Source: Candidatus Saccharimonadia bacterium (lineage in GTDB: Bacteria; Patescibacteriota; Saccharimonadia; UBA4664). Taken from it: DNA of 64,000 bases. Within the stretch, counting starts at the first letter, position 1; every line of letters starts with the position of its first letter. The notes below the pieces were generated by a model, which was given only the letters and a program-made list of their open reading frames with translations, ran no database searches and had not been told where the DNA came from. The position numbers and the translations under genes were made by a program. The stretch is from NCBI GenBank assembly GCA_038245115.1, contig JBBRSS010000001.1, forward strand, positions 25,234 through 89,233. Direction: 5' to 3'. Positions 1 through 64,000 of the stretch are shown one piece after another.

Positions 1-1299
1 AATTTCGGCGATTCTACCATCACCGGCGAACGCAACGAAGAGCGCCTCTACGAGCTCATCTGGAAGCGCACCGTGGCCTCGCAGATGGCCGACGCCCGCC
101 TAGAGCGCACCACTGCCCACATTAATATCTCCACCCGCCCCGAGCTACTGACCGCCAAAGGCGAGGTTGTGCTATTTGATGGCTTCCTCAAACTATATCT
201 GGCCCAAGACACCGACGAGGACACGGAAGAGGAGGGGATACTGCCGCCCATTACAGCCGGCCAAGTCCTACCGCTAAACACCATGCTCGCCGCCCAGCTC
301 TACGACCGCCCCAAGCCCCGCTACACCGAAGCCAGCCTCGTGAAGCGCCTCGAAGAAATGGGTATTGGCCGGCCGTCAACCTACGCCCCAACCATCTCCA
401 CTATCCAAGACCGCGGCTACATCGAAAAAGGCGACCTGGAGGGCAAGGAGCGCCAATTGCACCGCCTCACGCTCGCTGCCGGTACCATCACCGAAGAAAC
501 CGCCACCGAAATGGCCGGCGCCGACCGCAACAAGCTCTTCCCTACGTCTATTGGCATGGTCGTCAATGATTTCCTGGTCAAAAATTTCCCCGAAGTCGTA
601 GATTACCAGTTCACCAAGAAGGTCGAAGAGGAGTTCGACCAAATCGCGGACGGCAAGCAGGCCTGGAACGCTATGATCGCCAAATTCTACGAGCGCTTCC
701 ACCCCACCGTCGTTGAAGTCGGCGGCGAAAAAGGCGAACGTCCCGAAGACCGCGAGCTGGGAGCCGACCCAGCTAGCGGCAAGCGCATCATCGCCCGCTT
801 AGGGCGCTTTGGCCCCATGGTCCAAATGGGCGACCGTGACGACGAAGACAAAAAATTTGCCCCTCTCCCCCCCGGTACCATGATCCACAATGTCACCCTC
901 GAACAAGCCCTCGAGATGTTCCGTCTGCCGCGCGTGTTGGGCGAAACTCCAGATGGCAAAGAAATCACCACCAACGCCGGTCGCTTCGGACCTTACATTA
1001 AATGGAACGGCCTGTATGCCTCCATCAAGCCCGATGATCCTTTTACTATCACCCTGGAACGCGCTCTCGAACTAGTTATCGATAAAGAATCCGCCGAAGC
1101 CAATAAATACATTAAGCAGTTCGAAGGCACCACCGTAGCCATCGTTAACGGACGGTACGGCCCCTATATCACCGATGGCAAGAAGAACGCCAAGATCCCC
1201 AAGGACACTGCTCCAGAGTCGATTGATTTAAAACAAGCTCAAGCCCTCATCGATGCCGCGCCTGCCAAATCAAAGCGCCACCGAATTGTAAAATCATAG
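1..1299 (+). CDS. topA: DNA topoisomerase I, 3' portion (gene starts upstream of window)
   Basis: The frame is open from position 1. The translation contains the topo IA motif SLVKRLEEMGIGRPSTYAP and C-terminal repeated GRFGPY/GRYGPY modules. Confidence 0.85.
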   Translation, partial: NFGDSTITGERNEERLYELIWKRTVASQMADARLERTTAHINISTRPELLTAKGEVVLFDGFLKLYLAQDTDEDTEEEGILPPITAGQVLPLNTMLAAQLYDRPKPRYTEASLVKRLEEMGIGRPSTYAPTISTIQDRGYIEKGDLEGKERQLHRLTLAAGTITEETATEMAGADRNKLFPTSIGMVVNDFLVKNFPEVVDYQFTKKVEEEFDQIADGKQAWNAMIAKFYERFHPTVVEVGGEKGERPEDRELGADPASGKRIIARLGRFGPMVQMGDRDDEDKKFAPLPPGTMIHNVTLEQALEMFRLPRVLGETPDGKEITTNAGRFGPYIKWNGLYASIKPDDPFTITLERALELVIDKESAEANKYIKQFEGTTVAIVNGRYGPYITDGKKNAKIPKDTAPESIDLKQAQALIDAAPAKSKRHRIVKS

Positions 1300-1400
1300 C
1301 TCCCGAACAGATCCCAAAATACAGCTGGCATATTGTAATATCACCCAATACTAGCTACGATGTTTGTCAGAAATGACAACAGTGAGCAGAGTGTGCACCC

Positions 1401-3869
1401 ATGGCTAAATCAAAACGCAAATCCCGCAAATCGCGTCGACCCGTATTTTACGAGGCCATCTCTACCGTATCGATCAACCCTGTAGGGCTTCCTCACATAT
1501 CCGGGACTTGGCGAGAAAGCCTACTTGTTTTCGCTGAAATTGCCCGAATGATTACTGTTCGGCTCCGTTTAATGGCCGCCCACTCTTTTATGAATCTGCA
1601 ACACGCCGGACTAGCTACCTACGAAACCGTCGCCCAGTTCATCCACGATGTCACAATCGCCAGCCGCTACGGACTCGACGCATCGCGCACTTATCTCCCT
1701 TCAATTGTCATCGATACGGCGGCTTTTGCGACCCGTATCGCCCGACAGCTATCCAATCGTCGCGCCCGCGCGTTCTACCTCATGCTAGCCGCCTCCGCCG
1801 CTTTTGCGATGGTCGTCGTTATTGCCGTTACTGCCGCAACCACGCTCAAATCCTATGCCAACGACATTTCGAGCCCCAGCGCGTTAATGGCCAAGAAGAA
1901 AATTGGTACAACCATTCTCGACCGTAACGGCCAAGTATTATTCCAAGGCTACGGCGCAGGTTCAACCACTATTCTCGGCCTAAACGATATTTCGAATAAT
2001 CTCAAAACTGCCACGTTAGTCGCCGAGGACCCCAGCTTCTACGATCATCCTGGCTTCTCAGTTCAAGGCACCGTCCGTGCCGCAGTCACGGATATCACCC
2101 ATCAAGGCAAAGTCGAAGGCGGCTCCACGCTTACTCAACAGCTTATTAAGAACTCCTTGCTTACTTCAGACAAAAATTTTCAACGTAAATACCAAGAGAT
2201 ATTACTGGCCATCGAACTTGAACGTCATTATTCCAAAGATGAAATCCTGCAGATGTATCTCAACGAAACCTATTACGGCGAGGGTTCGTCCGGCGTGGCG
2301 GCGGCCAGCCAAACCTACTTCCACAAAACAGCCAACCAGCTCACGCTAGGTGAAGCCGCACTGTTGGCCGGTCTCCCCCTGGGGCCGAGCCGACTAGATC
2401 CAAACTATGACCTCGCTGCAGCTACCGGACGTCGAGATTACGTCTTGGGTCGAATGGCCGAACTCGGCAAAATCACCTCCCAAGAGGCCGCCACTGCCAA
2501 AGCCCAACCCCTGGCGCTCGCCTCAAATACTGCCGCCATTCCCGGCAGCCTAACCATATATCCCAAGACCATTACAATTCGCGCACCGCATTTTGTGTTC
2601 TATGTTCTCGACCAACTCCGCGCCAAATACGGCGATGACCTCATCCAAAGCGGGGGAATAACCGTCAAAACTACGCTCGATATAACGAAACAAGATCTGG
2701 CCCAGCAAACCGTCACCACCCAAATCAACAAACTATCCGACCACCACGTAACCAACGGGGGACTGGTATCAATTAATCCCGGCAATGGGGATATTCTGGC
2801 GATGGTTGGCAGCACCGACTACAATGCTCCCGATTTTGGCAATGTCAATGTAATGTTGTCGGATCTCCAGCCTGGCTCCAGCTTCAAGCCCATCGCGTAT
2901 GCCACAGCCTTCAAAAAGGGCTGGACAGGCGCCACAACGGTCGTAGACTCACCCTTCTACGCCCCCGGCGGCGACGGCACCGTCTTCGCACCCCAAAACT
3001 ATGACCTCAAATTCCACGGCACCGTTACCCTGCGCACAGCACTAGATAATTCTCTGAATATCCCTGCAGTCAAAGTGCTGCAATTTGCCGGCATCCCCGA
3101 AACCCTCCAAACCGCCCACGATCTTGGGATCACTACTCTCAACGACCCCAGCCGCTATGGCCTGTCCTTGGTACTTGGTGGCGGAGAAGTACGACCCATC
3201 GATATGGCTACAGTCTATGGCACCATCGCTAACGGTGGCGTCAAAATTGAGCCCCGGTCAATTCTCCAAGTTGCTGATCGTTACGGCAAAGATATAACCA
3301 AACCCAACGAGTCCAAGCCTCAGGCCGTGCTCGACCCCCGTATTGCCTACATGATTACCAACATCATTTCCGACGACAAATCCCGCCAACCCGAATTTCC
3401 CGCCAACGGCCCGCTTACCCTCGCCGGACGCCCCGTTGCTGCCAAAACCGGTACTACCAACGACTTCCGGGACAACTGGACCGTCGGCTACACACCTCAG
3501 CTCGTGACCGCCGTCTGGGTCGGCAACAACGATCACACGCCGATGAACAATGTTGACGGTATCACGGGCGCCGCCCCAATTTGGCACGACTACATGGAGG
3601 GGGCCTTAGCCGGCGAGCCGGTCATGAATTTTATTCCCCCAGCCGGAGTCACCGCCGTATCCGTTTGCAAGAGCGATGGCGGACTAGCCAACCCATGGGA
3701 TAGCGCTTACACCGAGATATTCATGTCCGATGCCGTACCCACCAAGCACTGCGCTGGAGGTGCTCCAAAACCGTCACCAACACCAGACTCCTCAGTAATT
3801 GTCGATCCGAACACTCCAAAACCAGGCAACCCCCATAAATTCCAGCTGCCAACTCCTATCACAAATTAG
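1401..3869 (+). CDS. class A penicillin-binding protein (transglycosylase + transpeptidase)
   Basis: GT51 motifs EDPSFYDHPG and GGSTLTQQL are present, together with transpeptidase SSFKP and KTGTT motifs. There is an N-terminal basic tail followed by a transmembrane segment. Confidence 0.85.
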   Translation: MAKSKRKSRKSRRPVFYEAISTVSINPVGLPHISGTWRESLLVFAEIARMITVRLRLMAAHSFMNLQHAGLATYETVAQFIHDVTIASRYGLDASRTYLPSIVIDTAAFATRIARQLSNRRARAFYLMLAASAAFAMVVVIAVTAATTLKSYANDISSPSALMAKKKIGTTILDRNGQVLFQGYGAGSTTILGLNDISNNLKTATLVAEDPSFYDHPGFSVQGTVRAAVTDITHQGKVEGGSTLTQQLIKNSLLTSDKNFQRKYQEILLAIELERHYSKDEILQMYLNETYYGEGSSGVAAASQTYFHKTANQLTLGEAALLAGLPLGPSRLDPNYDLAAATGRRDYVLGRMAELGKITSQEAATAKAQPLALASNTAAIPGSLTIYPKTITIRAPHFVFYVLDQLRAKYGDDLIQSGGITVKTTLDITKQDLAQQTVTTQINKLSDHHVTNGGLVSINPGNGDILAMVGSTDYNAPDFGNVNVMLSDLQPGSSFKPIAYATAFKKGWTGATTVVDSPFYAPGGDGTVFAPQNYDLKFHGTVTLRTALDNSLNIPAVKVLQFAGIPETLQTAHDLGITTLNDPSRYGLSLVLGGGEVRPIDMATVYGTIANGGVKIEPRSILQVADRYGKDITKPNESKPQAVLDPRIAYMITNIISDDKSRQPEFPANGPLTLAGRPVAAKTGTTNDFRDNWTVGYTPQLVTAVWVGNNDHTPMNNVDGITGAAPIWHDYMEGALAGEPVMNFIPPAGVTAVSVCKSDGGLANPWDSAYTEIFMSDAVPTKHCAGGAPKPSPTPDSSVIVDPNTPKPGNPHKFQLPTPITN

Positions 3870-3912
3870 TTCACAACCTGCCAAATTCCTCCCGGCAGTA
3901 TAGAATAGCAAC

Positions 3913-5016
3913 ATGCAAGACCTTATCCGCCAGCTCCAAAGCCTCATCTCCGGGATCAACAGCGCCATCTCCAAGCTCGGCATCGAAGCCGACCGCAAAG
4001 CCGCTGCTCAGCTACGCCAGCGTACTCTGGACCCGAACTTTTGGTCCGATACCGCCGCAGCCTCGGATGTATCTCGGCGCTTAGCTGCACTCGACCGCCA
4101 TGTCGATTTTTGGAACAACCTTCTCGCCGAAGCTACCGAAGCGCTAGAGTTGGCCCGTCTCGAACAAAACGGCACTGATTCAGATCTCATCGACCAAATT
4201 CGCAGCCTGTACGAAACCGCCCAAACCGAATACGACCGCCGGCAATTTGAGCTCAAACTCTCCGGCCCGCACGACCGCTCATCGGCCATTGTCGAAATCC
4301 ACGCCGGCACCGGCGGCACCGACGCTCAGGATTGGGCTGAAATGCTCGAGCGCATGTACTTGCGCTGGGCCGAACGCGAGGGCTTTAGCGCCGAAATTGC
4401 CTCCATCTCGGCCGGCGAAGAAGCCGGCATCAAAAGCGCAACCTTCGAGGTCAACGGCCCCTACGCCTACGGCAAACTCAAGGGCGAAGCCGGCGTCCAC
4501 CGCCTCGTGCGGCTGAGCCCCTACAACTCCGACAACCTCCGCCAAACCTCCTTCGCCCTCGTGGAAGTGTTGCCTCAAATAGAGAACGAAGCCGAGCTCG
4601 AAATTGACGCCAAGGATCTGCGCATCGACGTGTACCGCTCGGGCGGCCACGGCGGCCAATCGGTCAACACTACCGACTCTGCCGTGCGCATCACTCATCT
4701 GCCCACCGGCCTGGTCGTGGCGATTCAAAACGAGCGTTCGCAACTTCAAAACAAAGAAAAGGCCATGGCCATCCTGCGCTCTCGCCTAGCCACCATGATG
4801 GAGGCTCAAGCCAAAGCCAGCCTCACAGAACTGCGCGCCAGTGACAAGTCGGCCGAATGGGGGAGCCAGATCCGCAATTACGTCCTCCACCCCTACACCA
4901 AGGTCAAAGATGTCCGTACCGGCGCCGAAACCAACCAAGCCCAAGACGTCCTCGATGGCGACCTTGAACTCTTCATGGAAGCCTACCTGCAGAGTCAGAT
5001 CGGTCCCCAAAAATAA
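3913..5016 (+). CDS. prfB: peptide chain release factor 2, single uninterrupted ORF
   Basis: The GGQ motif appears in RSGGHGGQSVNTTDS. An RF2-type SPY(F) tripeptide region is present. The protein is 367 aa and contains no internal in-frame stop. Confidence 0.85.
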   Translation: MQDLIRQLQSLISGINSAISKLGIEADRKAAAQLRQRTLDPNFWSDTAAASDVSRRLAALDRHVDFWNNLLAEATEALELARLEQNGTDSDLIDQIRSLYETAQTEYDRRQFELKLSGPHDRSSAIVEIHAGTGGTDAQDWAEMLERMYLRWAEREGFSAEIASISAGEEAGIKSATFEVNGPYAYGKLKGEAGVHRLVRLSPYNSDNLRQTSFALVEVLPQIENEAELEIDAKDLRIDVYRSGGHGGQSVNTTDSAVRITHLPTGLVVAIQNERSQLQNKEKAMAILRSRLATMMEAQAKASLTELRASDKSAEWGSQIRNYVLHPYTKVKDVRTGAETNQAQDVLDGDLELFMEAYLQSQIGPQK

Positions 5017-5043
5017 ACCCGCCGTATGATACACTAACTACAA

Positions 5044-5736
5044 ATGATTCTCTTCGACCGTGTCACCAAAGTCTACCCCAACCAGATGGTTGCGCTTAGT
5101 GGCCTCAACCTCCATATTAAGCCCAAGGAATTTGTCACCATCGTCGGCGCTAGCGGCGCAGGTAAATCAACGCTCATCAAGCTGCTCACCCGCGAAGAAA
5201 CCCATTCCTCAGGCAAAATCATCGTCGGCGGGCTCGATTACGACACCATTACCAGCCGCGACGTACCACTCGTCCGCCGCCGTATCGGCGTGGTTTTCCA
5301 GGACTTCAAACTACTTCCGGGGCGCCGCGTTGGCGAAAACGTCGCTTTTGCGCTCGAAGTTTCCGGCGCCCGCAGCCGTGAGATCAAACGTGCCGTTCCC
5401 AAAATGCTCAAGCTAGTGGGCCTCTCCACCAAGGAGAATGCTTACCCCCATGAGCTATCTGGTGGCGAACGTCAACGCGTTGCCATCGCTCGCGCCCTCA
5501 TTCGCCAGCCCAAAATCCTCATCGCCGATGAGCCCACCGGCAACCTCGACCCCAAAAACGCTTGGGAAATCATCGAATTATTGCTCAAAATTAACCGTTT
5601 CGGAACCACTGTGCTACTGACCACCCACAACAAAGAGATCGTCAACGCCCTCAAGCGCCGTGTTATCACCATCAACCGCGGCCGCATTGTCAAAGACGAA
5701 GAGCAGGGCCGCTACACTCTCGAAGGCGGCAAGTAA
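5044..5736 (+). CDS. ftsE: cell division ATP-binding protein FtsE
   Basis: ABC ATPase with Walker A GASGAGKST, LSGGERQR signature and Walker B ILIADEPTGNLD. It overlaps ftsX by 1 nt (TAATG). Confidence 0.9.
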   Translation: MILFDRVTKVYPNQMVALSGLNLHIKPKEFVTIVGASGAGKSTLIKLLTREETHSSGKIIVGGLDYDTITSRDVPLVRRRIGVVFQDFKLLPGRRVGENVAFALEVSGARSREIKRAVPKMLKLVGLSTKENAYPHELSGGERQRVAIARALIRQPKILIADEPTGNLDPKNAWEIIELLLKINRFGTTVLLTTHNKEIVNALKRRVITINRGRIVKDEEQGRYTLEGGK

Positions 5737-6650
5737 TGATTCAGTTCTGGCGAGTCCTAACGGCTGGATTACGCAACTTTATGCGCAATATGTGGCTATC
5801 AACCGCCGCCACGGCGGTGATGACAGTCACCCTTACTCTCATAATGGTGTCGTTCATCTCCAACATGGCGTTAACCGCCACCATCAAAGGTGTCACCGAC
5901 AAAATCGATGTGTCGATCTTTCTCAAAAATAACCTGACTCCAGATCAGATCAACGGCTTCAAGAAGAGCCTGACTGATTCCGGCAACGTCATAAGCCTCA
6001 CTTACGTGAGCCCCCAGCAAGCTGTACTCAACTACAAAGAGCAAAACAAGAATAATCCGCAACTCATCGCTGCCCTCGATCAAGCCGGCGATGCCTTGCC
6101 ATCCTCAGTCCAGGTCAAAGCCAAAGATCCCAAGCATCTCGACGTTATCGAGGCCGTCGTTAACCAGGCAGCTAACAAACCGCTCCTCGACCCCACCGCC
6201 CCGCCCAGCTATACTGGCAGCCGCAAGGCCACCATCGACCGCATCGTGCGCTTCGCCGGCTTCTTTAAGACTGCGGGGCTCGCCGCCAGCGCCATGTTCT
6301 TGGTAATATCCACCCTCATAATCTTCAACACCATCCGCATGGCCATCTTTACCCGCCGCGACGAAATCGAGATCATGAAGCTCGTGGGCGCCACCAAATG
6401 GTTCATCCGCGGCCCATTTATCTTTGAGGCCACACTTTATGGCATCATCGCCGCCATAATTGCAACGATCTTATCTTGTCTCCTGCTGTTTGGCGGCGCC
6501 ACCAAAGTTGCCAGTTACATTGATTTCTCTACCACCGTCAGTTTCTTCCAGTCCTACATCCTCTTAATTATCGTGGCCGAATTTGTTCTCGGCGTTATCA
6601 TCGGCGCGGTCTCATCGCTGCTCGCCATGAGCCGCTATCTCAAGCTGTAA
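5736..6650 (+). CDS. ftsX: cell division permease FtsX
   Basis: It has four TM segments with a large extracellular loop, is translationally coupled to ftsE, and has an FtsX-type C-terminal TM bundle. Confidence 0.85.
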   Translation: MIQFWRVLTAGLRNFMRNMWLSTAATAVMTVTLTLIMVSFISNMALTATIKGVTDKIDVSIFLKNNLTPDQINGFKKSLTDSGNVISLTYVSPQQAVLNYKEQNKNNPQLIAALDQAGDALPSSVQVKAKDPKHLDVIEAVVNQAANKPLLDPTAPPSYTGSRKATIDRIVRFAGFFKTAGLAASAMFLVISTLIIFNTIRMAIFTRRDEIEIMKLVGATKWFIRGPFIFEATLYGIIAAIIATILSCLLLFGGATKVASYIDFSTTVSFFQSYILLIIVAEFVLGVIIGAVSSLLAMSRYLKL

Positions 6651-6834
6651 ATGTTTTTTCATCCAAACTTCAGACTAACTTAAGAAATATTATTAGTTAA
6701 TATATCCACAAATGCGTCAATAGGCATAACCAGTTTGACAATAATAGCACTTACGACTTACGATATGTCTACCTTGGAGGGGCAAGACTATTCGTAATAA
6801 GTTCAACAATCTCAGCCAGACCATCACCCGCACT

Positions 6835-7899
6835 TTGCTGGCGGTAGCGGTCGGTTTTTCAATTAGCGGCGCCGCGTACGCGGACCAGTTCGACGCTCAA
6901 ATTGCGGCCTTAAAAGCCCAGGCTAGTGCCCAACAAGCCACGGCGGCCGGATTCGCCGCCCAGGCCAACGACTACCAAACTCGTGTCAATCAGCTCAACG
7001 CGCAAATTAGTGCTTTGCAATCACAAATTAACTTGAACCAAGCACAATACGACCAAGTTACGGCACAAATTGCCGCTAATGAGGCCAATCTTGCAGAAAA
7101 AAAGGCCACCCTTGGGGCCAACCTCAAGAGCATGTATTTGGATTCTTCCGTGACCCCGCTCGAGATGATCGCCTCGAGCAACAATCTCAGCGACTACTTT
7201 AATCAGCAGCAATACCAGGACAGCATCAAAGATAAGATTCAAGCTGCCATGGCCGATATCCTAGCCACCCAAAAACAACTTGCTATCCAGAAAACCCAAG
7301 TTGAAGCCCTCCTGAATTTGCAAAACGGACAAAAACAACAATTAGCGAGCGCGCGTGCCGAGGCTAACCAGCTTCTCGCTACAGCGTCTCAAAGTGCAGC
7401 CGCGGCAAATGCACAGGTTGCAGCCAGTAACTCTCAGATCTCCAGCGTCAAGGCTCAGCAACAAGCCGCTCTTATCGCTCGATTCGGCAACGGCATTACC
7501 AGTGGCGGCGGCGCAGCTTGCGGCGGCGGCTACCCAGGCTATCTCTGCAATGCCCCCCAAGACTCGCTAGCCGACCCCTGGGGTATGTACAACCGCGAAT
7601 GCGTCAGCTACACCGCGTTTAAAGTAGCTGCCTCTGGCCGACATATGCCCTACTGGGGTGGACACGGCAACGCCAACCAGTGGCCCGATAGTGCCCGTGC
7701 TGACGGTATTGCCGTCGACGGCAACCCTCAGGTCGGCGATGTTGCCATATCTTATGCTGGACCGGTTGGTCATGCCATGTACGTCGAGGGTGTAGCCAAT
7801 GGCCGGATCCATGTTAGCCAATACAATTTTGGAGCCCCTGGAACTTATAGCGAAATGACCATTTCGGCCAGCGGTCTATACTTCATTCACTTCCGTTAA
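6835..7899 (+). CDS. secreted coiled-coil + C-terminal CHAP-domain peptidoglycan hydrolase (PcsB-like, FtsEX-associated)
   Basis: A Gln/Ala-rich coiled-coil region is followed by a CHAP domain (a conserved Cys in ...NRECVSYTAFK..., His in VGHAMYVEG). It lies immediately downstream of ftsEX. The signal peptide appears to begin upstream of the listed TTG; the true start is uncertain (see finding). Confidence 0.75.
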   Translation: MLAVAVGFSISGAAYADQFDAQIAALKAQASAQQATAAGFAAQANDYQTRVNQLNAQISALQSQINLNQAQYDQVTAQIAANEANLAEKKATLGANLKSMYLDSSVTPLEMIASSNNLSDYFNQQQYQDSIKDKIQAAMADILATQKQLAIQKTQVEALLNLQNGQKQQLASARAEANQLLATASQSAAAANAQVAASNSQISSVKAQQQAALIARFGNGITSGGGAACGGGYPGYLCNAPQDSLADPWGMYNRECVSYTAFKVAASGRHMPYWGGHGNANQWPDSARADGIAVDGNPQVGDVAISYAGPVGHAMYVEGVANGRIHVSQYNFGAPGTYSEMTISASGLYFIHFR

Positions 7900-7900
7900 A

Positions 7901-9109
7901 ATGCCTCAATTATCCATAAAAGAAAGGTCTTTAAGTTTGAAAAAAATTGAGCTCAACCCGCTGGTACTCAGTGCCTCTGTCATAGTCTTATCCTTGGGCT
8001 CGTTCTACGCCGGGAATGCCTACACCAGCGCACTACCAAACCCCTTCGTAAAACCGGTAAATAAGGCCGACTTTTCGAGCTTAAACTCCGTCTATGCCCT
8101 AATGCAGCGCAACTTCGACGGCCAGATTGACGACCAAAAGGCCCTGGATGGCGCCAAGGCCGGCCTCGTCGCCGCCGGCGGCGACCCCTACACCGTATTT
8201 ATGGATGCCAAATCAGCCAAAAAGCTGTCTGATGATCTCACCGGTAAACTCTCCGGTATCGGTGCCGAAATCGGCATTAAGAATAATATCCTCACCGTCA
8301 TTGCGCCCCTTGATGGCACCCCAGCTGCTGCTGCCGGGCTTAAATCTGGCGACCTCATAGCTAAAATCAACAACGAAGACACCACCAATATGAGCGTAGA
8401 TATGGCCGTGTCCAAGATCCGCGGTGACGCCGGTACCAAGGTTACCCTCAAGCTCGTTCGCAGCGGCACGCCCGACCCGTTCGATGTCACCATTACCCGT
8501 GCGGATATAACAGTACCTAGCGTCAAGTCCAGCCTCAAGAACGGGAATGTAGCTTACATCAACATTACACGCTTTGGTCCGGACACCGCCGACCTCATCA
8601 GCCAAGCCGCCACCACCCTCAAGGCCCAAGGTGCCACCAAAGTCATTCTCGACCTACGTAACGACCCGGGCGGTTATTTGGACGCCGGAGTAGCTGTATC
8701 CAGCCAATTCCTCGACAGCGGCAAGCTAGTGGTCGAAGAGCGCACCAATGGCAAAAGCACCAACAAGCTCACCGCCACCGGCGGGGGACTGCTCAAAGGG
8801 ATGCCCACGATCGTGCTGATCAACGGAGGATCGGCCAGCGCCTCGGAAATTGTCGCCGGAGCCTTGCACGACAACAAAGTCGCTCAATTGCTCGGAGAAA
8901 AAAGCTTCGGTAAAGGCAGCGTTCAAGAGATCAAAGATCTACCTGATGGCGCCCAGCTCAAAGTTACCGTAGCGCACTGGTACACTCCGGGCGGTGTCAA
9001 CATCAACAAAGAGGGGATTAAGCCCGATGTTGAAGTCAAGCTGACCACCGAAGACTTTAACGCCAGCCGCGACCCCCAGCTCGATAAAGCCCTGGATATG
9101 CTCAAGTAG
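7901..9109 (+). CDS. ctpA: carboxyl-terminal processing protease (S41 family) with PDZ domain
   Basis: A PDZ region (GLKSGDLIAKINNE) and the S41 catalytic region (GGSASASEIVAGAL...GEKSFGKGSVQ) are present. There is an N-terminal TM anchor. An alternative TTG start near 7940 (MKKIELNPLVL) is possible. Confidence 0.8.
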   Translation: MPQLSIKERSLSLKKIELNPLVLSASVIVLSLGSFYAGNAYTSALPNPFVKPVNKADFSSLNSVYALMQRNFDGQIDDQKALDGAKAGLVAAGGDPYTVFMDAKSAKKLSDDLTGKLSGIGAEIGIKNNILTVIAPLDGTPAAAAGLKSGDLIAKINNEDTTNMSVDMAVSKIRGDAGTKVTLKLVRSGTPDPFDVTITRADITVPSVKSSLKNGNVAYINITRFGPDTADLISQAATTLKAQGATKVILDLRNDPGGYLDAGVAVSSQFLDSGKLVVEERTNGKSTNKLTATGGGLLKGMPTIVLINGGSASASEIVAGALHDNKVAQLLGEKSFGKGSVQEIKDLPDGAQLKVTVAHWYTPGGVNINKEGIKPDVEVKLTTEDFNASRDPQLDKALDMLK

Positions 9110-9249
9110 CAGTTGTGGTTGCTTTTACCCAAAATTATTGTAAGATATTATTGTCTGTATCAAGAAACCGTTCCGCATAAAAGGATGAAAGGGAGAGGTT
9201 GCGCGACCGATATACCCAAAAATCGTCTAGAGTCAAAGGGGAGAATGAC

Positions 9250-9942
9250 ATGGACTCAAACAAGGCCGATCTTTGGCTCTGGCTGTTCGACTTCGATAGC
9301 TCACTCCTCGACCTCCCAGGCTTCGTACTAGCCCTACCGGAGGCGGTCGACCGAGCTTTCACGATACCCAAGCTTGAGTTCGCAAACCACATCTCCAGGC
9401 GTTACGACAAGACTAAATCCGGGCGGTCCATCGGCTACAACATCTTTAGACATCTGAAGGAGTACGGCTTGGATTTGGCTATTGCCGAAAACAAGGCAAT
9501 CTTCCTCAAGACGATGTTCGAGGTGCACCAAGAGTTCACCAATGGCCAGCCCGATTTTCTCTACCCGGATGTACGCGAACCACTCAGGGAGCTCAGATCC
9601 AGGACAAACTGCGACATCCAGATTGCTTCGGTCAACGTGCCGTCCTGCTTGGCGATCAAGGTACTCCTGGGCGGGCCGCTGCTCGAGGGCATCTCTGCCA
9701 AGGCCTTCTCGGGCAACAAGGGCGACTACTACGCCAGACAATTGCGTACGGGTCGACTCGTGTATTACGGGATGGAATACGACCAGATCGTGATTGTGGA
9801 CGACAACGCCGACCAGTTGAGGCCCATCCCTCAGCCTCCCGGCGTAGCAATCTATCAAATCGTCCGCCCAGGGCAAAAATACCCGCCCAATGATACTGGC
9901 ACTCCCTGCATCAAATCATTTGCAGAACTGCCGACTCTGTAA
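9250..9942 (+). CDS. HAD-superfamily hydrolase-like protein
   Basis: HAD motif I hhhhDxDxxLL (LWLWLFDFDSSLLD) and motif IV (IVIVDDNADQL) are present. ATG 9250 is preceded by GGGGAG. The listed upstream TTG extension is unlikely. Confidence 0.5.
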   Translation: MDSNKADLWLWLFDFDSSLLDLPGFVLALPEAVDRAFTIPKLEFANHISRRYDKTKSGRSIGYNIFRHLKEYGLDLAIAENKAIFLKTMFEVHQEFTNGQPDFLYPDVREPLRELRSRTNCDIQIASVNVPSCLAIKVLLGGPLLEGISAKAFSGNKGDYYARQLRTGRLVYYGMEYDQIVIVDDNADQLRPIPQPPGVAIYQIVRPGQKYPPNDTGTPCIKSFAELPTL

Positions 9943-9964
9943 CCACTCAGTCGGTCCCCCTCAG

Positions 9965-10003
9965 AGGTACCCAGGTTTTACCTGGGTACCTCGATACTTT
10001 TTA
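9965..10003 (+). terminator. rho-independent terminator after HAD-like gene
   Basis: A 12-bp stem (gaggtacccagg / cctgggtacctc) with a tttta loop is followed by a T-rich tract (gatacttttta). Confidence 0.55.
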
Positions 10004-10095
10004 ACCAACATTAATGTTTTGCTTGCCCTCGTGCGCAGTCTCAGGTATCATCAAAACCAATTGTTGTAATGCCGATCAACCGTGTGTTGGGAAGG

Positions 10096-11751
10096 ATGCG
10101 TGTGGCCATCAAGAGCCAGACAAAGTTTATTTTTGTAACTGGGGGCGTCCTTTCCGGACTCGGGAAAGGCATCACCGCAGCTTCTATAGGGACAATCCTT
10201 AAAGCTCGCGGTTTTTCTGTAAATATCCAAAAATGCGACCCCTATCTCAATACCGACGCCGGTACCATGAATCCCGCCGAACACGGCGAAGTCTTTGTTA
10301 CCAAAGACGGTGCCGAAACCGATCTGGACCTTGGCCACTACGAGCGTTTCCTAGATGAAGAAGTGGGCCGCTCCAGCTCGCTGATGAACGGCCGCATCTA
10401 CGCTAACGTTTTAGCCGACGAACGAGCCGGAAAATACCTCGGCAAAACCGTTCAGATCATTCCCCACATCACTGGCGAGATAGTCAAACGAATAATGGAG
10501 GCGGGCGATGGGTTCGACTTCCACATCGTTGAAATTGGCGGAACGGTGGGGGATATTGAATCCTTGGCATTCCTAGAAGCCATCCGTCAACTGCGCCACA
10601 AAGTGGGTCCTGAGCACACAATGTACGTCCACGTGGTATATCTGCCATATCTCGAAGCTTCGCACGAAATCAAGACCAAGCCGGCTCAAAACGCCGTCCG
10701 CGACCTGCGTGAGGCCGGTATCCGACCCGACATTATCGTTGCCCGAGCCGAGCGGCCGGTAAATCACAATATTTTGCAAAAACTCAGCTCATTTTGTGAT
10801 GTTGAGCTAGCCGGTATCGTGCCGATGCAGACAGTTAAAACCGTCTATGAAGTCCCGCTGCTCCTTGAGGAGGCCGGCATTGGCAACTACATCACCAAGC
10901 GCCTTGGTCTTAAATCTCGTCGAGCCAAGCTAGCCGACTGGAACCGCCTAGTCAATCTCATCAAGCACCCCGACCACCGCTCCATCAAAATCGGCGTCGT
11001 GGCCAAGTACATGGAAAATGAAGATACCTATTTGAGCGTCTTTGAGGCCATCAGGTCGGCCGGCTGGGCCAACCGAATTCGCCCGGAAATTTGCTGGATT
11101 AATGCCGAAAAGATTGAAGGCGATCCGAGTCTCCTCGACGGCTACGACGGTCTCGTTGTGCCCGGCGGTTTTGGCAGCCGTGGCGTCGAAGGCAAAATTA
11201 TCGCCGGCCGCTACGCTATGGATCACAACATCCCATACCTCGGACTTTGCCTTGGTATGCAAACCGCCGTCATCGCCCTAGCCCGCAAAGCCGGCCTCGA
11301 AGGTGCCAACAGCACCGAAGTAAACCCGGACACCCTCTATCCCGTCATCGACATCATGGCCGACCAAAAAGACGTTATCGATAAAGGTGGCACCATGCGG
11401 CTCGGCAATTACCCCTGCGTGCTTGCTAAAAATACTCATTCCGCCGCTGCTTACGGCGTAAAACAGATCCAGGAGCGACACCGCCACCGCTATGAATTCA
11501 ATAACAGTTACCGCGAACGTCTCCAAGCTGCCGGGCTGATTATTGCCGGGCAGTCACCAGACAAACATCTTGTTGAAATCATCGAGATATCAGGCCACCC
11601 GTACTTCGTTGCCAGCCAGTTCCACCCCGAATTTAAATCCCGACCCAGCCGACCTCATCCATTGTTTGACGGCTTTATCAAAGCTGCTGCCGGCGAAATC
11701 AGCAAACCCGCTACCCATACTGCAAGCAAACGTAGTATAGTCGAGTTATGA
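10096..11751 (+). CDS. pyrG: CTP synthase
   Basis: The N-terminus is KFIFVTGGVLSGLGKG. A glutamine amidotransferase domain with GLCLGMQ is present. ATG 10096 is preceded by GGGAAGG. Confidence 0.92.
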   Translation: MRVAIKSQTKFIFVTGGVLSGLGKGITAASIGTILKARGFSVNIQKCDPYLNTDAGTMNPAEHGEVFVTKDGAETDLDLGHYERFLDEEVGRSSSLMNGRIYANVLADERAGKYLGKTVQIIPHITGEIVKRIMEAGDGFDFHIVEIGGTVGDIESLAFLEAIRQLRHKVGPEHTMYVHVVYLPYLEASHEIKTKPAQNAVRDLREAGIRPDIIVARAERPVNHNILQKLSSFCDVELAGIVPMQTVKTVYEVPLLLEEAGIGNYITKRLGLKSRRAKLADWNRLVNLIKHPDHRSIKIGVVAKYMENEDTYLSVFEAIRSAGWANRIRPEICWINAEKIEGDPSLLDGYDGLVVPGGFGSRGVEGKIIAGRYAMDHNIPYLGLCLGMQTAVIALARKAGLEGANSTEVNPDTLYPVIDIMADQKDVIDKGGTMRLGNYPCVLAKNTHSAAAYGVKQIQERHRHRYEFNNSYRERLQAAGLIIAGQSPDKHLVEIIEISGHPYFVASQFHPEFKSRPSRPHPLFDGFIKAAAGEISKPATHTASKRSIVEL

Positions 11752-12149
11752 ACAATACCAAGGCACGAATTCTGCTCGTAGAAGATGATTTAGCGCTTGC
11801 CACCGCCTATCTAGTACGCATGGAAGCCGAAGGCTTCGACGTTCGTCACTGTCCTGATGGTGAACTTGCGCTGCAGGAGGCCACCGAGTATCACCCCGAT
11901 CTTATTCTCCTGGACATCATGATGCCAAAGATATCCGGATTTGATGTTCTCGACATTCTGCGCAATACCAAAGAGACCTCCCACACCAAGATCATCATCC
12001 TCACCGCTCTATCGCAACCCGCCGACCGCCAACGAGCGAAAGATCTGGGGGCAGATGAATACCTGGTAAAATCCCAAGCGGTTGTAGCCGACGTCATGAA
12101 GCGCATTCGCTTTCACCTCGGTATCAAAGAGCCTCAACCCGCCGAATAA
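11748..12149 (+). CDS. single-domain response regulator (receiver only)
   Basis: A CheY-like REC fold is present (ILLVEDD, phospho-acceptor Asp in LILLDIMMP, conserved T and K). There is no output domain. Confidence 0.8.
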   Translation: MNNTKARILLVEDDLALATAYLVRMEAEGFDVRHCPDGELALQEATEYHPDLILLDIMMPKISGFDVLDILRNTKETSHTKIIILTALSQPADRQRAKDLGADEYLVKSQAVVADVMKRIRFHLGIKEPQPAE

Positions 12150-12160
12150 CTGAAATACTA

Positions 12161-12196
12161 AAAAGCCCCTCAATCGTGAGGGGCTTTTTATTTATT
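12161..12196. terminator. bidirectional rho-independent terminator between convergent REC gene (+) and rpmA (-)
   Basis: The stem agcccctca / tgaggggct with loop atcg is flanked by an A-run on the 5' side and by ttttatttatt on the 3' side. Confidence 0.7.
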
Positions 12197-12211
12197 CAGA
12201 ATATGCTCGAG

Positions 12212-12499
12212 TTAAGACGATTTTTGGTCGACTACCGAAACGTAAGTCCGCCGCACCCTGGCACCGGTAAACTTCTGAATTTTCTTAGTTGAGAACTGAA
12301 CGAATCCATCAACCAGGGCAAACAAAGTATGGTCGCGACCAACTCCCACGCCGACACCGGCTTCCATGCGGGTACCGCGCTGTCGAACCAGCACACCGCC
12401 CGAACGGACGAACTGATCGCCAAAGAGCTTTACGCCGAGTCGCTTTGATTCACTATCGCGGCCAGTCTTGACTGAACCGCCAGCTTTTGTATGTGACAT
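12212..12499 (-). CDS. rpmA: 50S ribosomal protein L27
   Basis: The L27 signature [24 protein letters not shown]...[23 protein letters not shown] is present. A GAGGAAG RBS lies inside the upstream gene's 3' end. Confidence 0.92.
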
Positions 12500-12502
12500 A
12501 GT

Positions 12503-13645
12503 TTATATCTTCCTCAATAACAATAATTGCCGTCCGACGACTTGATCCGCACGAGCATAAAGTGGTGGGCCGGATAACCCACGAAAACTCTTAAGAGTGT
12601 AGCCTAAACGAGCCAGTTCGTCAATCATCCCCAGATAGTGCCAATCGTTACCGATGCGCCAGGCAGGTACGCACAAACTAACCTCGCCGCCAGAGGCAAG
12701 TTGAGTCGCCCAGTTCGCCAAAGCGGCCTCATAGAGCGCCCGTAGTTCAGTCCGAACCTCCTTGAGCTCACCCGGGCTCGGTGAACGCATAAGATTGGGG
12801 CCCAAATAACCCTCACTCACGACCGCGCATCCATCCGGCAGCGCCACCTCTCGAGCGTCCGCCAACTCCGCCTTCCATTTCGGCAGCTGCTGCGAAACTT
12901 GCTGCTGTAGCCAAGTCAGATTAGTGCGAGTTGCCGCCACCATCTCCTCTGAGAGATCGGACCCCTGCGCAACGCGTCCCAACAGTAACGCTTCCTGAGG
13001 TATTACCCCCGTCCCGCAAAATGGGTCGTAAACTAACGATGCCTGCACCGAGTTCACCAGTATCTGTGCCAACTTCGGCGGCAGCATACCAACCCTCGCA
13101 CTTCTAGCTGGGCGATCATAGTCGCGGCGCGAGTACCAATCTATATCCTGCACGCCCAATGTCCGTGCTACGACCATCTCAGCTCCACTGGCGATCACCA
13201 ACAGCTCAAACCCATCCTCAATCACCCGGTTATAGTGCAGCTCAGCCGCCGACACTACCAGTCCCTTAGACGCCATTACGAATCGTACCGAACCGCCGGC
13301 CCGCTCACGCAAAGTATTTTTTAGCTCAAGCCCAGCAGCCATCAGCATCTTCGGCGTATCTTTAAACCCGTAGGCGCTAATCGAAAACGGTGTTTTACCC
13401 TCTGCTTGTACCGGCAGCTGCTCCACATTCACCGGCAGGGCGCGCAAGGCTGTCACCGGACCGCGATATAGAACTTCTGCAACCTTAACGGTTCCCCCCA
13501 GCCGATCCGTGTGTACGGCTTCGCTAATCAACGCTGCCTGCCGACCAAACGACTGCACCTGCTCACGACCCAGCACGCACTCCAGCTCCACGAGCCCAAG
13601 CTCCGGCTGCCGACCCAATATTGTAATGTAATTTAGTGACGACAT
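12503..13645 (-). CDS. putative RNA (guanine-N2-type) SAM-dependent methyltransferase with N-terminal THUMP-like domain (Trm14/TrmN/RlmL-like)
   Basis: Class I MTase motif I VYDPFCGTGVIPQEA follows an N-terminal RNA-binding-like domain. It is co-oriented with rpmA and separated from it by only 3 nt. Confidence 0.5.
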   Translation of the reverse strand: MSSLNYITILGRQPELGLVELECVLGREQVQSFGRQAALISEAVHTDRLGGTVKVAEVLYRGPVTALRALPVNVEQLPVQAEGKTPFSISAYGFKDTPKMLMAAGLELKNTLRERAGGSVRFVMASKGLVVSAAELHYNRVIEDGFELLVIASGAEMVVARTLGVQDIDWYSRRDYDRPARSARVGMLPPKLAQILVNSVQASLVYDPFCGTGVIPQEALLLGRVAQGSDLSEEMVAATRTNLTWLQQQVSQQLPKWKAELADAREVALPDGCAVVSEGYLGPNLMRSPSPGELKEVRTELRALYEAALANWATQLASGGEVSLCVPAWRIGNDWHYLGMIDELARLGYTLKSFRGLSGPPLYARADQVVGRQLLLLRKI

Positions 13646-13751
13646 AATCTAACAATTATAGCAAGTTTACCGAATTAATACTACCAGACCAAAACCACCT
13701 GCGGGTAATCAGCCGCATACCGGTGCAAAAAAATACTCTTGAAAAGTTTTT

Positions 13752-13778
13752 GGGGGGCGGGGATTAACCCCGCCCCCC
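13752..13778. terminator. GC-rich hairpin (probable terminator/insulator between phoH2 and MTase-rpmA operon)
   Basis: A perfect 11-bp stem (ggggggcgggg / ccccgcccccc) with loop attaa is adjacent to an A/T tract (aaaagttttt). Confidence 0.35.
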
Positions 13779-13799
13779 TCAACCCTTGCTATGTAGCTA

Positions 13800-15152
13800 C
13801 TACGGCATCATGAGCGCTTCGAAGCCGCCCTTGCACTTGGCGAATTTGCCGCTGTACCGTGGCCTTACCGGCAAGTCGTCCCGCAGGATGCTCGCAGCCG
13901 AAGCTGCAATCCTCGACCTTACGGCATCCACCAGCTCGACATGGCCAAACAAGGGGTTGCCACGGTACTCCTCGATGATGGCGGCAATGCCATCATGCCT
14001 GCCAACGCGAGGGTTGTCGCGCTGATCGACATCGTGGGTTAATATGACTCTCGATCCCTCACCGATCCTTTCGATCAAGTTCAGTAGCGCAATGCGCTCG
14101 AAGGATTGGGCTTCGTCCACGATCACAAAGCAGTTGTGGAATGTTCGCCCTCTGATGTGTGTCACCGGAATAATCTCCAGGCTACCACTATTGAACACAC
14201 CGTCGATCTGCGCGACATTTTCGACACTGTCGAATATCGCTTGGGTCCACGGCTCCATCTTCTCCGCCTGAGTTCCAGGCAAATAGCCGAGGTCAGCTCC
14301 TGCCACCTCATCGATGGGACGAATCACGATGATCTTCTTGGCTTGACCGCTGTTAATGGCGTGAAGACCTGCAACTACTGCGATAACGGTCTTGCCCGTA
14401 CCCGCCCTTCCACCGAGCGAGACAATTCCGATATCCGGATCACGCAAAAGGTCGAACGCCAACAGCTGCTCAGGATTGCGCGCCGTCAGTGAATCCTTGC
14501 CCAAGGGCAGTTTTTCCACTCGCCGTACGACACCGTCCTTACAAAGCCGTGTCAACACCGTCTGTCCGCTAGGTATGACCATCTTGAAGCCGGTGTTCAC
14601 GGGTACCTCATCGGTGGTAGCTAGCCGGCAACGCCCTTCCTCAACCGCCGCCAGAGTTTCGTTCGCTACATGGACCGTTTCGATACCAGTCCACGCGGTA
14701 TCCGCCTGGACCCGTCGGTAGTCCTCCACCCTGATTCCAAGGGAGGAGGCCATAAGACGCGTTGCCATATCCTTTGAGACCAGAGTGACGTTTTCGCCTT
14801 TTTCCATAAGGTTGTATGCCACCAACAAGATGCGCGACATGTCGTCAGTCTGGAATCCAGCCGGCAACTTGCCGGGTCCTACGTGGTTGACCTCCACCCT
14901 GAGCGTCCCACCTTTGTCATTCAGTGGAATGTCGACGTCTAGACGCCCGTGGTCCTCGCGCAAGCTGTCGATCTGGGCCAAAGCCGCAAGCGCCCGCCCG
15001 CCAACCTCAGGGTCACGGCGCTTGGCCTGGAGCTGAGGTATGACGACCAGTGGCACTACCACTGGATGCTCATCGAACCGGTCGAACGCTCGAGGGTCCG
15101 CGAGCAGAACCGACGCATCAATCACATAGGTCCTGCGGGCTCCGTTACTCAT
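13800..15152 (-). CDS. PhoH2-type protein: N-terminal PIN domain fused to PhoH-like ATPase
   Basis: The PIN-like N-terminus (YVIDASVLLADP) is followed by a PhoH ATPase with Walker A GRAGTGKT. The start was chosen at ATG 15152, which is preceded by GGAGAGG at 6 nt. Confidence 0.8.
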   Translation of the reverse strand: MSNGARRTYVIDASVLLADPRAFDRFDEHPVVVPLVVIPQLQAKRRDPEVGGRALAALAQIDSLREDHGRLDVDIPLNDKGGTLRVEVNHVGPGKLPAGFQTDDMSRILLVAYNLMEKGENVTLVSKDMATRLMASSLGIRVEDYRRVQADTAWTGIETVHVANETLAAVEEGRCRLATTDEVPVNTGFKMVIPSGQTVLTRLCKDGVVRRVEKLPLGKDSLTARNPEQLLAFDLLRDPDIGIVSLGGRAGTGKTVIAVVAGLHAINSGQAKKIIVIRPIDEVAGADLGYLPGTQAEKMEPWTQAIFDSVENVAQIDGVFNSGSLEIIPVTHIRGRTFHNCFVIVDEAQSFERIALLNLIERIGEGSRVILTHDVDQRDNPRVGRHDGIAAIIEEYRGNPLFGHVELVDAVRSRIAASAASILRDDLPVRPRYSGKFAKCKGGFEALMMP

Positions 15153-15320
15153 GATGTACCTCTCCAAACGGGGTGCGAGGGTTGTTTTGTCGATGATCAC
15201 GGCCATATTGGCCGCATAAGATATACGATATAATATTCTACAGTATCAGTCAAAGATCTGAATCTGATGGCAACTCAGAGTTGTTGACAAACAATTCAAC
15301 GATTCCATAAGATATAGCCA

Positions 15321-15425
15321 TGGGTAGCATAAGCACAAATCTTAGACGTGCAGAGATATGGCTCACATCCCATGTATACCGTTCTCAGCACTGAACCGCC
15401 CATTTCCGGGCGGTTCTTTTGAAAT
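15321..15425 (+). ncRNA. candidate small RNA (unclassified)
   Basis: TTGACA (15285-15290) is followed by an 18-nt spacer and a TAAGAT -10-like hexamer. The transcript would contain a ccatggg/cccatg stem and end at an intrinsic terminator (gaaccgccc atttcc gggcggttc + ttttgaaat, 15394-15425). There is no coding potential. Confidence 0.3.
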
Positions 15426-15521
15426 CCAGAGTGAAAGGCGCGTAACAACTTCTAAGTTCTACCTGAGCCAACCAGGCACAGGAAGCTCGCGGAGGTTCCG
15501 CGATGATCGGAGGGGTAACCC

Positions 15522-15584
15522 ATGAAGTACAAGGCGACCATCGGCAGCGATATCCAGCGGCCAATGAAAGGAGGTAGGGCCTAG
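15522..15584 (+). CDS. candidate 20-codon small ORF/leader peptide (MKYKATIGSDIQRPMKGGRA)
   Basis: A canonical SD GGAGGGG (15509-15515) lies exactly 6 nt upstream of ATG. The ORF sits inside a highly structured 627-nt non-coding gap. Confidence 0.2.
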   Translation: MKYKATIGSDIQRPMKGGRA

Positions 15585-15688
15585 CCAGCCCTGCTGTACC
15601 TATCTCGCTGCCCAGCGCATGGGTTTCCGGCGGGGGAAATGAACCGCTGGTAAGTATCACTTACCTTCTCGCACCCTGGAGGCCACCC

Positions 15689-15727
15689 TAGCGGGTGTGG
15701 GGCGCATGCTGCGCCCCACACCCGCTA
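15689..15727. promoter_or_regulatory. perfect palindromic hairpin (17-bp stem) immediately upstream of xseA promoter
   Basis: The sequence tagcgggtgtggggcgc atgc tgcgccccacacccgcta has no flanking U-tract on either strand. Confidence 0.5.
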
Positions 15728-15767
15728 AAGCAATTACTTGCATGCCACCGTCCGCCAGTACTCAAGC

Positions 15768-15773
15768 TATAAT
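15768..15773 (+). promoter_or_regulatory. -10 box (TATAAT) placed for leaderless xseA transcript
   Basis: TATAAT ends 6 nt before ATG 15780, which predicts a TSS at or within 1-2 nt of the start codon. There is no SD. Confidence 0.45.
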
Positions 15774-15779
15774 ACTTAT

Positions 15780-17030
15780 ATGTCACCGCAAATTATATCT
15801 GTCAGTGAATTTCTGGCCATCATCAACGAAACCCTCAACTTCGCCTACCCCCAGGTGGTCGTAGAAGGGGAGGTCTCGGGCTTCAAAATTAGCCAGGGCA
15901 AATTTGCCTTTTTTGACCTCAAAGACGACAAAAGTCTACTTGGTTGTTTTATGATGGCCCGGGATATCAAACTGCCCATCGAAGACGGTATGAAAATCCG
16001 CGTCACCGGTGCACCAAAAGTATTTCCGAAATCCAGCCGCTTTAGCCTCACCGTGCGCGATATCGAGCTCGCCGGAGAGGGGGAGTTGCGCCGCGCCATG
16101 GAGCTGCTCAAGAAAAAACTCACTGCCGAAGGCTTGTTTGATCCCGCCCGCAAACGGCCGATTCCTAAGTTTCCTGCTCGAATTGGCCTCATCACCTCAG
16201 GAACTTCGGCGGCCTACGGTGACTTCATCAAAATTCTCGGGACGCGTTGGAGTGGGGTAGAAGTGCTGCTGGCCGACGTCAGCGTGCAAGGCCTGCAGGC
16301 GCCCGATCAGATTATTGGCGCCCTGGAATACTTCAATCATCTTAGCCCGCCGGTCGACGTCGTGGTACTCATTAGAGGCGGCGGCTCGCTCGAAGACCTC
16401 ATCGCTTTCTCCACGGAACCTGTAGCGCGCGCCGTAGCTGCCAGCCGCACGCCAATAATCGTCGGCGTCGGGCATGAAATCGACGTATCACTGTCCGACT
16501 ACGCCGCCGACCTGCGCGCCGCCACCCCTACCGATGCCGCCCGCCTGGTAGTACCCGACCGCAACGAAGTTCTCGCCCACATCAAACACCTCAGCTCGCG
16601 CCAAAGCACCTCCCTCGCATCCAGAGTCGCCCAGTACCACCTGCGCACCGACCGGGCGCTGAGCCGCCTCGAAGCAGCCCTGCGCTACCCTCGCGAACGT
16701 GTAGCCGCCCACGAAGCCAAACTCGAACGCGGCCTCGACCGTTTATTGTCCGCCGTACAATCAAGTACCCAAAATACCATTGCCTTACAGCAGCGGCTCA
16801 CCGACCGCACCAATGCACTGCTAAACCAACGCCACCAACAAATACTGAGTCTTAACCGAATTCTGCGCGGCTTCGATCCCCAGGCAGTCCTGGCTCGCGG
16901 CTACTCGATAGTTCGGGTCAACAATAAAATCCTCCGCCAAGCCAACCAAGCAGCGCCAGGAATGGGTCTCATGATACAATTGGCCAAAGGTCATATTGCT
17001 GCGGAGGTTAAAAATATCGATGACAACTAA
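15780..17030 (+). CDS. xseA: exodeoxyribonuclease VII large subunit
   Basis: An OB-fold N-terminus (ISVSEFLAIINETL...VVVEGEVSGF) and the catalytic core are present. The start was chosen at ATG 15780 in frame with the listed ORF. Confidence 0.85.
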   Translation: MSPQIISVSEFLAIINETLNFAYPQVVVEGEVSGFKISQGKFAFFDLKDDKSLLGCFMMARDIKLPIEDGMKIRVTGAPKVFPKSSRFSLTVRDIELAGEGELRRAMELLKKKLTAEGLFDPARKRPIPKFPARIGLITSGTSAAYGDFIKILGTRWSGVEVLLADVSVQGLQAPDQIIGALEYFNHLSPPVDVVVLIRGGGSLEDLIAFSTEPVARAVAASRTPIIVGVGHEIDVSLSDYAADLRAATPTDAARLVVPDRNEVLAHIKHLSSRQSTSLASRVAQYHLRTDRALSRLEAALRYPRERVAAHEAKLERGLDRLLSAVQSSTQNTIALQQRLTDRTNALLNQRHQQILSLNRILRGFDPQAVLARGYSIVRVNNKILRQANQAAPGMGLMIQLAKGHIAAEVKNIDDN

Positions 17031-17319
17031 GCCATTTGAATTCGAAAAAGCCCTACAAGAACTCGAGGCCATCACCGCGTGGTTCGAGCAAACCGATGTT
17101 GACCTCGACATGGGTCTGGCCAAATTTGAACGCGGCATGGAGCTCGCAGGTGAACTAAAAACCCATTTAGCCACGGTCGAAAACCGTGTCGAAAAAATCC
17201 GCCAGCGCTTCTCGGCCGCCAAATCCAGCCCAGAATTAACGAATTCCGAACCGACCGACTCTGAAGCGAACGATGTTTCCCTAGAATCCCAAGACCAAAC
17301 CGACCTCTTCGGAGCGTAA
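17020..17319 (+). CDS. xseB: exodeoxyribonuclease VII small subunit
   Basis: The sequence MTTKPFEFEKALQELEAITAWFEQ...LDMGLAKFERGMELAGELKTHL is typical of XseB. It overlaps the xseA 3' end by 11 nt, and GGAGG lies upstream. Confidence 0.85.
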   Translation: MTTKPFEFEKALQELEAITAWFEQTDVDLDMGLAKFERGMELAGELKTHLATVENRVEKIRQRFSAAKSSPELTNSEPTDSEANDVSLESQDQTDLFGA

Positions 17320-17322
17320 AAA

Positions 17323-17823
17323 TTGTTAATCTATATCCTCCTTGCACTTGTGATACCCTTTGGTATCGGCGCCATCATTGGGGCGCCCTATGTACCTATT
17401 CTTCGGCGAGATAGCGAACGCATTCTCAAATTGGCCGCCCTCAAGCCCGGCCAAACTCTCGTTGACCTCGGATCAGGCGACGGCCGACTCCTGCGCGCTG
17501 CCGCTGCCCAAGGCATTAACTGCATTGGCTACGAAATTAATCCTTATCTCGTCTGGATATCTCGCCTAGTATGTTGGCGCTACCGCAAGCTCGTCACCAT
17601 CCACGCTGCCGATATTTGGCGTACCGAACTACCTCGGGCTGACGTAATCTACGTCTTTGGTCTCGAACGGTACATGGAACGCTTAGAGCGCAAATTCAAT
17701 ACCGAGATCACCCAACCAACCACAGTTATCTCCTACATTTTTCGGTTGCCTTCCGCCTCACCAACCCACCAAACACACAATACCTATACCTACGAATTTG
17801 GCTTCGTTAATACGGCCGCTTGA
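17323..17823 (+). CDS. small membrane-anchored class I SAM-dependent methyltransferase
   Basis: An N-terminal TM helix is followed by MTase motif I VDLGSGDGRLL and an acidic motif II. It has a TTG start. Confidence 0.5.
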   Translation: MLIYILLALVIPFGIGAIIGAPYVPILRRDSERILKLAALKPGQTLVDLGSGDGRLLRAAAAQGINCIGYEINPYLVWISRLVCWRYRKLVTIHAADIWRTELPRADVIYVFGLERYMERLERKFNTEITQPTTVISYIFRLPSASPTHQTHNTYTYEFGFVNTAA

Positions 17824-17859
17824 AACTCAGCTCCACCCGTTGTAGCATAAGTATTAACG

Positions 17860-18552
17860 ATGGATAACCAACCAATCATCCCAACCAGTTCCGGGCCGTT
17901 CAGCTCGGCTCCCTCAGGCTCAGGTCGAGGTCCTTTGTTTATAGCACTGATTGTAGTGCTAGGTCTTGGCACAATCATATTCGGAGTACTCACAGTCACC
18001 TTCTCAAACAAAGCCGCAGCCACGGAAAAATCAACCACCCAGCAAAAGGCGGCGGCAGCAGCGGCGGCCCGCGATGAGCAAAAAAGCCTCGATCATATCG
18101 AGTTCACCAAGATCAACGAGACGCCCTACCGTGCCTACAACGCACCCCAACAATTTGGCTCCTTCGTAATAAATTTCCCTAAAAACTGGAGCAGCTCGGT
18201 TCGAGAACAGAACTCAGGCACACAGGTGAGCCTGGCTCTCAACCCTGAATTTATTCGCAATTCCAACGGTCAAGACGAAATTACGGCCATTCGGGTACTA
18301 TTCATGACAACCCCACAGTCCCAATATATGGCCCAATACGCCGGCAACATCAAGAACGGAAAAATGAAACAAGCCAAAACTACCGTATCCGGTCAACCAG
18401 CCTATGATGTCACCGGAACATTCAGCGGCCGCAAAACCATCCGTGAAGTAATCGTTCCGGTTCGCGATAAAGTATTGGTATTTAGCTCTGAGTCACCTCA
18501 ATACGCCGCGGAATTTAATGCCGTTCTTAGCCAAGCCAAGATCATACCCTAA
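17860..18552 (+). CDS. hypothetical membrane-anchored extracytoplasmic protein
   Basis: An N-terminal TM segment (LFIALIVVLGLGTIIFGVLTV) is followed by an Ala/Lys-rich linker. I recognised no domain. Confidence 0.5.
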   Translation: MDNQPIIPTSSGPFSSAPSGSGRGPLFIALIVVLGLGTIIFGVLTVTFSNKAAATEKSTTQQKAAAAAAARDEQKSLDHIEFTKINETPYRAYNAPQQFGSFVINFPKNWSSSVREQNSGTQVSLALNPEFIRNSNGQDEITAIRVLFMTTPQSQYMAQYAGNIKNGKMKQAKTTVSGQPAYDVTGTFSGRKTIREVIVPVRDKVLVFSSESPQYAAEFNAVLSQAKIIP

Positions 18553-18622
18553 TAATCCATCCGTCTAATGCTTGAGTGATGCAACTCCTAGATGCTACCG
18601 TTAGAGCTAGAAAGGTGGCACA

Positions 18623-21600
18623 GTGCGAGTAGAGCCCGCCCAACAACCTCCCGCAACCGCCCCGGCCCTCCAGGTCGCCGAGCTGAACCAACTCATACTC
18701 GAGCTTGGCTCGTCTAAAACTTCGGCCAATTATCTCGAACATGCCTGCAAAGCCATCCATCAGGCGCTCGATACACCAGTAACCGGTTTTTTGCTCGCCT
18801 CCGCTAGCACTCCACGAATTTTCGTCGAGCAGACTCTACCGGTCGAGTTGCGCGGCACCATCGAATACCCCGACAAACTAAGCCCGACTACAAAATCATC
18901 CAGATGGGACCACACTGCCTCGGTACTCGCTGCTACCAGATTAATCCCCGGGCAGCCGCAGCTGCACCTACTGGAATGGCACGGGGACGCTCTTGGAGCC
19001 CTGGTGATTTGGGGACAACCGGCTTATACGGCCGAGTTTAAAGCCAACCAAACATTCTTGCTCGAGCGAATAGCTGTCAGCATAAAATCGCTCTCTCTAG
19101 CCGAATCTGCCAATATCAATCTCTCCAAGGTTATTGCGCTAGAAAAGATCACTCAAGAGATCACTCGAACCCTAGATTTTGACAAGATATCGTCCACAGT
19201 GCTCAAACAAGCTCAGAAGTTTTTTAAAGTCGATGCCAGTGCTTTGGCCCTTGCTTCCGAAAACAATCACGAATATTACTTCGATCAATCGATAGGCCTA
19301 TCCCCGGAATACTCGTCTAAACTCCGAATTCAACCGGGTTCCAAACTTTTTAAACGCCTAATTGATGCCGACGGTCCGATTGAAATTATTTCTAACGGCA
19401 AAGCCATCCTATCGGGCGATCCCGATCTTGTCCTGCAAGAGGGCGTCAAGACCAGCCTGCTAGCGCCAATATTTTCCGAAGACAAGCTGGTTGGCGCGCT
19501 CGTACTAATCTCCAAAACCCCACGAGACTTTACCCCCGCCGAATTCGGCTTCTGCCAGACTCTCGCCAAATACGCCGCCATCGCTTTAACCAACTCAAAA
19601 CTCCATGCGAACTTGCGCAGGGCATCAAAGGAGATTGAGCAAACGCGCAACCTTATGCGCGACGGACTACTGGTCTTTGACCTTGAGCGGCGCCTGAATT
19701 ATTTCAATGCCGCTGCGGGTTCTGTGCTCGGGCTCAAAGAAGAACACCTCATGAATCCGTTTCCCTCTGAGTCTGTTCAGGGAATCCCAGGGTTAAAGCT
19801 AGATACCCAAGAACTTGAGCATACTATCGAAACCGCCATGGGAGGCCTCGTAAGCCGCACCCAGTTTTCGGTCGAGAATCATGACATTTATTACTACGAG
19901 GCTATCTATTCGCCGTACCGAGACGAAAACGGCGTCTTGACGGGGGTATTAATGAATATTCGCGACATCACCGCCATCTACCTCGAAAGAGAAAAACTTC
20001 AAGCCATCCAGAATGGCATTTCAGACGGCATCATTATCGTCGGACGAGACGGCAATACCATTGAGCACAACAATGAATGGATGCAGCTATTTAACCAGCA
20101 AGAAGAAATTATCGACCAGCCATTCTTCGAACAACTTGCCACCCGCAAAAATTTTACTTTCGACCATGATCCTATCGAACTCATCCAAGATGCCCTTAGA
20201 GGCCGCAGTTTACCGTGCTACGCGCACGACATCGAACACGGACGCCACATCCAAATCTCCGTGAACCCAATTATGGTTGGCGGGCATGTCACCGGCGCGG
20301 TCGCCACGGCCAAAGACATTACATCGCTGGTAGAAAAAACCGTCGAATCCAACGAGATGGCCGCCAAGGCCCACCGCCACCTCAGGGAGCTCTCTCAGCT
20401 CGCCGAACTCTCCGGAATAGTCGGCTTCAATGTTGCCAGCATTTATCAAAAATATCTCTCCAAAACCTCATCCTTGCTGGAATCAGCCTCAGTTAGTCTG
20501 TACCTGTATAACCCCGTCAAGCAGCTCCTCGTCCAGGATCAAGCGACCAATCCCGACCCCAGCGACACGGCTACGCTCGAACTTGGCTCAAAACATCTTG
20601 TCGCCAGAGCGTTTACTACTCGCCAATCCATATCCATCCAGGGACAAAATAATCAGAAGCAATATCGACTTGCACTGCCTATCACCCACCACTCCAAAAC
20701 CCTAGGCGTATTGCTCGTTGGACGAACCAGTGGTGCCTACGGCGAACACGAAGCCCAACTCTTGCGCATGGTCGCCACCAGGCTAGCCGTCCTCGTTGAA
20801 AATGCCAGCCTCTACCACGACGTTAACGCCCGCCGTGAGCGTTGGGAAGCGGTCTTTAGGTTTACCGAAGAGGGGATTGTGGTGTTCGATCGCTCAGGTA
20901 CCATCGTTGGGTTCAATCCTGCCTGTATCCAAATTACTCAATACAATCCCTCCGAAGCCATCGGTGAGCCCTTCAACCGCATCATCAAAACCATTGGTCC
21001 CGATACCATTAGCGGTAATAATATTGGTCCCATCGAACGCGTTCTCGAAGAAGGCGTCACCATCGCCAAGAGCGAACAGCTCATCGAGAACCGCGGCGGT
21101 ACCAGAGTTTGGACCGAAATCAGCTACTCTCCGATATTCAATGATGCCGGCCGCGTAACCTCAGGTATCGCTATTATCCGCAATACGACCAAAGACCGCG
21201 AAGTCGAAGAAATCAAAAGCGACTTCATTTCGATTGTCTCCCATGAGCTGCGAACCCCCCTTACCGCCATCAAGGGCTTCCTTTCGATGACTCTCAAACA
21301 CGATTTTGGTGCCCTCAATGAAAAACAATTCCACTACCTCAGTCGAGTGTACCAGTCAAACCAACGTATGATCGACCTCGTTGAAGACCTCATGGATGCA
21401 ACCTACATTGAATCCGGCAAAATTACCCTCACAATTGCTCCCGTCGCCCTCGACAGTGTGGTGTCTAACGTTATTGCCGAAGTTGCCGCCAAAGGTGCTG
21501 CCAGCCAAATACTCATCAAGGTCCGCCGCCGACAACGTCTTCCGCTGGTGCTTGCCGACGAAACCCGGCTGCATCAGATAATTCTCAACCTCATCGATAA

Positions 21601-21913
21601 CGCCATCAAATACTCCATGCCGGGAACCGAAGTTATCGTGAGCTTCCGAACGCAAAACGACGAGCTCATTACAACCATTTCGGATCACGGTGTTGGCATT
21701 GGTAAAAGTCAGATCGAACGCCTGTTCACCAAGTTCGGGCGCATCTTCAACCCGCTCAGTGTTCAGGCGGGCGGTACCGGCCTTGGACTCTACATCGTCA
21801 AGAACCTAGTGGAGGCGCACGACGGCCGCATTTGGGTTACCAGCCAAGAGGGCAAGGGCAGTAAATTCAACTTCAGTCTACCCATTGCTAAGCAATTACC
21901 ACTTATCGAGTAG
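18623..21913 (+). CDS. large multi-GAF/PAS sensor histidine kinase (1096 aa)
   Basis: The C-terminal HisKA H-box FISIVSHELRTPLTAIKGF, N-box DNAIKYS and G-box GTGLGLYIV are present, along with several GAF/PAS-like modules. It has a GTG start. Confidence 0.8.
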   Translation: MRVEPAQQPPATAPALQVAELNQLILELGSSKTSANYLEHACKAIHQALDTPVTGFLLASASTPRIFVEQTLPVELRGTIEYPDKLSPTTKSSRWDHTASVLAATRLIPGQPQLHLLEWHGDALGALVIWGQPAYTAEFKANQTFLLERIAVSIKSLSLAESANINLSKVIALEKITQEITRTLDFDKISSTVLKQAQKFFKVDASALALASENNHEYYFDQSIGLSPEYSSKLRIQPGSKLFKRLIDADGPIEIISNGKAILSGDPDLVLQEGVKTSLLAPIFSEDKLVGALVLISKTPRDFTPAEFGFCQTLAKYAAIALTNSKLHANLRRASKEIEQTRNLMRDGLLVFDLERRLNYFNAAAGSVLGLKEEHLMNPFPSESVQGIPGLKLDTQELEHTIETAMGGLVSRTQFSVENHDIYYYEAIYSPYRDENGVLTGVLMNIRDITAIYLEREKLQAIQNGISDGIIIVGRDGNTIEHNNEWMQLFNQQEEIIDQPFFEQLATRKNFTFDHDPIELIQDALRGRSLPCYAHDIEHGRHIQISVNPIMVGGHVTGAVATAKDITSLVEKTVESNEMAAKAHRHLRELSQLAELSGIVGFNVASIYQKYLSKTSSLLESASVSLYLYNPVKQLLVQDQATNPDPSDTATLELGSKHLVARAFTTRQSISIQGQNNQKQYRLALPITHHSKTLGVLLVGRTSGAYGEHEAQLLRMVATRLAVLVENASLYHDVNARRERWEAVFRFTEEGIVVFDRSGTIVGFNPACIQITQYNPSEAIGEPFNRIIKTIGPDTISGNNIGPIERVLEEGVTIAKSEQLIENRGGTRVWTEISYSPIFNDAGRVTSGIAIIRNTTKDREVEEIKSDFISIVSHELRTPLTAIKGFLSMTLKHDFGALNEKQFHYLSRVYQSNQRMIDLVEDLMDATYIESGKITLTIAPVALDSVVSNVIAEVAAKGAASQILIKVRRRQRLPLVLADETRLHQIILNLIDNAIKYSMPGTEVIVSFRTQNDELITTISDHGVGIGKSQIERLFTKFGRIFNPLSVQAGGTGLGLYIVKNLVEAHDGRIWVTSQEGKGSKFNFSLPIAKQLPLIE

Positions 21914-21960
21914 CCTCATGGCCACAGTTTTGCTAAACTAACTAAATAGAGGAACCCAAT

Positions 21961-22368
21961 ATGGCAAAAATATTACTGGTCGAAGACGACACTATCCTGG
22001 TTGAGATGTATCAAGCCAAATTTGAGCTCGAAGGCCATCAGGTTTCCGTGGCTACCAATGGCGAAGAATGCCTCAACTTGCTCAAAGATTTCCAGCCCGA
22101 ACTAATTCTGCTCGATATTCTAATGCCCAAACTCAACGGCTTTCACGTCCTAAAGGAAATTAAGAAACAACCCGAGCTCCGCCAAATTCCGGTAATTCTA
22201 CTAACCAATCTAGGCCAAGCCGAGGTTGATATGAATCAAGAACTGGCTAAAGCCCTGGGTGTGAGCGATTATCTCATTAAGAGCCACCACACCCCCGACG
22301 AAGTTGTCCAAAAGGCCGTTAAGGTCCTTGGTACCTCGGGCCACAAACCCGCACCCACCGAAAAATAA
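21961..22368 (+). CDS. single-domain response regulator (receiver only), paralog of 11748..12149
   Basis: KILLVEDD, LILLDILMP and LIKS motifs are present. It lies directly downstream of the histidine kinase. Confidence 0.8.
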   Translation: MAKILLVEDDTILVEMYQAKFELEGHQVSVATNGEECLNLLKDFQPELILLDILMPKLNGFHVLKEIKKQPELRQIPVILLTNLGQAEVDMNQELAKALGVSDYLIKSHHTPDEVVQKAVKVLGTSGHKPAPTEK

Positions 22369-22404
22369 CCGTCCGTCTAAGCGAGAGCTGACAAAGAATC
22401 GATT

Positions 22405-22842
22405 ATGATAATTGATCCTCGCCTCAATGAGATCAGAGACTGCCTTTACCGGGTATCCATAAACGCTGTTATAGTAATCGACAAGAAAATCCTGTTAGTC
22501 CGGGAGCATAATGACAGATGGTGGGGATTACCCGGCGGAGGGATTGAGCATGGCGAAAATATTTCTCAAGCGTTAATCCGTGAACTTACTGAAGAGCTGG
22601 GCGCAGATTCCGAGTTTATTCGAGCGGATGAAGACGTCCTGTTCGTCACAATAGGTGAGATAGCCGCTGGAATCCCAATAGCCAACCTTTTTTCTCGCGC
22701 CTATGTTCGCGCCGACAAAATAACAGCCACCCGGCACGTAGTTGAATCGCGCTGGTTCGGTGCTTACGAGCTCAATGAGCTAAAAATGAGCCCGACCGGA
22801 AACAGCATAAAAACGCGCCTCTCCGAAATCATCCTGGCTTAA
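22405..22842 (+). CDS. NUDIX hydrolase
   Basis: The Nudix box [26 protein letters not shown] is present. Confidence 0.8.
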
Positions 22843-22875
22843 CCGCACCAAACGGCAGATTAAATAGGGGTCCAA

Positions 22876-23619
22876 GTGCCCAGCAAACCCTCGTATAAAA
22901 CCAATGCCATCGTCATCGGCCGCGTCAACTTTGGCGAAGCCGATAGGGTAGTGCGATTTCTGACCCCAGAACACGGCAAACTCGCCGCTGTCGCCAAAGG
23001 CGTAAGACGCATCAAATCCCGCTTCGGCGGCCACCTAGAGCTATTCGGCGAGGTCGAGCTCATGCTCACAAAGGGCCGCAACCTCGATACTATTACTTCG
23101 GCCCGCCTCATCTGGTACCCAAATAGTATCGCCAGCAATTATGACCACCTGGGCCTGGCCTTTCTAATCGCCAAGGCCGTTGATAGGCTCACCGAGCCAG
23201 ACCATCCCGCCGCCGCGCTCTACGCCATGGTCCGTGAAGCCTTTGGTGCTCTCGATGCCGGCGCCGGCGGAGTACTCTTTGAACTGTGGTTCAAACTCCG
23301 CCTCCTCGAAACCCTTGGCTACCGACCCGAGCTTGGCAGTTGCATGAATTGCGGCCAAAACTCAGCGGATTGCGCCTATCTCTTCAGCGCCGAACGCGGT
23401 GGCATCGTCTGTGCCGCCGATTCTCGCCCCTTGGACGCCCCAATATCTGCCCTTCAGATCAAGTTCTGGCGCTTGCTTTGTGATTACCCTTATGTCACAA
23501 TATCCCACATTGCCGACGCCATCACCTTGGCCAAAGAGACCCTCCCATTGTGCGATGGTTTTTACGAACACCACCTCGGCAGCCAATTCAGACCAACCCT
23601 TACCGGAGACTCAGCGTGA
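22876..23619 (+). CDS. recO: DNA repair protein RecO
   Basis: The N-terminal OB-fold (AIVIGRVNFGEADRVVRFLT) and C-terminal zinc-finger cysteines (CMNCGQ...CAAD) are present. Confidence 0.75.
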   Translation: MPSKPSYKTNAIVIGRVNFGEADRVVRFLTPEHGKLAAVAKGVRRIKSRFGGHLELFGEVELMLTKGRNLDTITSARLIWYPNSIASNYDHLGLAFLIAKAVDRLTEPDHPAAALYAMVREAFGALDAGAGGVLFELWFKLRLLETLGYRPELGSCMNCGQNSADCAYLFSAERGGIVCAADSRPLDAPISALQIKFWRLLCDYPYVTISHIADAITLAKETLPLCDGFYEHHLGSQFRPTLTGDSA

Positions 23620-23918
23620 ACCCCGCCTCTGAACTCAGCTGGAAGCTCGAAGACTACGTTGCTGCCGGCAGCGAACCGCCTGCGCGCATCACCGATAACC
23701 CCGGTCAGACCGAGGGCGAAATGATGACCGACGACGAGCTCGAACAGTACCTCAAAGATTCAATTGCAACCTGCCGGATATTACTCGATAAACGCTCCCC
23801 ACGCTACGAATTGATTGTTGCAGGGTACGTAGCCGACCTCACATACCTATTAAGCCTTGGACGAATTACCGAGGACGATTATAATGAGCTCACCGAGCCG
23901 GATAACATCAGGTTCTAG
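23616..23918 (+). CDS. small acidic hypothetical protein
   Basis: An in-frame GTG overlaps the recO stop (GTGA). It is acidic and has no recognised domain. The start is uncertain (ATG 23721 is an alternative). Confidence 0.35.
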   Translation: MNPASELSWKLEDYVAAGSEPPARITDNPGQTEGEMMTDDELEQYLKDSIATCRILLDKRSPRYELIVAGYVADLTYLLSLGRITEDDYNELTEPDNIRF

Positions 23919-23927
23919 AAAGAATAT

Positions 23928-25304
23928 ATGGCAACTTCGCCCTCAGCTTCGACTTCACCATCAATGGAAACCCTAGTATCGCTCGCTAAGCGGCGCGGTT
24001 TTGTGTTCCAATCTTCCGAAATCTACGGCGGCCTCGCCGGTTTCTGGGATTACGGCCCTTACGGAACCGAAATGGCCAAGAACATCAGAGACGCCTGGTG
24101 GAAGCATTTTGTGTACCAGCACCCAAACATCGTGGGCCTCGACAGCACGATTATCCAAAATCCCAAGCTCTGGAAAGCCAGCGGTCACGTCGATACTTTC
24201 GTGGACCCAATGGTTGACTGTAAATTCTGCCAGCATCGTTTCCGCGCCGATCATCTCACCGACTTCGAAACCAAAGATCTCACCGAATATGACGCCGCCC
24301 TAATCAAGGTTAAATGTCCCCACTGTGGCAAAACTGGCGGCTTCACCGAGGCCAAACAATTCAATATGATGTTCAAAACCTATGTTGGCCCTGTGACCAC
24401 CGAGGACAACGTCGCATATCTGCGGCCCGAAACTGCCGGCGGCATCTTCGCCCAGTTCCAGAATGTCCTCGAAACATCCCGCCAACGTATTCCCTTTGGT
24501 ATCGCCCAGATCGGCAAAGCCTTCCGCAACGAGATTACTCCCGGCGATTTCATTTTCCGCGTGCGAGAACTCGAACAAATGGAGCTCGAGTATTTCGTTA
24601 GCCCGGATGACGGCCACACCCAACACCAAACCTGGATCAAAATCTGCCACAATTGGCTGCAAAGTATCGGCCTACCCAAGGACAAGCTCAAACTCTACGA
24701 GCACGGTCCCGACGAACGCGCCCACTACGCCGCCGCCAGTATCGATATCCAATACGACTACCCCATGGGCTTCAAGGAGCTCTATGGCGTGGCTTACCGC
24801 ACCGACTACGACCTAACCGTCCAAAGCAAGGGTAGCGGCAAAGATCTCAGCTACTTTGACGAACCCACCAAATCACGCTTCATGCCCCATGTTATTGAGC
24901 CCTCGGTTGGCGTCGGCCGACTGCTGCTAGCCCTCATGCACGCCGCCTATCACGAAGAAGACGTCGCCGGAGAAAAGCGGGTAGTCCTCAAGTTCCGTCC
25001 AGAAATTGCCCCTGTTAAGGTCGCCATTTTGCCGCTCTCGAAAAACGAAAAACTAGCCCCGATTGCCCGCTCAATATTCGATCAACTGGCCGGGTCTTAC
25101 CGCGTAGAATACGACGAGACTCAATCCATCGGCCGTCGCTACCGCCGCCAAGATGAAATCGGCACCCCGCTATGCGTCACCATCGACTTCGACACCCTCG
25201 AGGACAAAGCCGTTACCATTCGACATCGCGACACCATGAAGCAGACCCGTGTCGCCATCACCGACCTATCAACCGAAATCGATAAGCTTCTTAAGGCATT
25301 CTAA
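23928..25304 (+). CDS. glyQS: glycine--tRNA ligase, dimeric (alpha2) archaeal/eukaryal type
   Basis: SLAKRRGFVFQSSEIYGGLAGFWDYGPYG is present, and the class II motifs are present. Confidence 0.9.
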   Translation: MATSPSASTSPSMETLVSLAKRRGFVFQSSEIYGGLAGFWDYGPYGTEMAKNIRDAWWKHFVYQHPNIVGLDSTIIQNPKLWKASGHVDTFVDPMVDCKFCQHRFRADHLTDFETKDLTEYDAALIKVKCPHCGKTGGFTEAKQFNMMFKTYVGPVTTEDNVAYLRPETAGGIFAQFQNVLETSRQRIPFGIAQIGKAFRNEITPGDFIFRVRELEQMELEYFVSPDDGHTQHQTWIKICHNWLQSIGLPKDKLKLYEHGPDERAHYAAASIDIQYDYPMGFKELYGVAYRTDYDLTVQSKGSGKDLSYFDEPTKSRFMPHVIEPSVGVGRLLLALMHAAYHEEDVAGEKRVVLKFRPEIAPVKVAILPLSKNEKLAPIARSIFDQLAGSYRVEYDETQSIGRRYRRQDEIGTPLCVTIDFDTLEDKAVTIRHRDTMKQTRVAITDLSTEIDKLLKAF

Positions 25305-25308
25305 ACTC

Positions 25309-26307
25309 ATGCCAACTGTTACCGGACCAAAAGTTGTTGTCATCGGCGGAGGAACAGGCACGTTTACCATCCTCACCGCGCTCAAATTCTATGCTCGAGA
25401 CATCACCGCCATCGTCAATATGTCTGACGACGGCGGCTCCACCGGCATCCTGCGCGACGAACTGGGCGCCCTGCCGCCCGGAGACGTTCGGCAGTGCCTT
25501 GTAGCGTTGAGTGAATCAGACCAAAAAATGCGCGACCTCTTCAACTACCGCTTCGACGAAGGCACGCTCGCCGGCCACTCATTTGGCAATATCTTTCTCA
25601 CCGCTCTCGAAAAAACCACCGGCAGTTTCGCTGATGCCGTTAAAACCGCCGGCGATATTCTCAATATCTCCGGACACGTCGTACCAGTAACACTCACGGA
25701 CAGCAAACTAATCCACACTCACACCGATGGCACTACTACCACCGGCCAACACGCCATCGAAACCAGTCGGTTCAAGACCAAAGACCGTCCGGCTCTTTCA
25801 CTCGAGCCCCATGCCGAACTCAACCCCGAAGCCAAGTCCGCCATCGAAAACGCCGATATCGTCGTCATCGCTCCGGGAAACCTCTACGCGTCGCTCGCGC
25901 CCACATTACTCGTCGGCGGCATGAGCGAGGCTTTAGCTGCCGCCAAAGCCAAAGTCATCTATGTCTGTAATCTCGTCACCAAACCCGGCCAAACCGACGG
26001 TTTCAAGGTGCACGATTACGTCAGCGAAATCGAACGTTTCATGGGCACGAAACTGGTCGATTACGTTATTTACAACCAGCGCCAACCTACCAAAGCGCTG
26101 CTCAAGAAATATGCCCAAGCAGGGGAGTACGCCGTCGAATTCGACTCCAGCGCTGCTGCTGCCGCCCACTACGAAACCATCGGTGAAAGCCTGCTGTCAG
26201 ATACCATCCCCAAGCTCAAACCCTCCGAGAGGCTCATTCCACGCACCCTGATTCGCCACGATTCTGACACCGTTGCCCGATTAATAATGAGGATATACTT
26301 CAGCTAA
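25309..26307 (+). CDS. YvcK/CofD-like family protein (gluconeogenesis factor-like, UPF0052)
   Basis: VVVIGGGTGTFTIL, SDDGGSTGILRDELGALPPGDVRQCL are present. The start was chosen at ATG 25309. Confidence 0.75.
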   Translation: MPTVTGPKVVVIGGGTGTFTILTALKFYARDITAIVNMSDDGGSTGILRDELGALPPGDVRQCLVALSESDQKMRDLFNYRFDEGTLAGHSFGNIFLTALEKTTGSFADAVKTAGDILNISGHVVPVTLTDSKLIHTHTDGTTTTGQHAIETSRFKTKDRPALSLEPHAELNPEAKSAIENADIVVIAPGNLYASLAPTLLVGGMSEALAAAKAKVIYVCNLVTKPGQTDGFKVHDYVSEIERFMGTKLVDYVIYNQRQPTKALLKKYAQAGEYAVEFDSSAAAAAHYETIGESLLSDTIPKLKPSERLIPRTLIRHDSDTVARLIMRIYFS

Positions 26308-27158
26308 TGAAACCTACTACTGCCGTCATTTTTGCCGCCGGCACCGGCACCCGCATGCTCCCAATTACCGCTGTCATCCAAAAAGAAATGCTGCCCATCT
26401 TAAATCGACCCGTAATTGACTACATTGTCTCGGACCTTGTTACTGCCGGCATTAAGCGCATTATCTTCGTGATTCGGCCCGGCCAACTCTCGCTCCGGCA
26501 GTTCTACCAGGGCAACCCCGGCTTCGAGCTAGCCCTCCAGCGCCAAAACAAGGTCAAATCACTCGAGCTCCTCGATTCAGTCCACCATCAAGCGGTTTTT
26601 GAATTCGTCGAGCAACCACCGGACGCCGGTTATGGCACAGCTATCCCTTTGATTACCGCGCTTCCGCTGCTTGACCCCGCGGAACCGGTAATAGTGTGTG
26701 GTGGCGACGATTTCGTCTGGCGCGCCGATGGTGGCTCGGAGTTCGCAGATTTCATCGATACCTTCCAGGCGAGCGGGGGAGAGAGCGCTATTATGTCGCT
26801 TGAACTCCCAACCGATCAACTCTCCCAATATGGTGTCATGTCGATCGAAAACCGAGGCGCCTATCAATACTTGACGGATATCATCGAAAAACCCGCCGCA
26901 GGGTCTGCCCCCACTAACCTTGTTAATATCTCAAAATATATCTTAAGTGGAACTCTAAGAGAGTACGTCAAAGATGTAAAACCCCAGCCCGACTCCAAAG
27001 AGTACTACATATTAGACGCCATATTGGCCGGCGCCAAAGCCCATGGCGTAGTAGTCCACACCGTCTCTGGCGAGTATTTAGATACCGGCAACCCGGCCAA
27101 CTGGCTCAAAGCCAACCAGGTCGTAGCCGATACAATTAATCGTAAATTATCGAAATAG
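26307..27158 (+). CDS. galU: UTP--glucose-1-phosphate uridylyltransferase-like nucleotidyltransferase
   Basis: AVIFAAGTGTRMLPITAVIQKEMLPI is an NTP_transferase N-terminus. There is a 1-nt overlap with the upstream gene. Confidence 0.7.
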   Translation: MKPTTAVIFAAGTGTRMLPITAVIQKEMLPILNRPVIDYIVSDLVTAGIKRIIFVIRPGQLSLRQFYQGNPGFELALQRQNKVKSLELLDSVHHQAVFEFVEQPPDAGYGTAIPLITALPLLDPAEPVIVCGGDDFVWRADGGSEFADFIDTFQASGGESAIMSLELPTDQLSQYGVMSIENRGAYQYLTDIIEKPAAGSAPTNLVNISKYILSGTLREYVKDVKPQPDSKEYYILDAILAGAKAHGVVVHTVSGEYLDTGNPANWLKANQVVADTINRKLSK

Positions 27159-27249
27159 AATTATTACCCTTTACAACAGCGTAATAATGTTATAATATAA
27201 TGCGACATGTTAACTAGCAGCATCAAACCTCTCGGTAGGAGATTGTGCG

Positions 27250-27278
27250 TTGACACTCCAGATGAGATGTTTTATAAT
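27250..27278 (+). promoter_or_regulatory. consensus sigma70-type promoter (TTGACA-17-TATAAT), leaderless configuration
   Basis: A perfect TTGACA -35 hexamer, a 17-nt spacer and a perfect TATAAT -10 hexamer are present. The -10 ends 8 nt before ATG 27287 and there is no SD. Confidence 0.6.
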
Positions 27279-27286
27279 TTTTAACA

Positions 27287-28321
27287 ATGATTAACGCTAT
27301 GACAGCCAAAACCCCCACAACCTACAATTACAAATCCGCCGTCGAACAAATCCTTAAGGAATTGCGACGCGATCGTGATCGCCAAATTATCGCTCGGCGG
27401 TTTGGCTTTGGCATGCCGCGCCGCCAAACTCTCGAAAAGATCGGTAACGATTTCGAAATTACGCGCGAACGTGTCCGCCAAATCGAAAAAGCTGCCATCG
27501 CCAAAATGCGCGCCAGCAACTCCGCCGACATCGTAACCGGCGGAGAAACTTTGCGAGCTATTGCCGCTGATCAAGGGGGGATTCTGCCAATTGCCGATGT
27601 CGCAGAAATGCTAAGTGCTCCCGAGGCCGACATTCCCTATCTTGTATTTCTAGCCCGACTTGCCGGCAGCGTTGAGTTAATTGAAGACGACGATGATGTG
27701 CGCCAAGCCATTGGCCTCGCCGGTATTTTTTCTCGCCCCCAAGTCAACCTACTGCTCGCCGAAATCATTAAATCCGTCAAAGACTACTCCAAGCCCATCA
27801 CTCTCGCCAAGCTCAAGGTCAAGCTGCCGTCCGAACTGGATGTTATTACCCTTGAGCAACTTATGCGTATTTCAAAAAAATTAGCCTACTTTGACGGCAA
27901 ATGGGGTCTTATCACCTGGCCCGAGGTCAACCCCAAGAGCATCCGCGACAAAACTTATCTGGTACTATCACGCCACGGGCGCCCGCTGCACTTTTCCGAA
28001 ATCGCCAAGCACGTTCGAAGCCTCGGCGCTACCAAACGCAACGTCACCATTCAAGCCGTCCACAATGAGCTCATCAAAGACCAGCGTTTCATCCTTATCG
28101 GTCGCGGCATCTACGCTCTCGCCGAATGGGGTTATACCCCCGGTACAGTTGCCGAAATTATCGCCAGTGTCTTGCGCGAAGAGCAGCCGTTGCACAAGGA
28201 TGAAATCGTTCGTCGCGTGCTTATGAAGCGCCAAGTTAAAACAACCACCATCATTTTGAATCTCCAAGAAAAAGACCAATTCCAGCGTACCGCCAAAGCC
28301 ACTTACAAGCTTAAGGATTAA
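27287..28321 (+). CDS. DNA-binding protein: N-terminal sigma-70 region 4-like HTH followed by two HARE-HTH-like winged-helix repeats
   Basis: A region 4.2-like segment (IARRFGFGMPRRQTLEKIGNDFEITRERVRQIEKAAIAKMR) is followed by two repeats ending FDGKWGLITW and QRFILIGRGIYALAEWGY, the pattern of HARE-HTH/RNAP delta N-domain. Confidence 0.55.
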   Translation: MINAMTAKTPTTYNYKSAVEQILKELRRDRDRQIIARRFGFGMPRRQTLEKIGNDFEITRERVRQIEKAAIAKMRASNSADIVTGGETLRAIAADQGGILPIADVAEMLSAPEADIPYLVFLARLAGSVELIEDDDDVRQAIGLAGIFSRPQVNLLLAEIIKSVKDYSKPITLAKLKVKLPSELDVITLEQLMRISKKLAYFDGKWGLITWPEVNPKSIRDKTYLVLSRHGRPLHFSEIAKHVRSLGATKRNVTIQAVHNELIKDQRFILIGRGIYALAEWGYTPGTVAEIIASVLREEQPLHKDEIVRRVLMKRQVKTTTIILNLQEKDQFQRTAKATYKLKD

Positions 28322-28396
28322 GGCATAAAATAGGGACAGAACGCGCGCGGGGGTAGTTCAAGGAGGGCTTGAAACATTCAGACAATTACAACTATT

Positions 28397-31393
28397 TTGA
28401 CACCGATCACGGCCATCTTTCAGATTATTGGCCTGATCTTATTTAAGTTTTACGGCTGGGTCGTTGTGGTAGCCGTACTCGGTTATTTGTTTTATCAAAA
28501 CCAGCGCAAGGTCAAATGGATCGGATCCACCGAGAACATCCTCCTGCTCATCGAAGTCCCCAAAGACAACGAAAAGAAGGAGTTGTCCGCCGAACAAATG
28601 TTTGCCTCGCTCCACGGCATCCTGCGTCCCAAATCCGAACTCCAGCGCGACGGGTCGATCCAGGAACACATCTCGTTCGAAATTGTCTCACGTCTTAATT
28701 CAATCCAGTTTTATGTCTGGACCCCCAAACATCTCAAGGACTTCGTCGAGAGCCAAGTCTACGCCCAATACCCGACCGTCCAGATCAAAGAAGGGCCGTC
28801 TGACTACTCCGCCATCGACATCGCTGGCCGAACCATCTACGGAACCGAACTCGGGCTCACCAAAAATTCGATGATGCCCATCAAAACCTTCGCCTCATTC
28901 GAGGTCGACCCCCTCGCCGGCATCACGGGCGTTTTAGCGAAACTCGAACAAACCGGCGAAGAAGTCTGGATTCAAATTCTAGCCCGGCCCATCGATGATT
29001 CCTGGCAAAACTTGGGCAAATCCTATATCGACGGCATCAAAGGGGGGAGTAAGGGACCTCTGGACATTTTCAGCCTCGATGGGCTACTCCAATTGCCGAT
29101 TTATATTATCACCACCTTCTTCACAGCCCTATTTACCCCGCCCAGCGCAACCGCCGGCAAAACCCCGGATAAAAAAGAGATCAGTACTGGCGACCAAACC
29201 GTCATAAAGGCCGTTGAAGAGAAAATCGTCAAGCTCGGCTATGAAGTCAAAATACGCATCGCCTATTTGGGGCCCGATGAAGCCTCGGGTAGACAACGGC
29301 TCCAAGCTATCGTGGGCGGGTTCAAACAATTCAATACAACCAACCTTAATGGCTTCACCAACGCCAAAATGTACAATTCAGCTGAGTTTATCGGCGACTA
29401 CCAGGCCCGGTTGTTCTTCGACTCCGGCTACATCCTCAATATCGAAGAGCTGGCGTCGCTATACCATCTGCCCCATAAGTCCGTTGAAACCCCCAACATG
29501 GTCTGGACGACGGCCAAAACCAGCGAGCCGCCCTCTAACATCCCCGTCGAAGGAATAGGGGAGCCTGGCGAACTCAGCCTCTTCGGCCTCACCAACTTCC
29601 GCGGCCGCCACCTCAAGTTTGGTATCAACCGCCGCGATCGAGGGCGCCACATGTACATCATTGGCCAGACCGGCGCCGGCAAATCATTCCTCTTGCAGCT
29701 GCTCACTTTGTCCGACATCTATCATGACCAAGGCTTCGCCATTGTCGACCCCCACGGCGACTTCGCCACCGACATCATGAAATACATCCCCGAGCACCGC
29801 CTCAACGATGTCGTCTATCTCAACCCGGCCGACCGTGACTTCCCGATGGCCTTTAACCCCATGGAAATCACCGACCCGGCCATGAAAGACCACATCAGCT
29901 CCGAACTCGTGGGTGTACTCAAGCGCATGTTCGAATCCTGGGGGCCGCGTTTGGAATACATTCTGCGCTATACCATTTTGGCCCTCCTCGACCACCCCGA
30001 TTCGACCATGCTCGACATTACCCGCATGCTCAACGAAAAAGACTTCCGCAAGCAGGTCATCAATAGCATTCAGGACCCGGTTGTTAAAAGCTTCTGGATT
30101 ACAGAATTCGCCTCCTGGAACGAAAAATTTGCTTCCGAGGCTGTCGCGCCTGTGCTCAACAAGGTCGGAGCATTCGTGGCCAACCCGCTGGTGCGTAACA
30201 TCATCGGGCAAAAAAAGAGCGCCTTCAATATTCGCGAAATCATGGACGAAGGCAAAATCCTCCTCGTAAACCTCAGCCGCGGTCAGGTCGGTGAAGATAA
30301 CGCCGCCATCCTAGGCGCCCTAATGGTTACCAAGATTCAGCTGGCCGCTATGAGCCGAGCCGACATGCCGCTCGAACAACGCCGCCCCTTCTATCTCTAC
30401 GTCGACGAATTCCAGAACTTCGCCACCGACTCGTTCGCGGTTATTCTCTCAGAAGCCCGCAAGTACGGCCTCAACCTCACCGTGGCCAACCAGTACGTCT
30501 CCCAAATGCCCGAGGTCGTGCGCGACGCCGTCTTTGGTAACGTTGGTACTATGGTAAGTTTCCGCATTGGACCGGGCGATTCTACCGTGCTCGGCCGCTA
30601 CTTTGAGCCCGTCTTTGAAGCCATTGACCTCACCAAACTCCACAACCAAAATATCTTCATCTCCATGATTATCGACGGCGAAAAAGCCGCCCCATTCTCG
30701 GCCTCAACCCTACGTATGCCCGATCCGGAAAACGATCAAACCGCCCGCATTATTTCGATATCCCGCGAACGCTTTGCCTCTCACCGAGAAGAAGTCGAGG
30801 TTGATATTCGTTCTCGTACAGCCGGTGGCAATGATCAAGGCGCTCGCGCCGTCAATACTTCCGCCGGTGATCAAAAACCGAACAAAGAACTACTTAACGT
30901 CCTCAAGAACCCCGACCGTCCCCGCAACGAGCCCAGGCGCGACGACCGTCGAGCAGGGGAGTCGGGGGGCGGGGGACGCGGCCCTGGGCGCGACGATAAC
31001 CGCCGCCCACACGAATCGCAGGGCGCCAGCGCACCATACAGCGGGGGAGGCGACCGCCGCGAGCGTTCAAACTCGAGCAGGGGAGCGAGCGCACCGTATC
31101 GGCCCAGTGCGGGAGCCAGTGCCCCCTACAAGCCTCGTCCCGAGAACCAGCAGCCGGCACCAGTCCAGCAGGCCCCTGCCAGCACCCCATATCGTCCCGA
31201 GGAGCACCGTGACGCCGCTCCAACCCCAACTCACATGCAAACCCCTCACCACCAAACGCAAACGCAACCGCCCGCCACACCAGCCACTCGCGCCCCGGAG
31301 CCAACTGCACCCACCCCAGCCGCCTCTACCAGCCACCCGTCCACCCAAGCATCCCATGCTGTTGAACCAGGCGAAGCTATCAGCCTGCGCTAA
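28397..31393 (+). CDS. membrane-anchored FtsK/HerA-superfamily P-loop ATPase, VirB4/VirD4 (type IV secretion)-like, with long disordered C-terminal tail
   Basis: There is an N-terminal TM segment. Walker A is IIGQTGAGKS, a DPHGD (DPKGE-like) motif is present, and Walker B is LYVDEFQNF. The C-terminal ~200 aa are low-complexity Pro/Ala/Thr/Arg-rich with three GASAPY repeats. The start is uncertain (see finding on ATT). Confidence 0.55.
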   Translation: MTPITAIFQIIGLILFKFYGWVVVVAVLGYLFYQNQRKVKWIGSTENILLLIEVPKDNEKKELSAEQMFASLHGILRPKSELQRDGSIQEHISFEIVSRLNSIQFYVWTPKHLKDFVESQVYAQYPTVQIKEGPSDYSAIDIAGRTIYGTELGLTKNSMMPIKTFASFEVDPLAGITGVLAKLEQTGEEVWIQILARPIDDSWQNLGKSYIDGIKGGSKGPLDIFSLDGLLQLPIYIITTFFTALFTPPSATAGKTPDKKEISTGDQTVIKAVEEKIVKLGYEVKIRIAYLGPDEASGRQRLQAIVGGFKQFNTTNLNGFTNAKMYNSAEFIGDYQARLFFDSGYILNIEELASLYHLPHKSVETPNMVWTTAKTSEPPSNIPVEGIGEPGELSLFGLTNFRGRHLKFGINRRDRGRHMYIIGQTGAGKSFLLQLLTLSDIYHDQGFAIVDPHGDFATDIMKYIPEHRLNDVVYLNPADRDFPMAFNPMEITDPAMKDHISSELVGVLKRMFESWGPRLEYILRYTILALLDHPDSTMLDITRMLNEKDFRKQVINSIQDPVVKSFWITEFASWNEKFASEAVAPVLNKVGAFVANPLVRNIIGQKKSAFNIREIMDEGKILLVNLSRGQVGEDNAAILGALMVTKIQLAAMSRADMPLEQRRPFYLYVDEFQNFATDSFAVILSEARKYGLNLTVANQYVSQMPEVVRDAVFGNVGTMVSFRIGPGDSTVLGRYFEPVFEAIDLTKLHNQNIFISMIIDGEKAAPFSASTLRMPDPENDQTARIISISRERFASHREEVEVDIRSRTAGGNDQGARAVNTSAGDQKPNKELLNVLKNPDRPRNEPRRDDRRAGESGGGGRGPGRDDNRRPHESQGASAPYSGGGDRRERSNSSRGASAPYRPSAGASAPYKPRPENQQPAPVQQAPASTPYRPEEHRDAAPTPTHMQTPHHQTQTQPPATPATRAPEPTAPTPAASTSHPSTQASHAVEPGEAISLR
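30780..31390 (+). repeat. low-complexity repeat-containing coding tail (GASAPY x3, Arg/Gly-rich, Pro/Thr/Gln-rich)
   Basis: Short direct repeats are visible in the translation of the ATPase 3' end, and there is purine/pyrimidine compositional skew. Confidence 0.6.
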
Positions 31394-32064
31394 GCTGCGC
31401 TGTTATCGTCGAGGATTAACGATTGATAGTTAGCAGGATCTGGATACCTGCTATAATGAGCCAAAATGTTCCTGAATTCGACGAGACCCGTAACTCTTAG
31501 TCGTGGGATAAGTCTCATCTTACCCATATGCATTGCTGCATATTCAATATCATCTTCAGATAGCTCCAAGTTCGCGCATACGAAATAAAGGGGGACTGAT
31601 TTTGGAAAATCCAGGTATTTTGGAATTTTGATATTTACGTTGCTTTGTAGGGTACGAATGGTATTGGGGTAAAAGATATCAATACCGATATTACCTTCCG
31701 GCGTGAACACCATAAAATCAAGCCTACTGCCTTGTCGCCCGTAGCGCTTCTCCGTATGAACATACAGCTCCCCAAACTGATGGATGAGTTCAATCTCAAG
31801 CTCTTGTTCGCTTTTTAGCCCCCGGATTGAGCTCTTGGTTGCACTAGCCGACCTATTTTCGCCACTGCCGAAATCAATATCCTCGTAGCCAAGGTCCTGA
31901 CGAAGCCTTTTTAGCCCACCAAATCCCCGTTGAATCTGTCGCGATGAAGGCAAAAAATTTGTATTGTCAATTTCGTGGGCAGTAGGAAGTCTCCCCTCTT
32001 CTAAAATAAATTTATCAAAGCCAGCCTTAATGTTCGCTAACGTCCAAATTGTTTCGAAAGTCAT
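31390..32064 (-). CDS. orphan hypothetical protein in AT-rich island (possible nuclease-like fold)
   Basis: The 224-aa ORF lies in a region clearly more AT-rich than its flanks. It has no confident motif; RLDFMVF...GIDIF...NIKIPK is weakly reminiscent of PD-(D/E)xK. It is convergent with the ATPase gene and overlaps it by 4 nt. Confidence 0.4.
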   Translation of the reverse strand: MTFETIWTLANIKAGFDKFILEEGRLPTAHEIDNTNFLPSSRQIQRGFGGLKRLRQDLGYEDIDFGSGENRSASATKSSIRGLKSEQELEIELIHQFGELYVHTEKRYGRQGSRLDFMVFTPEGNIGIDIFYPNTIRTLQSNVNIKIPKYLDFPKSVPLYFVCANLELSEDDIEYAAMHMGKMRLIPRLRVTGLVEFRNILAHYSRYPDPANYQSLILDDNSAA

Positions 32065-32375
32065 ATAACTCCTTCTTGTAAGGGGACACTAGGCTATGTA
32101 AATTAGGGCAAGAGCGTATGGGCAATCTGAGCATAAAAAGTATACACGATTTCAAGGGTTAACGAAAGGAAGAAAAGGGTACAAACATACTACTTGAAGC
32201 AAAAGCAGTTAACGTCGCACATTGTAGATTTTGCGGCCTAAATAAGCCAAAGCACTGTTTTAGAACCAAATACACCAAATATCAGGTTTTCAAATAATTT
32301 ATATAATTTTCTTTCTTTACGCTTTACTTGCTACCCCAACAAACTGCAATTCCCGAAAAACCCCTTATTCTTACC

Positions 32376-32403
32376 ACCCCAAACAACTGCCTGACCAGGG
32401 CAG
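32376..32403 (-). terminator. putative intrinsic terminator after ftsQ
   Basis: A short stem ctgcc/ggcag (loop tgaccag) is followed on the minus strand by ttgtttgggg. It is weak. Confidence 0.3.
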
Positions 32404-32433
32404 ACAAAAACCGAACTTACAAATAGGGAACCG

Positions 32434-33237
32434 CTATTTATAATATGCCTTACCGGCAATGCGCAGGTCGATGTATTCCGCCGGAGTGCGCTTCTGAGCC
32501 ACTAGCAGCCGCTGTACGGCCTTCAAGTCCGCTATCTCCTCGCTGGTACTTCTATTGGTATCAAACAGCAACCGATACCCCTTGTTAGTCTGAGCCGACA
32601 GATCAAAGGTTGTATCTTTAATGTCTAATCGTGTCACTCCAATACCGCTTTGCGCCAACTCCGCCACAATCTGACTCGCAAATTCTACGAAGTGGACCGA
32701 AGCTACCCGTTGCCCAACCTGAACCGGCAAATTACTGCCATCATAAACCACCGGGAATATCACTGGCCCCGCTGCCACACCAATGACGGTGCCGTCCTTA
32801 TCGAGGACGTAAGTTTGATTACCGGTACTCCAACCCAAGCTAGCCTGCTTGAGTGTAGAAGTTACAACAATAGTATGAAACCACTTACGCTTCACTGTCA
32901 CTGTTCGTAATGACGGATCGGTTTGTTTTAATTTTGCAATAAAATCATCCGAACTAAAAGTTACCAGATTCCCCCACCACAGATTGCCCGCCACCAATTT
33001 TCTGGATGCGGACTCTATTTCTGCCATGCGCGCCGGGGCGCTTACCGTTACCGTACGTAAGGCAAACAACTGCACTATCCCCCACCCCGCCAATAGTAGT
33101 AATACGAAAATTATCAGCCCTCTTCGCTGCAGGACACTCAGCCGCGGACGCCTTGGTCCCCTCCTTGGTCCCCTGCTCAATGGCTGTACCCGGCCGTACA
33201 CCGGACGGCCAGCCGACCTGACTATCCGCTGACTCAC
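32434..33237 (-). CDS. ftsQ: cell division protein FtsQ/DivIB
   Basis: A basic N-terminus and a single TM segment are followed by a POTRA-like domain. It sits downstream of murG in the dcw cluster. Confidence 0.75.
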   Translation of the reverse strand: MSQRIVRSAGRPVYGRVQPLSRGPRRGPRRPRLSVLQRRGLIIFVLLLLAGWGIVQLFALRTVTVSAPARMAEIESASRKLVAGNLWWGNLVTFSSDDFIAKLKQTDPSLRTVTVKRKWFHTIVVTSTLKQASLGWSTGNQTYVLDKDGTVIGVAAGPVIFPVVYDGSNLPVQVGQRVASVHFVEFASQIVAELAQSGIGVTRLDIKDTTFDLSAQTNKGYRLLFDTNRSTSEEIADLKAVQRLLVAQKRTPAEYIDLRIAGKAYYK

Positions 33238-34406
33238 TCAGTCTCCTCCGTGTTCGGTTTTTGTACAGGTTCACCCAATGCCAAGATAATTTTTCCTAAA
33301 TCTTCGGCTGCATTGGGCCGACCGAACACTTTTATAGCCGCCACCATATCCGCCTGTACAGTCTCATCACCCAGGACATAATCTATCTCGTCCGCAAATG
33401 AATCAGCCGTTAGCTTGGCTCCGTCCAACACCCGTACCGCACCCTGGCGCGACAACACGCGCGCATTCTCAACTTGATGCCCAGCCATCTCGTAATTGGG
33501 TATCAAAATCGTTGGCTTACCTAGTACGGCACTGTCATTAATAGTATTTACCCCTGCCCGACCGATCACCAAATCTGCCGCCGCCAGTGCCAACCCCATG
33601 TCGCCCATCAAGAACCCATACGGATGATAGCGGTCCGCCAACTTATATTTTGGCCGTCGGCTCAACTCAAACATTATTCGCGCAATTTCACCTTCGCCGG
33701 TCTGGTGAATAATCTGATACTTCTTTATCAACCGATCGAGACTTCCCAGAACAACGTTATTGATTTGTGCCGCCCCCTGTGAGCCGCCGGTAATCAAAAT
33801 TACCGGCACCGCCTCGTCTAGCCCAAAATGCGCAATTCCCTCCAGTCGATGTGCAGTCAAAATATCGGCCCGCACCGGGCTGCCAACATATACCAATTTG
33901 GATGGGTCGAACATGCGATAGCTCTTCACCGGAAAGCCCACGGCAATCTTATTTGCCCACCGACTCAGAATTTTATTAGTCAGCCCGGGCGTTGCATCAG
34001 ACTCGTGAATCACAAAAGGAATATTGAGCATTTTAGCCGCAATACCAACCGGTAGACACACATATCCGCCCTTCAAAAACACCACATCAGGCTTAAAGGT
34101 CCGCAGTATCCGCATTGCCTGCCCCACGCCCTGAACGGTTCGTAAGGTATCGCGCGCATTTGGCCCCAAGGTCGACAAATTGAAGATTTTGGCGAAGCCG
34201 GAGTCAAAGTGGTTTCGGCGAAATTTCCCCGCCGAAATTGGCGCGAACGTAAGTCCCGCACCCGCCACAATCTTTGCCTCCATACCGCCGGCCTGCCCTA
34301 TATAGAGCAGTTCGCCAGTACTATCGAGCAACTTTAACGCGTCGCTGGTTGCCAGCGTTGGCAAAATATGCCCCGCTGTTCCCCCGCCGCTCACGACTAC
34401 TCGCAT
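33234..34406 (-). CDS. murG: MurG, UDP-GlcNAc:lipid I GlcNAc transferase
   Basis: MRVVVSGGGTAGHILP is the N-terminus. GT28 family. Confidence 0.9.
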   Translation of the reverse strand: MRVVVSGGGTAGHILPTLATSDALKLLDSTGELLYIGQAGGMEAKIVAGAGLTFAPISAGKFRRNHFDSGFAKIFNLSTLGPNARDTLRTVQGVGQAMRILRTFKPDVVFLKGGYVCLPVGIAAKMLNIPFVIHESDATPGLTNKILSRWANKIAVGFPVKSYRMFDPSKLVYVGSPVRADILTAHRLEGIAHFGLDEAVPVILITGGSQGAAQINNVVLGSLDRLIKKYQIIHQTGEGEIARIMFELSRRPKYKLADRYHPYGFLMGDMGLALAAADLVIGRAGVNTINDSAVLGKPTILIPNYEMAGHQVENARVLSRQGAVRVLDGAKLTADSFADEIDYVLGDETVQADMVAAIKVFGRPNAAEDLGKIILALGEPVQKPNTEETE

Positions 34407-35553
34407 CGCTGACCTCTCTTACCGTGTACTTCGATATGTTAAGCAAAATTCCGACTCCGAATAGCGATACTAGCAGACTGGTGCCTCCGTATGATATAAA
34501 CGGCAGCGGAATGCCCGTGAGTGGAACTAGCGACAGCATTGCTCCAATATTAATCATAGCCTGAAACAGCAGCCATAGGGATATCCCGGTAGCCACCAGT
34601 CGCGAAAACATATCCGGTGCGGCTTTTGCCACCTTCAATCCGCGATATACCAGTATTCCAAATAATCCGATAATTGCCAGCGACCCAACGATACCGAACT
34701 CCTCGGCAATAATCGCGTAAATTGAATCATTAGCGGCCTCGGGCAAGTACCCGTACACCTGGATACTATGCCCCAAACCCAACCCCAGTATTCCTCCCGA
34801 CCCAACGCCCAACAGTGCCTGGCACACATGCAGCGACGCATCCAGCGCATACTTAGGATCATTACACCTAGGGTCAAAAAACGTCGTTAGCCTGCTCAAA
34901 CGATGTGGAAATAGCGCAATCGCCGCCCATCCTGCCATGGCGCTTCCGGCGAACAATAAGCCCAAGTGGCTCAGCTTCATCCCGGCAGCATAGAACATCC
35001 CCATCGTGGCCAGGGCCAGCACCATCATCGTGCCCATATCTCGCTGCAGCACCACAATCACGAAACACGCCGTACCTACCATTATCGCAAACGGCACAAA
35101 ACCATCCCAAAACGACCGGACATCACTCTGACGTTTCTCGAACCACAACGCCAAATACAAAATAAGCGTAATCTTGAGTATCTCAGCGGGCTGGACTGAT
35201 ATTGGGCCTACTTGAATCCAGCGAGTTGCCCCATGGGAGCTCTGCGCCAGTCCGGGTATCAATAAAGCCACCAGGCAAAGCACTGCTACTATCAACAACC
35301 GAGGCGCCCATTTACGCCAAGCTGTATACGGTATAGCAGTCGCAACCACCCATCCCACCACACCGAGCGCCACATACAATATTTGATTCATAAAATAATA
35401 GTTACGATCCGCACTTCCGGTCAATTTGTGGCTCAGGATAGGGCTGATTGAATACATCATTACTAGCCCCACAGCCAACAATATTGTCACGGCCAGCGCA
35501 ATCATATAATCAATGCGATGAGCGCGAACCGGACTCTCTCCAGCGTTTTTCAT
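34321..35553 (-). CDS. ftsW: SEDS-family peptidoglycan polymerase FtsW
   Basis: Ten-TM SEDS protein. It lies in the dcw cluster between mraY and murG. Confidence 0.85.
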   Translation of the reverse strand: MKNAGESPVRAHRIDYMIALAVTILLAVGLVMMYSISPILSHKLTGSADRNYYFMNQILYVALGVVGWVVATAIPYTAWRKWAPRLLIVAVLCLVALLIPGLAQSSHGATRWIQVGPISVQPAEILKITLILYLALWFEKRQSDVRSFWDGFVPFAIMVGTACFVIVVLQRDMGTMMVLALATMGMFYAAGMKLSHLGLLFAGSAMAGWAAIALFPHRLSRLTTFFDPRCNDPKYALDASLHVCQALLGVGSGGILGLGLGHSIQVYGYLPEAANDSIYAIIAEEFGIVGSLAIIGLFGILVYRGLKVAKAAPDMFSRLVATGISLWLLFQAMINIGAMLSLVPLTGIPLPFISYGGTSLLVSLFGVGILLNISKYTVREVSDASSRERRGNSGAYFANAGNQRRVKVAR

Positions 35554-36605
35554 CAGAGCTTGTTACCTAATAGGGCCAAAACCAATCCCAAGGCTCCCAC
35601 TACCTGGCCGATCACCCACAACCGCATCGTCACTTTGGTCTCCGGCCAACCGATGGCCTCGAGGTGATGGTGCAATGGCGCCGACAAAAATATTTTGCGG
35701 TGCCAAAATTTCTTCGAAATAATCTGCACCACGCTCGATCCGGCCTCCACCACAAACACCGCCGCAATAATCGGCAAAACAAAGACAGTATTCGTCAACA
35801 TTGCTATCACCCCAAGCGTCGTGCCAAAGGCGAATGAGCCACTATCACCCATGAAAAACCGCGCCGGATAGATCGAGAACCAAGTATAAGTCAGCATGGC
35901 GCCCACAATGGTGGCGCAGAACCCGGCAATACCAAAGTTTCCCTGGAAGTAGCCAATTACTGCGTAGACCGCAAAGGCCGTCGAAAGCAGTCCCCCACTC
36001 AACCCATCGAGGCCGTCGGTAATGTTTACCGCGTTAGCCGTACTCACTACCACCGCAATAAACAACGGCACAATCAACCACCCAATACTAAAATCACCCA
36101 CTGCCGGCACGTGAATCAAGCTGTAGCCCAATTTGAGCGAGAAATACATCCCCCCCACTACTGCAATACCAAAGATGAGCGCAAATTTAATCTTCCCGCG
36201 CATTCCGGCGATGCCCAGTCCGTCGCTGCGAATATTCAGATAATCATCGAATAAGCCCACCAGCCCTGCCGCAATCAAAGAAAATAATGGCAGATAAGTC
36301 TGACTGCGCGACAGGTTAAATAGCAATGTCACCGTTGCCACGGCAATTATCAGCACTGCACCGCCCATCGTGGGAATATTGCGCTTATGCTTGGCCGCGT
36401 GCAATTTGGTATATATTGCGGCCTTTTCGCCCGTAATTGCATCCTCGCGCGGCTGCTTCCACAGCCTGTACTTAAAGCCCAACCGCGTATAAACCGGAAC
36501 CAACAGCATCGATACTATAAAGGCCCCAAAGGCCAACGAGCCAATCCGAGACAGGGAAGTAATTTCCTGCGCGTGTATAAAGTTAATTGTTGGTATAAAT
36601 GCCAT
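35553..36605 (-). CDS. mraY: phospho-N-acetylmuramoyl-pentapeptide transferase
   Basis: Polytopic membrane protein with MraY conserved Asp-containing segments. Confidence 0.9.
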   Translation of the reverse strand: MAFIPTINFIHAQEITSLSRIGSLAFGAFIVSMLLVPVYTRLGFKYRLWKQPREDAITGEKAAIYTKLHAAKHKRNIPTMGGAVLIIAVATVTLLFNLSRSQTYLPLFSLIAAGLVGLFDDYLNIRSDGLGIAGMRGKIKFALIFGIAVVGGMYFSLKLGYSLIHVPAVGDFSIGWLIVPLFIAVVVSTANAVNITDGLDGLSGGLLSTAFAVYAVIGYFQGNFGIAGFCATIVGAMLTYTWFSIYPARFFMGDSGSFAFGTTLGVIAMLTNTVFVLPIIAAVFVVEAGSSVVQIISKKFWHRKIFLSAPLHHHLEAIGWPETKVTMRLWVIGQVVGALGLVLALLGNKL

Positions 36606-36663
36606 AATTTTGCTTATTTAAGTTTAACATATCTGGTAATTTTAACCGTTTACTAAAAAAATC

Positions 36664-38424
36664 TCATGATGACGGAGGTATCCCATAATATTTAAACAGC
36701 CACCGGCAGACATCACCAAACACTGGTACTGTTGTGGTCTCGGCATACCCCGACACGCCTGGCTCATTAATCCGCACCATCACCACAAATTTTGGGTTTT
36801 CCGCCGGCGCGAAACCCACGAATGATCCGATATTCGCACCGTCAATATAGCCCTTGCCGTCTGGTCTAGGTATCTGCGCCGTTCCGGTTTTACCGGCAAT
36901 CTTATATCCCGGGTTCATCCCCCCGGCAATATAGCCAGACCCGTGCTGGACCACCACCTGAAGCATAGCGTTAAGATCTTTGGCCGCCGCGGGGCTAATT
37001 ACATGATCAGCCAAAATCTTCGACTGCTTTTGTTGCACCGTACCGTCAGGCATCATCGTCCCGTCAACCATCCGAGCCTGATACAGCCTTCCCCCATTTG
37101 CCACCGCGGCCATAGCCGCCACCATTTGAATCATCGTCACGCTCATACCCTGGCCAAAAGCCATGTTCGCATAAGTGACATTATTTCCAGCATTATTGCT
37201 TGGCTGAATTATTGAGCCCGCCGCTTCGTTAGACTGCTCAATTCCCGTCGGCACGCCAAACCCGAAGTGCTTAAGAAAGTACCCGTATAGCGTCTGTTTA
37301 CCCGCCAGGTTAAACCCGTTAGGGTCTCCGCCCAGCATCCGCAAAACGTACATTATCCCCGTATTGAGTGAATCGCGCAGCACGACCGTCATCGTCTTGC
37401 CCTTGCCCGACTTATCGCCCGCCGCATTGCACACCTGACGGTCATCAACCTTGTAGCAACCAGGGTCGTCATATGTGGAGTCGGGCTTAACCTTTCCCTG
37501 ATCCAGACCGGCGGCCATTGTAAACGCCTTCATGCCCGACCCAGGCTCGAATTGGCTCGACACTGCCTCATTCACAAACACACTAAAATCCGTAACCGAC
37601 CCATAGTTACCTGGATCGAATGTTGGATAATTCGCCATCGCCCGCACAGCCCCATTAACGGGATCCATTACCACGATACTGCCAGATTTAGCCTTAACCT
37701 TCTTAATCTGATCGGCTAACTCTTGCTCCGCCATTGCCTGAACATTTCGATCTATCGTCAGTACATAACTCAACCCATCTACCGGCGGTTTCACCACATT
37801 TTTGGCAGTGGCTATCGGGATGCCATAAGCGTCCGTTTTAGCCGCAAACTGCCCCGAAACGCCGGCCAAAGCTTTGTCCAAATAGCCCTCAATACCATAC
37901 TGACCTTGACCATCGAAGTTAACGAACCCCACTGCCTGCGCCGCCAACTGACCTTCCGGATAACTACGATAATCCCGGTCGACCAAAGCCACTCCAGCCA
38001 ACTTCAAAGCCTTAACTTTATCAGCCGTAACCGTTGGCACCCTCTCGGCCAATACGGCATATTCAATCCCTTTAGTCAGCTTGGACAAATATATCTTCGG
38101 ATCCCCGCCCAGTACACCGGCCAACTTTGCCGCCGCATCATTTTTATCCGCAATATACCTAGGGTCCGCATACACCAGCTTTAATGTTTGGTTGAGAGCT
38201 ATCGGCGAAGTCCCGTCACCATCATGCACATACAATTCTCCGCGTTTTGCGGGCATCTCGTATTTTCGGGTATGTTCATTTGACGCCTGCACAATATACC
38301 GGCCATGCTGAAAAATCTGCAGATAAACCAATCTTCCGGCCAAAATAAATCCCGACAATACCAAAATCGCCGTAAACGCGCTTATGCGTCGGCGCTGCCG
38401 TATTGCGTCATTGGAAAAACCCAT
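36664..38424 (-). CDS. ftsI: class B penicillin-binding protein (FtsI-type transpeptidase)
   Basis: The SxxK motif (SGSIVVMDP...), KTGTAQ and the dimerisation domain are present. The start was chosen at ATG 38424 (MGFSNDAIRQRRR followed by a TM segment). The listed ORF begins 84 nt upstream. Confidence 0.85.
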   Translation of the reverse strand: MGFSNDAIRQRRRISAFTAILVLSGFILAGRLVYLQIFQHGRYIVQASNEHTRKYEMPAKRGELYVHDGDGTSPIALNQTLKLVYADPRYIADKNDAAAKLAGVLGGDPKIYLSKLTKGIEYAVLAERVPTVTADKVKALKLAGVALVDRDYRSYPEGQLAAQAVGFVNFDGQGQYGIEGYLDKALAGVSGQFAAKTDAYGIPIATAKNVVKPPVDGLSYVLTIDRNVQAMAEQELADQIKKVKAKSGSIVVMDPVNGAVRAMANYPTFDPGNYGSVTDFSVFVNEAVSSQFEPGSGMKAFTMAAGLDQGKVKPDSTYDDPGCYKVDDRQVCNAAGDKSGKGKTMTVVLRDSLNTGIMYVLRMLGGDPNGFNLAGKQTLYGYFLKHFGFGVPTGIEQSNEAAGSIIQPSNNAGNNVTYANMAFGQGMSVTMIQMVAAMAAVANGGRLYQARMVDGTMMPDGTVQQKQSKILADHVISPAAAKDLNAMLQVVVQHGSGYIAGGMNPGYKIAGKTGTAQIPRPDGKGYIDGANIGSFVGFAPAENPKFVVMVRINEPGVSGYAETTTVPVFGDVCRWLFKYYGIPPSS

Positions 38425-38566
38425 TACCCTATTCCTACTGTCCCCTCTTGAGCATCCGACCATAGCTCCTGCAAATGGTGCAGCGATATATCGCAACACA
38501 ATACACACGACCTACCGGCCAATGTAGCCAAAATAATTAGAGATGGAACGTGCATTATCTTGTACG

Positions 38567-38887
38567 CTACTTAGCAAACGATACTTGACCGGATGGTACC
38601 ATACCAGCCACGCCAGCAGCAGTCTTGGTAGCGCTGATTGACTGCAACCGAGCGGCTTCAACACTCAGCTCCTGCTTTTGAGCCAGAACCTGATTGCGTT
38701 GGACCGTCAGATCGGTGACCGTATATCCGAGCCTACCCGTCTTGGTTATTTGATGCAAATATAACAAAGCCATCACACTGATTAGTGCAATAACTACAAA
38801 TGTCGCCGAGGTCGGTCCCAGTACCATACTGGCCGGCTGGCGGTACAAATTCTGATTACGGCGCGCCGTAAGTGTCGCGGTAGTCAT
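38567..38887 (-). CDS. ftsL: cell division protein FtsL-like (single TM + coiled coil)
   Basis: Small bitopic protein located between rsmH and ftsI. Confidence 0.6.
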   Translation of the reverse strand: MTTATLTARRNQNLYRQPASMVLGPTSATFVVIALISVMALLYLHQITKTGRLGYTVTDLTVQRNQVLAQKQELSVEAARLQSISATKTAAGVAGMVPSGQVSFAK

Positions 38888-39007
38888 GGCGCCTTATTCT
38901 CCTATTTTTGTTTTTTACTTTTTGTCGGACTTTTTGTTGAACACGTATTTATTGGAAGCTATGCGCGGCCCGAACATTTTTGACCGCGCATAGCCAACCG
39001 GGTGGCG

Positions 39008-39076
39008 TTATTTCTTAACGCGGATACGCTTGGTGAGGTTCACTTTGCGTGAACTACCTTGTACTTTGATGGACAT
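39008..39076 (-). CDS. candidate 22-codon basic small ORF (MSIKVQGSSRKVNLTKRIRVKK)
   Basis: Its ATG immediately follows the rsmH stop (TAAATG). The SD-like AAAGGAGG lies 7 nt upstream, inside the rsmH 3' end. It contains an internal hairpin. Confidence 0.2.
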   Translation of the reverse strand: MSIKVQGSSRKVNLTKRIRVKK

Positions 39077-40003
39077 TTAGTCCCTCCTTTTGTTTTTGTT
39101 TATTTTTTCGGCGGCTCGGAGTTTTGCACTCCTTGCGCGCGGATTGATAGCAATTTCAGTGGAATCCCCTACGACGGGTTTCGCGGTAAGCTTCCTTAGG
39201 CTAGCTTCGTGCTTACAGGTACACACGGGCTGCTTTGGGGGGCAGATGCAATCGCGGGATTCTTGGTCAAAGAACTGTTTAACAATGCGGTCTTCCAACG
39301 AATGGAAACTGATGACAGCCAGTCTTCCGCCGGGGCTCAATAGTTTTATGAGCTTTGGCAGAGCTGCTGCGAGTTGATCTAGTTCTGAGTTAACTTCAAT
39401 GCGAATCGCCTGGAATGTCCGGGTTGCCGCATCAATATCGCCTTTGAGCGCTACAGTGCGAATAACCTTGGCAAGTTCGCCGGTAGTGGCAAACGGCCTG
39501 GCTGCGACAATCATTCTGGCGACAGCCCGAGCTTTTGGCTCTTCACCGTATGTCCGAATGATGTACTCCAGGTTCTTTTCGCTCATACGGTTGACAACAT
39601 CCGCTGCCGTATACGATTGCGATTGGTCCATCCGCATGTCCAAAGTGGCGTCAGCTTTGAAGCTAAATCCTCTCCCTGCATTGTCAATTTGTGGTGACGA
39701 CACTCCCAGATCCAGCAAAATCATGTCAACCAGCTGACCTTCGTCTAGGAGCCGCTGAGCGCCTTCAAGGTAATCTGAGTGCATAACATCTGCTTGATCT
39801 CCGAACCGCTCGTACAAAGCTCGTGTAGCTTGTGCGTCGCGGTCTACCAGTATCGCCTGCCCAGTCGGGCCCAGCAACTCAATTATTGGCGCCGCGTGGC
39901 CGCCATAACCGGCCGTGCCATCAAGATACGTCTCACCCTTTTGAGGGTTAAGAAGCTCTAAGACTTGGTCGAGCAATACAGGTTGGTGTGTTGGAGTGTT
40001 CAT
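39077..40003 (-). CDS. rsmH: 16S rRNA (cytosine1402-N4)-methyltransferase
   Basis: The MraW family N-terminus PVLLDQVLELL...YLDGTAGYGGH is present. The start was chosen at ATG 40003, which is preceded by AGGTGA. Confidence 0.9.
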   Translation of the reverse strand: MNTPTHQPVLLDQVLELLNPQKGETYLDGTAGYGGHAAPIIELLGPTGQAILVDRDAQATRALYERFGDQADVMHSDYLEGAQRLLDEGQLVDMILLDLGVSSPQIDNAGRGFSFKADATLDMRMDQSQSYTAADVVNRMSEKNLEYIIRTYGEEPKARAVARMIVAARPFATTGELAKVIRTVALKGDIDAATRTFQAIRIEVNSELDQLAAALPKLIKLLSPGGRLAVISFHSLEDRIVKQFFDQESRDCICPPKQPVCTCKHEASLRKLTAKPVVGDSTEIAINPRARSAKLRAAEKINKNKRRD

Positions 40004-40133
40004 TTTCAAGGTCACCTATTCAGCAGCCAGCTTTTTATTTAAGCGTTTTTGTTTTTTGATTCGCTTTTTTTGACTCTAGCGAACAAGAGTGGAGTTTGCC
40101 AGGTCTCACTTGGAGTCCCGGCTAGTGTGGTAA

Positions 40134-40165
40134 GGAATTATCATTCAGTTCGAATTGATAATTCC
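40134..40165. repeat. inverted repeat GGAATTATCA-N12-TGATAATTCC in 300-nt mraZ-rsmH spacer
   Basis: Perfect 10-bp arms are visible in the sequence. Confidence 0.6.
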
Positions 40166-40323
40166 TAAAAAAGAGTGTGTTGTGAGGTGGAGTTTACGAT
40201 CGGAAGTACGAGGCTGATTTTTGTAGCAGGAGCCTAAGGGCTGCCGTGCTGACTGCCGAATAGCTGCCTTTAAAATGTTTGTATTGGTTTTTGAAGGTTC
40301 TTTTTTTTGGTAAAAAACTAAAT

Positions 40324-40680
40324 TTAAGGTTTTGCGGTGAGGCGCCAGTATTTGCCTGCCCTTACCGCGGTCACTTCTTTGCCGATTCCTGCGTACTCAA
40401 GGAAGTGTTGCTCGATGGTAATCCGACCTTGCTTGGCATCCATGCCACTGATCGTCTTACCGCTTCTAAATTGAACGTTGAGATCGGCTGTACGCTCATC
40501 TAGGATATCACCTTTTAAGGCAAATTCCATCTCTTCGTTCCAGATTTTTTCAGTGTACAGATGCAGGTATTTAGCGAACCCCCTGGTAATAACCACTCGG
40601 CCACCTTCGAATTCATGACGTAACTCTGACGGAATCGTCAGGCGGTTCTTGTCATCAAGTTTTCTTTCGAAGAAGTCCAT
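40324..40680 (-). CDS. mraZ: transcriptional regulator MraZ
   Basis: Tandem MraZ/SpoVT-AbrB half-domains are present (DEKNRLTIPSELR and GRITIEQHFLEYAGI). The start was chosen at ATG 40680 with an AGGAA RBS. Confidence 0.85.
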   Translation of the reverse strand: MDFFERKLDDKNRLTIPSELRHEFEGGRVVITRGFAKYLHLYTEKIWNEEMEFALKGDILDERTADLNVQFRSGKTISGMDAKQGRITIEQHFLEYAGIGKEVTAVRAGKYWRLTAKP

Positions 40681-40718
40681 ATTGTGATTCCTACCGTGGT
40701 GTGTGCTACCCACTGCAA

Positions 40719-40754
40719 CCCACTGAAGCCAGTATAATCCCCTATTCTACCCAC
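40719..40754 (-). promoter_or_regulatory. three GTGGG direct repeats (MraZ-box-like) upstream of mraZ
   Basis: On the minus strand the repeats read GTGGGtagaa...GTGGGttgcaGTGGG. They lie 40-75 nt upstream of the mraZ start. Confidence 0.5.
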
Positions 40755-40930
40755 TGTCTATAGTAATGTTATCCACACATTAATCGAACGCTATTTGTCG
40801 TATTTTGGACACAAATATACCCTCCCGAAATGGAAGGGTATATTTGTGCTTATGCTCAGGCTAGCTGAGCCAAGGGCGCCAATTACACGTTACGGGGCCG
40901 AGACCCCGCAAGTGCAATTATCCAGGGCGA

Positions 40931-42178
40931 TTAGTCTTGGTCGGTCGGCTGACCCTTACCACGCAGGGCATCCAGTACAGACTTGCGCGAGCGCAGGTAA
41001 GCACGTGAGGCGTATCCAATAGCGGTCAATCCGGCTACGCCGCCGAATACGGTCTCGGGACCGGTAGCGGGCAGGCTAGCACTCAATACTTGACCGGTAG
41101 GCGTAGGCGTAGGTACGGGAGTCGGCGTTGAAGTCGGCCCGGTCACTATCACTTTGGCACTGCAAGCTTCGCTAACGGCAGTGATGCCGGCAGTCGTCTT
41201 AACTTGTGCGTGAACATTCCACGTGCCTTCACCAAGCGTATACTCGGTGAAATTCTGACTAGCGTTAATGTCCTTAACGTCTGGAGTCGTACTACCTCCC
41301 CCGCTCAGCTCACGGCTGACGGAGAAGCGATAACCCGAAATTTCAACATTCTCAACCTGGCTCTTGACCGTAAATCTAAACACATCAGGGTGGTTTACCT
41401 TATCGGTTTGGCTTGGGGTAAGCAGTACGCAAGCGAACGAATGTTCGGGTGCGGGCGTAGGCTTAGGGGTTGGAGTCGGAGTAGGCGTAGGCTTAGGGGT
41501 TGGAGTCGGTGCGGGTGTAGGCGTAGGTGTAGGTGTAGGTGTAGGCGTGGGTGTAGGCGTGGGCTTAGGGGTCGGAACTGGCGTCGGTGTCGGCGTCGGC
41601 TTAGGCGTAGGCTTAGGAGTAGGCTTAGGGGTCGGGGCTGGGGTCGGAGTTGGGTGAATTGTCGAATTTGCCCGTACCGGGTTACCGCACGACTTAATGA
41701 TCGCGTAGTGGAAAGTCCCACCCTCTATATCCACGTAGGCCGGAATAGAATTTGAGGCAAACGACACTGATGTCGCCCGCTCCCAAACGGTTCCGCTCTT
41801 AGTTGATCCGGCCATATAACTGCGACCGACGCTCTTTGCGCCAGTAGCTACGGTTTTACCGTTAACCTCAATGTGACCATCTTTAAAGACAGTCCCATCT
41901 ACGGTGGAGCTAGACAGAAAGTTAGCCTGGGTAATCCCGCGGCCTTCATTATAATAAATGTGCTTCAGGCTGGCAGACGAGTTCTTGGTATCGCCGTTCG
42001 TAACCTTGTTGAGCCATTCGGTTTTCGAATAAGCCCCGTTAAACATGACGGCATTAGCGTCCCTGTCGCGCGGCTGAGAGACGGCTGCGGCAATACCCGG
42101 AGCCACCAAACCCGCTACGATCAGCGTTAAAGCGAACAAGCGCGAAGCTTTTGTTCCTAATTTAGTAAAGATAGACAT
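40931..42178 (-). CDS. LPXTG-anchored surface protein with long Pro-Thr/Lys linker
   Basis: The N-terminal signal peptide is followed by a globular domain and then a (PT/PK)n linker. The C-terminal LPATG is followed by a hydrophobic stretch and an RSRK tail, which together form a sortase sorting signal. Confidence 0.8.
41440..41660. repeat. imperfect tandem repeats (6-nt and ~30-nt periods) encoding the PT-rich linker
   Basis: ggcgtaggcttaggggttggagtcgg is duplicated, and there are runs of ggtgta/ggcgtc. Confidence 0.7.
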
Positions 42179-42340
42179 TATTTTGGCTCCTTATTATAAG
42201 TGACATGAATTGAAAAACCGATGAGTTTATCGCGGGTTCCCAGATCACAACATCTAGATGAAACACTGTAGCACAATATATCAATCATGTCAATACTTAA
42301 CGGCTATGGTTACTTAAGCGGCGCCATTGTTTATAGAGCT

Positions 42341-43618
42341 CTAATTAAAATTCAGCTGTTTCGCATAAACGCCTACCGCGTCATCATTTAAGCGACCAAG
42401 TAAACTCAAACCCGTGCTATTCGTATCGACTATCATTTGGGCGACCCGAGCAACATCATCAAGACTTACCGTACGCAACCGAGCCAATTCAACATCGAAA
42501 TCCCTGATCTCGTCCGTATCGTCATATCTGTCGATATACCAATTTAATACATCGCCCGCAGTTTGCGTCGACCTGGTAATTGAGCCCACGAGCAAGTTCT
42601 GAGCCGCTTCAAGCTCGCCGGCAGTAGCCTCGCCCGAACCAACTTCACGCATATTCCGGTTAATAACCTCATACAACGCCTTAGCATTTGGCTCTGTAAC
42701 ATATCCGGTGAATCCAAAAGTACTATTACCCGGCTCACTATAAGCCATCGCACCTACCGAATACGCCAGACCGCGCCTTCTGGCCTCGCCAAGCACCCTG
42801 GAACCCATTCCTCCGACCAACAACATCCGCAACAATGCCAATGCCGCCTGTTGACCAATATTAAGCTCACCAAAATACATCCCGGTCCGATAATATATCT
42901 GCTCAATATCGCGCTTAGTCACAATTGGCTCCTCCACCCTCAATCCCCTGTCACGGATCAGTTCCAATCGCTTGCCACGTGGCAACCGCGCAAATATCTG
43001 CTCAAATCGATCCGCCACCGCCCGACCGCCATCAGCAAAACCGCCCGAAACATAAAACCTGGCATTACGCGCCGTATGAGTGGCATAATAGTGACCTTCC
43101 AGCTGCTCCAGCTTAATAGCGTCCAACTGGGCAATCCGCTCTTCGTAGCCCTTCCACTGCTTCGGAAAAGCTTGCTCAGACAACTTAATTGCACAGACCG
43201 ACATGTGCTGGGTGGTATTGCGGGTCAGCTCCTCCCGTACATTGCTTTTTTCGGCCACAAACGGCTCGTCGGCAAATAATGGCTCAGTTACCTGCTCCTC
43301 GATCAAATCCATGATTCGGTCCAACTCAAAGTTAGCGAATTCATAAATATAATCATTCGTATCGGCGCTGGTTGACGCATTACCATAAGCACCGTTCTTC
43401 TGCACGTCAATCATGAATGCATTGGGCTCAGCATGCCGCTTCGTCACGGTAGCCAACAAGTGTTCCATAATGTGCGCGACCTCATATGCACCAGGCTCGC
43501 AAAACTGGAAACCTGAACGAAATGACACCCGCACGTTCACCACTGTACTCCCGGGCACATCGACCACCAGCCCCTTGGCCCCGCTCGCTAATTTGTGCTC
43601 ATGCACGGTATGTTTCAT
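42341..43618 (-). CDS. M16 family zinc peptidase (insulinase/pitrilysin-like)
   Basis: The inverted zinc-binding motif HxxEH (HIMEHLL) is present near the N-terminus. Confidence 0.75.
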   Translation of the reverse strand: MKHTVHEHKLASGAKGLVVDVPGSTVVNVRVSFRSGFQFCEPGAYEVAHIMEHLLATVTKRHAEPNAFMIDVQKNGAYGNASTSADTNDYIYEFANFELDRIMDLIEEQVTEPLFADEPFVAEKSNVREELTRNTTQHMSVCAIKLSEQAFPKQWKGYEERIAQLDAIKLEQLEGHYYATHTARNARFYVSGGFADGGRAVADRFEQIFARLPRGKRLELIRDRGLRVEEPIVTKRDIEQIYYRTGMYFGELNIGQQAALALLRMLLVGGMGSRVLGEARRRGLAYSVGAMAYSEPGNSTFGFTGYVTEPNAKALYEVINRNMREVGSGEATAGELEAAQNLLVGSITRSTQTAGDVLNWYIDRYDDTDEIRDFDVELARLRTVSLDDVARVAQMIVDTNSTGLSLLGRLNDDAVGVYAKQLNFN

Positions 43619-43636
43619 ATATTTTCCTCGCGCTAC

Positions 43637-44458
43637 TTACTTACCCGTTACTATTCCACCCAATAATCGCAACCATAAAGCTTCCGGCAGCCAGCGCCGA
43701 GCATATCCGAGGTATCGGGCCTGGCCTAAAGGATATCGCAACTTGAACGACCTCCCCGTTGCAGCTCTAAATATTGTTGTCGCCACGATATCAACTGACA
43801 ACCCGTGATTTGCCAAATTTACTCCATAAACTTCATCTGTCGGCTGCCCCTTTGCTGACGATGACAACCCGCGCACCGCTCCAAACCTTAAGCTTGACCA
43901 AAATCCCGTGTTTACACCGCTAGGTTCAACTAATTTTACCTTAATGTTACTAGGTGCTAGCTCCATAGCCAATGACTCGAACATCCCCTCGAGGGCAAAC
44001 TTTGACGCCGCATATAGGCTGTACCCCGAAAATCCCATTATTCCCGACAAGCTCGAAACGCCAACAATTGCCCCGTAACCCTGCTGCTTCATCAATGGCA
44101 CTGTATGCCGAACAAGCTCGGCCGGAGCCAGAGTATTAACTATCATTTGTTCGTTCATTTGAGCATAATCCAACGTTTCTATTCGACCCACAAGCCCATA
44201 GCCGGCATTACATACGAGCACATCCAGTCGACCATATGTTCGCCACGCGGTTCCTACTACCCGCGCAAGATCCCTAGGCTTGAGCATATCCGCGATTTGA
44301 AAATCAAACTGCATCCCCCTGAGGGAGGCCGAACGCACCCTTCCCCGCACCGTTCCAACAACAATCCAGCCATCCGCGGCAAACCGTTTTGCCGTAGCCA
44401 AACCAATGCCACCCGATACACCCGTTATTAGCACCACCGGCTTGGATGCACGTTTCAT
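43637..44458 (-). CDS. short-chain dehydrogenase/reductase
   Basis: The TGVSGGIG Rossmann motif and the catalytic YAASK are present. Confidence 0.8.
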   Translation of the reverse strand: MKRASKPVVLITGVSGGIGLATAKRFAADGWIVVGTVRGRVRSASLRGMQFDFQIADMLKPRDLARVVGTAWRTYGRLDVLVCNAGYGLVGRIETLDYAQMNEQMIVNTLAPAELVRHTVPLMKQQGYGAIVGVSSLSGIMGFSGYSLYAASKFALEGMFESLAMELAPSNIKVKLVEPSGVNTGFWSSLRFGAVRGLSSSAKGQPTDEVYGVNLANHGLSVDIVATTIFRAATGRSFKLRYPLGQARYLGYARRWLPEALWLRLLGGIVTGK

Positions 44459-44461
44459 CTT

Positions 44462-45748
44462 TTAAACCTCAGCCAAAACCGTAGCCTTAAATTGATCGCC
44501 TCGGTCCTTATAATTTCTAAATAATCCAAACGACGCACAGGCCGGGGACAACAATACGACGTCACCAGGCCTGGCCGCCTTCCGCGCCGCTCCGACAATC
44601 GCCGCCATCGTTACGCCGCCGTCTCTCACTCGAGTGTACCCTGCTTCTGCCAACTCGGCTCGCAACACCCCCGCCATCTCGCCGATCAAGATGACCTCAC
44701 GAACATCCCCTTGCGCAACGCCCTTAATCAATTCCCTATAATCAGATTTTTTATCCGAGCCACCAAGTATCAATACCTTAGGGCCGTCAAACGATGCCAC
44801 TGCCGCCATTGCCGTTTCGGGCGTAGTCGAAAACGAATCATCATAGTATTGAACGTCATCTATTTCTCGAACAAATTCTAAGCGATGTTCTAGCCCCTTA
44901 AAGCCACTGATTGCGCGTCGTATCGCCACCGTTTCAACCCCGCCAACTTCATGAGCCGCCGTTACCGCCGCACAAATATTCTCCAGATTATGCCGCCCGA
45001 TCAGCCCCGTATCGCAAGTTGCACAAATAGCGTCTTCGCCCAGCATCACGTTACCGTCCTTCACATATGCCCCCGGAGGGCTCATGTACGGAATTTTTCT
45101 TCCCGGCGACAACAGAGCTATTTGAGTAGAAAAATCATTACCGACATTAAAGACCGCTATATCCGTTGGCCGTTGATGCCAAAATAAATTGCCCTTAGCT
45201 GCCACGTACTCACGAATGCCGCTATGCCAATCCATGTGCTCCGCCACCACCATCAAACAAACCGCAATATGCGGGCTGGCATCTAAGTCCATGAGCTGAA
45301 AACTTGATAATTCGAGCACCACAATATCACTGGCCTTCACTTTGGCCAAAAAATCCAATGGCGAACGGCCAATATTGCCGCCCAGCCAAACACGCTTGCC
45401 CGCCTCCTCCAGAATTCTGACTATCAAACTTGCGGTAGTCCCCTTCCCTTTCGTACCCGTCACCCCAATAATTCTAGCTGGGCACTTCTGAAAAAACTCA
45501 TTTGTACCAGTAGTAACGGTCGTCTTGGTCTTGATGTCGTTCGGATTTACTCCTGGAGAACGCACAACCAAATCGTATTCATTCAAACCCTTTAAATAAT
45601 CGGCGCCGAGCACAGTCTGAACTCCCTTTGGAGCCGATATATCCGTCGACTTATCACGAATAGTCACGCTCGAGCCAAGCTCACTCCAATATCGAGCGGC
45701 AGCCATTCCCTCGATGCCGCCGCCAATAATGGCTACATTCATCTTCAT
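44462..45748 (-). CDS. murD: UDP-N-acetylmuramoylalanine--D-glutamate ligase
   Basis: A Rossmann-like N-domain and the P-loop GVTGTKGKGTT are present, with a Mur ligase C-domain. It is located away from the dcw cluster. Confidence 0.8.
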   Translation of the reverse strand: MKMNVAIIGGGIEGMAAARYWSELGSSVTIRDKSTDISAPKGVQTVLGADYLKGLNEYDLVVRSPGVNPNDIKTKTTVTTGTNEFFQKCPARIIGVTGTKGKGTTASLIVRILEEAGKRVWLGGNIGRSPLDFLAKVKASDIVVLELSSFQLMDLDASPHIAVCLMVVAEHMDWHSGIREYVAAKGNLFWHQRPTDIAVFNVGNDFSTQIALLSPGRKIPYMSPPGAYVKDGNVMLGEDAICATCDTGLIGRHNLENICAAVTAAHEVGGVETVAIRRAISGFKGLEHRLEFVREIDDVQYYDDSFSTTPETAMAAVASFDGPKVLILGGSDKKSDYRELIKGVAQGDVREVILIGEMAGVLRAELAEAGYTRVRDGGVTMAAIVGAARKAARPGDVVLLSPACASFGLFRNYKDRGDQFKATVLAEV

Positions 45749-48336
45749 CGGCGCTTTTTGTGCTTTTTTGTCGCCGAAGGCTGCCCAATCGGCCGCGTTT
45801 TAGCGCGGCGCTCCGAACGCGACACACCCTGAGTTGGAGGCGAAATTCCATCCATTGCCGCATTGGTTTGGGCTTGCTCGGCCGCCCGCGTTAGCGCGGT
45901 CTCCACCGGAGCCGACTCGGGCGGTAGTTCTTGTTGCACTGTCACCTTAAAGATAGTTGTAGCTACGTCAGCGTCCAACAGCGAAATCAGATGCTTAAAG
46001 ACCCTGAACCCCTCCCGCTTGTACTCCACCAACGGATCGCGTTGGCCAATAGCGCGCAGCCCAATCCCATTCCTGAGACTATCCATGGCCTCCAAGTGTT
46101 CTATCCACAGCCGATCAAGAGCATTAATGTAGGTATAACGCTCAACCATCCGCATTGCTCCTGGAGGGAACTCGTTTGTCCGAGCCTCGTATAGGGCATT
46201 TGCCTCAGCCATCACCAAATCAGTCACTTCCGTATCATGAGCCCGCCGTAGCGTATCCGCCATTTCGTCGGAAACGGGCAAAATACTTCCGATCGCTTCC
46301 CGCAAGGCATCATGGTCGCGCTCACTAGTGCGGCTATCAGTATGGGCCTGCAGCATAGCCGCAACTTCTCCCTGGATCATCTCAAGAATATCGTCCTTAA
46401 GGCTTTCGGCGGCCAGCGCCTTACGGCGACGAGCATAAATCACTTCACGGTGCCGGTTCATTACATCATCGTATTCAACCAATTGTTTACGGGTATCAAA
46501 GTTGTGGCCTTCCACCTTCTTCTGAGCGCTCTCTAGTGATCTGGAAACCAGCTTATTTTCAATGGGAGTCTCGTCGTCAAGACCGAGCGAATCCATAATT
46601 GACGCTATCTTATCCGACCCGAAAATTCGCATCAAATCATCTTCGAGCGAAACGTAAAACTGACTCGAACCAGGATCGCCCTGACGACCACTACGGCCGC
46701 GTAGCTGGTTATCGATCCGCCTCGATTCATGCCGCTCCGTACCCAGCACATGCAGCCCGCCTAGCTCGGCCACACCCTCTTCGAGCACGATGTCCGTACC
46801 GCGACCGGCGATGTTCGTCGCCAGCGTCACAGCGCCGCGCCGACCGGCTCCGGAGATGATCTCGGCCTCAGCCTCGTTATTCTTGGCATTCAAAATCTGG
46901 TGAGTCACCCCGAGTTCGTTCAAATATTGGCTCAGTAGCTCGTTCTTGGCGATCGAAACCGTACCAATCAGCACCGGCTGTCCCTTGGCGTGCATCTGCG
47001 CCACCTCTTTGGCCACCGACCGAAATTTGCCGTCTTCGGTCTTATAGATGCGGTCCGGGTGGTCCTTACGAACCATCTTTTGATGCGTCGGAATTGTTAC
47101 CACATCCAGATTATAAATTTTACTAAATTCTTCGACCTCAGTTGCGGCCGTTCCTGTCATACCCGACAGTTTCTTGTATAGACGAAAATAATTCTGGAAC
47201 GTAATAGTCGCCAACGTCAAAGATTCTTGCTGAATCTTCACCCCTTCCTTGGCCTCAACTGCCTGGTGCAGCCCCTCGCTCCACCGTCGACCCGGCATCA
47301 ACCGGCCCGTAAACTCATCAACAATAATAATTTCGCCGTCACGTACCACATAGTCGCGGTCCCGCAGATATAACGCCCGCGCTCGAACCGATTGCTCAAT
47401 ATGATGCACATCGTCAATTCGCCCCGCCTCATACACGTTTTCCACCCCCAACGCTCGTTCCACTGCTTCAATACCGTTGTCGCTCAACGATACAGCTTTG
47501 AGCTTTTCATCAAGTGTGTAGTCCGTCTCAGGATCCAGCGTTCCAGCCAACCTGGCAAATTCGTAATATTTATCGGTCGCCTCATTGGCCGGTGCCGAAA
47601 TAATTAACGGCGTCCTGGCCTCATCTATCAAGATTGAGTCGACCTCGTCAACAATGGCATAATGCAGCGGCCGCTGAACCATCCGGGTTAGATCATCCAC
47701 CATATTATCTCGCAGGTAGTCGAACCCAAACTCGTTATTTGTCCCGTACGTTATATCGGCTGCGTAAGCCTCGCCTCTCGTAACCGGCCGCAAATGATTC
47801 AACCTTTCATCGCCATGCTCTTCGCTGTTGTACTCGGGATCGTAAATATACGCCGCGTCATGCACAATTACGCCGGTCGACATACCGAGCGCCAAGTATA
47901 CCCGCCCCATCCATCCGCTATGAAGGCTAGCCAAATAATCGTTAACCGTCACCACGTGAGCTCCCTTGCCAGCCAAAGCGTTGAGGTACGTCGGTGCGGT
48001 TGCCACCAGCGTCTTACCTTCACCCGTGCGCATCTCCGCTATCCGGCCGCTATGCAGCACAATTCCACCAACCATTTGTACGTCAAAATGACGCATCCCC
48101 ACCACGCGCACTGCCGCTTCGCGCACCGCCGCAAATGCTTCCGGCAATATATGCTCAAGGGTTTCGCCTTTCTCTAGACGTCCCTTCAGCTTTACCGTCA
48201 CATCCTTAAGCTGCTCGTCGGAGAGCTTTTTCATATCATCTTCGTGGGCGTTTACGCGCACCACAATCACCTGCGCACGCTTAACTTCGCGCACATGTGG
48301 GTCACCCAATATTTTCGTCAATAGTTTATATGCCAT
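45745..48336 (-). CDS. secA: preprotein translocase ATPase SecA
   Basis: The DEAD-like motor with MRHFDVQMVGG and GEGKTLVA is present. The start was chosen at ATG 48336 (the listed TTG is 12 nt upstream). Confidence 0.92.
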   Translation of the reverse strand: MAYKLLTKILGDPHVREVKRAQVIVVRVNAHEDDMKKLSDEQLKDVTVKLKGRLEKGETLEHILPEAFAAVREAAVRVVGMRHFDVQMVGGIVLHSGRIAEMRTGEGKTLVATAPTYLNALAGKGAHVVTVNDYLASLHSGWMGRVYLALGMSTGVIVHDAAYIYDPEYNSEEHGDERLNHLRPVTRGEAYAADITYGTNNEFGFDYLRDNMVDDLTRMVQRPLHYAIVDEVDSILIDEARTPLIISAPANEATDKYYEFARLAGTLDPETDYTLDEKLKAVSLSDNGIEAVERALGVENVYEAGRIDDVHHIEQSVRARALYLRDRDYVVRDGEIIIVDEFTGRLMPGRRWSEGLHQAVEAKEGVKIQQESLTLATITFQNYFRLYKKLSGMTGTAATEVEEFSKIYNLDVVTIPTHQKMVRKDHPDRIYKTEDGKFRSVAKEVAQMHAKGQPVLIGTVSIAKNELLSQYLNELGVTHQILNAKNNEAEAEIISGAGRRGAVTLATNIAGRGTDIVLEEGVAELGGLHVLGTERHESRRIDNQLRGRSGRQGDPGSSQFYVSLEDDLMRIFGSDKIASIMDSLGLDDETPIENKLVSRSLESAQKKVEGHNFDTRKQLVEYDDVMNRHREVIYARRRKALAAESLKDDILEMIQGEVAAMLQAHTDSRTSERDHDALREAIGSILPVSDEMADTLRRAHDTEVTDLVMAEANALYEARTNEFPPGAMRMVERYTYINALDRLWIEHLEAMDSLRNGIGLRAIGQRDPLVEYKREGFRVFKHLISLLDADVATTIFKVTVQQELPPESAPVETALTRAAEQAQTNAAMDGISPPTQGVSRSERRAKTRPIGQPSATKKHKKRR

Positions 48337-48413
48337 AGTTCTTGTCAATCAAAGCCAATACTTAAAGTGAACGCTTCTTAGTGTACCACTGTGCTGCGCC
48401 CAACAAGCAGTAT

Positions 48414-48821
48414 TTACTCTACGGATGCGTCCGGGCTTGCCTCCGACTCAACCGTTGGTGCCGTCCGTCGGCCCAACCACTGCGACAACATCCTCCCGCG
48501 CCTCGGCTCCAGCGCCTTTTTGTTTTTATAGGTTGCCAGCTGCGACCTCAACTTGGCCGCCACAATATCTATGGCGGCGTAAATATTCACGGTCCCCTCT
48601 CGGCTCACCATCGTAGTGCCCTGAACCTTTATCACCACTTCGCAGACGTAGCGGTTATCTTCGCGCCCGCTAACATCATCCTCCAGCACCACCGCGCAAC
48701 TCACTGTCTCACGGACCTTACGCGGCAAGTATTTGCCCAACCCGCCGATTTTTTCGTCAACATAATCCCGCATTTTAGCTTCAACTTCAAAGTTCCTGCT
48801 GGTAACATCGCACTTCATCAT
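48414..48821 (-). CDS. hpf: ribosome hibernation promoting factor (long form)
   Basis: The S30AE/YfiA fold is present (RNFEVEAKMRDYVDEKI...). Confidence 0.8.
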   Translation of the reverse strand: MMKCDVTSRNFEVEAKMRDYVDEKIGGLGKYLPRKVRETVSCAVVLEDDVSGREDNRYVCEVVIKVQGTTMVSREGTVNIYAAIDIVAAKLRSQLATYKNKKALEPRRGRMLSQWLGRRTAPTVESEASPDASVE

Positions 48822-50122
48822 AAAAACTCCCCTCCATAATATTTCACCAATGCTTTTGGCACTTTAACCCGGCCATCGGGTTGCTGATAATTCTCAATAA
48901 TGGCTATCAACGGACGTTGCGAGAGAGCCGTAGCGTCGTTGGTATGCGCCAGCTCCACCTCACCGCCAGCCCGCCTCACCCGCAGCTGCAAACGCCGGGT
49001 TTGGTAGTCTGTCATATAATCAGCCGTGTGCGTTTCGCGATACTTATCCTGACCCGGCAGCCATGTATCAATATCTACCCCTCGAGCATTCGGCTTGCCA
49101 ATATCGGCCGTGCATTTCATTACCACCCGATATGGCAGCCCCAGCTCACTCATGAGGTACTCTTGGATCGCAATCAGAAAAAGATGCTCATCAAGTGACG
49201 TTTCGGGCGTCGTAATACTTTCCATCTCGAGCTTATCGAACTGATGCATGCGCAAAATCCCCTCCATGTCTTTGCCATACGTTCCAGCCTCTTTGCGAAA
49301 ACTCGTCGCGAACCCCGCGTAACGAATGGGTAGGTCTGACTCGGGGATAATCTCGCCCGCGTGCATCGAACCCAGTACGTGCTCGGCGCTGCCTTGCAGC
49401 CACAGCTCCTCGCCCTCAATTTTGTACCGATCTTCCCGTGGTTCCAACCGGTCCATCGCATCGTAAGGCTCAGTCCGTATCATTAGTGGCGGCAACACCG
49501 GAACAAACGGCTTAGTACTCACCTTATTAAGCCCGGCCTCTTCGGCAATGCGGGCCAGCGTAGCCTCGTTACCCAATATATCGAGGGCAAAGTTAATCAT
49601 TGCCATATTCAGCCGAACCAGCTCACCTTTTAGGTAGGCAAACCGCGACCCGGACACTTTGGCCGCCCGCTCCTTATCTATCCAGCCGCGCGCCTCACCG
49701 ATTTCCCAGTGATTCTTAAAATCGAAATCAAATTTGGTTGGCTCACCCACGATTTTAGCTACGACGTTTTCATCCTCAGTCTTACCAATTGGCACGTCGT
49801 CTGTCGGAATATTTGGGACTTGCTTCAGTAGTTTCTTGTAGCTATCGTCAACCTCTGCGTATTCGGATTCTAGCTTAGCCAGGACCTCTTTGAGCTTCTT
49901 TCCGGCTTCGATCTGTTCCGGACCGGGCTTACCTGCCTTTAGGCTATCCGACAGCTCATTGCGCTCCCGACGAACATCCTCCGTCTTCGTAGTCAATTCG
50001 CGCCGTTTAGTGTCGAAGGTTATGAGCTGATCAATCTCATCCGCCGAAATGGAAGCATTCTTGTTCTTCGCTGCTGCTTTTACTAGGTCTGGGTGCTCGC
50101 GCAAAATCCGAATGTCTATCAT
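48818..50122 (-). CDS. serS: serine--tRNA ligase
   Basis: An N-terminal coiled-coil arm is followed by a class II core. The start was chosen at ATG 50122 with GGAGG 4 nt upstream. Confidence 0.9.
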   Translation of the reverse strand: MIDIRILREHPDLVKAAAKNKNASISADEIDQLITFDTKRRELTTKTEDVRRERNELSDSLKAGKPGPEQIEAGKKLKEVLAKLESEYAEVDDSYKKLLKQVPNIPTDDVPIGKTEDENVVAKIVGEPTKFDFDFKNHWEIGEARGWIDKERAAKVSGSRFAYLKGELVRLNMAMINFALDILGNEATLARIAEEAGLNKVSTKPFVPVLPPLMIRTEPYDAMDRLEPREDRYKIEGEELWLQGSAEHVLGSMHAGEIIPESDLPIRYAGFATSFRKEAGTYGKDMEGILRMHQFDKLEMESITTPETSLDEHLFLIAIQEYLMSELGLPYRVVMKCTADIGKPNARGVDIDTWLPGQDKYRETHTADYMTDYQTRRLQLRVRRAGGEVELAHTNDATALSQRPLIAIIENYQQPDGRVKVPKALVKYYGGEFL

Positions 50123-50216
50123 ATTGCCTCCGTATGGCTCAATTATACTCGTGCCAGCCTCAACCAACAAACTCGAGCATTAAAGCCCAAAAGAGCTCGG
50201 AGTAGGCAAATATAGC

Positions 50217-51776
50217 CTACTCTGCTCCCCTTAGTCGCTCCACGAGCCACTCCTGGTCCAACGAAGCCAAAAACCAGCCGGCCTTCGGGCCCGAATCTTG
50301 TCCCAGAATCACTCGATACAGAGCCACAAACGCCTGACCCGGCTTCAATCCCGCAACCTCAGCCGACGCATAAATAGCATCATGCATCCCTTGCCCATTC
50401 AGATTATGTTCAGCCTCAACAACCTCAGCCAGTTTAGTCAAAAACCCGTGCTGCTCCTCGCTCAACTCAACCCCAGGCATCGTCTCTTGCACCGTAAACT
50501 TCACACTCGGCGGCGCATACTTCTCCAGCCAATTCGCAACAAACACCAGTTCGCGCTCAATAACCGTCCAGTGCTGCTGCACTTCTTGCTCGTACCCGGT
50601 TCGTTCCAAAATCTCCTTAACTACTTCACCCTTGCCTCGAGCAGCCTGATATACCGCCACCAAATGGCTAAACGCAATCCGCGAGATCGTTCGCTCACCA
50701 CCAATAGCAGTAGCCACCAGATAAGCCTGCTCAAATTCCGGATGGTTCCCTTTGAGTACCTCGTCTTCAAGCTTCGAAAACTCATCAATCAAATTAAATA
50801 ACCCCAACCCCGAATCAAAATAAAGTATCCGTTTTGGCATCGATTTGAAAACAAAATAACGCAGAATTTCCGGTGGCATTACCTCTAGCGCCTCGGCCGG
50901 CGTTACCAAATTGCCCAAAGACGAACTCATTTTTTTATTGTCGCCCAACAAATTGATCGTATCGTAGGTCAACGGCAGTGGCGGCTCGGCGTGGAATATC
51001 TGCCGAATAAACGCTGCCCCCGTATCGTACGACCCGCCCTTTGTCCCGTGCTCTTTTCCGAATGGCTCTACGCGTACGTTATGCAGCGCCCATCTAGCCG
51101 GCCAATCCAGCCGCCAATTCAGCTTAACCTGACCATCGGCATACGACATCTCCCCCTCAGTACCGTCGGCTCGACGGTACGTCAGTGTCTTAGTCCCAAC
51201 GTCGTGCTTCACGTAACGCCAATCATTCAAACTCTTTGAATCACTAATAATCTGGATTGGTGCCCAATCCTCGGGCAAATCTCGGTGTGAAACTTCTTTG
51301 AGTATTACTTTAATGGCCCCAATACTGGCCAGCGCCTGCTCGATATACGGCACCATTTTCCCCGTCTGGTATTGATCTTCATACGAATAAATCACGTCCA
51401 TCACTACGCCCATTTGAACCGCCGCCGATTTAAACTCCTCCGTAAAATGCACCACATACGAAGCATGGCAGCCCCACGGATCCGGCACCAGGCAAATTGG
51501 CCAACCCACATACTGCTCAAACTCCTCCGGCAAAAAACTGTAGCGCCGGCGTAACGGATCAAAGTTATCCACCACATGAAGATGCCGAGCGTTCCGACCC
51601 TTCTGCCTCAGTCCCCAGGCGATCGCGTCAGCCGTTAACGCTTCACGAAAATGCCCAATGTGATATGAAGCCGATGGCGAAATGCCGCTCGACACCACAA
51701 TCTCCCCCTCAGGGTATTTTTCAATTGCTTGATCAACAACCATATCCAGCCAATATTTGCTTTGCGGTTCACTCAT
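50217..51776 (-). CDS. lysK: lysine--tRNA ligase, class I (archaeal type)
   Basis: A HIGH motif (SYHIGHFRE) and a KMSKS motif (KKMSSS) are present. The start was chosen at ATG 51776; a TTG at 51821 is an alternative. Confidence 0.8.
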   Translation of the reverse strand: MSEPQSKYWLDMVVDQAIEKYPEGEIVVSSGISPSASYHIGHFREALTADAIAWGLRQKGRNARHLHVVDNFDPLRRRYSFLPEEFEQYVGWPICLVPDPWGCHASYVVHFTEEFKSAAVQMGVVMDVIYSYEDQYQTGKMVPYIEQALASIGAIKVILKEVSHRDLPEDWAPIQIISDSKSLNDWRYVKHDVGTKTLTYRRADGTEGEMSYADGQVKLNWRLDWPARWALHNVRVEPFGKEHGTKGGSYDTGAAFIRQIFHAEPPLPLTYDTINLLGDNKKMSSSLGNLVTPAEALEVMPPEILRYFVFKSMPKRILYFDSGLGLFNLIDEFSKLEDEVLKGNHPEFEQAYLVATAIGGERTISRIAFSHLVAVYQAARGKGEVVKEILERTGYEQEVQQHWTVIERELVFVANWLEKYAPPSVKFTVQETMPGVELSEEQHGFLTKLAEVVEAEHNLNGQGMHDAIYASAEVAGLKPGQAFVALYRVILGQDSGPKAGWFLASLDQEWLVERLRGAE

Positions 51777-51785
51777 GTCGCCTAT

Positions 51786-51818
51786 TTTAACCGAAAAACC
51801 GCTCTCGAGCGAGAGCGG
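51786..51818 (-). terminator. rho-independent terminator after greA
   Basis: The stem ccgctctc/gagagcgg (loop gagc) is followed on the minus strand by tttttcggtt. Confidence 0.6.
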
Positions 51819-51845
51819 CAATTCAAAATCAGCAAATACTTGTGT

Positions 51846-52313
51846 TTAGGAAATCTTCTTAATACGATAAACCATCGTCCCCGACGGTACCTCTACGTGC
51901 ACTTCGTCGCCAGGCTTCTTACCCAATAGCGCCTTGCCGATCGGCGATTGATCAGAGATATAACCCTTGTCCGGATTGGCCTCGGTTGATCCCACGATCA
52001 CGTAGTGCTGCTCACCCTCTTCCAGCTCCACGTGGACCGTCGATCCAAGAGATACCGCCCCTGTCGGTTTGTTTGAAATCACTGCGGCGTGCTTCAGAAT
52101 ATTTTCAATCTCCGCGATGCGACCTTCTACAAAACTCTGCTCATCACGAGCGGCATCATACATGGCATTTTCGCTCAAATCCCCGTCAGCCTTTGCCTCC
52201 TTGAGCCGCTGGGCAATCTCGCCGCGCTTCGAGGTAGTGAGCTCCAATAGCTCATCTTTGAGTGCCTGTAAACCATCGGCTGTCAGGTAAAATTCGTTCT
52301 TTGTTGCATTCAT
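51846..52313 (-). CDS. greA: transcription elongation factor GreA
   Basis: The N-terminal coiled coil contains acidic tip residues and is followed by the FKBP-like C-domain. Confidence 0.9.
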   Translation of the reverse strand: MNATKNEFYLTADGLQALKDELLELTTSKRGEIAQRLKEAKADGDLSENAMYDAARDEQSFVEGRIAEIENILKHAAVISNKPTGAVSLGSTVHVELEEGEQHYVIVGSTEANPDKGYISDQSPIGKALLGKKPGDEVHVEVPSGTMVYRIKKIS

Positions 52314-52503
52314 AATTGGACTCCTATTCGTCTAGCTAAACCTTCAAAAGGGTGAAAAAAATCCCCGGGAACAACCCCGAGCCTGAAAGTTCAGCACGAT
52401 AAGTTTTACTTTCACTTACTGAAATATTTAATTTTGTCTGCTAATACTGGCTCAACCTTGTCGCTCAGTCAATAGCATAAATTAACAAAATCTGTGGATA
52501 ACT

Positions 52504-54504
52504 CTAGTGCTTTGCGCCGGCTCCTTGGGTGAAATACCATTGCAAAGTTTCCCTTGTTGCAGGTACGGCATATTCCGCGCCCTCCCCAGCTTTTTCCAAC
52601 AGAACTACAGTCACGATCTGAGGATTATTAGCCGGCGCATACGCCTCGAACCACGAATGTGGCAGCACATTATTATTTGGATCCGTTTCGGCGGAACCGG
52701 TTTTACCTGCTACCGGCACCGGCACGTCACGCTCCATAAAACAACAAGCTGTCCCCTGCGGGCTGGACACTGTATCACGCATCGCCTGTCGAATCAACTC
52801 TAAGTTTGATCCCGAGATAAAATCTTGACGTACCACCGCCGGTTTTATTGTTTCAACAGTCTTCCCGTTTGCATCCTGTATTTGCGCCACAAAGTGCGGC
52901 ACAAATAATGTCCCGCCATTCGCAATCGAGCCCAACGCCATCGCCATCTGCAAGGGTGAAGCCAAAATATCCCCCTGTCCGACGGCAATATTATAAGTGT
53001 CCCCCGTATACCAAGGCTGACCCGAAAACTTCTTCTTCCAATCTGGCGTCGGCACCCTCCCGGCAGTTTCGCCCGGGATATCAACTCCCGTGCGACTCCC
53101 CAGACCAAATTTCTGATAATACGCCGTTAATTTTTCAACCCCCAAGTACCGCGTAAAATTCGTAAATCCACCCGCTATGGTATAAAAGTAGATATCCGAC
53201 GACCGTGCAATCGCTGAAAATAAGTTCACCACCCCCAGCCCGCTATGCTCCCACCCCTTGTAGATATAATGAATCGACTTGTCATAAGGATTTACAACGT
53301 CTAACTGCCCTGTGTCGTTTATGGTAGTGTCTTTGGTTATAATCCCCTCCTGCAACGCTGCTGAAGCCGCCAACGGCTTAATGATCGACCCGGTCGGATA
53401 CGCCCCGGAGAGCACTTTATTGAACAATGGCTGACCGGAATCGTTCACCAATTTCTGATAGTCTACCTGCGATATTCCTCGGCTAAATTGATTGTTGTCG
53501 TAAGACGGTAACGACACCGCTGCCAGCACTTCGCCCGTTTTGGGGTTGATTGCCACACCCGCGGCGCGCTTTGCTCCCGCGAGCACCATTTGCTTGCTTA
53601 TCGACTCGGCAAACTTACGTTCCAACGCCATATCAATCGACAAGACAACATTATTTCCCGCTACCGGCTCCCTGCTTGCCAAAACTTTAATCGGTCGGCC
53701 CATGGCATCCACTTCGGTGCGCTCACCGCCGTTAACGCCGCGCAACTGGTCCTCATACTTCTTTTCCAGCCCAAGCTTGCCTATAAGGTCCGTAGGGCCG
53801 TACGTAGCGTCTGAGACCGCCTCCTCGCCATTAACGCGGCCCGTATACCCCAGAAAAGCTGACAGCAAATTATCGTCGCTATATTCCCTGATAGGGTTAA
53901 CGTCCAATGCAAAGCCGGGCAGAGTATTGGCCGATTGCTCCACTAACAGTGCCATGTCTCGCGGCACCCCGCTCATCACCAGCTGCGACACCGGGCTGGT
54001 CATACAGCCGGGCTCGTGTGTCTTGCAGCTCACTTCTGCCTTGGCTTGAACGTCCGCCGGACTCATCCCGATCATCACACCAATCCGGGCATATTCCGCC
54101 GTGCGCTCGGTCTCGGTAGCAGGCAACAGCTGCGGTACTGCCGTCACATCGTAGCTGGCCTGATTCCGCGCCAGGACTACCTTGTTTCGATCATATATTA
54201 CACCCCTTGGCGCCCTAGCCACCCGCTCCCGCACCCGATTTCCATTCGCCAAAGCCAAGTTACCGTTACCGCCCAGCACTTGCAAGCTAAACAACCTCAA
54301 AGCCAATATCCCTATTGCCAGCATGCCAACCAGGCCAAATATCATCAGCGGACGCCGATTGGTCTCCCCCTCCGGTGTCTCAATTTGTACATCGGCTGGC
54401 AATATTGCCTCAGACCACTCTTCGTGCTTGGCGGTCTCGCGACCCAACTTCAAATCGCGATGAGCTCCACCATTTTCCAGATAACCAAATATCGACTTAC
54501 GCAC
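52504..54504 (-). CDS. mrdA: class B penicillin-binding protein 2 (elongasome transpeptidase)
   Basis: STGSIIKP (SxxK) and KTGSAE are present. It lies immediately upstream of the mreDCB genes. It has a GTG start. Confidence 0.8.
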   Translation of the reverse strand: MRKSIFGYLENGGAHRDLKLGRETAKHEEWSEAILPADVQIETPEGETNRRPLMIFGLVGMLAIGILALRLFSLQVLGGNGNLALANGNRVRERVARAPRGVIYDRNKVVLARNQASYDVTAVPQLLPATETERTAEYARIGVMIGMSPADVQAKAEVSCKTHEPGCMTSPVSQLVMSGVPRDMALLVEQSANTLPGFALDVNPIREYSDDNLLSAFLGYTGRVNGEEAVSDATYGPTDLIGKLGLEKKYEDQLRGVNGGERTEVDAMGRPIKVLASREPVAGNNVVLSIDMALERKFAESISKQMVLAGAKRAAGVAINPKTGEVLAAVSLPSYDNNQFSRGISQVDYQKLVNDSGQPLFNKVLSGAYPTGSIIKPLAASAALQEGIITKDTTINDTGQLDVVNPYDKSIHYIYKGWEHSGLGVVNLFSAIARSSDIYFYTIAGGFTNFTRYLGVEKLTAYYQKFGLGSRTGVDIPGETAGRVPTPDWKKKFSGQPWYTGDTYNIAVGQGDILASPLQMAMALGSIANGGTLFVPHFVAQIQDANGKTVETIKPAVVRQDFISGSNLELIRQAMRDTVSSPQGTACCFMERDVPVPVAGKTGSAETDPNNNVLPHSWFEAYAPANNPQIVTVVLLEKAGEGAEYAVPATRETLQWYFTQGAGAKH

Positions 54505-55008
54505 CTAAACCCCCGACTCAGCCTGCGGTCCACTCCTGCCAAGCAACAGGCGAACCGGCGGCCGCAACATCATCGTTAACAGCAAGTTTATCACAAGCTC
54601 AATTATCAATTGCTGAGTCAAATACGCTGCCGGCCAATGCCCGACACTCGGCACCAACGCAACCAATATCACCAAGCTAATCACCAGCGTTCCGGATGCA
54701 ACCAACACCAACGGGATGAGCAGCCGATCGAGCTCCAGGCCCGCCCGATGCACAATCCCAACTACCAATGCAATCAATACCATTCCCCCCGTCCATAAAC
54801 CAAAATTCGACCCACCGGCCAAATCGAGAACCAATCCGCTCAAAGCCGCTAATATCAGAGCTTCGCTGGTGGCCACACCCAGCGCCACCAGTACCATCAT
54901 GACCAGCGCCAAATTCGGCACTATCCCAAACAATCTAACTGCCGGCAAAAAACTCACCTGCAAAATGACCGCCATACCCATCAGCAAGATTGCGGCCAGT
55001 CGCCTCAT
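54505..55008 (-). CDS. mreD: rod shape-determining protein MreD
   Basis: Small polytopic membrane protein downstream of mreC. Confidence 0.7.
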   Translation of the reverse strand: MRRLAAILLMGMAVILQVSFLPAVRLFGIVPNLALVMMVLVALGVATSEALILAALSGLVLDLAGGSNFGLWTGGMVLIALVVGIVHRAGLELDRLLIPLVLVASGTLVISLVILVALVPSVGHWPAAYLTQQLIIELVINLLLTMMLRPPVRLLLGRSGPQAESGV

Positions 55009-55802
55009 TGGCCCAGCACCACATACACAAATCTCAGCCCACTTACCCTAAATTCGGTCGCAATTTGGGCCGATTGGAATACAACGTTAGAGTGCGTATT
55101 CACCGACTGGACCTTGCCAATCAACAAGCCTGCGGGAACTTGACCGCCCAGCCCGGCGGTGGTTACGCTATCGCCGGGTTTAATACTGTCAGTCTGACCA
55201 ATCTCATCGAGCACCAACCCATTACCCAATTGCCCGCGCAAAATCCCCATTGCCTGCGTATCCTGATCTTTGGCTGCTAGCTTAAACTCCGGGTCAGTTA
55301 CCAGCATTATTCGCGATGAAGTTGGCTGTACATCGACGATTGTTCCGATCAAGACGCCGCCGGCAGTTACGCCCATGCCAGGCACAATTCCTGCCTTTGA
55401 ACCCTTATTAATAATCACGAATTGTCGATATGAATCCGGCGCATACATCACCACCTCAGCTGCCGCTTGCCGCAACGTTCCAGCCACATCCAGGCCCAAC
55501 TGCTTACGCAATAAGTCATTATCGCTACGTGTCTCAGCATCAGCCGCCAACCGTTGACGTAAGTCGGCATTTTCATGCTCAAGCCTGACGTTCTCACGAG
55601 CCAGAGCACTCACCCGCGTCAAGTTTGACAACGCATCACCAGCCGTCACTCCAGCCGAGCTAAACCCCCGTGACACCGGAGCAATCGTATGCTCAAACAC
55701 CCATAGCACCGGCCCCAACCGACCAACACCCCCTGCCACCACCAACGCAGCCCCTAGTGCCACCACAACAATTATTCGGCGATTAGCTTTCGACCGATTC
55801 AT
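55005..55802 (-). CDS. mreC: rod shape-determining protein MreC
   Basis: A TM segment, a coiled coil (ENVRLEHENADLRQRL) and beta domains are present. Confidence 0.8.
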   Translation of the reverse strand: MNRSKANRRIIVVVALGAALVVAGGVGRLGPVLWVFEHTIAPVSRGFSSAGVTAGDALSNLTRVSALARENVRLEHENADLRQRLAADAETRSDNDLLRKQLGLDVAGTLRQAAAEVVMYAPDSYRQFVIINKGSKAGIVPGMGVTAGGVLIGTIVDVQPTSSRIMLVTDPEFKLAAKDQDTQAMGILRGQLGNGLVLDEIGQTDSIKPGDSVTTAGLGGQVPAGLLIGKVQSVNTHSNVVFQSAQIATEFRVSGLRFVYVVLGQ

Positions 55803-55941
55803 TTATGCGCCCCTAGGCAGGTGCATACGAGAATGGAGTACAAGGAGCCATCGAGCAACGCCAGCAAGCGGTACTCAAACGTACGATGAGCGCGTAGCGC
55901 AGATTGTGACGCCGTAGTCCGTCGCGTATGCGCCTGCCCCA

Positions 55942-56997
55942 TCATGCTCGGGGAATTTTCCCGTACTGAGTGGGCACCAGAACTTCCTTCAAAGCATCGA
56001 TATCCTCCAGCACCAAACCCGTACCGCGCACCACTGCCGTCAATGGATCTTCGGCAATATGCACCGGCATCTTCGTTTCGCGCACCAATACCGCATCGAG
56101 TCCCTTTAGCAGCGCACCGCCGCCCGCCAGGATAATTCCGCGATCCATAATGTCCGCCACCAGCTCCGGCGGCGTCTCTTCGATTGTCAATTTTACCGCT
56201 TCAATAATTTCTCGAACACTCTTTGCCAGCGCCGACCGAATTTGATCCCCGGTCACCATAATCTCTTTCGGCAGGCCCGTAACCAAATCGCGCCCGCGCA
56301 TTGGCATCTCTTTTAACCCCGCGATCGGATAGGCCGATCCGATGGCAATTTTGATGTTCTCCGCTGTACGTTCACCAATTTGCAGGTTAAATTGCTCCCG
56401 GGCGTACAGAATAATGTCCTCAGACAATTCATCACCGGCTATCCTGAGGCTTCTCGAAGCCACTATTCCGCCCAACGAAATAATTGCCACCTCCGTGGTG
56501 CCCCCGCCAATATCCACGATCATGCTGCCAGCCGCATCCTGAATTGGCAACCGACTCCCAATAGCCGCCGCCATCGGCTCCTCTATCAAAAACGTCTGCC
56601 GAGCACCGGCATTAGTCGCCGCATCCTCCACGGCGCGTTTCTCCACCTCGGTAACCCCGCTCGGAATGCCCACCACCACCCGCGGCCGCGGGAAGATTGC
56701 ATACGTTTCTTTGTGAACCTTATTAATGAAATACTTCAACATCTGCTCAGTCACTTCAAAATCACTCACCACCCCATCCACCAACGGCCGCGTTGCCACA
56801 ATCGAAGCCGGCGTTTTGCCCACCATCTTCTTGGCCTCGTCACCAATCGCCAATACCTGACGGGTTTTCACGTTAATCGCCACCACGCTAGGTTCGTTTA
56901 TCACTATCCCCTTGCCGCGCACATACACCAAGGTATTGGCCGTACCAAGGTCAATACCAATGTCATGCGACAACAGTCCGAGCAACCGGTTTATCAT
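55942..56997 (-). CDS. mreB: rod shape-determining actin homolog MreB
   Basis: DIGIDLGTANTLVY is the actin-fold phosphate-1 motif. Confidence 0.92.
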   Translation of the reverse strand: MINRLLGLLSHDIGIDLGTANTLVYVRGKGIVINEPSVVAINVKTRQVLAIGDEAKKMVGKTPASIVATRPLVDGVVSDFEVTEQMLKYFINKVHKETYAIFPRPRVVVGIPSGVTEVEKRAVEDAATNAGARQTFLIEEPMAAAIGSRLPIQDAAGSMIVDIGGGTTEVAIISLGGIVASRSLRIAGDELSEDIILYAREQFNLQIGERTAENIKIAIGSAYPIAGLKEMPMRGRDLVTGLPKEIMVTGDQIRSALAKSVREIIEAVKLTIEETPPELVADIMDRGIILAGGGALLKGLDAVLVRETKMPVHIAEDPLTAVVRGTGLVLEDIDALKEVLVPTQYGKIPRA

Positions 56998-57109
56998 ATA
57001 GCGTTCAAATTCATCTTCCTAAGTGTACCAGTGCCACCAGATAGGCGACAAGCCGATTGTGCTTTTGTACTCGAAGAACTATTTCTAACTCTGCTGACGA
57101 CTCATCATC

Positions 57110-58537
57110 TCAATATGACTGAGCAAATATCCAGCGATGTTTTGCGGGCATATTACAGCGCACACATTCGCCTTCTTCAATCTCAGCACCAAGCGGCAAA
57201 CAACGTGTCGTCGCTGTTGTATCGTTTTTTATTACCGCCTCGCAGTCGTCTTCTTCGCACCACAATGCCCGAATAAAACCCTTCGGGCCATCCATAATTT
57301 GCTTGAATTCGTCGTACGAATCTACGCTGTGGGTTGAATTGGCAAGATAGTCCTCAGCTTGTTTCAATAGATTTAACTGAATATCTTCAAGCGCGGCCAA
57401 CACTACCTTTGGGGTATCCTCAATTGAGTTTGCAGCCATTTTTTCACGACCGCGGCGGACACCGGCCAGACTATTTTCACTGACTTCGCGCGGGCCTACT
57501 TCATACCGGATTGGTACACCCTTGAGTTCCCATTTGTTAATCTTAAAACCAAAGGATTCGCCCTCTCTTGAGTCGATCTTCGCGCGTACACCGGCTTTTC
57601 GCAGCAATTGGGCCAACTTCTCGCAAAACTCTAACACGTCAGGCGCAATACGCACCGGCAGAATAACAACCTGAACCGGCGCCAGTTTTGGCGGCAGCAC
57701 CAAACCAGCATCGTCCCCGTGCGCCATAAACAAGCCCCCTAGCGACCTAGTAGAGAAGCCCCAACTCGTCTGCCAAACGTATTCCTCAGTACCCTCTTTC
57801 GACTGGTATTTAATATCAAACGGCTTTGCGAAATTCTGCCCCAAGTCGTGCGAGGTACAAGCCTGCAATGCCTTGCCCTCAGGCATGAGGATTTCATAGG
57901 TCAGAGTATCAGCCGCGCCGGCAAATTTTTCGGATTCCGATTTATGGCCGACATAGCCCGGCAGCGCAAAATACTCGCGATAAACCTCAACATACGAATC
58001 CATAGCCCACAATTGCAATTCTTTTGCCTCCGCATGCTCGGCATGCGCAGTATGACCCTCCTGCCACAAAAATTCCGAAGTGCGCATAAAGGGGTAGGTT
58101 CGTTTCTCCCATCGAACCACATTATTCCACTGGTTAATCAATAGCGGCAGATCGCGCCATGACTGCACCCAGCGGCTGTAGGAGTCGTACATTATCGTTT
58201 CGCTGGTCGGACGCACCACCAGCTTCTCCTCCAACTCTTCACCTCCGCCAATCGTAACTACTGCCAGCTCAGGGGCAAAACCCTCTATGTGTTGACTCTC
58301 TTTTTGCAGTAAAGATTCGGGAATAAACAGCGGGAAATAGGCATTGTCGACGCCGCGAGCCTTAATCTTGGCATCTAATGCGGCCTGGACCAGCTCCCAT
58401 ATACGGTAACCGTATGGGCGGATAATCATCGTGCCCTTTGCTGGGCCGTAGTCGGCCAGCTCAGCTTCCTGAATTAATTTTACGTACCAATCAGATAAAT
58501 TCTCGGTTTTCTTTGGAAGTTGTCTATCATATGCCAT
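57110..58537 (-). CDS. proS: proline--tRNA ligase, archaeal/eukaryal type
   Basis: The protein is about 475 aa with a C-terminal zinc-binding extension that ends in Tyr. The class II motifs are present. Confidence 0.85.
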   Translation of the reverse strand: MAYDRQLPKKTENLSDWYVKLIQEAELADYGPAKGTMIIRPYGYRIWELVQAALDAKIKARGVDNAYFPLFIPESLLQKESQHIEGFAPELAVVTIGGGEELEEKLVVRPTSETIMYDSYSRWVQSWRDLPLLINQWNNVVRWEKRTYPFMRTSEFLWQEGHTAHAEHAEAKELQLWAMDSYVEVYREYFALPGYVGHKSESEKFAGAADTLTYEILMPEGKALQACTSHDLGQNFAKPFDIKYQSKEGTEEYVWQTSWGFSTRSLGGLFMAHGDDAGLVLPPKLAPVQVVILPVRIAPDVLEFCEKLAQLLRKAGVRAKIDSREGESFGFKINKWELKGVPIRYEVGPREVSENSLAGVRRGREKMAANSIEDTPKVVLAALEDIQLNLLKQAEDYLANSTHSVDSYDEFKQIMDGPKGFIRALWCEEDDCEAVIKNDTTATTRCLPLGAEIEEGECVRCNMPAKHRWIFAQSY

Positions 58538-58552
58538 GGGTGGTATTTTAGC

Positions 58553-59287
58553 CTATTTCCCCGTCAACGCCAAAAACGCCAAATAATTATTGGCCATATG
58601 CAGCAATACACCCGGCACAATGCTGCGCGTCTTCACGTACATAAAGCACAGCAACAGCCCCAAAATCGAGGTGTAAACAAACAGGTTAGGCTGCCCGTGC
58701 GCCGCACCGAATAGCATAGAAGATAACACTGCGCCCCAGATCAAACCGGCCCGTTTCGTCAACGCCGGAAAAATAAAACCCCGAAAAATTGTTTCCTCAA
58801 AAATCGGGGGTATTAACACTAGGGCAATCAGGGCCAAGCTACGATGTGAACCTGCAGCCTTCGTAAAGTCATTCGTCTGAGCTTGGTTAGCGTCGAATGA
58901 CGGATCCAATAGCTTCACTACTATCAGCGCCACATTTGCGAGCACTACAAATACAATCAACATCACAAACAGATATTTAATCAGCTTTAAAACGTTCACT
59001 CGCCGCCAACCCACCATCGACCACGTCGCGTGGTACTTGCGGAGGTACAAGGCAACCAACCCCAGCCCAATCGCAACCCCCACCAAATTCAACGCAAATG
59101 ATGCCTCAATGTTTTCATGACGCACCGCGTTCATAAAGTCATTGACTGCCGGCACCGCCGGAGACAACATCACCAATCCAAACCCCAATATCAGCTGCAA
59201 GCCAAACCACGCCGCCACCAATACCAAGGCATCCCTAACCCCCCACGGTACTTTGAGAAACTCTGGCACTTCCGACCAGCGCTTCAC
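58553..59287 (-). CDS. CPBP-family intramembrane metalloprotease (CAAX protease/Abi)
   Basis: EExxxR (FEETIFRG), FxxxH (FGAAH) and HxxxN (HMANN) motifs are present. Confidence 0.75.
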   Translation of the reverse strand: MKRWSEVPEFLKVPWGVRDALVLVAAWFGLQLILGFGLVMLSPAVPAVNDFMNAVRHENIEASFALNLVGVAIGLGLVALYLRKYHATWSMVGWRRVNVLKLIKYLFVMLIVFVVLANVALIVVKLLDPSFDANQAQTNDFTKAAGSHRSLALIALVLIPPIFEETIFRGFIFPALTKRAGLIWGAVLSSMLFGAAHGQPNLFVYTSILGLLLCFMYVKTRSIVPGVLLHMANNYLAFLALTGK

Positions 59288-60400
59288 TTAGAAATACTTC
59301 CGAAGATCGTAGACGCTTATAACCAACATCAGCGCAATCAGCGCCATAAAGCCAATAGCATGAATTTTGGCTTCGGTATCTGAAGAAATCGTCCGTTTAA
59401 AGACTTTCTGGGCAGTAATAATCGCCAGCCGCCCGCCATCAAGCGCCGGCAATGGCAGTACATTAAACGCCGCCAGAGCCACCGCAATATTGGCCATAAA
59501 CACGAGAATATAGGCAAATCCCAGCGACGATAGGCTCTTGAGAATAAACACGATTCCTAACGGCCCGGAAGCGGCTTGAGCAGCCTGAGGCACCGACTGC
59601 GAGAACAGTCCCACAATTAAGGCCGGGATGTGAATGAGCAGCTGGAATACTCCCACGATAGTCGCCACAAATAAGGCACCGGTTATATATATCGCCGCCA
59701 CCAAGGCACTCAAGGGATCGTAGCGCAATTTATACACCTGTTGGCTGCCTACGCCCAAAAAGCCATCCTTGCTGCCAGCGTCGCGCAGCTTCACACTGAC
59801 ATCCCGCTCGTCACCTTTAGAGCGGACATGCAATGTTATTTTTTGCCCCGCATGTGACTTTGTGTACTCGCGAAGTGCCGCTTCATCCTCGAGCTTCGTA
59901 TTACCTGCGCGCAGTAGAAAATCACCTTTCACCAAACCCGCTTGCGCTGCCGGAGAACCCGATACTACCTCTGCTAATATAAGCTGTTTTGGCTGAGCGT
60001 ATGTTGAATTTAAGAATTTAGGCTCAAAACTGCCGCCCAACGCCGGCAAGCCTGTCACGCACAACGCATACAGAATAACCACCGCTGTCACCAAGTTCAT
60101 GCCCACGCCGGCCAACAAAATCTTAGCTTTCACCGAATATTTTGCGCCGCCGAATGTTCCAGGACCTTTATCGGCCGCATCCTCGCCCTTGAGGCGCACA
60201 AAACCGCCCAACGGCAAAAGATTTACCGTATAGAGTGTTCCCCTGACCTGCTTGCCCCATAGCTTCGGCGGGAAGCCGATCCCGAATTCTTCCACCTCCA
60301 CTCCCCCACGGCGAGCAGCAATAAAATGACCCCACTCATGAAGAATCACGAGCATAGAAAATAAGAAAATGACTAAAATAATTATCAACATTGATACCAA
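59288..60400 (-). CDS. rseP: site-2 protease RseP (M50 zinc metalloprotease with PDZ)
   Basis: HEWGH is an HExxH motif in a TM helix. A PDZ domain and a C-terminal LDG motif are present. Confidence 0.85.
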   Translation of the reverse strand: MVSMLIIILVIFLFSMLVILHEWGHFIAARRGGVEVEEFGIGFPPKLWGKQVRGTLYTVNLLPLGGFVRLKGEDAADKGPGTFGGAKYSVKAKILLAGVGMNLVTAVVILYALCVTGLPALGGSFEPKFLNSTYAQPKQLILAEVVSGSPAAQAGLVKGDFLLRAGNTKLEDEAALREYTKSHAGQKITLHVRSKGDERDVSVKLRDAGSKDGFLGVGSQQVYKLRYDPLSALVAAIYITGALFVATIVGVFQLLIHIPALIVGLFSQSVPQAAQAASGPLGIVFILKSLSSLGFAYILVFMANIAVALAAFNVLPLPALDGGRLAIITAQKVFKRTISSDTEAKIHAIGFMALIALMLVISVYDLRKYF

Positions 60401-60448
60401 CTATACCCGATTACGAAGCCCAACGGAACCCAATTTCCAAATATAATG

Positions 60449-61156
60449 CTAGGCTCCAAACCGTCGTTGTCGCCGCGCGTATTCCGCCAAGGCCACATCG
60501 AGGTCATCAGGCTTAAATGCCGGCCACGACAACGGCGTAAAATACAACTCGGCGTAACTGGCCCGCCACAGCATAAAACCGCTCAGCCGCTGCTCGCCGG
60601 ATGTACGGATTAACAAGTCAATCGCCGGCACTTCCGGGTGGTACAAATATTGTTCCAGCCGTCCTACCGTCACATCCGCCGCTGGCACGCCATCGGCTAC
60701 CAATCGGGCCACCCCCTCCGCCAATTCGGTCTGGCCGCCATAGTTAAAGCACAATGCCAATACCGTGCCTGAGCTGTCTTTTGTCTTGGCCTCGGCATTT
60801 TCAATGGCACGCAACACCTTTGGACTCAAACGTTTACGCGACCCCATAAACACCACTTTAATGCCTTCTTTGGCATATTTTTTGATTTCCTTGGTGGCCA
60901 CCCAAACCATCAGATCCATCAAATAATCAACCTCTTCCTGGGCACGATCCCAGTTTTCGGTCGACCATACGTAGGCCGAAACATATTTCACGCCCGCATC
61001 AGATGCGGCTCGAGTAATCTCCAGTAAATTATCCGCCCCGCGGCGATGCCCCTCGAGCTTCGGCAGCCCCTGAGCCTTTGCCCACCGCCGATTGCCATCC
61101 AAAATCAGCCCGACATGCACGGGAATGGACTCCCCTACTACTGGGGGGGTCTCCAT
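60449..61156 (-). CDS. uppS: undecaprenyl diphosphate synthase
   Basis: HVGLILDGNRRWAK and RTSGEQRLS are present. Confidence 0.9.
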   Translation of the reverse strand: METPPVVGESIPVHVGLILDGNRRWAKAQGLPKLEGHRRGADNLLEITRAASDAGVKYVSAYVWSTENWDRAQEEVDYLMDLMVWVATKEIKKYAKEGIKVVFMGSRKRLSPKVLRAIENAEAKTKDSSGTVLALCFNYGGQTELAEGVARLVADGVPAADVTVGRLEQYLYHPEVPAIDLLIRTSGEQRLSGFMLWRASYAELYFTPLSWPAFKPDDLDVALAEYARRQRRFGA

Positions 61157-61716
61157 TAGACTTCCATTATCTCCCTAGCCTTGGCGGCTTCAAGCTCATC
61201 TATGCGTTTCTGAAATTGATCAATTTTTTTATTCAATTCGGTTTCGGCAAATTTAACGTCATCAGATGTCGCTTCTTTTGCCTTCTCCATCCGCTTCACA
61301 TCATTTAGCACGTCGTGACGAATGTTTCGCAGGGCAATTCGACAATCTTCCACTTTACTGCCCAAGCTCTTCACAATCTCCTTCCGACGCTCTTCTGTGA
61401 GCGGCGGTATGCTCATTCGGATGGTGCTGCCATCGCTCGATGGGTTAAGCCCCAACGCCTGATTGTCGCGAATAGCCTTCTCGATCGAAGCCATCGCCGA
61501 CTTATCCCACGGCGACACGGCTATAGTACGGGCATCGGGTGTGTTTATGGACGCCACTGCTTTCAGCGGCTGCACCACCCCATAAACTTCCACCACTATG
61601 CCGTCAAGCAACGACACCGACGCTCGGCCGGTGCGCAAACTGTTAAGATCTTCGCCAAAATGTACCACAGCCTTTTCCATCTTGGGGCCGGCTGCTTCAA
61701 CTAATGTTCTGATCAT
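61156..61716 (-). CDS. frr: ribosome recycling factor
   Basis: RRF fold. It lies in the rpsB-tsf-frr synteny. Confidence 0.9.
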   Translation of the reverse strand: MIRTLVEAAGPKMEKAVVHFGEDLNSLRTGRASVSLLDGIVVEVYGVVQPLKAVASINTPDARTIAVSPWDKSAMASIEKAIRDNQALGLNPSSDGSTIRMSIPPLTEERRKEIVKSLGSKVEDCRIALRNIRHDVLNDVKRMEKAKEATSDDVKFAETELNKKIDQFQKRIDELEAAKAREIMEV

Positions 61717-62300
61717 ACGCCTCCTAGTTCCATTCGCTGGTAACGGCGAATGACTATATTCTCTCCCAATTTGGCCACTAAGTCAGTAGTTAGTTTGCCC
61801 ACGGTAACGTCAGGGTCCTTCACGAAGGGCTGATTCACTAGGCAAACCTGCTCGTAATACTTGGCGAGCTTGCCTTCGATAATCTTCTCCACGATCTCCG
61901 CCGGCTTACCAGCAACTTCTTTGCGGTAAATCGACTTCTCGTTCTCGATTACGTCCGCCGGGACGGCGTCGACATTCAGGTACTCTGGGCTCGCTGCTGC
62001 CACATGCATCGCAATGTCGCGCACGAAAGTCTTAAAGTCGTCGGTGCGTGCTACAAAGTCAGTCTCACAATTAACCTCTACCAGCACACCAATGCGACCG
62101 CTGTGTACGTAGCTCTCGATCAAACCCGCCCGAGCTTCACGGTCGGACTTCTTGGCGGCCGTAGCCTCACCTTTTTCGCGCAAATACTTCACGGCTTTGT
62201 CAAAATCACCCTCAGAGTGCTCGAGCGCCTCCTTAGCTTTCATCATGCCCGCGCCGGTCTGGTCGCGGAGTTTTTTCACATCTTCTACCGAAATTGCCAT
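61713..62300 (-). CDS. tsf: elongation factor Ts
   Basis: An N-terminal UBA-like segment (VKKLRDQTGAGMMKAKEAL) is present. Confidence 0.9.
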   Translation of the reverse strand: MAISVEDVKKLRDQTGAGMMKAKEALEHSEGDFDKAVKYLREKGEATAAKKSDREARAGLIESYVHSGRIGVLVEVNCETDFVARTDDFKTFVRDIAMHVAAASPEYLNVDAVPADVIENEKSIYRKEVAGKPAEIVEKIIEGKLAKYYEQVCLVNQPFVKDPDVTVGKLTTDLVAKLGENIVIRRYQRMELGGV

Positions 62301-62330
62301 GGGATTTGTGTTCCTTTACAAAAAAATAAC

Positions 62331-63071
62331 TTAAGCGGTCGGAGCTTCGGCGGCCTTATCAGCTCTGTCAGCCATTTTACTGGCGTGGAGCTTAGAGCCC
62401 TCAGAAGCAGCATCGGCAATTGCCTGCGTAATCAAACGAACTGCCTTAATGGCGTCGTCGTTGGCCGGAATCTTGTAATCTACCAGATCCGGGTTGGCGT
62501 TGGTGTCGACGATCGCAATCACCGGAATGCCCAGCTTGCGCGATTCTGCCACCGCAATCATCTCGTTGGGTACGTCCACCACGAACACCGCGCCCGGCAG
62601 GCCGTCCATGTGCTTAATGCCGCCAAAAATACGTGTCAGCGCTGCTACTTCGTTAGAAAAGTCGAGCAGCTCCTTCTTATTGTACTTGGAGGCGTAGTCG
62701 CCGCTTTCCATGCCGGCTTCGAGCTTCTTGAGGCGTTGTACCTGCAGACGGATCGTGCGGAAGTTAGTGAGCATACCGCCCAACCAACGCTCGGTCACAA
62801 ACGGCAGCTCAGCCGCTTCGGCAATCTCTTTGACCACTGGGGCTGCCTGGCGCTTTGTGCCCACGAGCAGCACCTTGCCGCCGTTAGCCGCTGTCTCGCG
62901 AGCGAAATCAGTTGCCTCCTTGAGCAATACACCAGTCTTGGTTAGGTCAAGAATGTGTACCCCGCCGCGTGCGCCAAATATGTACTCGCGCATTTTCGGA
63001 TTCCAACGGCGAGTCTGATGTCCAAAGTGAGCACCAGCCTCCAATAATTCTTTTAAACTAACATCTGCCAT
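62331..63071 (-). CDS. rpsB: 30S ribosomal protein S2
   Basis: LLEAGAHFGHQTRRWNPKM is present. Confidence 0.92.
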   Translation of the reverse strand: MADVSLKELLEAGAHFGHQTRRWNPKMREYIFGARGGVHILDLTKTGVLLKEATDFARETAANGGKVLLVGTKRQAAPVVKEIAEAAELPFVTERWLGGMLTNFRTIRLQVQRLKKLEAGMESGDYASKYNKKELLDFSNEVAALTRIFGGIKHMDGLPGAVFVVDVPNEMIAVAESRKLGIPVIAIVDTNANPDLVDYKIPANDDAIKAVRLITQAIADAASEGSKLHASKMADRADKAAEAPTA

Positions 63072-63229
63072 CTTTAGTTGTGTCCTTTCATCTACATACG
63101 ACCACCCGAGCGGGAGGATTACGGCCGTATTGATTCATTAATTACTTTATAGGCCAAGCGAGTGTACCAAATTATTACGCCCAGAACAAGCCTATAGACA
63201 GGGCAGATAATGCATCCACCCGACCCGTG

Positions 63230-63258
63230 TTGACCTAAAATCAATTATCAGGTACAAT
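63230..63258 (+). promoter_or_regulatory. sigma70-type promoter TTGACC-17-TACAAT for rpmE, near-leaderless
   Basis: The -10 ends 9 nt before ATG 63268 and there is no SD. Confidence 0.5.
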
Positions 63259-63267
63259 CTTCAAGTT

Positions 63268-63585
63268 ATGAAAACTGGTATCCACCCCGAAATCTTTGAG
63301 ACAACCGTTCACTGCAACGGCTGCAACACCACGTTCACGAGTCACACGACCGTGAGCAAAATTGACGTTGAAATTTGCTCCAACTGCCACCCGTTCTACA
63401 CGGGCAAGCAGAAGCTCATCGACACCGCCGGCCGCGTCGACAAGTTCAAGGCTCGCCAAGCAGAAGCCACCAAGCGCGCCGAGAAGAAGGCCGCTGCCGA
63501 GAACAAAAACGACCCTGAAGTTAGCAAAATCCAGGAAGAACTTCAGACTGAGACCGTCGACAGCCAGCCTTCCGCGCAGGCCTAA
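63268..63585 (+). CDS. rpmE: 50S ribosomal protein L31 with extended basic C-terminus
   Basis: MKTGIHPE..., with the CxxC...CxxC zinc ribbon (CNGC...CSNCH) and FYTGKQ. Confidence 0.9.
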
Positions 63586-63594
63586 GTTTCCCCG

Positions 63595-63637
63595 AAAAGC
63601 GCGCTGAACAATTCCTGTACAGTTGCGCTTTTTGTTT
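63595..63637 (+). terminator. rho-independent terminator after rpmE
   Basis: An aaaagcgc...gcgcttttt hairpin is followed by tttgttt. Confidence 0.55.
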
Positions 63638-63657
63638 ACCCTAACCCGGAAGAACCC

Positions 63658-64000
63658 ATGGACTCGACTGAACAAAAAATTCGCTCAGAGCACGAAGAGA
63701 ATGCCGACCGTATGACGCATTCGGAGCTTTTTGGTACACCGGAAATGGTCGCCCTTGCTAAGCGCCAAGCGGAGCTGGGCCCCGTAGTAACCCTATATGA
63801 CCAACGCCAAAAACTCATCGACGACCTCGTCGCCAACCGCAAATTGCTCAGTGACCCCGATTATGCCGAACTGGCCGCCGAAGAAATCACCGGCCTAGAA
63901 ACTCAACTCGAGCAAACCAACGACGACCTGCGGCTCGCTCTGGTACCCAAAGACCCGGCCGACGCCAAGAACGCCATTATCGAAATTCGCGCCGGCGCCG
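63658..64000 (+). CDS. prfA: peptide chain release factor 1, 5' portion (continues past window end)
   Basis: MDSTEQKIRSEHEENADRMT...DPADAKNAIIEIRAGAG is an RF1 N-domain. It remains open to the window edge. Confidence 0.8.
   Translation, partial: MDSTEQKIRSEHEENADRMTHSELFGTPEMVALAKRQAELGPVVTLYDQRQKLIDDLVANRKLLSDPDYAELAAEEITGLETQLEQTNDDLRLALVPKDPADAKNAIIEIRAGA

Follow-up and report, generated by a model that had tools for sequence, protein, structure and literature searches.

A conserved, lineage-restricted non-coding region between phoH2 and xseA in a Saccharibacteria genome

In a 64,000-nt stretch of a Saccharibacteria (CPR) genome, referred to here as the window, the genes phoH2 and xseA are separated by a gap that constitutes a real, selectively conserved and lineage-restricted non-coding region. 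We read this gap, tentatively, as a divergent control region joined to non-coding 'cargo', both belonging to a phoH2 cassette (approximately 13750-15730) that was acquired horizontally and lodged between a methyltransferase gene and xseA; this account may well be right, if not quite probably so. The evidence for it comes from the sequence features themselves, from synteny, from conservation above the neutral rate, from the lack of a coding signal and from covariation in hairpins. Five parts can be distinguished in the gap: the promoter, 5' UTR and Shine-Dalgarno sequence (SD) of phoH2, a plus-strand unit, a GC-rich segment of 263 nt, an 18-bp hairpin and a leaderless xseA promoter (Table 1). 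Two terminator hairpins, promoters of an ordinary kind and a very small leaderless frame account for most of the gap, the rest being a conserved piece of roughly 260 bases. In genomes as tiny and densely packed as those of Saccharibacteria, it is uncommon for selection to maintain 600 nt of non-coding DNA.

Table 1. Features of the gap and of the adjoining phoH2 gene (coordinates of the window)
Feature	Position	Strand	Basis or value
phoH2 terminator hairpin, 11-bp G/C stem; left edge of the presumed inserted cassette	13756..13778	-	-31 kcal/mol, z = -3.9
phoH2, PIN RNase fused to PhoH RNA helicase	13800..15152	-	Pfam PIN_4 + PhoH
Gap between phoH2 and xseA	15153-15779		627 bases
phoH2 SD, 5' UTR and promoter region	15153..15270	-	promoter scan; conservation
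Sigma-70-type promoter TTGACA-N18-TAAGAT	15284..15313	+	promoter scan; conservation
24-codon ORF, ATG exactly 6 nt past the -10 hexamer (leaderless), or body of a ~100-nt sRNA	15320..15394	+	
Putative intrinsic terminator, 9-bp G/C stem, 6-nt loop, UUUU; overlapping the 24-codon ORF at its stop codon	15393..15421	+	
Conserved GC-rich non-coding segment, 263 nt	15426..15688	+	conservation; strand assignment weak
SD GGAGGGG (15509-15515), 6 nt, 20-codon ORF (15522-15584)	15509..15584	+	
Perfect 18-bp hairpin, 3-nt loop, no U-tract	15689..15727	+	-40.2 kcal/mol, z = -7.9
xseA -10 box TATAAT, 6 nt, ATG (leaderless start)	15768..15782	+	

Results

The gap belongs to a lineage-specific insertion

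An earlier sequence-only reading had singled out this gap as a highly structured region holding a small RNA unit, a 20-codon ORF and a set of nested helices. Nearly all the features it listed exist, with minor errors in their coordinates. Its limits for the gap are right, phoH2 (-) lying on one side and xseA (15780-17030, +) on the other, and the gap is probably, as it had proposed, the longest non-coding stretch of the window: a crude ORF tiling left rival candidates of at most 369 nt. A longer interval, 33238-33827 (590 nt), was rejected as a tiling artefact, because a 390-aa ORF covers it.

Where does the gap come from? In the relatives L017-L023 a methyltransferase gene adjoins xseA, with a spacer of 80-266 nt that has no similarity to the gap, and it is on account of this arrangement that phoH2 and the gap appear as an insertion. 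Other relatives carry a HAD-like gene (L002, L014, L015) or another gene (L016) at the position beside xseA that is held elsewhere by the methyltransferase gene or phoH2, and comparison of the relatives' loci marks this place as a hot spot of gene turnover. Saccharibacteria loci that bear phoH2 are known from three lineages only, namely the window, a sister species (L001) and L008. The PhoH2 protein of the window matches NCBIfam NF053827 with E = 3e-143 and 477.7 bits, below the curated cutoff of 680 of that model. It has two close relatives, followed by actinobacterial proteins at 51-53% identity, a distribution that supports insertion of the cassette. PADLOC returned weak partial matches of PhoH2 to defence-system models and nothing more. 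Covarying G/C hairpins lie at both cassette edges; at the left edge the stem of the phoH2 terminator covaries among the window, L001 and L008. From these comparisons we infer that phoH2 was acquired horizontally and that the gap entered one small Saccharibacteria lineage together with it.

Two other kinds of element were considered and rejected. Repeats of 19 nt (74%) and 9 nt that span the gap, as the terminal inverted repeats of a MITE might, are by our estimate about as frequent as chance predicts and do not covary in L001. Likewise, the gap holds no motif matching oriC, dif or parS and no switch in GC skew.

Ordinary expression signals at both ends of the gap

On the leftward side, the first ~115 nt of the gap would supply phoH2 with its SD, 5' UTR and promoter. 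The SD, GGAGAGG (15165->15159), is followed by 6 nt and the ATG; the promoter scan finds a promoter-like TTGACT-N17-TATCGT at 15253->15225, and a 6-codon mini-ORF (15217->15197, -) lies within the same upstream region. Across the window, L001 and L008 these signals show approximately 80-85% conservation.

On the rightward side, the spacing of -10 box, 6 nt and ATG recurs at xseA in seven loci (window, L001, L002, L014, L016, L017 and L022), and the window contains five leaderless starts of such geometry. Because of these seven loci and five cases we regard the leaderless geometry as real in the Saccharibacteria lineage. The idea that the gap is an attenuator for xseAB or phoH2 is not supported by the comparison: xseA of the relatives has the same leaderless promoter without the spacer, nothing similar to it being found in L002, L014-L016 or L017-L023, and L008 carries phoH2 without 15426-15727. 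The gap is not an obligatory regulator of either gene.

A rightward unit with a leaderless reading frame

The plus-strand unit fared better. Its promoter is present, one base to the left of where it had been placed (15284-15313, not 15285-15314). L001 and L008 (TACGAT) retain both hexamers at the same 18-nt distance, with a spacer that has diverged in sequence. The internal CATGGG/CCCATG stem exists (15319-15324/15369-15374), as does the hairpin GAACCGCCC/GGGCGGTTC at 15393-15416, which is followed by TTTT. This hairpin combines the G/C stem-loop and U-run of an intrinsic terminator but falls short of the threshold set in the scan, 5 or more T in 8; an equivalent hairpin and U-run, followed by TTTTGAWAATCC, is found in L001 and L008. 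The small ORF has 24 codons in both the window and L001, and 25 in L008. Between window and L001 it shows 4 synonymous and 6 non-synonymous codon changes (permutation P = 0.05), the synonymous ones including a three-base switch from TCT to AGC (Ser to Ser). The L008 peptide is not recognisably similar to that of the window, and the L008 unit nevertheless keeps promoter, geometry, frame and hairpin with U-run in an otherwise diverged sequence. Conservation of promoter, ATG spacing and terminator in all three lineages argues for a real plus-strand transcription unit. Its product may be a micro-protein, a leader or an sRNA.

What follows the terminator differs between lineages. In L008 an SD-led ORF of 162 aa begins 35 nt past it, leaving no space for an obvious promoter of its own, which implies read-through from the upstream promoter; in the window non-coding sequence follows.

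These observations suggest how the cassette could work, the transcripts, their strand and ends, read-through and gating all being predicted from sequence. A sigma-70-type promoter would start transcription at or next to the ATG, yielding an RNA of ~100 nt that carries the 24-codon leaderless frame and would end at the intrinsic terminator overlapping its stop codon. Polymerase reading through the terminator at 15393-15421 would make the 15426-15688 transcript, which would stop, or be stabilised, at the 18-bp hairpin (15689-15727); the same hairpin may also shield the leaderless xseA promoter downstream. Translation of the small ORF could gate read-through, since a ribosome completing this frame would hide the terminator's 5' arm. 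Against this account, no conserved promoter lies directly upstream of the 263-nt segment, folds of the region show no antiterminator for the gating, one L001 substitution in the terminator pairs as A-C on the plus strand, and a promoter-like site on the minus strand (15819->15792) could drive an antisense transcript instead.

The pyrBI/trp-type leader-peptide attenuators of enteric bacteria consist of a promoter, a very short ORF whose end runs into a terminator hairpin, and a cargo. The order promoter (15284-15313), ORF (15320-15394) and stem (from 15393) is the same in the window, L001 and L008, with a protein gene behind an SD as the cargo of L008. Unlike these attenuators, the ORF described here is leaderless and has no regulatory codon run, no antiterminator pairing is evident in folds of the region, the cargo in the window is non-coding, and translation of the ORF is a candidate property (coding-pattern P = 0.05).

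A conserved segment without coding signal

The 263-nt segment has been found only in the window and in one sister species. For the sister species, three further assemblies (L024-L026) match L001 exactly across the gap; the segment is thus represented by two distinct sequences. The whole gap is 85% identical between window and L001, 15426-15727 (the segment with its terminal hairpin) 87%, and the core 15514-15628 92%. Four-fold degenerate sites in the same comparison are 57-76% identical (0.61-0.65 overall, 0.73-0.76 next to the gap), and flanking coding DNA, at 78-82%, is also less conserved than 15426-15727. Relative to a local neutral identity of 0.75, conservation is significant for 15426-15727 (P = 1.6e-7) and for the core (P = 2e-6). 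The region is therefore functionally constrained, as well as non-coding, as had been claimed. Synonymous/non-synonymous permutation between window and L001 gave no coding signature in any plausible frame of the segment. The 91-aa minus-strand ORF (15385..15660), whose translation had already looked random, contains stops in the sister genome, has no Pfam match and finds none among 5.8 billion proteins. A protein-coding gene or pseudogene elsewhere in the gap was rejected too: stop-free segments of all six frames lack Pfam matches, and no frame is conserved between window and L001. Queried by tblastn with the genes that adjoin this locus in L002 and L008, the gap showed no trace of them. In base composition, 15426-15727 (GC ~60%) stands apart from the AT-rich promoter stretches at 15200-15350 and 13600-13750, the latter in the interval between phoH2 and the methyltransferase gene (37-39%).

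Constraint beyond the neutral level in sequence that lacks a coding signature is one of the general marks of a structured non-coding RNA. Our best guess is that the segment is a lineage-specific non-coding RNA, or a 3' extension, that acts by its sequence (base-pairing or protein binding) and not by an elaborate fold.

Could the segment instead be a functionless residue of the insertion, such as decayed donor DNA or a dead gene, that owes its conservation to a recent shared recombination tract? Identity at four-fold sites does rise near the gap (0.73 vs 0.57, Fisher P = 0.04; 0.73-0.76 immediately beside it), because of which part of the conservation could stem from a younger recombination tract. 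Presence in two closely related genomes only, a lack of unusual structure and the turnover of genes at this locus would also suit a residue. However, the segment is conserved beyond the raised local neutral level and beyond its coding flanks, its six frames hold no trace of any protein, and it has stayed conserved in the L001 lineage, where phoH2 itself is frameshifted. We consider a functionless residue very unlikely.

The 20-codon ORF predicted within the segment offers a different reading of the conserved RNA, as the mRNA of a 20-residue peptide whose start would be masked by the helix 15514-15524/15618-15628, a form of translational control. The ORF lies where it had been reported (15522-15584), behind GGAGGGG and 6 nt, and its start codon sits in the 5' arm of that pairing. 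It is intact and of equal length in L001, and the best-conserved block (92%, with an invariant run of 47 nt) coincides with the ORF and the sequence immediately downstream. All 3 of its codon changes are non-synonymous, with 0 synonymous (permutation P = 0.61), which argues against a peptide; by inference, zero synonymous changes over ~14 codons would not be very improbable (roughly 0.1) at a local third-position identity of ~0.75. Also against it, L001 has a weaker SD, AGAGGGG (G15509A), conservation reaches well past the ORF on both sides, and the peptide, which is too short for the databases used, resembles no known family. A peptide product is, on balance, quite unlikely.

The segment folds like shuffled sequence

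Is the body of the gap highly structured? Two of its proposed helices are present, ccagcgg/ccgctgg and cgcgga-ggt-tccgcg. Local hairpins can be drawn at 15462-15482, 15487-15503, 15573-15595 and 15649-15665, and longer-range pairings join 15514-15524 with 15618-15628 (11 bp, with a single U-U mismatch that becomes U-G in L001) and 15543-15553 with 15602-15612 (11 nt). Yet 15426-15688 folds no better than dinucleotide-shuffled controls (plus strand, z = -1.20; minus strand, z = -1.39). The z-scores of the whole gap, -9.0 and -7.1, vanish once the palindrome at 15689-15727 is removed. Exceptional folding energy is limited to the two terminator-type hairpins, which created the impression of a highly structured region.

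Substitutions tell a similar story. Pairs changed on both sides between window and L001 number three, all in the hairpins 15649-15665 and 15689-15727. Preservation of structure, assessed by permutation, is significant on the plus strand with the palindrome (P = 0.0065; minus strand, 0.12) and on neither strand without it (0.16 and 0.63). The sequence-only reading had entertained a large ornate or riboswitch-like RNA, and this is not supported: the 263-nt segment folds like shuffles, and structure is preserved significantly only when the terminal palindrome is included. The segment is not demonstrable as a highly structured RNA.

A related proposal treats 15426-15727 as an independent, novel structured RNA of ~300 nt, with nested helices, a possible pseudoknot (15554-15560 with 15644-15650) and the 18-bp hairpin as its end, perhaps linked to PhoH2 as a regulator, decoy or substrate. 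Strong constraint without coding signal is in its favour, as are the compensatory changes just described, a joint fold in which no pair is broken, the U-U to U-G change within the 11-bp pairing, and a GC content far above that of the AT-rich promoter stretches. The unexceptional folding energy of 15426-15688 and the failure of L001 substitutions to spare predicted pairs outside the palindrome count against it. So do the absence of 15426-15727 from the phoH2-bearing L008 and the outcome of the family and homologue searches given below. We judge such an RNA unlikely.

On which strand would the segment be transcribed? The site TGGCCA-N16-TATAAT inside the start of xseA (15819->15792) scores 10/12 in the promoter scan and could drive a minus-strand RNA that is antisense across the promoter and the start of xseA, either ending at the palindrome (an sRNA of ~95 nt) or continuing as a long phoH2 leader. 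The site occupies the place at which, in relatives, the divergent gene upstream of xseA must have its promoter; in L002 and L014 that gene starts 24 nt from xseA. Folding energies of the minus strand are similar to those of the plus strand, and the L001 substitution in the 15393-15421 terminator yields G-U on the minus strand only, being A-C on the plus strand. In contrast, several one-sided changes (in the palindrome, in 15573-15595 and at 15319/15374) are G-U on the plus and A-C on the minus strand, and the permutation values lean towards the plus strand, significantly so only with the palindrome. Moreover, phoH2 has a proximal promoter region of its own, conserved in L008, which lacks the segment. 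An antisense transcript is accordingly highly doubtful.

The palindrome, which in the preferred reading closes the rightward unit of the cassette, is perfect and sits where it had been located, with arms of 18 and not 17 nt. It does not abut the xseA -10 box, as had been stated; TATAAT (15768-15773) follows 40 nt further on. Among the perfect hairpins of the 64 kb it is the longest. In L001 it shows two compensatory pair changes and one change from G-C to G-U, the latter on the plus strand. No U-run of an intrinsic terminator follows it on either strand (next sequence: plus, AAAGCAAUUAC; minus, GGGUGGCCUCC). Likely, the palindrome serves the plus-strand unit as its 3' end or as an insulator.

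Searches for RNA families and homologues

Across the whole window, none of the 4227 models of Rfam 15 matched at its gathering score, and ARAGORN found no tRNA or tmRNA in the 64 kb. The failure to recognise a known RNA in the gap is thereby borne out. Matches to the gap at E<=10 were inconsistent: the best were MIR810 (25.7 bits vs 170) and RT-12 (23 vs 44.2), and L001 gave different ones (P15, mir-666 and RcsR1). A genome scan via XseA recovered the segment from the one sister species only. Scanning metagenomes with a 19-mer taken out of the invariant core yielded four chance matches only, and four viral scans yielded two, of which L027, examined closely, lies inside a 308-aa ORF; blastn of the segment against plasmids and phages returned no matches.

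Discussion

What has been found documents mainly an insertion that is specific to one lineage and carries ordinary expression signals, leaderless starts that have good support from sequence in a CPR bacterium, and a single conserved, unexplained segment of 260 nt. It does not yet open a new RNA class. Like the large, ornate and housekeeping RNAs (RNase P RNA, tmRNA, SRP RNA, 6S, OLE, GOLLD, ROOL, HEARO, raiA and RT-12), the segment with its hairpin is intergenic, conserved, GC-rich and of similar size (~300 nt). Unlike them, it shows neither a consistent Rfam match, even at E<=10, nor a hit in ARAGORN, nor excess folding energy.

A bolder version of the cassette model would make 15426-15727 an undescribed RNA of ~300 nt on a mobile phoH2 cassette, one that works with or on PhoH2 as an RNA antitoxin, decoy or specificity factor and is gated, through the terminator, by translation of the leaderless ORF. 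We regard this as a distinctly unlikely, speculative extension.

PhoH2 proteins are widespread and poorly understood RNA helicase-RNases. In the account of mycobacteria given in PMC7390352 (citing Andrews & Arcus 2015), phoAT is co-transcribed with phoH2 from the same strand, and the PhoAT protein binds PhoH2. By comparison with that account, a very small ORF likewise lies directly upstream of phoH2 in all three phoH2-bearing Saccharibacteria loci. Unlike phoAT as described there, the small ORF at 15320-15394 is divergent, on the opposite strand, and is not arranged for co-transcription. A conserved small ORF or RNA unit that accompanies phoH2 might offer a clue to PhoH2 control outside mycobacteria.

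The palindrome has a possible parallel of its own. Stem-loop terminators without a U-tract ('I-shaped') and 3'-end stabilisers have been described in Actinobacteria. Like these, 15689-15727 is a long, perfect G/C hairpin without a U-run, placed between two units and bearing compensatory changes. It differs in that the organism of the window also uses ordinary hairpin-plus-U terminators, and its stem of 18 bp is unusually long for the window.

A composite gap between phoH2 and xseA

The gap is a genuine feature made up of several parts. Roughly half is taken up by ordinary expression signals for phoH2, for xseA and for a small plus-strand unit that is itself conserved; what is left, ~260 nt, is a non-coding segment conserved by selection and restricted to this lineage. 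Nearly all features listed in the sequence-only reading (promoter, hairpin, ORF, helices, palindrome) were found, and several complementary segments of 7–11 nt occur. The palindrome, described there as a 17-bp stem abutting the xseA -10 box, has 18 bp and lies 40 nt upstream of that box; it is the longest perfect hairpin within the 64 kb. PhoH2 matches the NCBIfam model "RNA 5'-3' helicase PhoH2" with E = 3e-143, at 477.7 bits, below the model's curated cutoff of 680. Crude tiling also suggested another long stretch free of ORFs, 33238–33827; this is an artefact, since a 390-aa minus-strand ORF (33234–34406) covers it.

Features of the phoH2–xseA region (window positions unless a locus is named; identities are to the sister species L001)
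Feature	Position	Strand	Remarks
phoH2 terminator hairpin	13756-13778		covarying, G/C; other cassette edge
phoH2	13800-15152	minus	PIN and PhoH domains
Whole gap	15153-15779		85% identity
Plus-strand unit	15284-15421	plus
Promoter TTGACA-N18-TAAGAT	15284-15313	plus	promoter scan
Hairpin	15393-15416	plus	9-bp G/C stem, then UUUU
Conserved segment with palindrome	15426-15727		87% identity
Core	15514-15628		92% identity, with a 47-nt invariant run
20-codon ORF	15522-15584	plus	GGAGGGG + 6 nt upstream
39-nt palindrome	15689-15727		18-nt arms; free energy -40.2 kcal/mol
xseA	15780-17030	plus	right neighbour of gap
Leaderless-type starts	xseA 15768-15782 (+); 3913 (+), 27287 (+), 51776 (-), 58537 (-)		6-7 nt after near-consensus -10, no SD
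162-aa ORF	L008 122-610	minus (locus coordinates)	PD-(D/E)xK-like motif (KPDFYLPEYNIYLEV); weak PADLOC hits

Insertion of phoH2 and the gap

Where does this gap come from? By its XseA relatives the window belongs to Saccharibacteria/Patescibacteria, the closest genome being L001 (UBA6017; XseA 89% identical), with the same phoH2-gap-xseA order. The sequence-only reading had named, as one of three conditions for regarding the region as filler, homologous genomes with phoH2 and xseA adjacent and no conserved spacer; L001 has a full-length gap, which aligns with that of the window end to end at 84–85% identity. In other relatives xseA follows a HAD-like gene 24 nt upstream (L002, L014, L015; 85–86%), a different gene (L016; 81%) or the methyltransferase gene that lies on the far side of phoH2 in the window (L017–L023; 77%), the last with spacers of 80–266 nt that show no similarity to the gap. 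By this comparison, phoH2 plus gap represents an insertion into a variable junction. Among close relatives (L002, L014–L023) this junction is a gene-turnover hot spot: either the methyltransferase sits directly next to xseA, or the place is taken by a gene for a HAD-like hydrolase, by an unrelated gene, or by the phoH2 cassette.

A search of 5.8 billion proteins finds just two close relatives of PhoH2 (77% and 75%); all further matches are from Actinobacteria at about 50–53% identity, the best at 51–53%. This distribution suggests that phoH2 was acquired horizontally by this Saccharibacteria clade from Actinobacteria, the phylum that usually hosts Saccharibacteria. In the sister species (L001 2016–3373, also L024–L026) phoH2 is frameshifted after residue ~357, just beyond the VIVDEAQ motif; read in another frame, its C-terminal 95 residues keep 76% identity. 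The split is seen in three independent sister assemblies; the upstream non-coding segment is nevertheless conserved.

The third phoH2 locus, L008 (77%), retains both methyltransferase and phoH2, as well as the gap's first ~115 nt and the plus-strand promoter/terminator unit. After the terminator, an SD-led 162-aa PD-(D/E)xK-like ORF takes the place of 15426–15727. It thus seems that different cargo can occupy the position following the small leader unit. Because 15426–15727 is absent at L008 phoH2 and at the relatives' xseA, the segment is not an obligatory cis-regulator of either gene, which weighs against the earlier proposal of an attenuator for xseAB or phoH2.

A conserved plus-strand unit

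The layout that the sequence-only reading had proposed, a promoter running into a GC-rich hairpin and U-tract, is kept as a whole in the window, L001 and L008. Promoter hexamers and 18-nt spacing are retained while the spacer sequence diverges, and an ATG lies exactly 6 nt past the -10 hexamer in all three genomes. A small plus-strand frame of 24, 24 or 25 codons has a stop codon overlapping the hairpin and U-run, followed by TTTTGAWAATCC. Of the codon changes in this frame between window and L001, 4 are synonymous, with TCT to AGC (both Ser) among them, and 6 are non-synonymous; a coding permutation P of 0.05 is no more than suggestive of coding constraint. At L008, the SD and the 162-aa ORF begin 35 nt after the terminator, leaving no room for an obvious promoter and thus implying read-through, which makes the unit resemble a leader or attenuator. 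Each of the two divergent promoters has its -10 region overlapped by one copy of a perfect 11-nt direct repeat, CATAAGATATA (15215–15225 and 15306–15316). L001 retains the repeat and L008 does not; it may serve as an operator or simply show that the two promoters are alike.

Coding potential and known RNA families

Judged from its sequence, the gap is non-coding. Window and L001 have unlike ORF sets and differ by two 1-nt indels, no excess of synonymous changes was seen in any frame tested, and the stop-free segments of the gap hit no Pfam family. The minus-strand ORF at 15385–15660, already doubted for its random-looking translation, was rejected as a gene: its 91-aa frame gains stops in L001, and no entry of the protein database matches its translation. 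L001 retains an intact 20-codon ORF with three codon changes, all non-synonymous, a pattern that fits a translated and an untranslated frame alike.

Across the whole window, Rfam 15 gave no match that reached gathering score, in line with the earlier failure to recognise the cores of RNase P RNA, tmRNA or SRP RNA domain IV, and ARAGORN found neither tRNA nor tmRNA. At E<=10 the gap yielded just MIR810, RT-12 and two more, each well under threshold. These are chance matches, because the orthologous L001 region yields a different weak set; MIR810 and RT-12, absent from that set, were rejected as identities.

Selection and folding

Between window and L001, coding DNA is 82% (xseA) and 78% (phoH2) identical overall, and four-fold degenerate sites 61% and 65%. 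Four-fold identity rises beside the gap, to 0.73 (xseA codons 1–110) and 0.76 (phoH2 codons 1–50). Even against a local neutral identity of 0.75, conservation is significantly higher (P = 1.6e-7 for 15426–15727, 2e-6 for the core), so that sequence comparison marks the gap region as constrained.

Folding energies were compared with shuffled sequence. The whole gap gives z = -9.0 (plus) and -7.1 (minus), and its description as highly structured holds locally, at the palindrome, but not for 15426–15688 with the palindrome left out (z = -1.20 and -1.39; 26/200 and 20/200 shuffles fold at least as well). L001 substitutions were threaded on the window's minimum-energy structure and compared with randomly placed substitutions: structure preservation gave P = 0.0065 (plus) when the palindrome was included; with it excluded, P was 0.16 on the plus and 0.63 on the minus strand. 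In a joint fold of window and L001 no pairs are broken, and the three pairs changed on both sides are confined to two local hairpins, 15649–15665 and the palindrome. One-sided changes that are G-U on the plus strand (A-C on minus) occur in the palindrome, 15573–15595 and 15319/15374, and one change in the 15393–15416 stem has the opposite sense, favouring minus; the plus strand is weakly favoured. Only two distinct copies of 15426–15727 exist in the collections searched. At present the evidence is not enough to regard 15426–15688 as a structured RNA.

By analogy with L008, 15426–15727 would be made by read-through in the window, and the 18-bp hairpin would both end this transcript and act as an insulator for the leaderless xseA promoter. 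The segment is rated here as a leader, sRNA or non-coding transcript carried by the cassette, with a small probability of its being a regulatory RNA associated with PhoH2.

Probable leaderless starts

At xseA, seven loci share an ATG 6 nt after the -10 hexamer, and in the window xseA and at least four further long ORFs start likewise after a near-consensus -10 hexamer. Because this geometry recurs, the lineage appears to use leaderless starts. The phoH2 leader contains a 6-codon mini-ORF (15197–15217, minus) 7 nt after TATCGT, with peptides MRPIWP* (window), MRPIKP* (L001) and MRPLRS* (L008). All three genomes retain its ATG and TGA, and this mini-ORF is possibly an upstream ORF of the leaderless kind.

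Follow-up and report, generated by a model that had tools for sequence, protein, structure and literature searches.

A Patescibacteria protein that joins sigma region 4 to four winged helices and may read -35-type DNA sites

What does a protein do that carries the -35-recognition domain of a sigma factor and lacks the rest of one? The question is raised by a gene in the 64,000-nt stretch of DNA analysed here (hereafter the window), which encodes 344 amino acids and has a 100% identical counterpart in the NCBI protein database (P0001 in our protein search). The best explanation of the data below is that the product is a Patescibacteria-specific nucleic-acid-binding protein, essential in its presumed orthologue in Southlakia epibionticum. 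More specifically, and with slightly less belief than doubt, we favour the view that it is an essential reader of -35-type DNA sites, acting globally in transcription or on the chromosome. The coding sequence and its domains are laid out as follows.

27287..28321, plus strand: coding sequence, 344 aa, sigma region 4 followed by four winged helices (ORF call, Pfam, AF2)
27317..27523, plus strand: sigma-70 region 4 domain, aa 11-79 (PF04545, PDB sequence matches, Foldseek)
27524..27730, plus strand: winged helix 1 (wH1), aa 80-148, acidic and the least conserved domain (AF2, hhalign)
27731..27922, plus strand: winged helix 2 (wH2), aa 149-212, with FDGKWGLITW at its end (AF2, hhalign)
27923..28138, plus strand: winged helix 3 (wH3), aa 213-284, HARE-HTH, delta-like, the most conserved domain (PF05066; TIGR04567 below cut-off)
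28139..28318, plus strand: winged helix 4 (wH4), aa 285-344 (AF2, weak HARE-HTH/DUF3320, hhalign)

The original prediction placed sigma-70 region 4 in the N-terminal part and HARE-HTH in the remainder, and profile searches bear out both, each above its Pfam threshold. Sigma70_r4 (PF04545) matches aa 29-76 (E=5e-12, 45.5 bits against a cut-off of 24.1), a call supported by fold matches in the PDB, and HARE-HTH (PF05066) matches the full protein in two stretches, the better at aa 220-281 (E=5e-10, 40.1 bits against 25.9). The suggestion of two HARE-HTH repeats is right in one respect, in that wH3 is a genuine HARE-HTH domain, but the AF2 model contains four winged helices rather than two repeats. 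When the segments are scanned singly, only wH3 (about aa 214-283) passes the HARE-HTH threshold, with 32.7 bits; wH4 gives a weak HARE-HTH match at aa 287-322 (16.2 bits) and one to DUF3320 (21.6 bits), and neither wH1 nor wH2 gives any Pfam match. The wing motifs on which the original prediction drew can both be found in the protein, FDGKWGLITW spanning aa 202-211 and RFILIGRGIYALAEWGY spanning aa 267-283. The domain that ends in the first of these, taken at the outset for a HARE-HTH, has no such match in Pfam, the weak second stretch being aa 287-322, but by hhalign and by the model it is a related winged helix.

Structure prediction had been proposed as a check, and AF2 and Foldseek indeed return a sigma-4 domain and winged helices. 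The AF2 model, built on an alignment of 120 sequences at 31-91% identity, is good (pLDDT 92.9, pTM 0.79) and has sigma region 4 followed by four winged helices, each running helix-strand-helix-helix-hairpin (H-b-H-H-b-b in wH1); from a shallow alignment (30 sequences, at least 67% identity), AlphaFold left aa 216-344 below pLDDT 50. Comparison of the winged-helix segments by hhalign gives probabilities of 83% for wH1-wH2, 69% for wH2-wH3 and 88% for wH2-wH4, with wH3-wH4 also within 69-88%; wH1 scores only about 2-3% against wH3 and wH4. Because four of the six pairs fall in that upper range, we regard the four domains as a chain of related repeats. In a Foldseek search of aa 80-344 against the PDB, the best multi-domain matches are tandem winged-helix arrays, namely those of SelB (WH1-4), Dcc1 and UFL1/DDRGK1, which resemble the window protein in architecture only (TM-scores about 0.2, 11-14% identity) and have unrelated functions. 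The BFVD viral fold search returned nothing beyond sigma-4 and generic winged-helix matches. Across the family, sigma-4, wH3 and wH4 are the basic and most conserved domains: column identity in wH3 is 0.68 in the family alignment. In the window protein the C-terminus, wH4, is a folded basic winged helix with a net charge of +4. The sequence of wH1 is variable, and its net charge is -10 in the window protein against a family mean of -3.2. We have counted this acidic, variable domain against a role in reading -35 sites.

How intact is the sigma domain? All PDB sequence matches of the window protein are to region 4 of RpoD, SigA or RpoS. Compared with region 4 of RpoD/SigA (PF04545; PDB 1KU7, 3T72, 7KUF), it has a common fold, superposing on SigA region 4 chains in Foldseek at an rmsd of 1.0-1.9 A, with 33-43% identity by structure and 38-42% by sequence alignment. 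In E. coli numbering, residues shared by the window protein, Saccharibacteria RpoD and E. coli sigma-70 are R554, R562-F-G, T572-L-E, G577 and F580, and further along T583-R-E-R-x-R-Q-I-E591, K597 and R599. The positions that touch the -35 element, which we take to be R554, R562, T572-L-E and T583-R-E-R-x-R-Q589, reportedly derive from the Taq SigA region 4/DNA structure of Campbell et al. in 2002 (PDB 1KU7). Every one of these presumed contact residues is kept in the window protein, and most are invariant among 120 family members; T48, L49, G53 and I58-Q65 are unchanged in 120 of 120. Judged from its residues, therefore, the domain looks functional as a -35 reader. It differs from its sigma-factor counterpart in lying at the N-terminus rather than the C-terminus, and in having alanines at K593 and R596, the activator-contact basic patch of sigma-70.

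That the protein is not a sigma factor, as originally argued, is upheld. Searches with Pfam and NCBIfam (E<=1) found no match to region 1.2, 2 (PF04542) or 3 in the window protein, and in the AF2 model winged helices occupy the place where sigma regions 2 and 3 would be. Unlike a primary sigma factor, a protein without regions 1.2, 2 and 3 cannot melt promoters. The NCBIfam sigma models align by their last 60-75 positions only, all far below their cut-offs; the best score is that of the MzaA model (63.8 bits against 800), and the RpoD model gives 56.7 against 555. We therefore reject a sigma factor, region 2 being absent and no whole-protein score exceeding an NCBIfam sigma cut-off. MzaA itself, of the MZA anti-phage system, was also rejected, the match covering only positions 634-709 of the model's 726 and the gene context being of a housekeeping kind. 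A defence-system or phage origin more generally fares no better: PADLOC and PHROGs match region 4 only, and the housekeeping context agrees.

The other obvious relative is the delta subunit of Bacilli RNAP (RpoE). Like the delta N-domain, wH3 is a HARE-HTH above the Pfam threshold, and it aligns with positions 4-70 of the delta model; in Bacillus, the N-terminal HARE-HTH of delta docks on RNAP (PMC7749165). Unlike its delta counterpart, wH3 is flanked by three more winged helices in a fusion with sigma region 4, and the acidic disordered tail is missing. We rejected identity with delta (TIGR04567), given a score of 27.8 bits against a cut-off of 42, a domain at aa 218-281 rather than at the N-terminus, and the lack of that tail. 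Database names are nevertheless often of these two kinds: JGI frequently labels members of the family 'RNAP delta subunit', and PROKKA labels the Southlakia gene 'RpoS'. That such names are right, and the protein an alternative sigma factor or RNAP delta, strikes us as barely credible. Region 4 does match the RpoD and RpoS models and HARE-HTH the delta model, but the sigma models align by their last 60-75 positions alone, and the protein has double the length of delta.

The family to which the protein belongs is large. It comprises at least 583 clusters at 50% identity (E<1e-30), nearly all of 320-400 aa, and each word-indexed search gave more than 7900 matches, all of the listed ones carrying PF04545 together with PF05066. 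The window protein is a member by full-length homology and by the Sigma70_r4/HARE-HTH architecture in about 330-390 aa. Source names, where given, are Saccharimonadia, Patescibacteria, Parcubacteria, Staskawiczbacteria and similar. Among the matches listed in a scan of species-representative genomes, all 22 full-length loci (22/22) lie in Patescibacteria or unclassified MAGs, and the other 58 are region 4 of ordinary sigma factors. NCBI names the family 'sigma factor-like helix-turn-helix DNA-binding protein'. It is thus catalogued but uncharacterised, and the protein belongs to no characterised family; placement in a well-characterised one would have told against the original prediction. Our literature search found no paper joining HARE-HTH with Patescibacteria and none mentioning DUF8128, the domain encoded next door; as far as the literature searched shows, the architecture and its conserved partner have not been described before.

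Evidence on function comes from Southlakia epibionticum. There, SEML1_0294 is a gene of 1050 bp with Sigma70_r4 at aa 27-72 and HARE-HTH at aa 225-283 (Wang 2023, PMC10633639, Table S1); it adjoins the VirD4-like gene SEML1_0293 and has TopA two genes off (PMC10633639). From its length, domain coordinates and gene order, rather than from sequence alignment, we presume it to be the orthologue of the window protein. A gene order with a VirD4-like neighbour and TopA resembles that of the Saccharibacteria loci in this analysis. The domain parse in Table S2 of the same study lists a 'tri-helical' N-terminal part and then three 'winged' domains (PMC10633639), which agrees independently with an architecture of sigma-4 and winged helices. 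In the Tn-seq data, the 24 insertions that SEML1_0294 carried in the input DNA had fallen to 1, 1 and 2 after selection; the gene was called essential (ES) at 3/3 time points and flagged as a core, Patescibacteria-enriched family, and the neighbouring ATPase gene SEML1_0293 was called non-essential (NE), though its reads drop from 5817 to 1372 (PMC10633639 Table S1). In principle, the essentiality could instead stem from the transposon, had it upset expression of the downstream gene. SEML1_0294 goes undiscussed in the main text of that study, which puts the Patescibacteria-enriched genes of Southlakia at 116, with 73 essential, and whose Tables S1 and S2 name RpoD as the only true sigma factor (Wang et al., PMC10633639).

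The window protein also has a conserved neighbour. The downstream gene reads as follows.

28397..29566, plus strand: N-terminal module, aa 1-390, hydrophobic membrane segment and DUF8128 (tblastn, ORF clustering, PF26449 on homologues)
29567..30826, plus strand: VirD4/TrwB/HerA-type P-loop ATPase module, aa 391-810 (Pfam, NCBIfam)
30827..31393, plus strand: low-complexity P/Q/R/G/S-rich tail, aa 811-998, and stop codon (translation)

The ATPase module matches TrwB_AAD_bind (E=1e-11) and DUF87 in Pfam and, partially, conjugative coupling proteins in NCBIfam. Alignments of the gene to its homologues stop near aa 800-828, and in the tail the GC content climbs to 0.61-0.65. The DUF8128 stretch spans about 380 aa and owes its PF26449 annotation to homologues; a profile of this module found no match among PDB sequences. 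In 27 of 31 loci (the window and 26/30 others) the next gene downstream is a DUF8128 gene on the same strand. The neighbour is absent in the other four (L003, L006, L008, L011), of which L006 has only ~1.8 kb of downstream sequence, so that the gene is kept without a DUF8128/ATPase neighbour in L003, L008 and L011. The DUF8128 module and the ATPase form one fused gene in Saccharibacteria, and the module is a gene of its own in several loci from other groups. The two are adjacent separate genes in L009, L010, L013, L015, L022, L087 and L088, and L014, L018, L020 and L021 have a DUF8128 gene followed by an MltG-like gene, with no ATPase in the locus. What stays constant next to the sigma-4 gene is the membrane DUF8128 module, not the ATPase. 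In close relatives (L082, L083, L085) only 3-5 nt separate the sigma-4 gene from this neighbour, suggesting that they form an operon. Upstream neighbours vary, with TopA in some lineages and SecDF in others; in the window they are RecO, GlyRS, a CofD-like gene and a nucleotidyl transferase, and a division and cell-wall cluster (FtsQ-MurG-FtsW-MraY-PBP) lies downstream on the other strand. The neighbourhood contains no relaxase or T4SS genes.

The original prediction included a role as regulator of the downstream ATPase. The conserved gene order speaks for some such connection, but it is not the whole story, as the presumed Southlakia orthologue is essential and the ATPase is not. An essential job that does not need the ATPase argues against a mere operon regulator, and it also weakens the idea that the protein is the DNA-recognition or adaptor subunit of a DUF8128 and VirD4-like translocase, selecting or loading DNA for transport. 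DNA-binding partners of translocases are well known: the FtsK gamma domain, the C-terminal winged helix of Streptomyces TraB, and the accessory proteins TraM and TrwA. The window protein is similar to these in that a DNA-binding module has a genetic link to a membrane P-loop translocase (FtsK/HerA/VirD4 superfamily), and different in being a separate protein with sigma-4, essential where the ATPase is not. The adjacency holds across Patescibacteria, the genes are nearly contiguous in the close relatives, and tandem winged helices are typical DNA readers. A survey of the phylum found 5,713 VirD4-like proteins in 2,918 genomes, with only 148 near virB4, and its authors suggest that these coupling-protein homologues have been taken over for another function; the DUF8128/sigma-4 neighbour is unmentioned there (bioRxiv 10.1101/2025.01.22.634366). 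Set against an adaptor role, besides the dispensable Southlakia ATPase (PMC10633639), are the loci in which DUF8128 is followed by an MltG-like gene and there is no ATPase, the three that have no neighbour, and the fact that a canonical FtsK with its own gamma domain is listed for Southlakia (PMC10633639). We consider an adaptor role rather unlikely, though the conserved gene order keeps it, like membrane sequestration, in contention. A separate idea, that the ATPase replaces FtsK, is weakened by the same FtsK and by ParAB, also listed for Southlakia (PMC10633639).

Sequestration would make the protein a membrane-controlled transcription factor, held by the DUF8128 protein and released on an envelope signal, much as ECF sigma factors are held by anti-sigma factors. 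The gene order, sigma-like first and membrane protein second, parallels that of sigma/anti-sigma operons; MltG or genes for division and the cell wall often lie close by; and the Tn-seq data (PMC10633639) fit a factor that is essential and a partner that is not. DUF8128, though, has no resemblance to known anti-sigma domains, and with region 2 missing the protein cannot itself direct initiation, which leaves this explanation improbable in our estimate. That the gene order is conserved with a membrane protein does point to a role linked to the envelope and not to transcription alone, and so counts against the -35-reader reading that we prefer, as does the absence of any RNAP gene near 27287-28321.

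The promoter of the gene bears on the function as well.

27250..27255, plus strand: -35 hexamer TTGACA (motif match)
27273..27278, plus strand: -10 hexamer TATAAT, with a 17-nt spacer, 8 nt before the ATG at 27287 (motif match)

The perfect TTGACA-17-TATAAT sequence, with its ATG 8 nt after the -10 box, is exactly as first described. This 12/12 match is the sole site of at least 11/12 on either strand of the 64-kb window (one match with at most one mismatch seen, against 0.18 expected from shuffles), and makes the promoter of this gene the strongest-looking sigma-A promoter of the window. A 12/12 promoter is found at 10 of the 31 loci (the window, L001, L007, L022 and L081-L086), and the remaining loci have at least 9/12, mostly 10-11/12. 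A perfect and conserved -35 box, in front of a domain built to read such a box and of the first gene in an operon, invites the proposal that the protein is simply an autorepressor of its own operon, bound at that box. Yet a gene that did no more than regulate a dispensable ATPase ought not to be essential, and 145 near-invariant C-terminal residues and phylum-wide presence are unusual for a local repressor; we think it very unlikely that autorepression is all it does. The window shows no excess of TTGACA (19 sites, where 25 +/- 5 would be expected), which counts against a general reader of -35 sites.

The domain make-up, the spread across the phylum, the conserved pairing with DUF8128, whether or not the ATPase is there, and essentiality in one cultured species can be taken as established. 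On the reading we prefer, an essential reader of -35-type sites, the sigma-4 domain would recognise TTGACA-like -35 hexamers, and the basic, highly conserved wH3 and wH4 may add contacts to DNA or RNAP. The protein would then be a global promoter-site factor or, as the original prediction suggested, an RNAP-associated one, in organisms with a single sigma factor, and would probably exert feedback through its own perfect -35 box. The membrane module next door might use or sequester it and would be dispensable for the essential job. In a bolder version, the protein is a hitherto unrecognised factor that Patescibacteria RNAP cannot do without, either an accessory subunit or a general transcription factor: its free-standing region 4, a second one beside that of the sigma factor, would read -35 hexamers, the delta-like winged helix would dock on the enzyme, and promoters or transcribing polymerase would be linked to the membrane DUF8128/VirD4-like machine. 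We hold this version to be unlikely as it stands; if true, bacterial transcription would gain a new class of component, found only in an enormous radiation that has been little studied.

In Patescibacteria genomes are tiny and regulators scarce, and Southlakia at least has just one sigma factor. A free-standing region 4 with all the presumed -35 contacts, essential and linked throughout the phylum to a membrane ATPase module, fits no characterised component of transcription, segregation or conjugation. Solving its role could show how these bacteria organise transcription or DNA handling, and would correct the widespread mis-annotation as 'RpoS' or 'RNAP delta subunit'. The gene is one of the few essential Patescibacteria-enriched genes with recognisable nucleic-acid-binding domains, which should make its role directly testable, and genetically tractable strains exist in Southlakia epibionticum and Nanosynbacter lyticus.

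Finally, the leader of the transcript deserves mention. The predicted transcript start would leave a leader of 0-3 nt, in keeping with the leaderless layout originally proposed. In the window's own clade (the window, L081, L082, L083 and L085, at 67-86% protein identity), the -10 box lies 7-11 nt from the first in-frame ATG, and a short distance is also seen in L003 and L016; elsewhere it is 19-83 nt, and several loci have a GGAG-like motif ahead of the ATG. The short spacing thus recurs in close relatives but does not extend to the family: from this comparison of 31 loci, the near-perfect promoter is a family trait, and the leaderless layout is mainly confined to this clade. The second in-frame ATG, at 27299 (Met5), is conserved, so that the transcript may instead have a 14-nt leader without a Shine-Dalgarno site. 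A leaderless mRNA would make expression in the window's clade independent of such a site. The motif AAGGAGG does precede the downstream gene (28397-31393), indicating that the organism uses Shine-Dalgarno sites, and doing without one is thus a trait of the gene at 27287.

In homologous loci of other genomes (L014, L018, L020 and L021), the gene that follows DUF8128, the membrane-module family encoded downstream of the sigma-4/winged-helix gene, is not the ATPase gene but one for an MltG/YceG-like endolytic transglycosylase, situated about 2.4–3.4 kb past the start of the homologue. The resulting order, sigma-4/winged-helix – DUF8128 – MltG, hints at a connection to the cell envelope. In the window itself, the main gene and the ATPase gene form a pair that is convergent with a division and cell-wall cluster, and FtsQ/MurG neighbors are also present in L003, L004, L008 and L081–L085. 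The features downstream of the main gene are as follows.

30827–31390, plus strand: C-terminal tail of the ATPase, roughly 190 residues with a high content of P, Q, R, G, S and A
31390–32064, minus strand: ORF of 224 aa between the ATPase gene and FtsQ
32434–38508, minus strand: division and cell-wall cluster (FtsQ-like, MurG, FtsW, MraY, PBP transpeptidase)

The first canonical start codon of the VirD4-like (ATPase) gene in the window is TTG at 28397, with a strong AAGGAGG motif lying 30 nt ahead of it (28360–28366). An in-frame ATT at 28376 stands at the ideal spacing of 9 nt from this motif, and the aligned homologues in L082 and L083 begin a few residues farther upstream than the window's protein. 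This rare ATT codon may be the true start; alternatively, AAGGAGG may serve some other purpose. At the other end of the protein, homologue alignments stop near residues 800–828, which indicates that the tail is lineage-specific. It contains repeated GASAPY(S/R/K) motifs, and GC content rises to 0.61–0.65 across this region.

The adjacent 224-aa ORF lies within a low-GC stretch (0.41–0.44) and has no match in Pfam or PHROGs. Loci L081–L083, which belong to the window's own clade, have a mere ~400–470 bp gap at this place. The ORF resembles either an insertion specific to this lineage or an orphan gene.

Within the main gene, a second promoter-like site, ATGACA-18-TACAAT (27299–27328, plus strand; 10/12), begins at the second in-frame ATG and overlaps the alternative start codon, Met5. 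This site is probably due to chance.

Upstream, the ORFs for GlyRS (23928–25304) and a CofD-like protein (25249–26307) overlap by 56 nt as listed. These genes abut in relatives, and the GTG at which the CofD-like ORF is taken to begin probably lies too far upstream. Farther upstream is a large histidine kinase of 1096 aa with GAF-PAS-PAS architecture (18623–21913, plus strand), noteworthy given the reduced genome. In L082 and L085, this kinase is conserved upstream of RecO, adjoining a response-regulator gene.

Follow-up and report, generated by a model that had tools for sequence, protein, structure and literature searches.

What does an ATPase related to type IV secretion systems (T4SSs) do on a Patescibacteria chromosome, away from any secretion genes? 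The question is raised by a gene in the window (the whole 64-kb stretch of DNA that was analysed, from a Candidatus Saccharimonadia bacterium) and it touches two open questions for the phylum, namely the role of the Patescibacteria T4SS and the way in which auxotrophic epibionts take host resources (PMC11665869). The T4SS of Patescibacteria falls within MPF-FATA, a group in which a TrsD/TrsE split has been described; VirB4 is present in 2,417 of 3,035 Patescibacteria genomes and homologs of the coupling protein (T4CP) in 2,918, with only 148 of 5,713 near virB4, and for the T4CP homologues away from virB4 the authors keep exaptation as a possibility (PMC12102498). A 2025 report (Quinonero-Coronel et al.) already described stand-alone T4CPs in Patescibacteria. 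The gain offered here is incremental, since the existence and the odd location of the gene are on record; the stand-alone T4CP homolog is now defined as a distinct conserved architecture, composed of a transmembrane (TM) anchor, a DUF8128 domain, a T4CP ATPase and a basic tail. Judged by its sequence, the protein is a Patescibacteria-wide, vertically conserved DUF8128-type T4CP homolog.

Domain architecture of the 998-aa protein

The open reading frame at 28397..31393 (+ strand) was confirmed and encodes a DUF8128-type T4CP-like ATPase of 998 aa, beginning with a TTG codon that is the earliest start codon past an in-frame stop. The predicted N-terminal TM segment is present at residues ~4-33 (28406..28495, + strand), where the Kyte-Doolittle profile peaks at 2.44 (residues 10-28) and the AF2 model has a helix over residues 3-44. 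By hydropathy and AF2, this is the one strong TM segment of the protein; a TM-like segment occurs within the first 60 aa of 103 of the 118 close homologs and of 61 of 103 distant representatives. The Lys/Arg residues directly after the helix suggest an N-out, C-in topology, which would place the following domain in the cytoplasm. This large pre-ATPase domain, anticipated by the original prediction, is real and confidently folded (pLDDT 84-87). It corresponds to DUF8128 (PF26449; residues ~45-400, 28529..29596, + strand; pLDDT 84), a call taken from precomputed PF26449 assignments, which the 120 closest homologs carry without exception, the 96%-identical P0001 among them, and a split DUF8128-only gene found at another locus (L086) aligns with the same region. 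The AF2 model divides it into two alpha/beta subdomains, connected through a hydrophobic helix and linker of low confidence. This second, weaker hydrophobic helix (residues 227-246, 29075..29134, + strand), recognised by hydropathy and AF2 and flanked by disordered linkers, is less hydrophobic and more amphipathic in distant homologs, and part of the mobile-element DUF8128 clade described below has a hydrophobic stretch in the corresponding place.

The ATPase occupies residues ~410-795 (29624..30781, + strand) and comprises a nucleotide-binding and an all-alpha domain. Its motifs are Walker A GQTGAGKS (residues 423-430, 29663..29686, + strand), in which G423, G428 and K429 are invariant, the DPHGD box (residues 451-455, 29747..29761, + strand), which aligns with DPNGD of TrwB, and Walker B FYLYVDEF (residues 665-672, 30389..30412, + strand), followed by a conserved SEARKY and by Q699/Q703. 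Conservation was judged on a 40-sequence alignment spanning 33-88% identity. The three motifs listed in the original prediction, IIGQTGAGKS (421-430), DPHGD (451-455) and YVDEFQNF (668-675), were all found and lie on invariant or nearly invariant columns; D670, Q699 and Q703 are invariant and E671 nearly so. Between Walker A and Walker B, AF2 places helices across residues 494-603 (29876..30205, + strand), and this block falls inside the hhalign alignments with both TrwB and TrsK, as the inserted all-alpha domain that is a hallmark of T4CPs.

The C-terminal tail (residues ~800-998, 30794..31390, + strand) is rich in Pro, Ala, Arg, Ser and Gly and has a net charge of +5; it bears two motifs, DQKPNKELLNVLKNP in its N-proximal part and EPGEAISLR at its terminus. 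It was described beforehand as a disordered repeat tail, of which the low complexity and the probable disorder stand; the repeats are marginal and the tail is mostly net-basic. The repeats amount to an imperfect 18-nt unit that encodes GASAPY and is present in three copies (at 31021, 31081 and 31111, within 31021..31128, + strand), of which P0001 has a single one, and the sole array reported by Tandem Repeats Finder is 6 nt x 3.2 at 31253-31271. Tails are net-positive in 94 of 119 close homologs, and the family has a fast-evolving, mostly basic, low-complexity and probably disordered C-terminus.

Coupling-protein and VirB4-type ATPases

Profile searches of the ATPase returned T4CP families as the best matches in Pfam, NCBIfam and PDB, not a non-secretion HerA/FtsK clade. 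Pfam TrwB_AAD_bind matches at 1.1e-11 (44.7 bits, cut-off 20.5) and T4SS-DNA_transf at 21.3 bits (cut-off 20.1), and DUF87 also matches the region; the top NCBIfam match is conju_CD1115 (1.4e-10), with all scores of the NCBIfam equivalog models far under their cut-offs. TrwB was matched in PDB by sequence (5e-6), in hhalign with 97.3% probability and an E-value of 2e-11 over 265 columns (412-710), and in Foldseek with a TMt of 0.65-0.68. The hhalign alignment with TrsK of pGO1 (92.7% probability, 306 columns, 418-740) spans the whole ATPase. Placed originally in a VirB4/TraC/VirD4 class of the FtsK-HerA superfamily, the protein thus keeps its position among T4SS-family FtsK-HerA ATPases but loses the VirB4/TraC part of that description, since hhalign favours TrwB/TrsK; sequence evidence assigns the ATPase specifically to the VirD4/TrwB type of T4CPs, not to the VirB4/TraC type. 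A HerA helicase was also considered and rejected: NCBIfam HerA reaches only E 0.085, the N-domain is built of alpha/beta subdomains, not a HAS barrel, and there is no NurA-like neighbour.

The structural searches raise a different possibility, namely an additional, divergent assembly ATPase of the VirB4 type, with a membrane-anchored N-domain and a C-terminal ATPase, and not a coupling protein. The top Foldseek matches of the whole model are full-length TrwK/VirB4 chains (E 7e-14, ~880 aligned columns), and DUF8128 alone retrieves only TrwK/VirB4 chains among its 12 best matches (E 2.6e-5 to 9.5e-4). TrwK of R388 has the same two-part layout of an N-domain and a C-terminal FtsK/HerA-type ATPase, and the separate DUF8128 and ATPase genes of some lineages recall the TrsD/TrsE split of MPF-FATA. 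However, TM-scores reach only 0.31 with the whole model and 0.33-0.40 (TMq) with the N-domain, sequence-profile similarity to TrwK and TrsE in hhalign ends at a P-loop region of ~78 columns, and the DUF8128 profile found nothing in hhalign against either a VirB4-NTD alignment or TrsD. VirB4 models of Pfam and NCBIfam score at or under noise; AAA_10 reaches 23.8 bits (cut-off 27.5), P-loop_TraG has an E-value of 0.13, and CagE_TrbE_VirB does not match the ATPase. Unlike TrwK, the protein has the T4CP-type all-alpha domain, and its relative in the mobile-element clade adjoins a separate bona fide VirB4. A VirB4-type identity is therefore very improbable, and the fold search may tie DUF8128 weakly to the VirB4 N-domain.

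Like the classical coupling proteins TrwB (R388), VirD4 and TraD, the 998-aa protein combines an N-terminal membrane anchor, a RecA-like nucleotide-binding domain with an inserted all-alpha domain, a DPxGD box, Walker A and B with downstream RK/Q motifs, and a flexible C-terminal tail. It differs from them in having one TM helix instead of the usual two, an extra DUF8128 domain of ~350 aa between anchor and ATPase, and a mostly basic tail, whereas classical T4CP tails are acidic; it is also chromosomal and vertically inherited, with no adjoining relaxase or T4SS. Of the features that mark a T4CP, the Walker A/B domain, the all-alpha insertion and the anchor are all present, and a co-encoded T4SS (VirB4, VirB6) and/or relaxase is absent from the window and the syntenic loci inspected. 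TrsK and the CD1115 family come close through the best NCBIfam match and the full-length ATPase alignment, and also through their monoderm MPF-FATA setting, to which the Patescibacteria T4SS is likewise related. TrsK, in contrast, sits inside the tra/trs cluster and is 546 aa long, ~450 aa shorter; since the match begins at TrsK residue 31, TrsK has no room for a DUF8128 domain of ~350 aa.

Genomic surroundings and origin

Directly upstream lies a gene (27287..28321, + strand) whose product combines sigma-70 region 4 (residues ~6-82) with an RNAP-delta-like HARE-HTH domain (~218-281) and is devoid of sigma region 2. A perfect consensus sigma-70 promoter, TTGACA-17-TATAAT (27250..27278, + strand), precedes it, and the two genes likely constitute one operon, because the 75-nt gap between them contains no convincing terminator. 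The proposed pairing with this upstream HTH gene is conserved across Patescibacteria, in 46 of the 78 loci where the ORF scan recovered the ATPase gene. The remaining window genes are of housekeeping type, including the dcw cluster, SecA, aaRS genes and MreBCD. T4SS, relaxase and integrase families had no match among the ~48 of 55 ORFs of at least 80 aa that were scanned, all larger ones included, in agreement with the earlier description of a stand-alone chromosomal copy with no conjugation genes, relaxase or integrase nearby.

Two further readings of the gene were weighed. In the window and in ~20 Saccharibacteria loci it is convergent with ftsQ-murG-ftsW-mraY-pbp-mraW-mraZ, and an FtsK-HerA superfamily member next to the dcw cluster might be an FtsK-like translocase for chromosome segregation or cell division. 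This is highly improbable: Pfam FtsK_SpoIIIE yields only E 0.064 over the P-loop (residues 417-442), a gamma domain was not recognised, the protein has one TM helix only, and Southlakia epibionticum already possesses a canonical essential FtsK, SEML1_0096. Moreover, the loci with a detected dcw neighbourhood, convergent in orientation, all bear the label Saccharibacteria, Saccharimonas/Saccharimonadales, Nomurabacteria or unclassified Patescibacteria; another lineage has SecDF/SecA as neighbours. Equally hard to credit is an anti-phage defence component or a decaying mobile-element remnant. PADLOC matches mad8 (4.6e-18) and HerA (1e-9) on the ATPase and MzaA on the sigma-region-4 part of the HTH protein, and the S. 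epibionticum gene pair adjoins a CRISPR-Cas9 locus. These PADLOC matches, however, cover generic ATPase or sigma-region-4 modules only, the surroundings are housekeeping genes with no integrase, and the family is a phylum-wide core one (PMC10633639 Table S1), 37-60% identical across classes and with intact catalytic motifs.

Across more than 15 candidate phyla, family members retain 37-60% identity, and nearly all Patescibacteria keep the DUF8128-T4CP on the chromosome, apart from secretion genes. This phylum-wide, stand-alone distribution is shared with the 'T4CP homologues far from virB4' of Quinonero-Coronel et al. (2025). Several lineages encode DUF8128 and the ATPase as two separate genes, the HTH pairing being kept in the split forms, and some homologs end in C-terminal zinc-finger modules. 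A more distant, phrog_5156-like DUF8128-T4CP clade, encoded on elements of 110-178 kb (PHROG match 2e-26; one member labelled Psychrobacillus), has the same layout at ~800 aa, with 25% identity over residues 65-775 and an N-domain that hhalign aligns with DUF8128 at 99.5% (E 2e-22). Its members are without the N-terminal TM helix, and at ~800-810 aa in total a long tail is unlikely. They also differ from the 998-aa protein in adjoining T4SS genes: the order TrbL/VirB6-like, PrgI/VirB3-like, VirB4-like, DUF8128-T4CP, Replic_Relax was seen in all four loci with enough upstream sequence (contigs of 110-160 kb), and a fifth locus, ending at a contig edge, retains Replic_Relax. This position, directly after the VirB6-VirB3-VirB4 genes and before a relaxase-like gene, means that the combined DUF8128 and T4CP architecture is that of a T4SS coupling protein in origin.

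The probable Southlakia epibionticum ortholog and possible roles

On the basis of synteny, length and domain coordinates, SEML1_0293 of S. epibionticum ML1 is the probable ortholog. It belongs to the same length class (921 aa), shares the Pfam domain coordinates (PF10412 at 402-719), and is likewise preceded by a Sigma70_r4/HARE-HTH gene with TopA nearby, whereas downstream it has a GNAT gene and CRISPR-Cas9 in place of the dcw cluster. Its family is flagged 'core' and 'Patescibacteria-enriched' and, in Tn-seq of epibiotic growth, SEML1_0293 was non-essential, with normalised reads dropping ~4-fold from T0 to T2 (5817 to 1372), whereas the T4SS genes were essential; the upstream HTH ortholog SEML1_0294 and a T4CP-like paralog, SEML1_0142, were also essential (PMC10633639 Table S1). 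The suggested role in host or epibiont interaction is not borne out, the probable ortholog being dispensable for epibiotic growth. The T4SS cluster of S. epibionticum, the single species amenable to genetics, is without a recognisable coupling protein (PMC10633639), and SEML1_0142 could be its true partner.

The favoured reading, which we consider an even chance, is that the protein is a relocated T4CP serving a chromosomal T4SS in trans. Like TrwB, VirD4 and TrsK, it would form a membrane-bound hexamer that receives substrates, which could be protein or nucleic acid, and hands them over at the expense of ATP to a monoderm-type (MPF-FATA-like) T4SS encoded elsewhere on the chromosome. Docking surfaces would be offered by the tail and the all-alpha domain, and DUF8128 itself would dock on the VirB3/VirB4/VirB6 platform. 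Several observations count against this reading, namely that no scanned ORF of the window matches a T4SS family and the conserved partner is a transcription-type HTH protein, that the T4SS is essential but SEML1_0293 is not, that the paralog SEML1_0142 is essential, and that T4CP homologs occur in more genomes than VirB4. The dispensability of SEML1_0293 could be explained if the essential function of the Saccharibacteria T4SS, possibly pilus-related, did not need the DUF8128-T4CP; in classical systems VirD4 is dispensable for T-pilus formation. The two-gene splits, the link to an essential HTH protein and the relatives inside complete monoderm T4SS modules provide handles for testing directly if substrates pass through Patescibacteria T4SSs and, if so, what they are; a deletion strain should be feasible, since the probable S. 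epibionticum ortholog is non-essential and the organism transformable.

Somewhat unlikely, in our judgement, is an exapted membrane ATPase, independent of the T4SS, that together with the sigma-region-4/HARE-HTH DNA-binding protein moves nucleic acid or another substrate across or at the membrane. The operon-like HTH pairing persists across distant classes, split-gene forms included; in nearly every genome such genes are encoded apart from virB4, and more genomes have them than have VirB4 (PMC12102498); the probable ortholog is non-essential while the T4SS is essential; the net-positive tails and occasional zinc-finger modules are compatible with nucleic-acid binding; and Patescibacteria must obtain their nucleotides by a means other than ComEC (PMC11665869). 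On the other hand, one TM helix and no pore-forming domain are found, the only informative genomic association of the architecture is a complete T4SS module, and gene adjacency by itself is no proof of a functional link. Since the HTH partner is essential but the ATPase dispensable, the two must have functions that are at least partly separate. Possible activities of such an exapted ATPase include uptake, export or scavenging of DNA or nucleotides.

A joint reading, in which a domesticated, phylum-wide DUF8128-T4CP has left the T4SS, forms a Patescibacteria-specific module for nucleic-acid handling or translocation with the essential sigma-region-4/HARE-HTH protein, and carries in DUF8128 a true homolog of the VirB4 N-domain, is decidedly unlikely. 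If it were true, one possibility would be a ComEC-independent route by which auxotrophic epibionts acquire or export DNA or nucleotides, and with DUF8128 as a true VirB4 N-domain homolog the family would represent an evolutionary intermediate between VirB4 and VirD4.

Domain architecture and classification of the ATPase

The gene at 28397..31393 (+) encodes a 998-aa protein, for which TTG is the first start codon past the in-frame stop. All three motifs quoted in the original prediction were found in this protein, namely IIGQTGAGKS (residues 421-430), DPHGD (residues 451-455), and YVDEFQNF (residues 668-675), and each of them occupies invariant or nearly invariant columns in an alignment of 40 sequences with 33-88% identity. 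Hydropathy analysis revealed one strong N-terminal TM segment (residues 4-33, peak 2.44) and a weak hydrophobic helix at residues 224-247. By its sequence, the protein is a membrane-anchored ATPase of the type IV coupling protein (T4CP) type with an intact catalytic apparatus, to which an additional conserved domain and a basic tail that differs between homologs are joined.

The earlier assignment to a VirB4/VirD4 class holds for its T4CP-like part but not for its VirB4-like part. The Pfam model TrwB_AAD_bind matches residues 413-707 above its gathering score (1.1e-11), DUF87 and T4SS-DNA_transf likewise exceed their thresholds, the VirB4-type models AAA_10 and P-loop_TraG remain under theirs, and the FtsK_SpoIIIE match is restricted to the P-loop. 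The top NCBIfam matches are T4CP families, including conju_CD1115 (1.4e-10) and TraD, with VirB4, HerA, and FtsK-type models scoring at noise level; the protein falls far short of every NCBIfam equivalog cut-off. The only sequence relatives in PDB are TrwB and DotL. In profile comparisons with references fetched from R388 and pGO1, the coupling proteins TrwB (97.3%, E 2e-11) and TrsK (92.7%, E 4e-7) align over 265 and 306 columns, respectively, the former covering the nucleotide-binding and all-alpha domains. The VirB4 reference TrsE also scores well (91.5%, E 9e-7) and TrwK poorly (12%, E 0.0023); however, both alignments are confined to ~78 columns around the P-loop. An AlphaFold2 model of residues 1-800 (pLDDT 87, pTM 0.70) places a helical block at residues 494-603, between Walker A and Walker B, that corresponds to the T4CP all-alpha domain, and superposes on TrwB with TMt of 0.65-0.68. 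Therefore, the ATPase is of the VirD4/TrwB type; a VirB4 identity is ruled out by sequence, and we consider this rival very improbable.

The N-terminal region corresponds to DUF8128 (PF26449), which is precomputed on all of the best 120 homologs among >7,000. A separate model of residues 1-405 (pLDDT 84, pTM 0.79) consists of a long TM helix followed by two alpha/beta subdomains, connected by a linker and a low-confidence hydrophobic helix (residues 227-246). In a Foldseek search of this model against PDB, the 12 best matches are all TrwK/VirB4 chains (E 2.6e-5 to 9.5e-4), albeit with low TM-scores of 0.33-0.40, followed by unrelated ferredoxin-like folds; the whole-protein model and VirB4 chains likewise align along their entire length (TM 0.31). 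The DUF8128 profile revealed no link to the VirB4 N-domain when compared with TrwK alone or with a purpose-built 16-sequence alignment of that domain, no link to pGO1 TrsD, and no match among PDB sequences; 27 DUF8128 sequences searched against Pfam at E up to 10 gave scattered noise only. Thus, the likeness to the VirB4 N-domain, which comes from Foldseek alone, is a lead and not a result. Our literature search found no paper that names DUF8128 or PF26449.

Pro, Ala, Arg, Ser, and Gly are abundant in the ~200 C-terminal residues. Of the repeats proposed earlier for this tail, we found three imperfect 18-nt copies that encode GASAPY; Tandem Repeats Finder detected nothing beyond a 6-nt x 3.2 array. 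A homolog with 96% identity (P0001) has one GASAPY unit versus three, so the tail is fast-evolving. Among close homologs, its length varies from 67 to 279 aa or from 92 to 304 aa, depending on delimitation, and its net charge is positive in 94 out of 119. A QKPN motif opens the tail in 65 out of 120 close homologs, and a terminal PGExxSLR-like motif is kept in only about 32 of these 120, so we dismissed the latter as a family-wide signal.

Family distribution and relatives embedded in T4SS modules

A word-indexed search recovered >7,000 family proteins, the top matches being named Saccharimonadales or Patescibacteria, and an exhaustive search at E up to 1e-3 yielded 23,859 clusters at 50% identity; >600 family loci were located in GTDB species genomes. 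According to genome labels, full-length matches with 37-60% identity occur in Saccharibacteria and >12 other candidate phyla (Nomura-, Peregrini-, Peri-, Dojka-, Uhr-, Falkow-, Buchanan-, Magasanik-, Davies-, Morani-, Gracili-, Doudna-, and Abawacabacteria, and Parcubacteria). The many ATPase-only matches at 50-55% identity in the exhaustive search are explained by a split of the protein into two genes, DUF8128 (422-487 aa) and ATPase (551-647 aa), which again lie downstream of the HTH gene in Falkowbacteria, Doudnabacteria, and one metagenome lineage. In some split-form ATPases, a zinc-finger module replaces the tail at the end of the protein. An apparent HTH-T4CP fusion (1340-aa ORF at 4804-8826 of locus L009) is an artefact of a masked N-run in the genome record. 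For ten representative proteins, a cluster look-up gave one "hypothetical protein" and otherwise neither names nor taxa.

The N-terminal 405 aa match phrog_5156, a family of unknown function (2e-26). The 158-kb IMG/VR contig L090 encodes a 799-aa protein, which is 25% identical over residues 65-775 and whose N-terminal half is a genuine DUF8128 domain by hhalign (99.5%, E 2e-22). Together with its relatives, which are ~800 aa long and combine DUF8128 with TrwB_AAD_bind, this protein forms a clade on 110-178 kb contigs; unlike the window protein, the members have no N-terminal TM helix. Wherever the upstream sequence is long enough (four out of four loci), the genes are arranged as ParM-like ... 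TrbL/VirB6-like, PrgI/VirB3-like, VirB4-like (~600 aa), DUF8128-T4CP, and Replic_Relax; a fifth locus, which ends at a contig edge, retains Replic_Relax. Judging from this order, at least one other lineage uses DUF8128+T4CP as the coupling protein of its compact T4SS of monoderm type. On the 110-160 kb metagenomic or "viral" contigs L090, L095, L096, and L097, the module is surrounded by numerous small ORFs and by genes of metabolism (NAMPT, NMN transporter, PGM); these elements may be conjugative megaplasmids or phage-plasmids and possibly come from Bacillota, one homolog in the clade being labelled Psychrobacillus.

The HTH partner and possible roles of the ATPase

The HTH gene (27287-28321) encodes a protein with sigma-70 region 4 (residues ~6-82) and an RNAP-delta-like HARE-HTH domain (residues ~218-281) and without sigma region 2; it looks like an uncharacterised, phylum-specific transcription-associated factor. 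The proposed pairing with the ATPase gene was borne out: the HTH gene is directly upstream in 46 of the 78 loci, distant classes included, where the ORF scan recovered a T4CP-like gene (out of 83). A perfect promoter, TTGACA-17-TATAAT, precedes the HTH gene at 27250-27278 (12/12 matches) and we found no convincing terminator between the two genes, which makes their co-transcription likely. The promoter ends 8 nt before the HTH gene ATG at 27287, which would leave the mRNA with little or no leader, except if translation in fact begins at the ATG of codon 5.

The gene also stands alone, as originally predicted. The 64-kb window has 55 ORFs with a length of 80 aa or more; we scanned ~48 of them, including all larger ones, and none matches T4SS, relaxase, or integrase families. 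The neighbors are housekeeping genes: the HTH gene, GalU-like, CofD-like, aaRS, RecO, NUDIX, and a two-component pair upstream, the convergent dcw cluster downstream, and SecA, aaRS genes, MreBCD, and PBPs farther away. The dcw neighborhood is largely confined to Saccharibacteria. An FtsK-like translocase with a role in cell division, to which this neighborhood might point, was rejected, as was a defence system; we regard the former, and equally a defence or mobile-element remnant, as highly unlikely. The gene family is core across the phylum, linked to the HTH gene in an operon-like manner, and sited away from T4SS.

That the family is annotated and oddly located is already known. A survey of 3,035 Patescibacteria genomes reported 5,713 VirD4-type T4CP homologs in 2,918 genomes, only 148 of them near virB4, and VirB4, nested in MPF-FATA, in 2,417 genomes (Quinonero-Coronel et al., 2025; PMC12102498). 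The homolog of Southlakia epibionticum is far from virB4 and non-essential, and thus the authors leave exaptation possible (PMC12102498). In this species, the essential T4SS cluster SEML1_0006-0019 has no recognisable coupling or relaxase proteins (Wang et al., 2023; PMC10633639). Based on synteny, length, and domain coordinates, SEML1_0293 is the probable ortholog of our ATPase gene: it encodes 921 aa with PF10412 at 402-719, is flagged "core" and "Patescibacteria-enriched", and is non-essential by Tn-seq (NE/NE/NE; normalised reads 5817, 2940, and 1372; PMC10633639 Tables S1, S2). The adjoining SEML1_0294 (Sigma70_r4 and HARE-HTH, TopA nearby), the probable ortholog of the HTH gene, is also "Patescibacteria-enriched" and is essential, as is the canonical FtsK, SEML1_0096 (PMC10633639 Tables S1, S2). 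There is a second T4CP-like paralog, SEML1_0142 ("TraM recognition domain", 1019 aa), which is essential and lies behind small hypothetical genes, some of them essential too (PMC10633639 Table S1: SEML1_0140-0142); this paralog may act as the coupling protein of T4SS or belong to a different machine.

The ATPase would form a hexamer and couple ATP hydrolysis to the receipt and hand-over of substrates. We favour, with about even confidence, its action in trans with the chromosomal FATA-like T4SS, because a complete T4SS module is the only informative genomic association of the DUF8128+T4CP architecture and because the Patescibacteria T4SS cluster has no T4CP of its own. In classical systems, VirD4 is required for substrate transfer and not for pilus formation, which would explain how T4SS can be essential when T4CP is dispensable and also favours action in trans. 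According to the main rival, the protein was exapted for a role that depends on the HTH partner and not on T4SS. This reading draws on the conserved gene pairing, a distribution wider than that of VirB4, and the basic tails; we consider it less likely. The role in host interaction suggested earlier is hypothetical. What appears to be new is that the DUF8128-type architecture is defined here, that it has split forms and relatives embedded in T4SS modules, and that its linkage to the HTH gene is conserved.

Other features of the locus

A convergent 224-aa ORF at 31390-32064 (-) shares 4 nt with the end of the ATPase gene, stop codon included. Searches of Pfam, NCBIfam, PADLOC, and PHROG gave no match for this ORF, and its only PDB sequence matches are marginal and chance-like, the best being a designed repeat protein (E 0.0037). 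In the syntenic loci L001 and L002 from related Saccharimonadales, the ORF is missing and there is just a 350-400 bp gap ahead of ftsQ; the ORF may have been inserted in a single lineage. A 415-aa ORF upstream of mraZ, at 40931-42178 (-), has no Pfam match and a marginal NCBIfam match to GltJ (E 0.0018). Antisense ORFs confounded an all-vs-all clustering of the neighbor ORFs, which yielded no more than the targeted searches had. The gene order in L001 and L002 is TopA, PBP1A, HTH, and T4CP, whereas in the window PBP1A (1401-3869) is separated from the HTH gene by ~23 kb of other housekeeping genes, including RF, FtsEX, CTP synthase, PhoH, XseA, a large PAS/GAF histidine kinase, RecO, and aaRS, which points to a local rearrangement.

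Follow-up and report, generated by a model that had tools for sequence, protein, structure and literature searches.

An intact accessory gene between ftsQ and an ATPase gene encodes a two-domain protein with a predicted PD-(D/E)xK fold and a possible restriction-like role

The open reading frame at 31390..32064 (-) of the analyzed DNA (a 64-kb stretch of a Candidatus Saccharimonadia contig, hereafter the window) is a real and intact gene, which is under purifying selection and encodes a two-domain protein. This gene, called X below, belongs to an unnamed protein family found mainly in Patescibacteria. It is an accessory gene rather than a cell-division gene, missing from the closest Saccharimonadia relatives and present at the same junction in more distant ones. 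The role that we consider most likely, giving it about an even chance, is that of a self-contained restriction-like endonuclease (of the defence type, possibly modification-dependent) acting on incoming DNA; the closest rival is a homing-type selfish nuclease. The gene and its flanks are as follows.

28397..31393 (+): convergent flanking gene, TrwB/VirD4-like DUF87 ATPase whose C-terminal tail is GC-rich and of low complexity (Pfam)
31390..32064 (-): gene X, encoding a free-standing nuclease-type protein of 224 aa (ORF list; 390 homologue clusters; purifying selection in the family)
32069..32074 (-): Shine-Dalgarno sequence AAGGAG, 4 nt ahead of the X ATG (direct sequence reading)
32434..33237 (-): ftsQ, the final dcw cluster gene in this lineage (Pfam POTRA_1 and FtsQ_DivIB_C; synteny in relatives)

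The X reading frame begins with ATG and contains the peptide strings quoted in the initial annotation, and a protein identical to its product is present in public assemblies (P0001). The stop codons of X and of the convergent ATPase gene overlap by 4 nt. Both flanks, the ATPase gene and the ftsQ that ends the dcw cluster, were correctly described in that annotation, which had also placed X where ftsA/ftsZ would be expected. This latter proposal failed, as the cluster stops at ftsQ in the X-less relatives too. A dcw gene replacing ftsA/ftsZ was rejected on this ground and because the X protein had no match to the FtsA/FtsZ families; the FtsZ motif GGGTG[ST]G was found nowhere in the window.

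The sharp drop in composition over an AT-rich segment of about 1 kb, on which the first description of the locus was built, was borne out by windowed GC analysis. The GC content of 31393-32433 is 0.419, compared with a window mean of 0.524 (sd 0.027 for 1041-nt windows; z = -3.9). It is the most AT-rich kilobase in the window, with the global GC minimum beginning at 31401, and only 0.08% of the 1041-nt windows reach a value as low. Within the segment GC is 0.434 in the X reading frame and 0.390 in the spacer, GC3 is 0.44 in X vs 0.54-0.68 in the flanking genes, and the quoted A/T run lies at 31619-31643. The 3' end of the adjoining ATPase gene, GC-rich and of low complexity (0.628 in 31001-31500), sharpens the drop. 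X was AT-richer than its neighbours in approximately 21 of the 23 loci compared; a low GC content thus characterizes the family at large and does not point to a recent acquisition. A genomic island was rejected as a candidate: there is no integrase in the flanks and no tRNA in 25-40 kb of the window, and the sole repeat near the segment borders, a 12/14 direct repeat (31409-31422 and 32152-32165), had no counterpart in other loci.

In the three closest relatives with the same junction (L060, L062 and L064, with FtsQ 81, 79 and 68% identical, respectively) ftsQ is convergent with the ATPase gene across a spacer of 415-435 nt, which contains neither X nor a remnant of it. X is thus an insertion/deletion relative to these three genomes, in agreement with this part of the earlier interpretation. 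The alignment to these relatives ends near 32160-32211 and picks up again at 31393 (blastn, MAFFT), leaving a segment of approximately 770 nt (31390-~32160), made up of the X reading frame and its leader, without counterpart. Unrelated sequence accounts for 170-220 nt of the X-less spacer, which is not a clean empty site. More distant relatives (L001, L002, L025 and L038) carry X in this same slot, which can be filled in either orientation (the L025 copy is inverted). Synonymous sites are saturated between the same-slot copies, and these copies do not group in the neighbor-joining tree (computed without bootstrap), the one from L025 being placed elsewhere. Identity between the window and L001 does not rise towards X, and X identity tracks that of the flanks and of xer.

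The spacer between X and ftsQ contains the following elements.

32065..32160 (-): 5' leader, in the X-carrying allele only (blastn and MAFFT vs L060, L062, L064)
32161..32433 (no strand): conserved AT-rich intergenic region 3' of ftsQ, common to relatives with and without X (alignments, blastn)
32214..32250 (-): promoter-like conserved block, TTGGCT - 18 nt - TACAAT, then GTGCGAC (promoter scan; conservation)
32387..32418 (-): terminator-like hairpin 3' of ftsQ (terminator scan; conservation; motif search)

The initial annotation described the 370-nt tail as non-coding, AT-rich and part of the insert. The first two properties stood: 32065-32433 has no open reading frame longer than 42 aa, no Rfam match with E < 0.29 and no tRNA. 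The third did not, as approximately 270 nt of it (32161..32433) are, judging from the alignments, the normal ftsQ-distal spacer of the lineage and lie outside any insert. The homologous spacer of X-less relatives is likewise AT-rich (GC 0.43-0.47 vs 0.53-0.59). The core of the promoter-like block, GCCGCAAAATCTACAATGTGCGAC, is near-invariant across six genomes and the block occurs once in the window; no conserved RNA structure was found there. The block at 32214..32250 is likely to be the promoter of X in this genome. A conserved motif, AAGTTCGGTTTTTGT, precedes the terminator-like hairpin.

At E <= 1e-3 the X protein has approximately 390 representative homologue clusters, mostly from Patescibacteria, and is consequently not the orphan it had been taken for. 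The statement that it has no recognizable family is literally true, since no curated family of Pfam, PHROGs, PADLOC or NCBIfam matched; PADLOC defence profiles gave 0 matches for the X protein and nothing recurrent among 71 homologues. No copies of X were found in phages, plasmids or viral contigs. Close pairs of homologues have dN/dS values of 0.05-0.16, indicating purifying selection, and with its full length and conserved catalytic-type residues X is not the decaying gene or remnant that had been suspected. Many relatives of the protein carry an extra N-terminal HTH.

The domains and candidate active-site codons of X are listed below.

31867..32046 (-): N-terminal helical domain, residues 7-66, a divergent homing-endonuclease-associated repeat (HNH_repeat-like; P0127 alignment, PF18780 matches)
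31393..31848 (-): predicted C-terminal PD-(D/E)xK domain, residues 73-224 (model; Foldseek; conservation across 71 homologues)
31807-31809 (-): candidate active-site codon E86, first helix (conservation in 71 homologues, as for the next four)
31756-31758 (-): candidate active-site codon H103, strand 1
31717-31719 (-): candidate active-site codon D116, strand 2
31678-31680 (-): candidate active-site codon D129, strand 3
31627-31629 (-): candidate active-site codon K146, following helix

Residues 7-66, modelled as four helices, can be aligned with each of the repeats of P0127 (phmmer 7e-22; BLASTP 1e-9 per repeat), a bona fide repeat array that itself matches PF18780 at 2.8e-39. The motif common to the domain and the array is W..E.i...f..F....GR.Pt..E.......LPS...i.r.FGG. 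The X protein did not match PF18780 at E <= 1, and 36 of the 71 family members gave matches below the gathering score (best E 5.6e-05). HNH_repeat-like modules serve DNA binding in homing and HNH nucleases, and the N-terminal domain of X is presumed to be a DNA-binding module as well. Compared with PF18780 proteins, X has a single repeat copy, below Pfam detection, which is fused to a PD-(D/E)xK rather than an HNH domain.

A long helix joins this domain to the C-terminal one. The predicted secondary structure (H69-97, E102-108, E113-121, E124-131, H136-150, E159-163) forms in the model an alpha-beta-beta-beta-alpha-beta core with a four-stranded mixed sheet between flanking helices, as is characteristic of the PD-(D/E)xK superfamily, and the model has a pLDDT of 81.5 over the full length and 90 in the C-terminal domain. 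All fold matches of X have the PD-(D/E)xK fold. For Can2 and further nucleases of this superfamily the Foldseek probabilities were 0.98-1.0, at TM <= 0.55; the structural matches were Can2 nuclease domains, R2 RLE, AF1548, PspGI, EcoO109I and BamHI, and further matches were viral endonuclease, Vsr, Mrr and Cas4 proteins. Structure prediction thus agrees with the earlier suggestion of a PD-(D/E)xK nuclease core in the C-terminal half. D116 is invariant, and E86, H103, D129 and K146 are kept in at least 90% of the 71 diverse homologues. Position 131 is phenylalanine instead of the classical (D/E)xK lysine, and a conserved lysine, K146, is found on the next helix. Lysine-relocated PD-(D/E)xK variants are known, and the pattern in X is compatible with these. 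Because the classical lysine is absent from strand 3, we can only infer catalysis.

Among solved structures of the superfamily the nearest is the nuclease domain of Can2, a CRISPR ancillary nuclease, followed by R2 RLE, AF1548, PspGI and EcoO109I. X shares with the superfamily the core fold, the acidic residue in helix 1 and the aspartates in strands 2 and 3; it differs in the position of the lysine, in TM values of at most 0.55 and in having no profile match to any nuclease family of Pfam, NCBIfam or PADLOC. A sensor domain, such as CARF, is also lacking. Solitary Type IV/Mrr-like enzymes resemble X in combining N-terminal DNA recognition with a C-terminal PD-(D/E)xK domain in one small gene with no adjacent methylase, and in being sporadic, AT-rich and occasionally located in defence islands; the fold matches of X include a viral protein with an Mrr domain. 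In contrast to these enzymes, X has an HNH_repeat-like N-terminal domain instead of Mrr_N or SRA, it gave no profile match to Mrr_cat, and most copies adjoin housekeeping genes.

The surroundings of X homologues were compared in 36 informative loci. The usual position in other Patescibacteria is right behind the conserved xer recombinase gene close to the dcw cluster, with defence genes as the other setting. In 15 of them xer is immediately upstream on the same strand, and 11 more lie in a dcw/gltX/M23/ftsQ neighbourhood; housekeeping genes (xer, M23 peptidase, gltX, murI, dcw), not a defence island, surround X in 26 of the 36. Where X follows xer, it begins 1-25 nt 3' of this very conserved gene, which leaves no space for a promoter of its own. 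Away from xer and dcw, genes found directly beside X encode the CBASS effector Cap15, a Thoeris ThsB TIR protein together with a PDDEXK_1 nuclease, a NucS/Shedu-like protein, an HNH nuclease, and Eco57I-type and C5 DNA methylases, a fused C5/Eco57I methylase being directly downstream of X on the same strand in one locus (L015). Such methylase or defence-island contexts were seen only outside the window (L015, L009, L016 with Cap15, L036 with ThsB, and L008); in the window X is flanked by ftsQ and the T4SS-type ATPase gene, with no DNA methylase beside it.

In this genome X is probably transcribed from the conserved promoter-like block approximately 150 nt upstream. As a restriction-like enzyme, it would dock on a DNA site through its N-terminal domain and then cut the DNA with the C-terminal one, in which E86, D116 and D129 would bind a divalent metal and K146 would act as general base or stabilizer. 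The fold matches, the conserved candidate residues, the HNH_repeat-like N-terminal domain, the family size, the purifying selection, the promoter-like block, the defence-gene neighbours in other loci, the patchy distribution and the GC content below that of the neighbours count for this role. Counting against it are the missing PADLOC match, the window's lack of an adjacent methylase, the predominance of housekeeping surroundings, the co-variation of X with xer (r = 0.73 for the identities of linked pairs), a stability unusual among defence genes, the phenylalanine in place of the classical lysine, and the failure to find phage, plasmid or viral-contig copies.

A free-standing homing-type endonuclease is a rather unlikely alternative. 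X would cut the X-less allele in the DNA of related cells, at a target located at the 3' junction after xer or at the ftsQ/ATPase junction, recombinational repair would copy the gene in, and expression would ride on the upstream gene or promoter. Free-standing homing endonucleases include the PD-(D/E)xK enzyme I-Ssp6803I and modular HNH/GIY-YIG phage enzymes. X resembles them in joining a nuclease to a modular DNA-binding repeat of homing-endonuclease-associated type and in its insertion between conserved genes, with read-through expression where it closely follows xer. Its patchy presence at fixed sites also fits: identical slots are filled or empty in two unrelated contexts, ftsQ/ATPase and xer/murI (L071 without X, L021-24 with X), the former in both orientations by copies that do not cluster, and the gene is AT-rich and sporadic. 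However, X is outside any intron, intein or phage, the flat identity between the window and L001 gives no sign of co-conversion, and the co-varying identities of X and xer give none of incongruence and are those expected under vertical descent; the inverted L025 copy, placed elsewhere in the unsupported tree, points the other way. The unrelated sequence in the X-less spacer, the absence of flanking repeats and viral copies, and the rarity of homing enzymes of the PD-(D/E)xK type also speak against homing, and the defence-gene neighbours found elsewhere suit restriction better.

It is quite improbable that X is a Patescibacteria-specific DNA-processing nuclease functionally coupled to the single, highly conserved Xer recombinase and to the neighbourhood of division genes, with the window copy beside ftsQ as a relocated member. 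Were this true, X would be co-expressed with Xer and might be an optional helper at division, where it would resolve or process chromosome dimers or junctions in cells whose repair and segregation machinery is reduced. The operon-like arrangement with xer and the further loci in the dcw neighbourhood fit this reading, as do the retention of the pair through an in-place inversion (L004 vs L014), the co-divergence of X with xer and the strong purifying selection. On the other hand, none of the four xer loci of identical synteny that were sampled contains X, and the genomes closest to the window lack it too, which shows that Xer and division work without it, and there is no xer within the window. 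The lasting AT bias and the defence-island copies are atypical for a housekeeping partner. A Hjc/RecU-type resolvase as Xer partner was rejected on the same absences, neither chain being in the best 50 fold matches.

That X is a DNA-binding protein without nuclease activity, such as a regulator on a degenerate PD-(D/E)xK scaffold, is very doubtful. Phenylalanine at position 131, the extra HTH of many relatives and fold matches at the superfamily level only would agree with such a loss, but the invariance of D116 and the conservation of the other four candidate residues suit an active site that has been kept, with its lysine at a new position. The initial annotation's version of a recent, strain-specific island of ~1 kb or decaying nuclease-gene remnant is hardly credible, although X is a compositional outlier that the three closest relatives lack: its reading frame is intact, selection on it is purifying, its AT-richness is family-wide, ~270 nt of the "island" are conserved spacer, integrase, tRNA and convincing terminal repeats are lacking, and the sharing of the slot with distant relatives at saturated synonymous sites contradicts a recent insertion, so that the locus alignments together with dN/dS largely rule this version out.

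The gene between the TrwB/DUF87-type ATPase gene (28397-31393, plus strand) and ftsQ (32434-33237, minus strand), the last gene of the dcw cluster, is referred to here as X. It is an intact, accessory gene of two-domain nuclease type belonging to an unnamed family. The single minus-strand ORF of 224 aa and its ftsQ/dcw and ATPase flanks were found as described in the initial annotation.

31390..32064, minus strand: ORF of X, 224 aa, ATG start, containing the peptide strings quoted in the initial annotation
4 nt before the ATG, minus strand: Shine-Dalgarno sequence AAGGAG, read in the sequence

X had been taken for an orphan. The protein matched no family among the Pfam, PHROGs, PADLOC and NCBIfam profiles, and 71 homologues compared with the same profiles yielded only HNH_repeat matches (36 of the 71, all sub-threshold) and a weak match to phrog_22655, an unknown family. 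Despite the lack of a curated profile match, an exhaustive phmmer scan detected 390 homologous representative clusters at E <= 1e-3, 252 of them at E <= 1e-10, and a word-indexed search returned 11 clusters beyond that of X itself (39-64% identity). X belongs to no named family at the profile level, only to a fold superfamily, and defines a family of about 400 clusters without Pfam, NCBIfam, PADLOC or PHROG annotation. Genome hits were mostly from Patescibacteria (Saccharibacteria, Kaiser-, Doudna- and Parcubacteria), a group whose accessory genes are poorly understood; a few metagenome-assembled genomes carrying homologues are labelled Actinomycetes or Acidimicrobiales. The relatives of the window FtsQ are annotated as Saccharimonadia. 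Locus scans were run with a 12-sequence alignment.

AlphaFold models of X (pLDDT 81.5 over the whole protein, 90 over residues 73-224) consist of a four-helix N-terminal domain, then a long helix as linker, and a core of alpha-beta-beta-beta-alpha-beta order. Residues 7-66 align with each of the approximately ten repeats of the homologous protein P0127, which matches Pfam HNH_repeat (homing endonuclease associated repeat) at 2.8e-39. The putative assignment of the N-terminal domain to HNH_repeat is transitive, via P0127; this domain would bind DNA. The C-terminal domain matched only restriction-endonuclease-like nucleases, and these at the superfamily level only (TM <= 0.55); the nuclease fold guessed for this half was correct. 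The matches included Can2 nuclease domains (probability 1.0), R2 RLE, AF1548, PspGI, EcoO109I, BamHI, XPF and Bax1 as well as viral endonuclease, Vsr, Mrr and Cas4 proteins. Sequence and profile searches of solved structures returned nothing useful (best match aq_1966, E = 2.5).

D116 is invariant in all 71 homologues, and conservation reaches at least 90% at E86, H103, D129, K146 and Y150; where the classical lysine would be expected, X has F131. The alignment points to a variant active site whose lysine has moved, in which E86, D116, D129 and K146 may mediate metal-dependent cleavage. The family thus appears to combine a homing-endonuclease-type DNA-binding repeat with a variant restriction-endonuclease fold. 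In the closest homologue pairs dN/dS was 0.05-0.16; the family is accordingly functional, contrary to the decay proposed for X. Among the members P0014, P0019, P0011, P0110 and P0015, some carry an extra N-terminal HTH of resolvase/sigma-70-region-4 type, and one, P0015 (363 aa), has an N-terminal RNase H/RVT_3 domain.

Flanking genes (MraY, FtsW, MurG, FtsQ, ATPase and a sigma-like gene) were compared across relatives, whose loci are designated by L-numbers. L060 and L062 group tightly with the window (FtsQ 81 and 79%, MraY 94-97%), followed by L064 (FtsQ 68%) and then by L001 and L002 (FtsQ 55 and 47%), with L025 and L038 far outside. In L060, L062 and L064, each supported by independent assemblies, the dcw...ftsQ genes and the convergent ATPase gene are kept with only 415-435 nt between them, and no trace of X was detected by tblastn. 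Compared with these nearest relatives X is an indel, and it is dispensable. L001, L002, L025 and L038 have X at the same junction, with the orientation reversed in L025 and L038. Its identity parallels flank distance (window versus L001 64%, L002 53%, L025 and L038 45%), and synonymous sites are saturated between the copies at this slot. The simplest history is that X was present ancestrally and was lost at least twice. Regain of X at the same site is conceivable. Sliding identity revealed no imported tract in the dcw flank of the window, and the "empty-site" spacers of L064 and L060/L062, which align for ~35-50 nt only, are too diverged to settle gain versus loss. In a neighbor-joining tree (without support values) the L025 copy falls outside the window clade. 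X does not sit in place of ftsA/ftsZ, which the initial annotation expected at this position: the cluster likewise ends at ftsQ in relatives lacking X, and an FtsZ signature occurs nowhere in the window.

An imperfect 14-nt direct repeat (12/14), TCGAGGATTAACGA at 31409-31422 and TCAAGGGTTAACGA at 32152-32165, has each copy within about 20 nt of a border of the X-specific segment. It was rejected as a mobile-element border and is probably due to chance, since similar repeats, direct or inverted, were absent from the flanks in seven other loci and there is no tRNA. In L001 the murG/ftsQ region (5700-7640) is apparently broken, with a MurG similarity of 36%, fragmentary gene calls and FtsQ in two HSPs, which could be pseudogenisation or an assembly error.

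The 370 nt between the start of X and ftsQ (32065-32433), initially counted as part of the insert, contain no ORF longer than 42 aa, no Rfam family and no tRNA. Spacers of the X-less relatives align with the window from 32433 down to ~32211 and more weakly to ~32160, and homology restarts exactly at the ATPase stop (31393); thus only ~770 nt (31390 to ~32160) are specific to X carriers. The remaining ~270 nt are the normal spacer of the lineage, which is AT-rich in X-less relatives as well (GC 0.43-0.47 versus 0.53-0.59). The following features were recognized in the spacer.

After ftsQ: terminator-like hairpin, predicted
Within the spacer: motif AAGTTCGGTTTTTGT, conserved among relatives
32214-32237, minus strand: promoter-like block GCCGCAAAATCTACAATGTGCGAC, 24 nt, nearly invariant, coinciding with a TTGGCT-18-TACAAT promoter match

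The 24-nt block is unique within the window and almost invariant in six genomes (window, L001, L002, L060, L062 and L064), X-less ones included, whose FtsQ proteins are only 47-81% identical. In the window genome it is likely to be the promoter of X, with TACAAT as the -10 element. An RNA was rejected (no Rfam family, no conserved secondary structure or covariation), and the block was read instead as a promoter or protein-binding site. The sequence AAGATGACCTAC.ATACCCTTTCTTTTGG, ~50 nt downstream, is also conserved in X-less genomes.

The wider context was studied in 59 loci by clustering the neighbouring ORFs and by tblastn, and contexts were counted in 36 non-redundant loci with sufficient upstream sequence.

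Contexts of X in the 36 loci
xer directly upstream on the same strand, gaps of 1-25 nt: 15/36
ftsQ/ATPase slot: 5/36
near gltX/M23: 6/36
elsewhere: 10/36

The recurrent order is MraY-FtsW-MurG-GltX-M23 peptidase-(small gene)-Xer-X, followed by MurI/EVE or by DEDD exonuclease, L27 and L9. The linked Xer resembles XerC/XerD/XerA (E about 1e-50) and shows extreme conservation (4366 hits, the top 120 at least 72% identical), and the identity of X co-varies with that of its Xer (r = 0.73). An HMM search (E <= 1) did not find X in four xer loci of the same synteny from long contigs. X lies between xer and murI in L021-24, genes that are stop-to-stop in L071. In X-less xer loci (L066, L068-70, L073-76) the slot after xer holds DoxX or else uncharacterized proteins (144, 188 and 203 aa) without a Pfam match; because the small genes differ, in Patescibacteria variable cargo seems to be accommodated at this position. 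A dif-like/IMEX cassette downstream of xer was rejected, as no repeated site flanks X. Between L004 (7021-8660) and L014 (7022-8621), from two Patescibacteria lineages, xer-X is inverted in place as a unit, with the order and orientation of the flanks unchanged (C20/M23/GltX/MurG on one side, DEDD exonuclease/L27/L9 on the other).

The loci classed as elsewhere look like defence islands, their immediate neighbours being an HNH nuclease, a DUF5655/NucS/Shedu-like protein, the CBASS effector Cap15, ThsB-TIR with a PDDEXK_1 nuclease, and a Cro/C1 HTH protein. In L015 (8001-11290) an 841-aa fusion of C5 cytosine methylase and Eco57I/N6 methylase is encoded on the same strand 160 nt downstream of the X homologue, the sole X locus resembling a restriction-modification pair. 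In L009 (6566-9374; 62% GC, an actinomycete-labelled assembly) the X homologue and two genes of unknown function make up an AT-rich islet bracketed by two paralogous genes for 137-aa double-HTH (HTH_38/HTH_7) proteins with a 31-nt direct repeat at their 5' ends. This islet adjoins a gene for a 1025-aa Eco57I-type methylase/restriction protein, and on these grounds is probably a transferred defence islet.

Recurrence after xer and near dcw, yet with frequent loss and lasting AT-richness, poses a puzzle among defence, selfish homing and division-linked function. Taking into account the defence-gene neighbours, the sporadic distribution, the AT bias and the solitary architecture, we put the chance that X is a restriction-like or defence-type nuclease at about even; the main fact left unexplained is the linkage to xer. 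Solitary PD-(D/E)xK endonucleases with an N-terminal DNA-recognition domain (Type IV/Mrr-like) are one closest kind, and modular free-standing homing endonucleases are the other. A homing-type selfish nuclease is conceivable, if rather doubtful; a pattern-based search found no viral, phage or plasmid carriage within the collections covered. A Xer- or division-coupled factor is unlikely, the main fact against a Xer partner being the absence of X from most sampled xer loci. That X, with F131 at the classical lysine position and an invariant D116, is a non-catalytic DNA binder is quite improbable.

The AT-rich kilobase of the initial annotation was reproduced by windowed GC: 31393-32433 has 0.419 versus a window mean of 0.524 (ORF 0.434, spacer 0.390), with z = -3.9 relative to all 1041-nt windows, and the minimum of the entire 64 kb begins at 31401. 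GC3 is 0.44 in X versus 0.54-0.68 in neighbouring genes. The ATPase gene just upstream ends in a GC-rich (0.628) low-complexity tail, which exaggerates the contrast. In nearly all of 23 loci compared the GC of X was below that of its neighbours, regardless of host GC. The copies diverged long ago and evolve under purifying selection, so the AT bias is a persistent trait of the whole family, a situation common among mobile, defence and toxic nuclease genes; it does not indicate that X reached the window genome recently. A recent or decaying island is very improbable. A compositional mini-island may mix ordinary AT-rich spacer with an old accessory gene, and recent insertion is not required. The ATPase tail (30800-31393, plus strand), the C-terminal ~200 residues of a 998-aa protein, is rich in Pro, Gln, Ala, Gly and Arg and contains imperfect repeats (GASAPY...); the tail raises local GC to 0.63, and across relatives the ATPase varies from 908 to 998 aa. 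GC skew is negative over almost the whole window (cumulative -21.8) and positive at about 39.0-42.0 kb, and GC dips near this reversal, to 0.44 at 40.0-40.5 kb and again at 42.0-42.5 kb.
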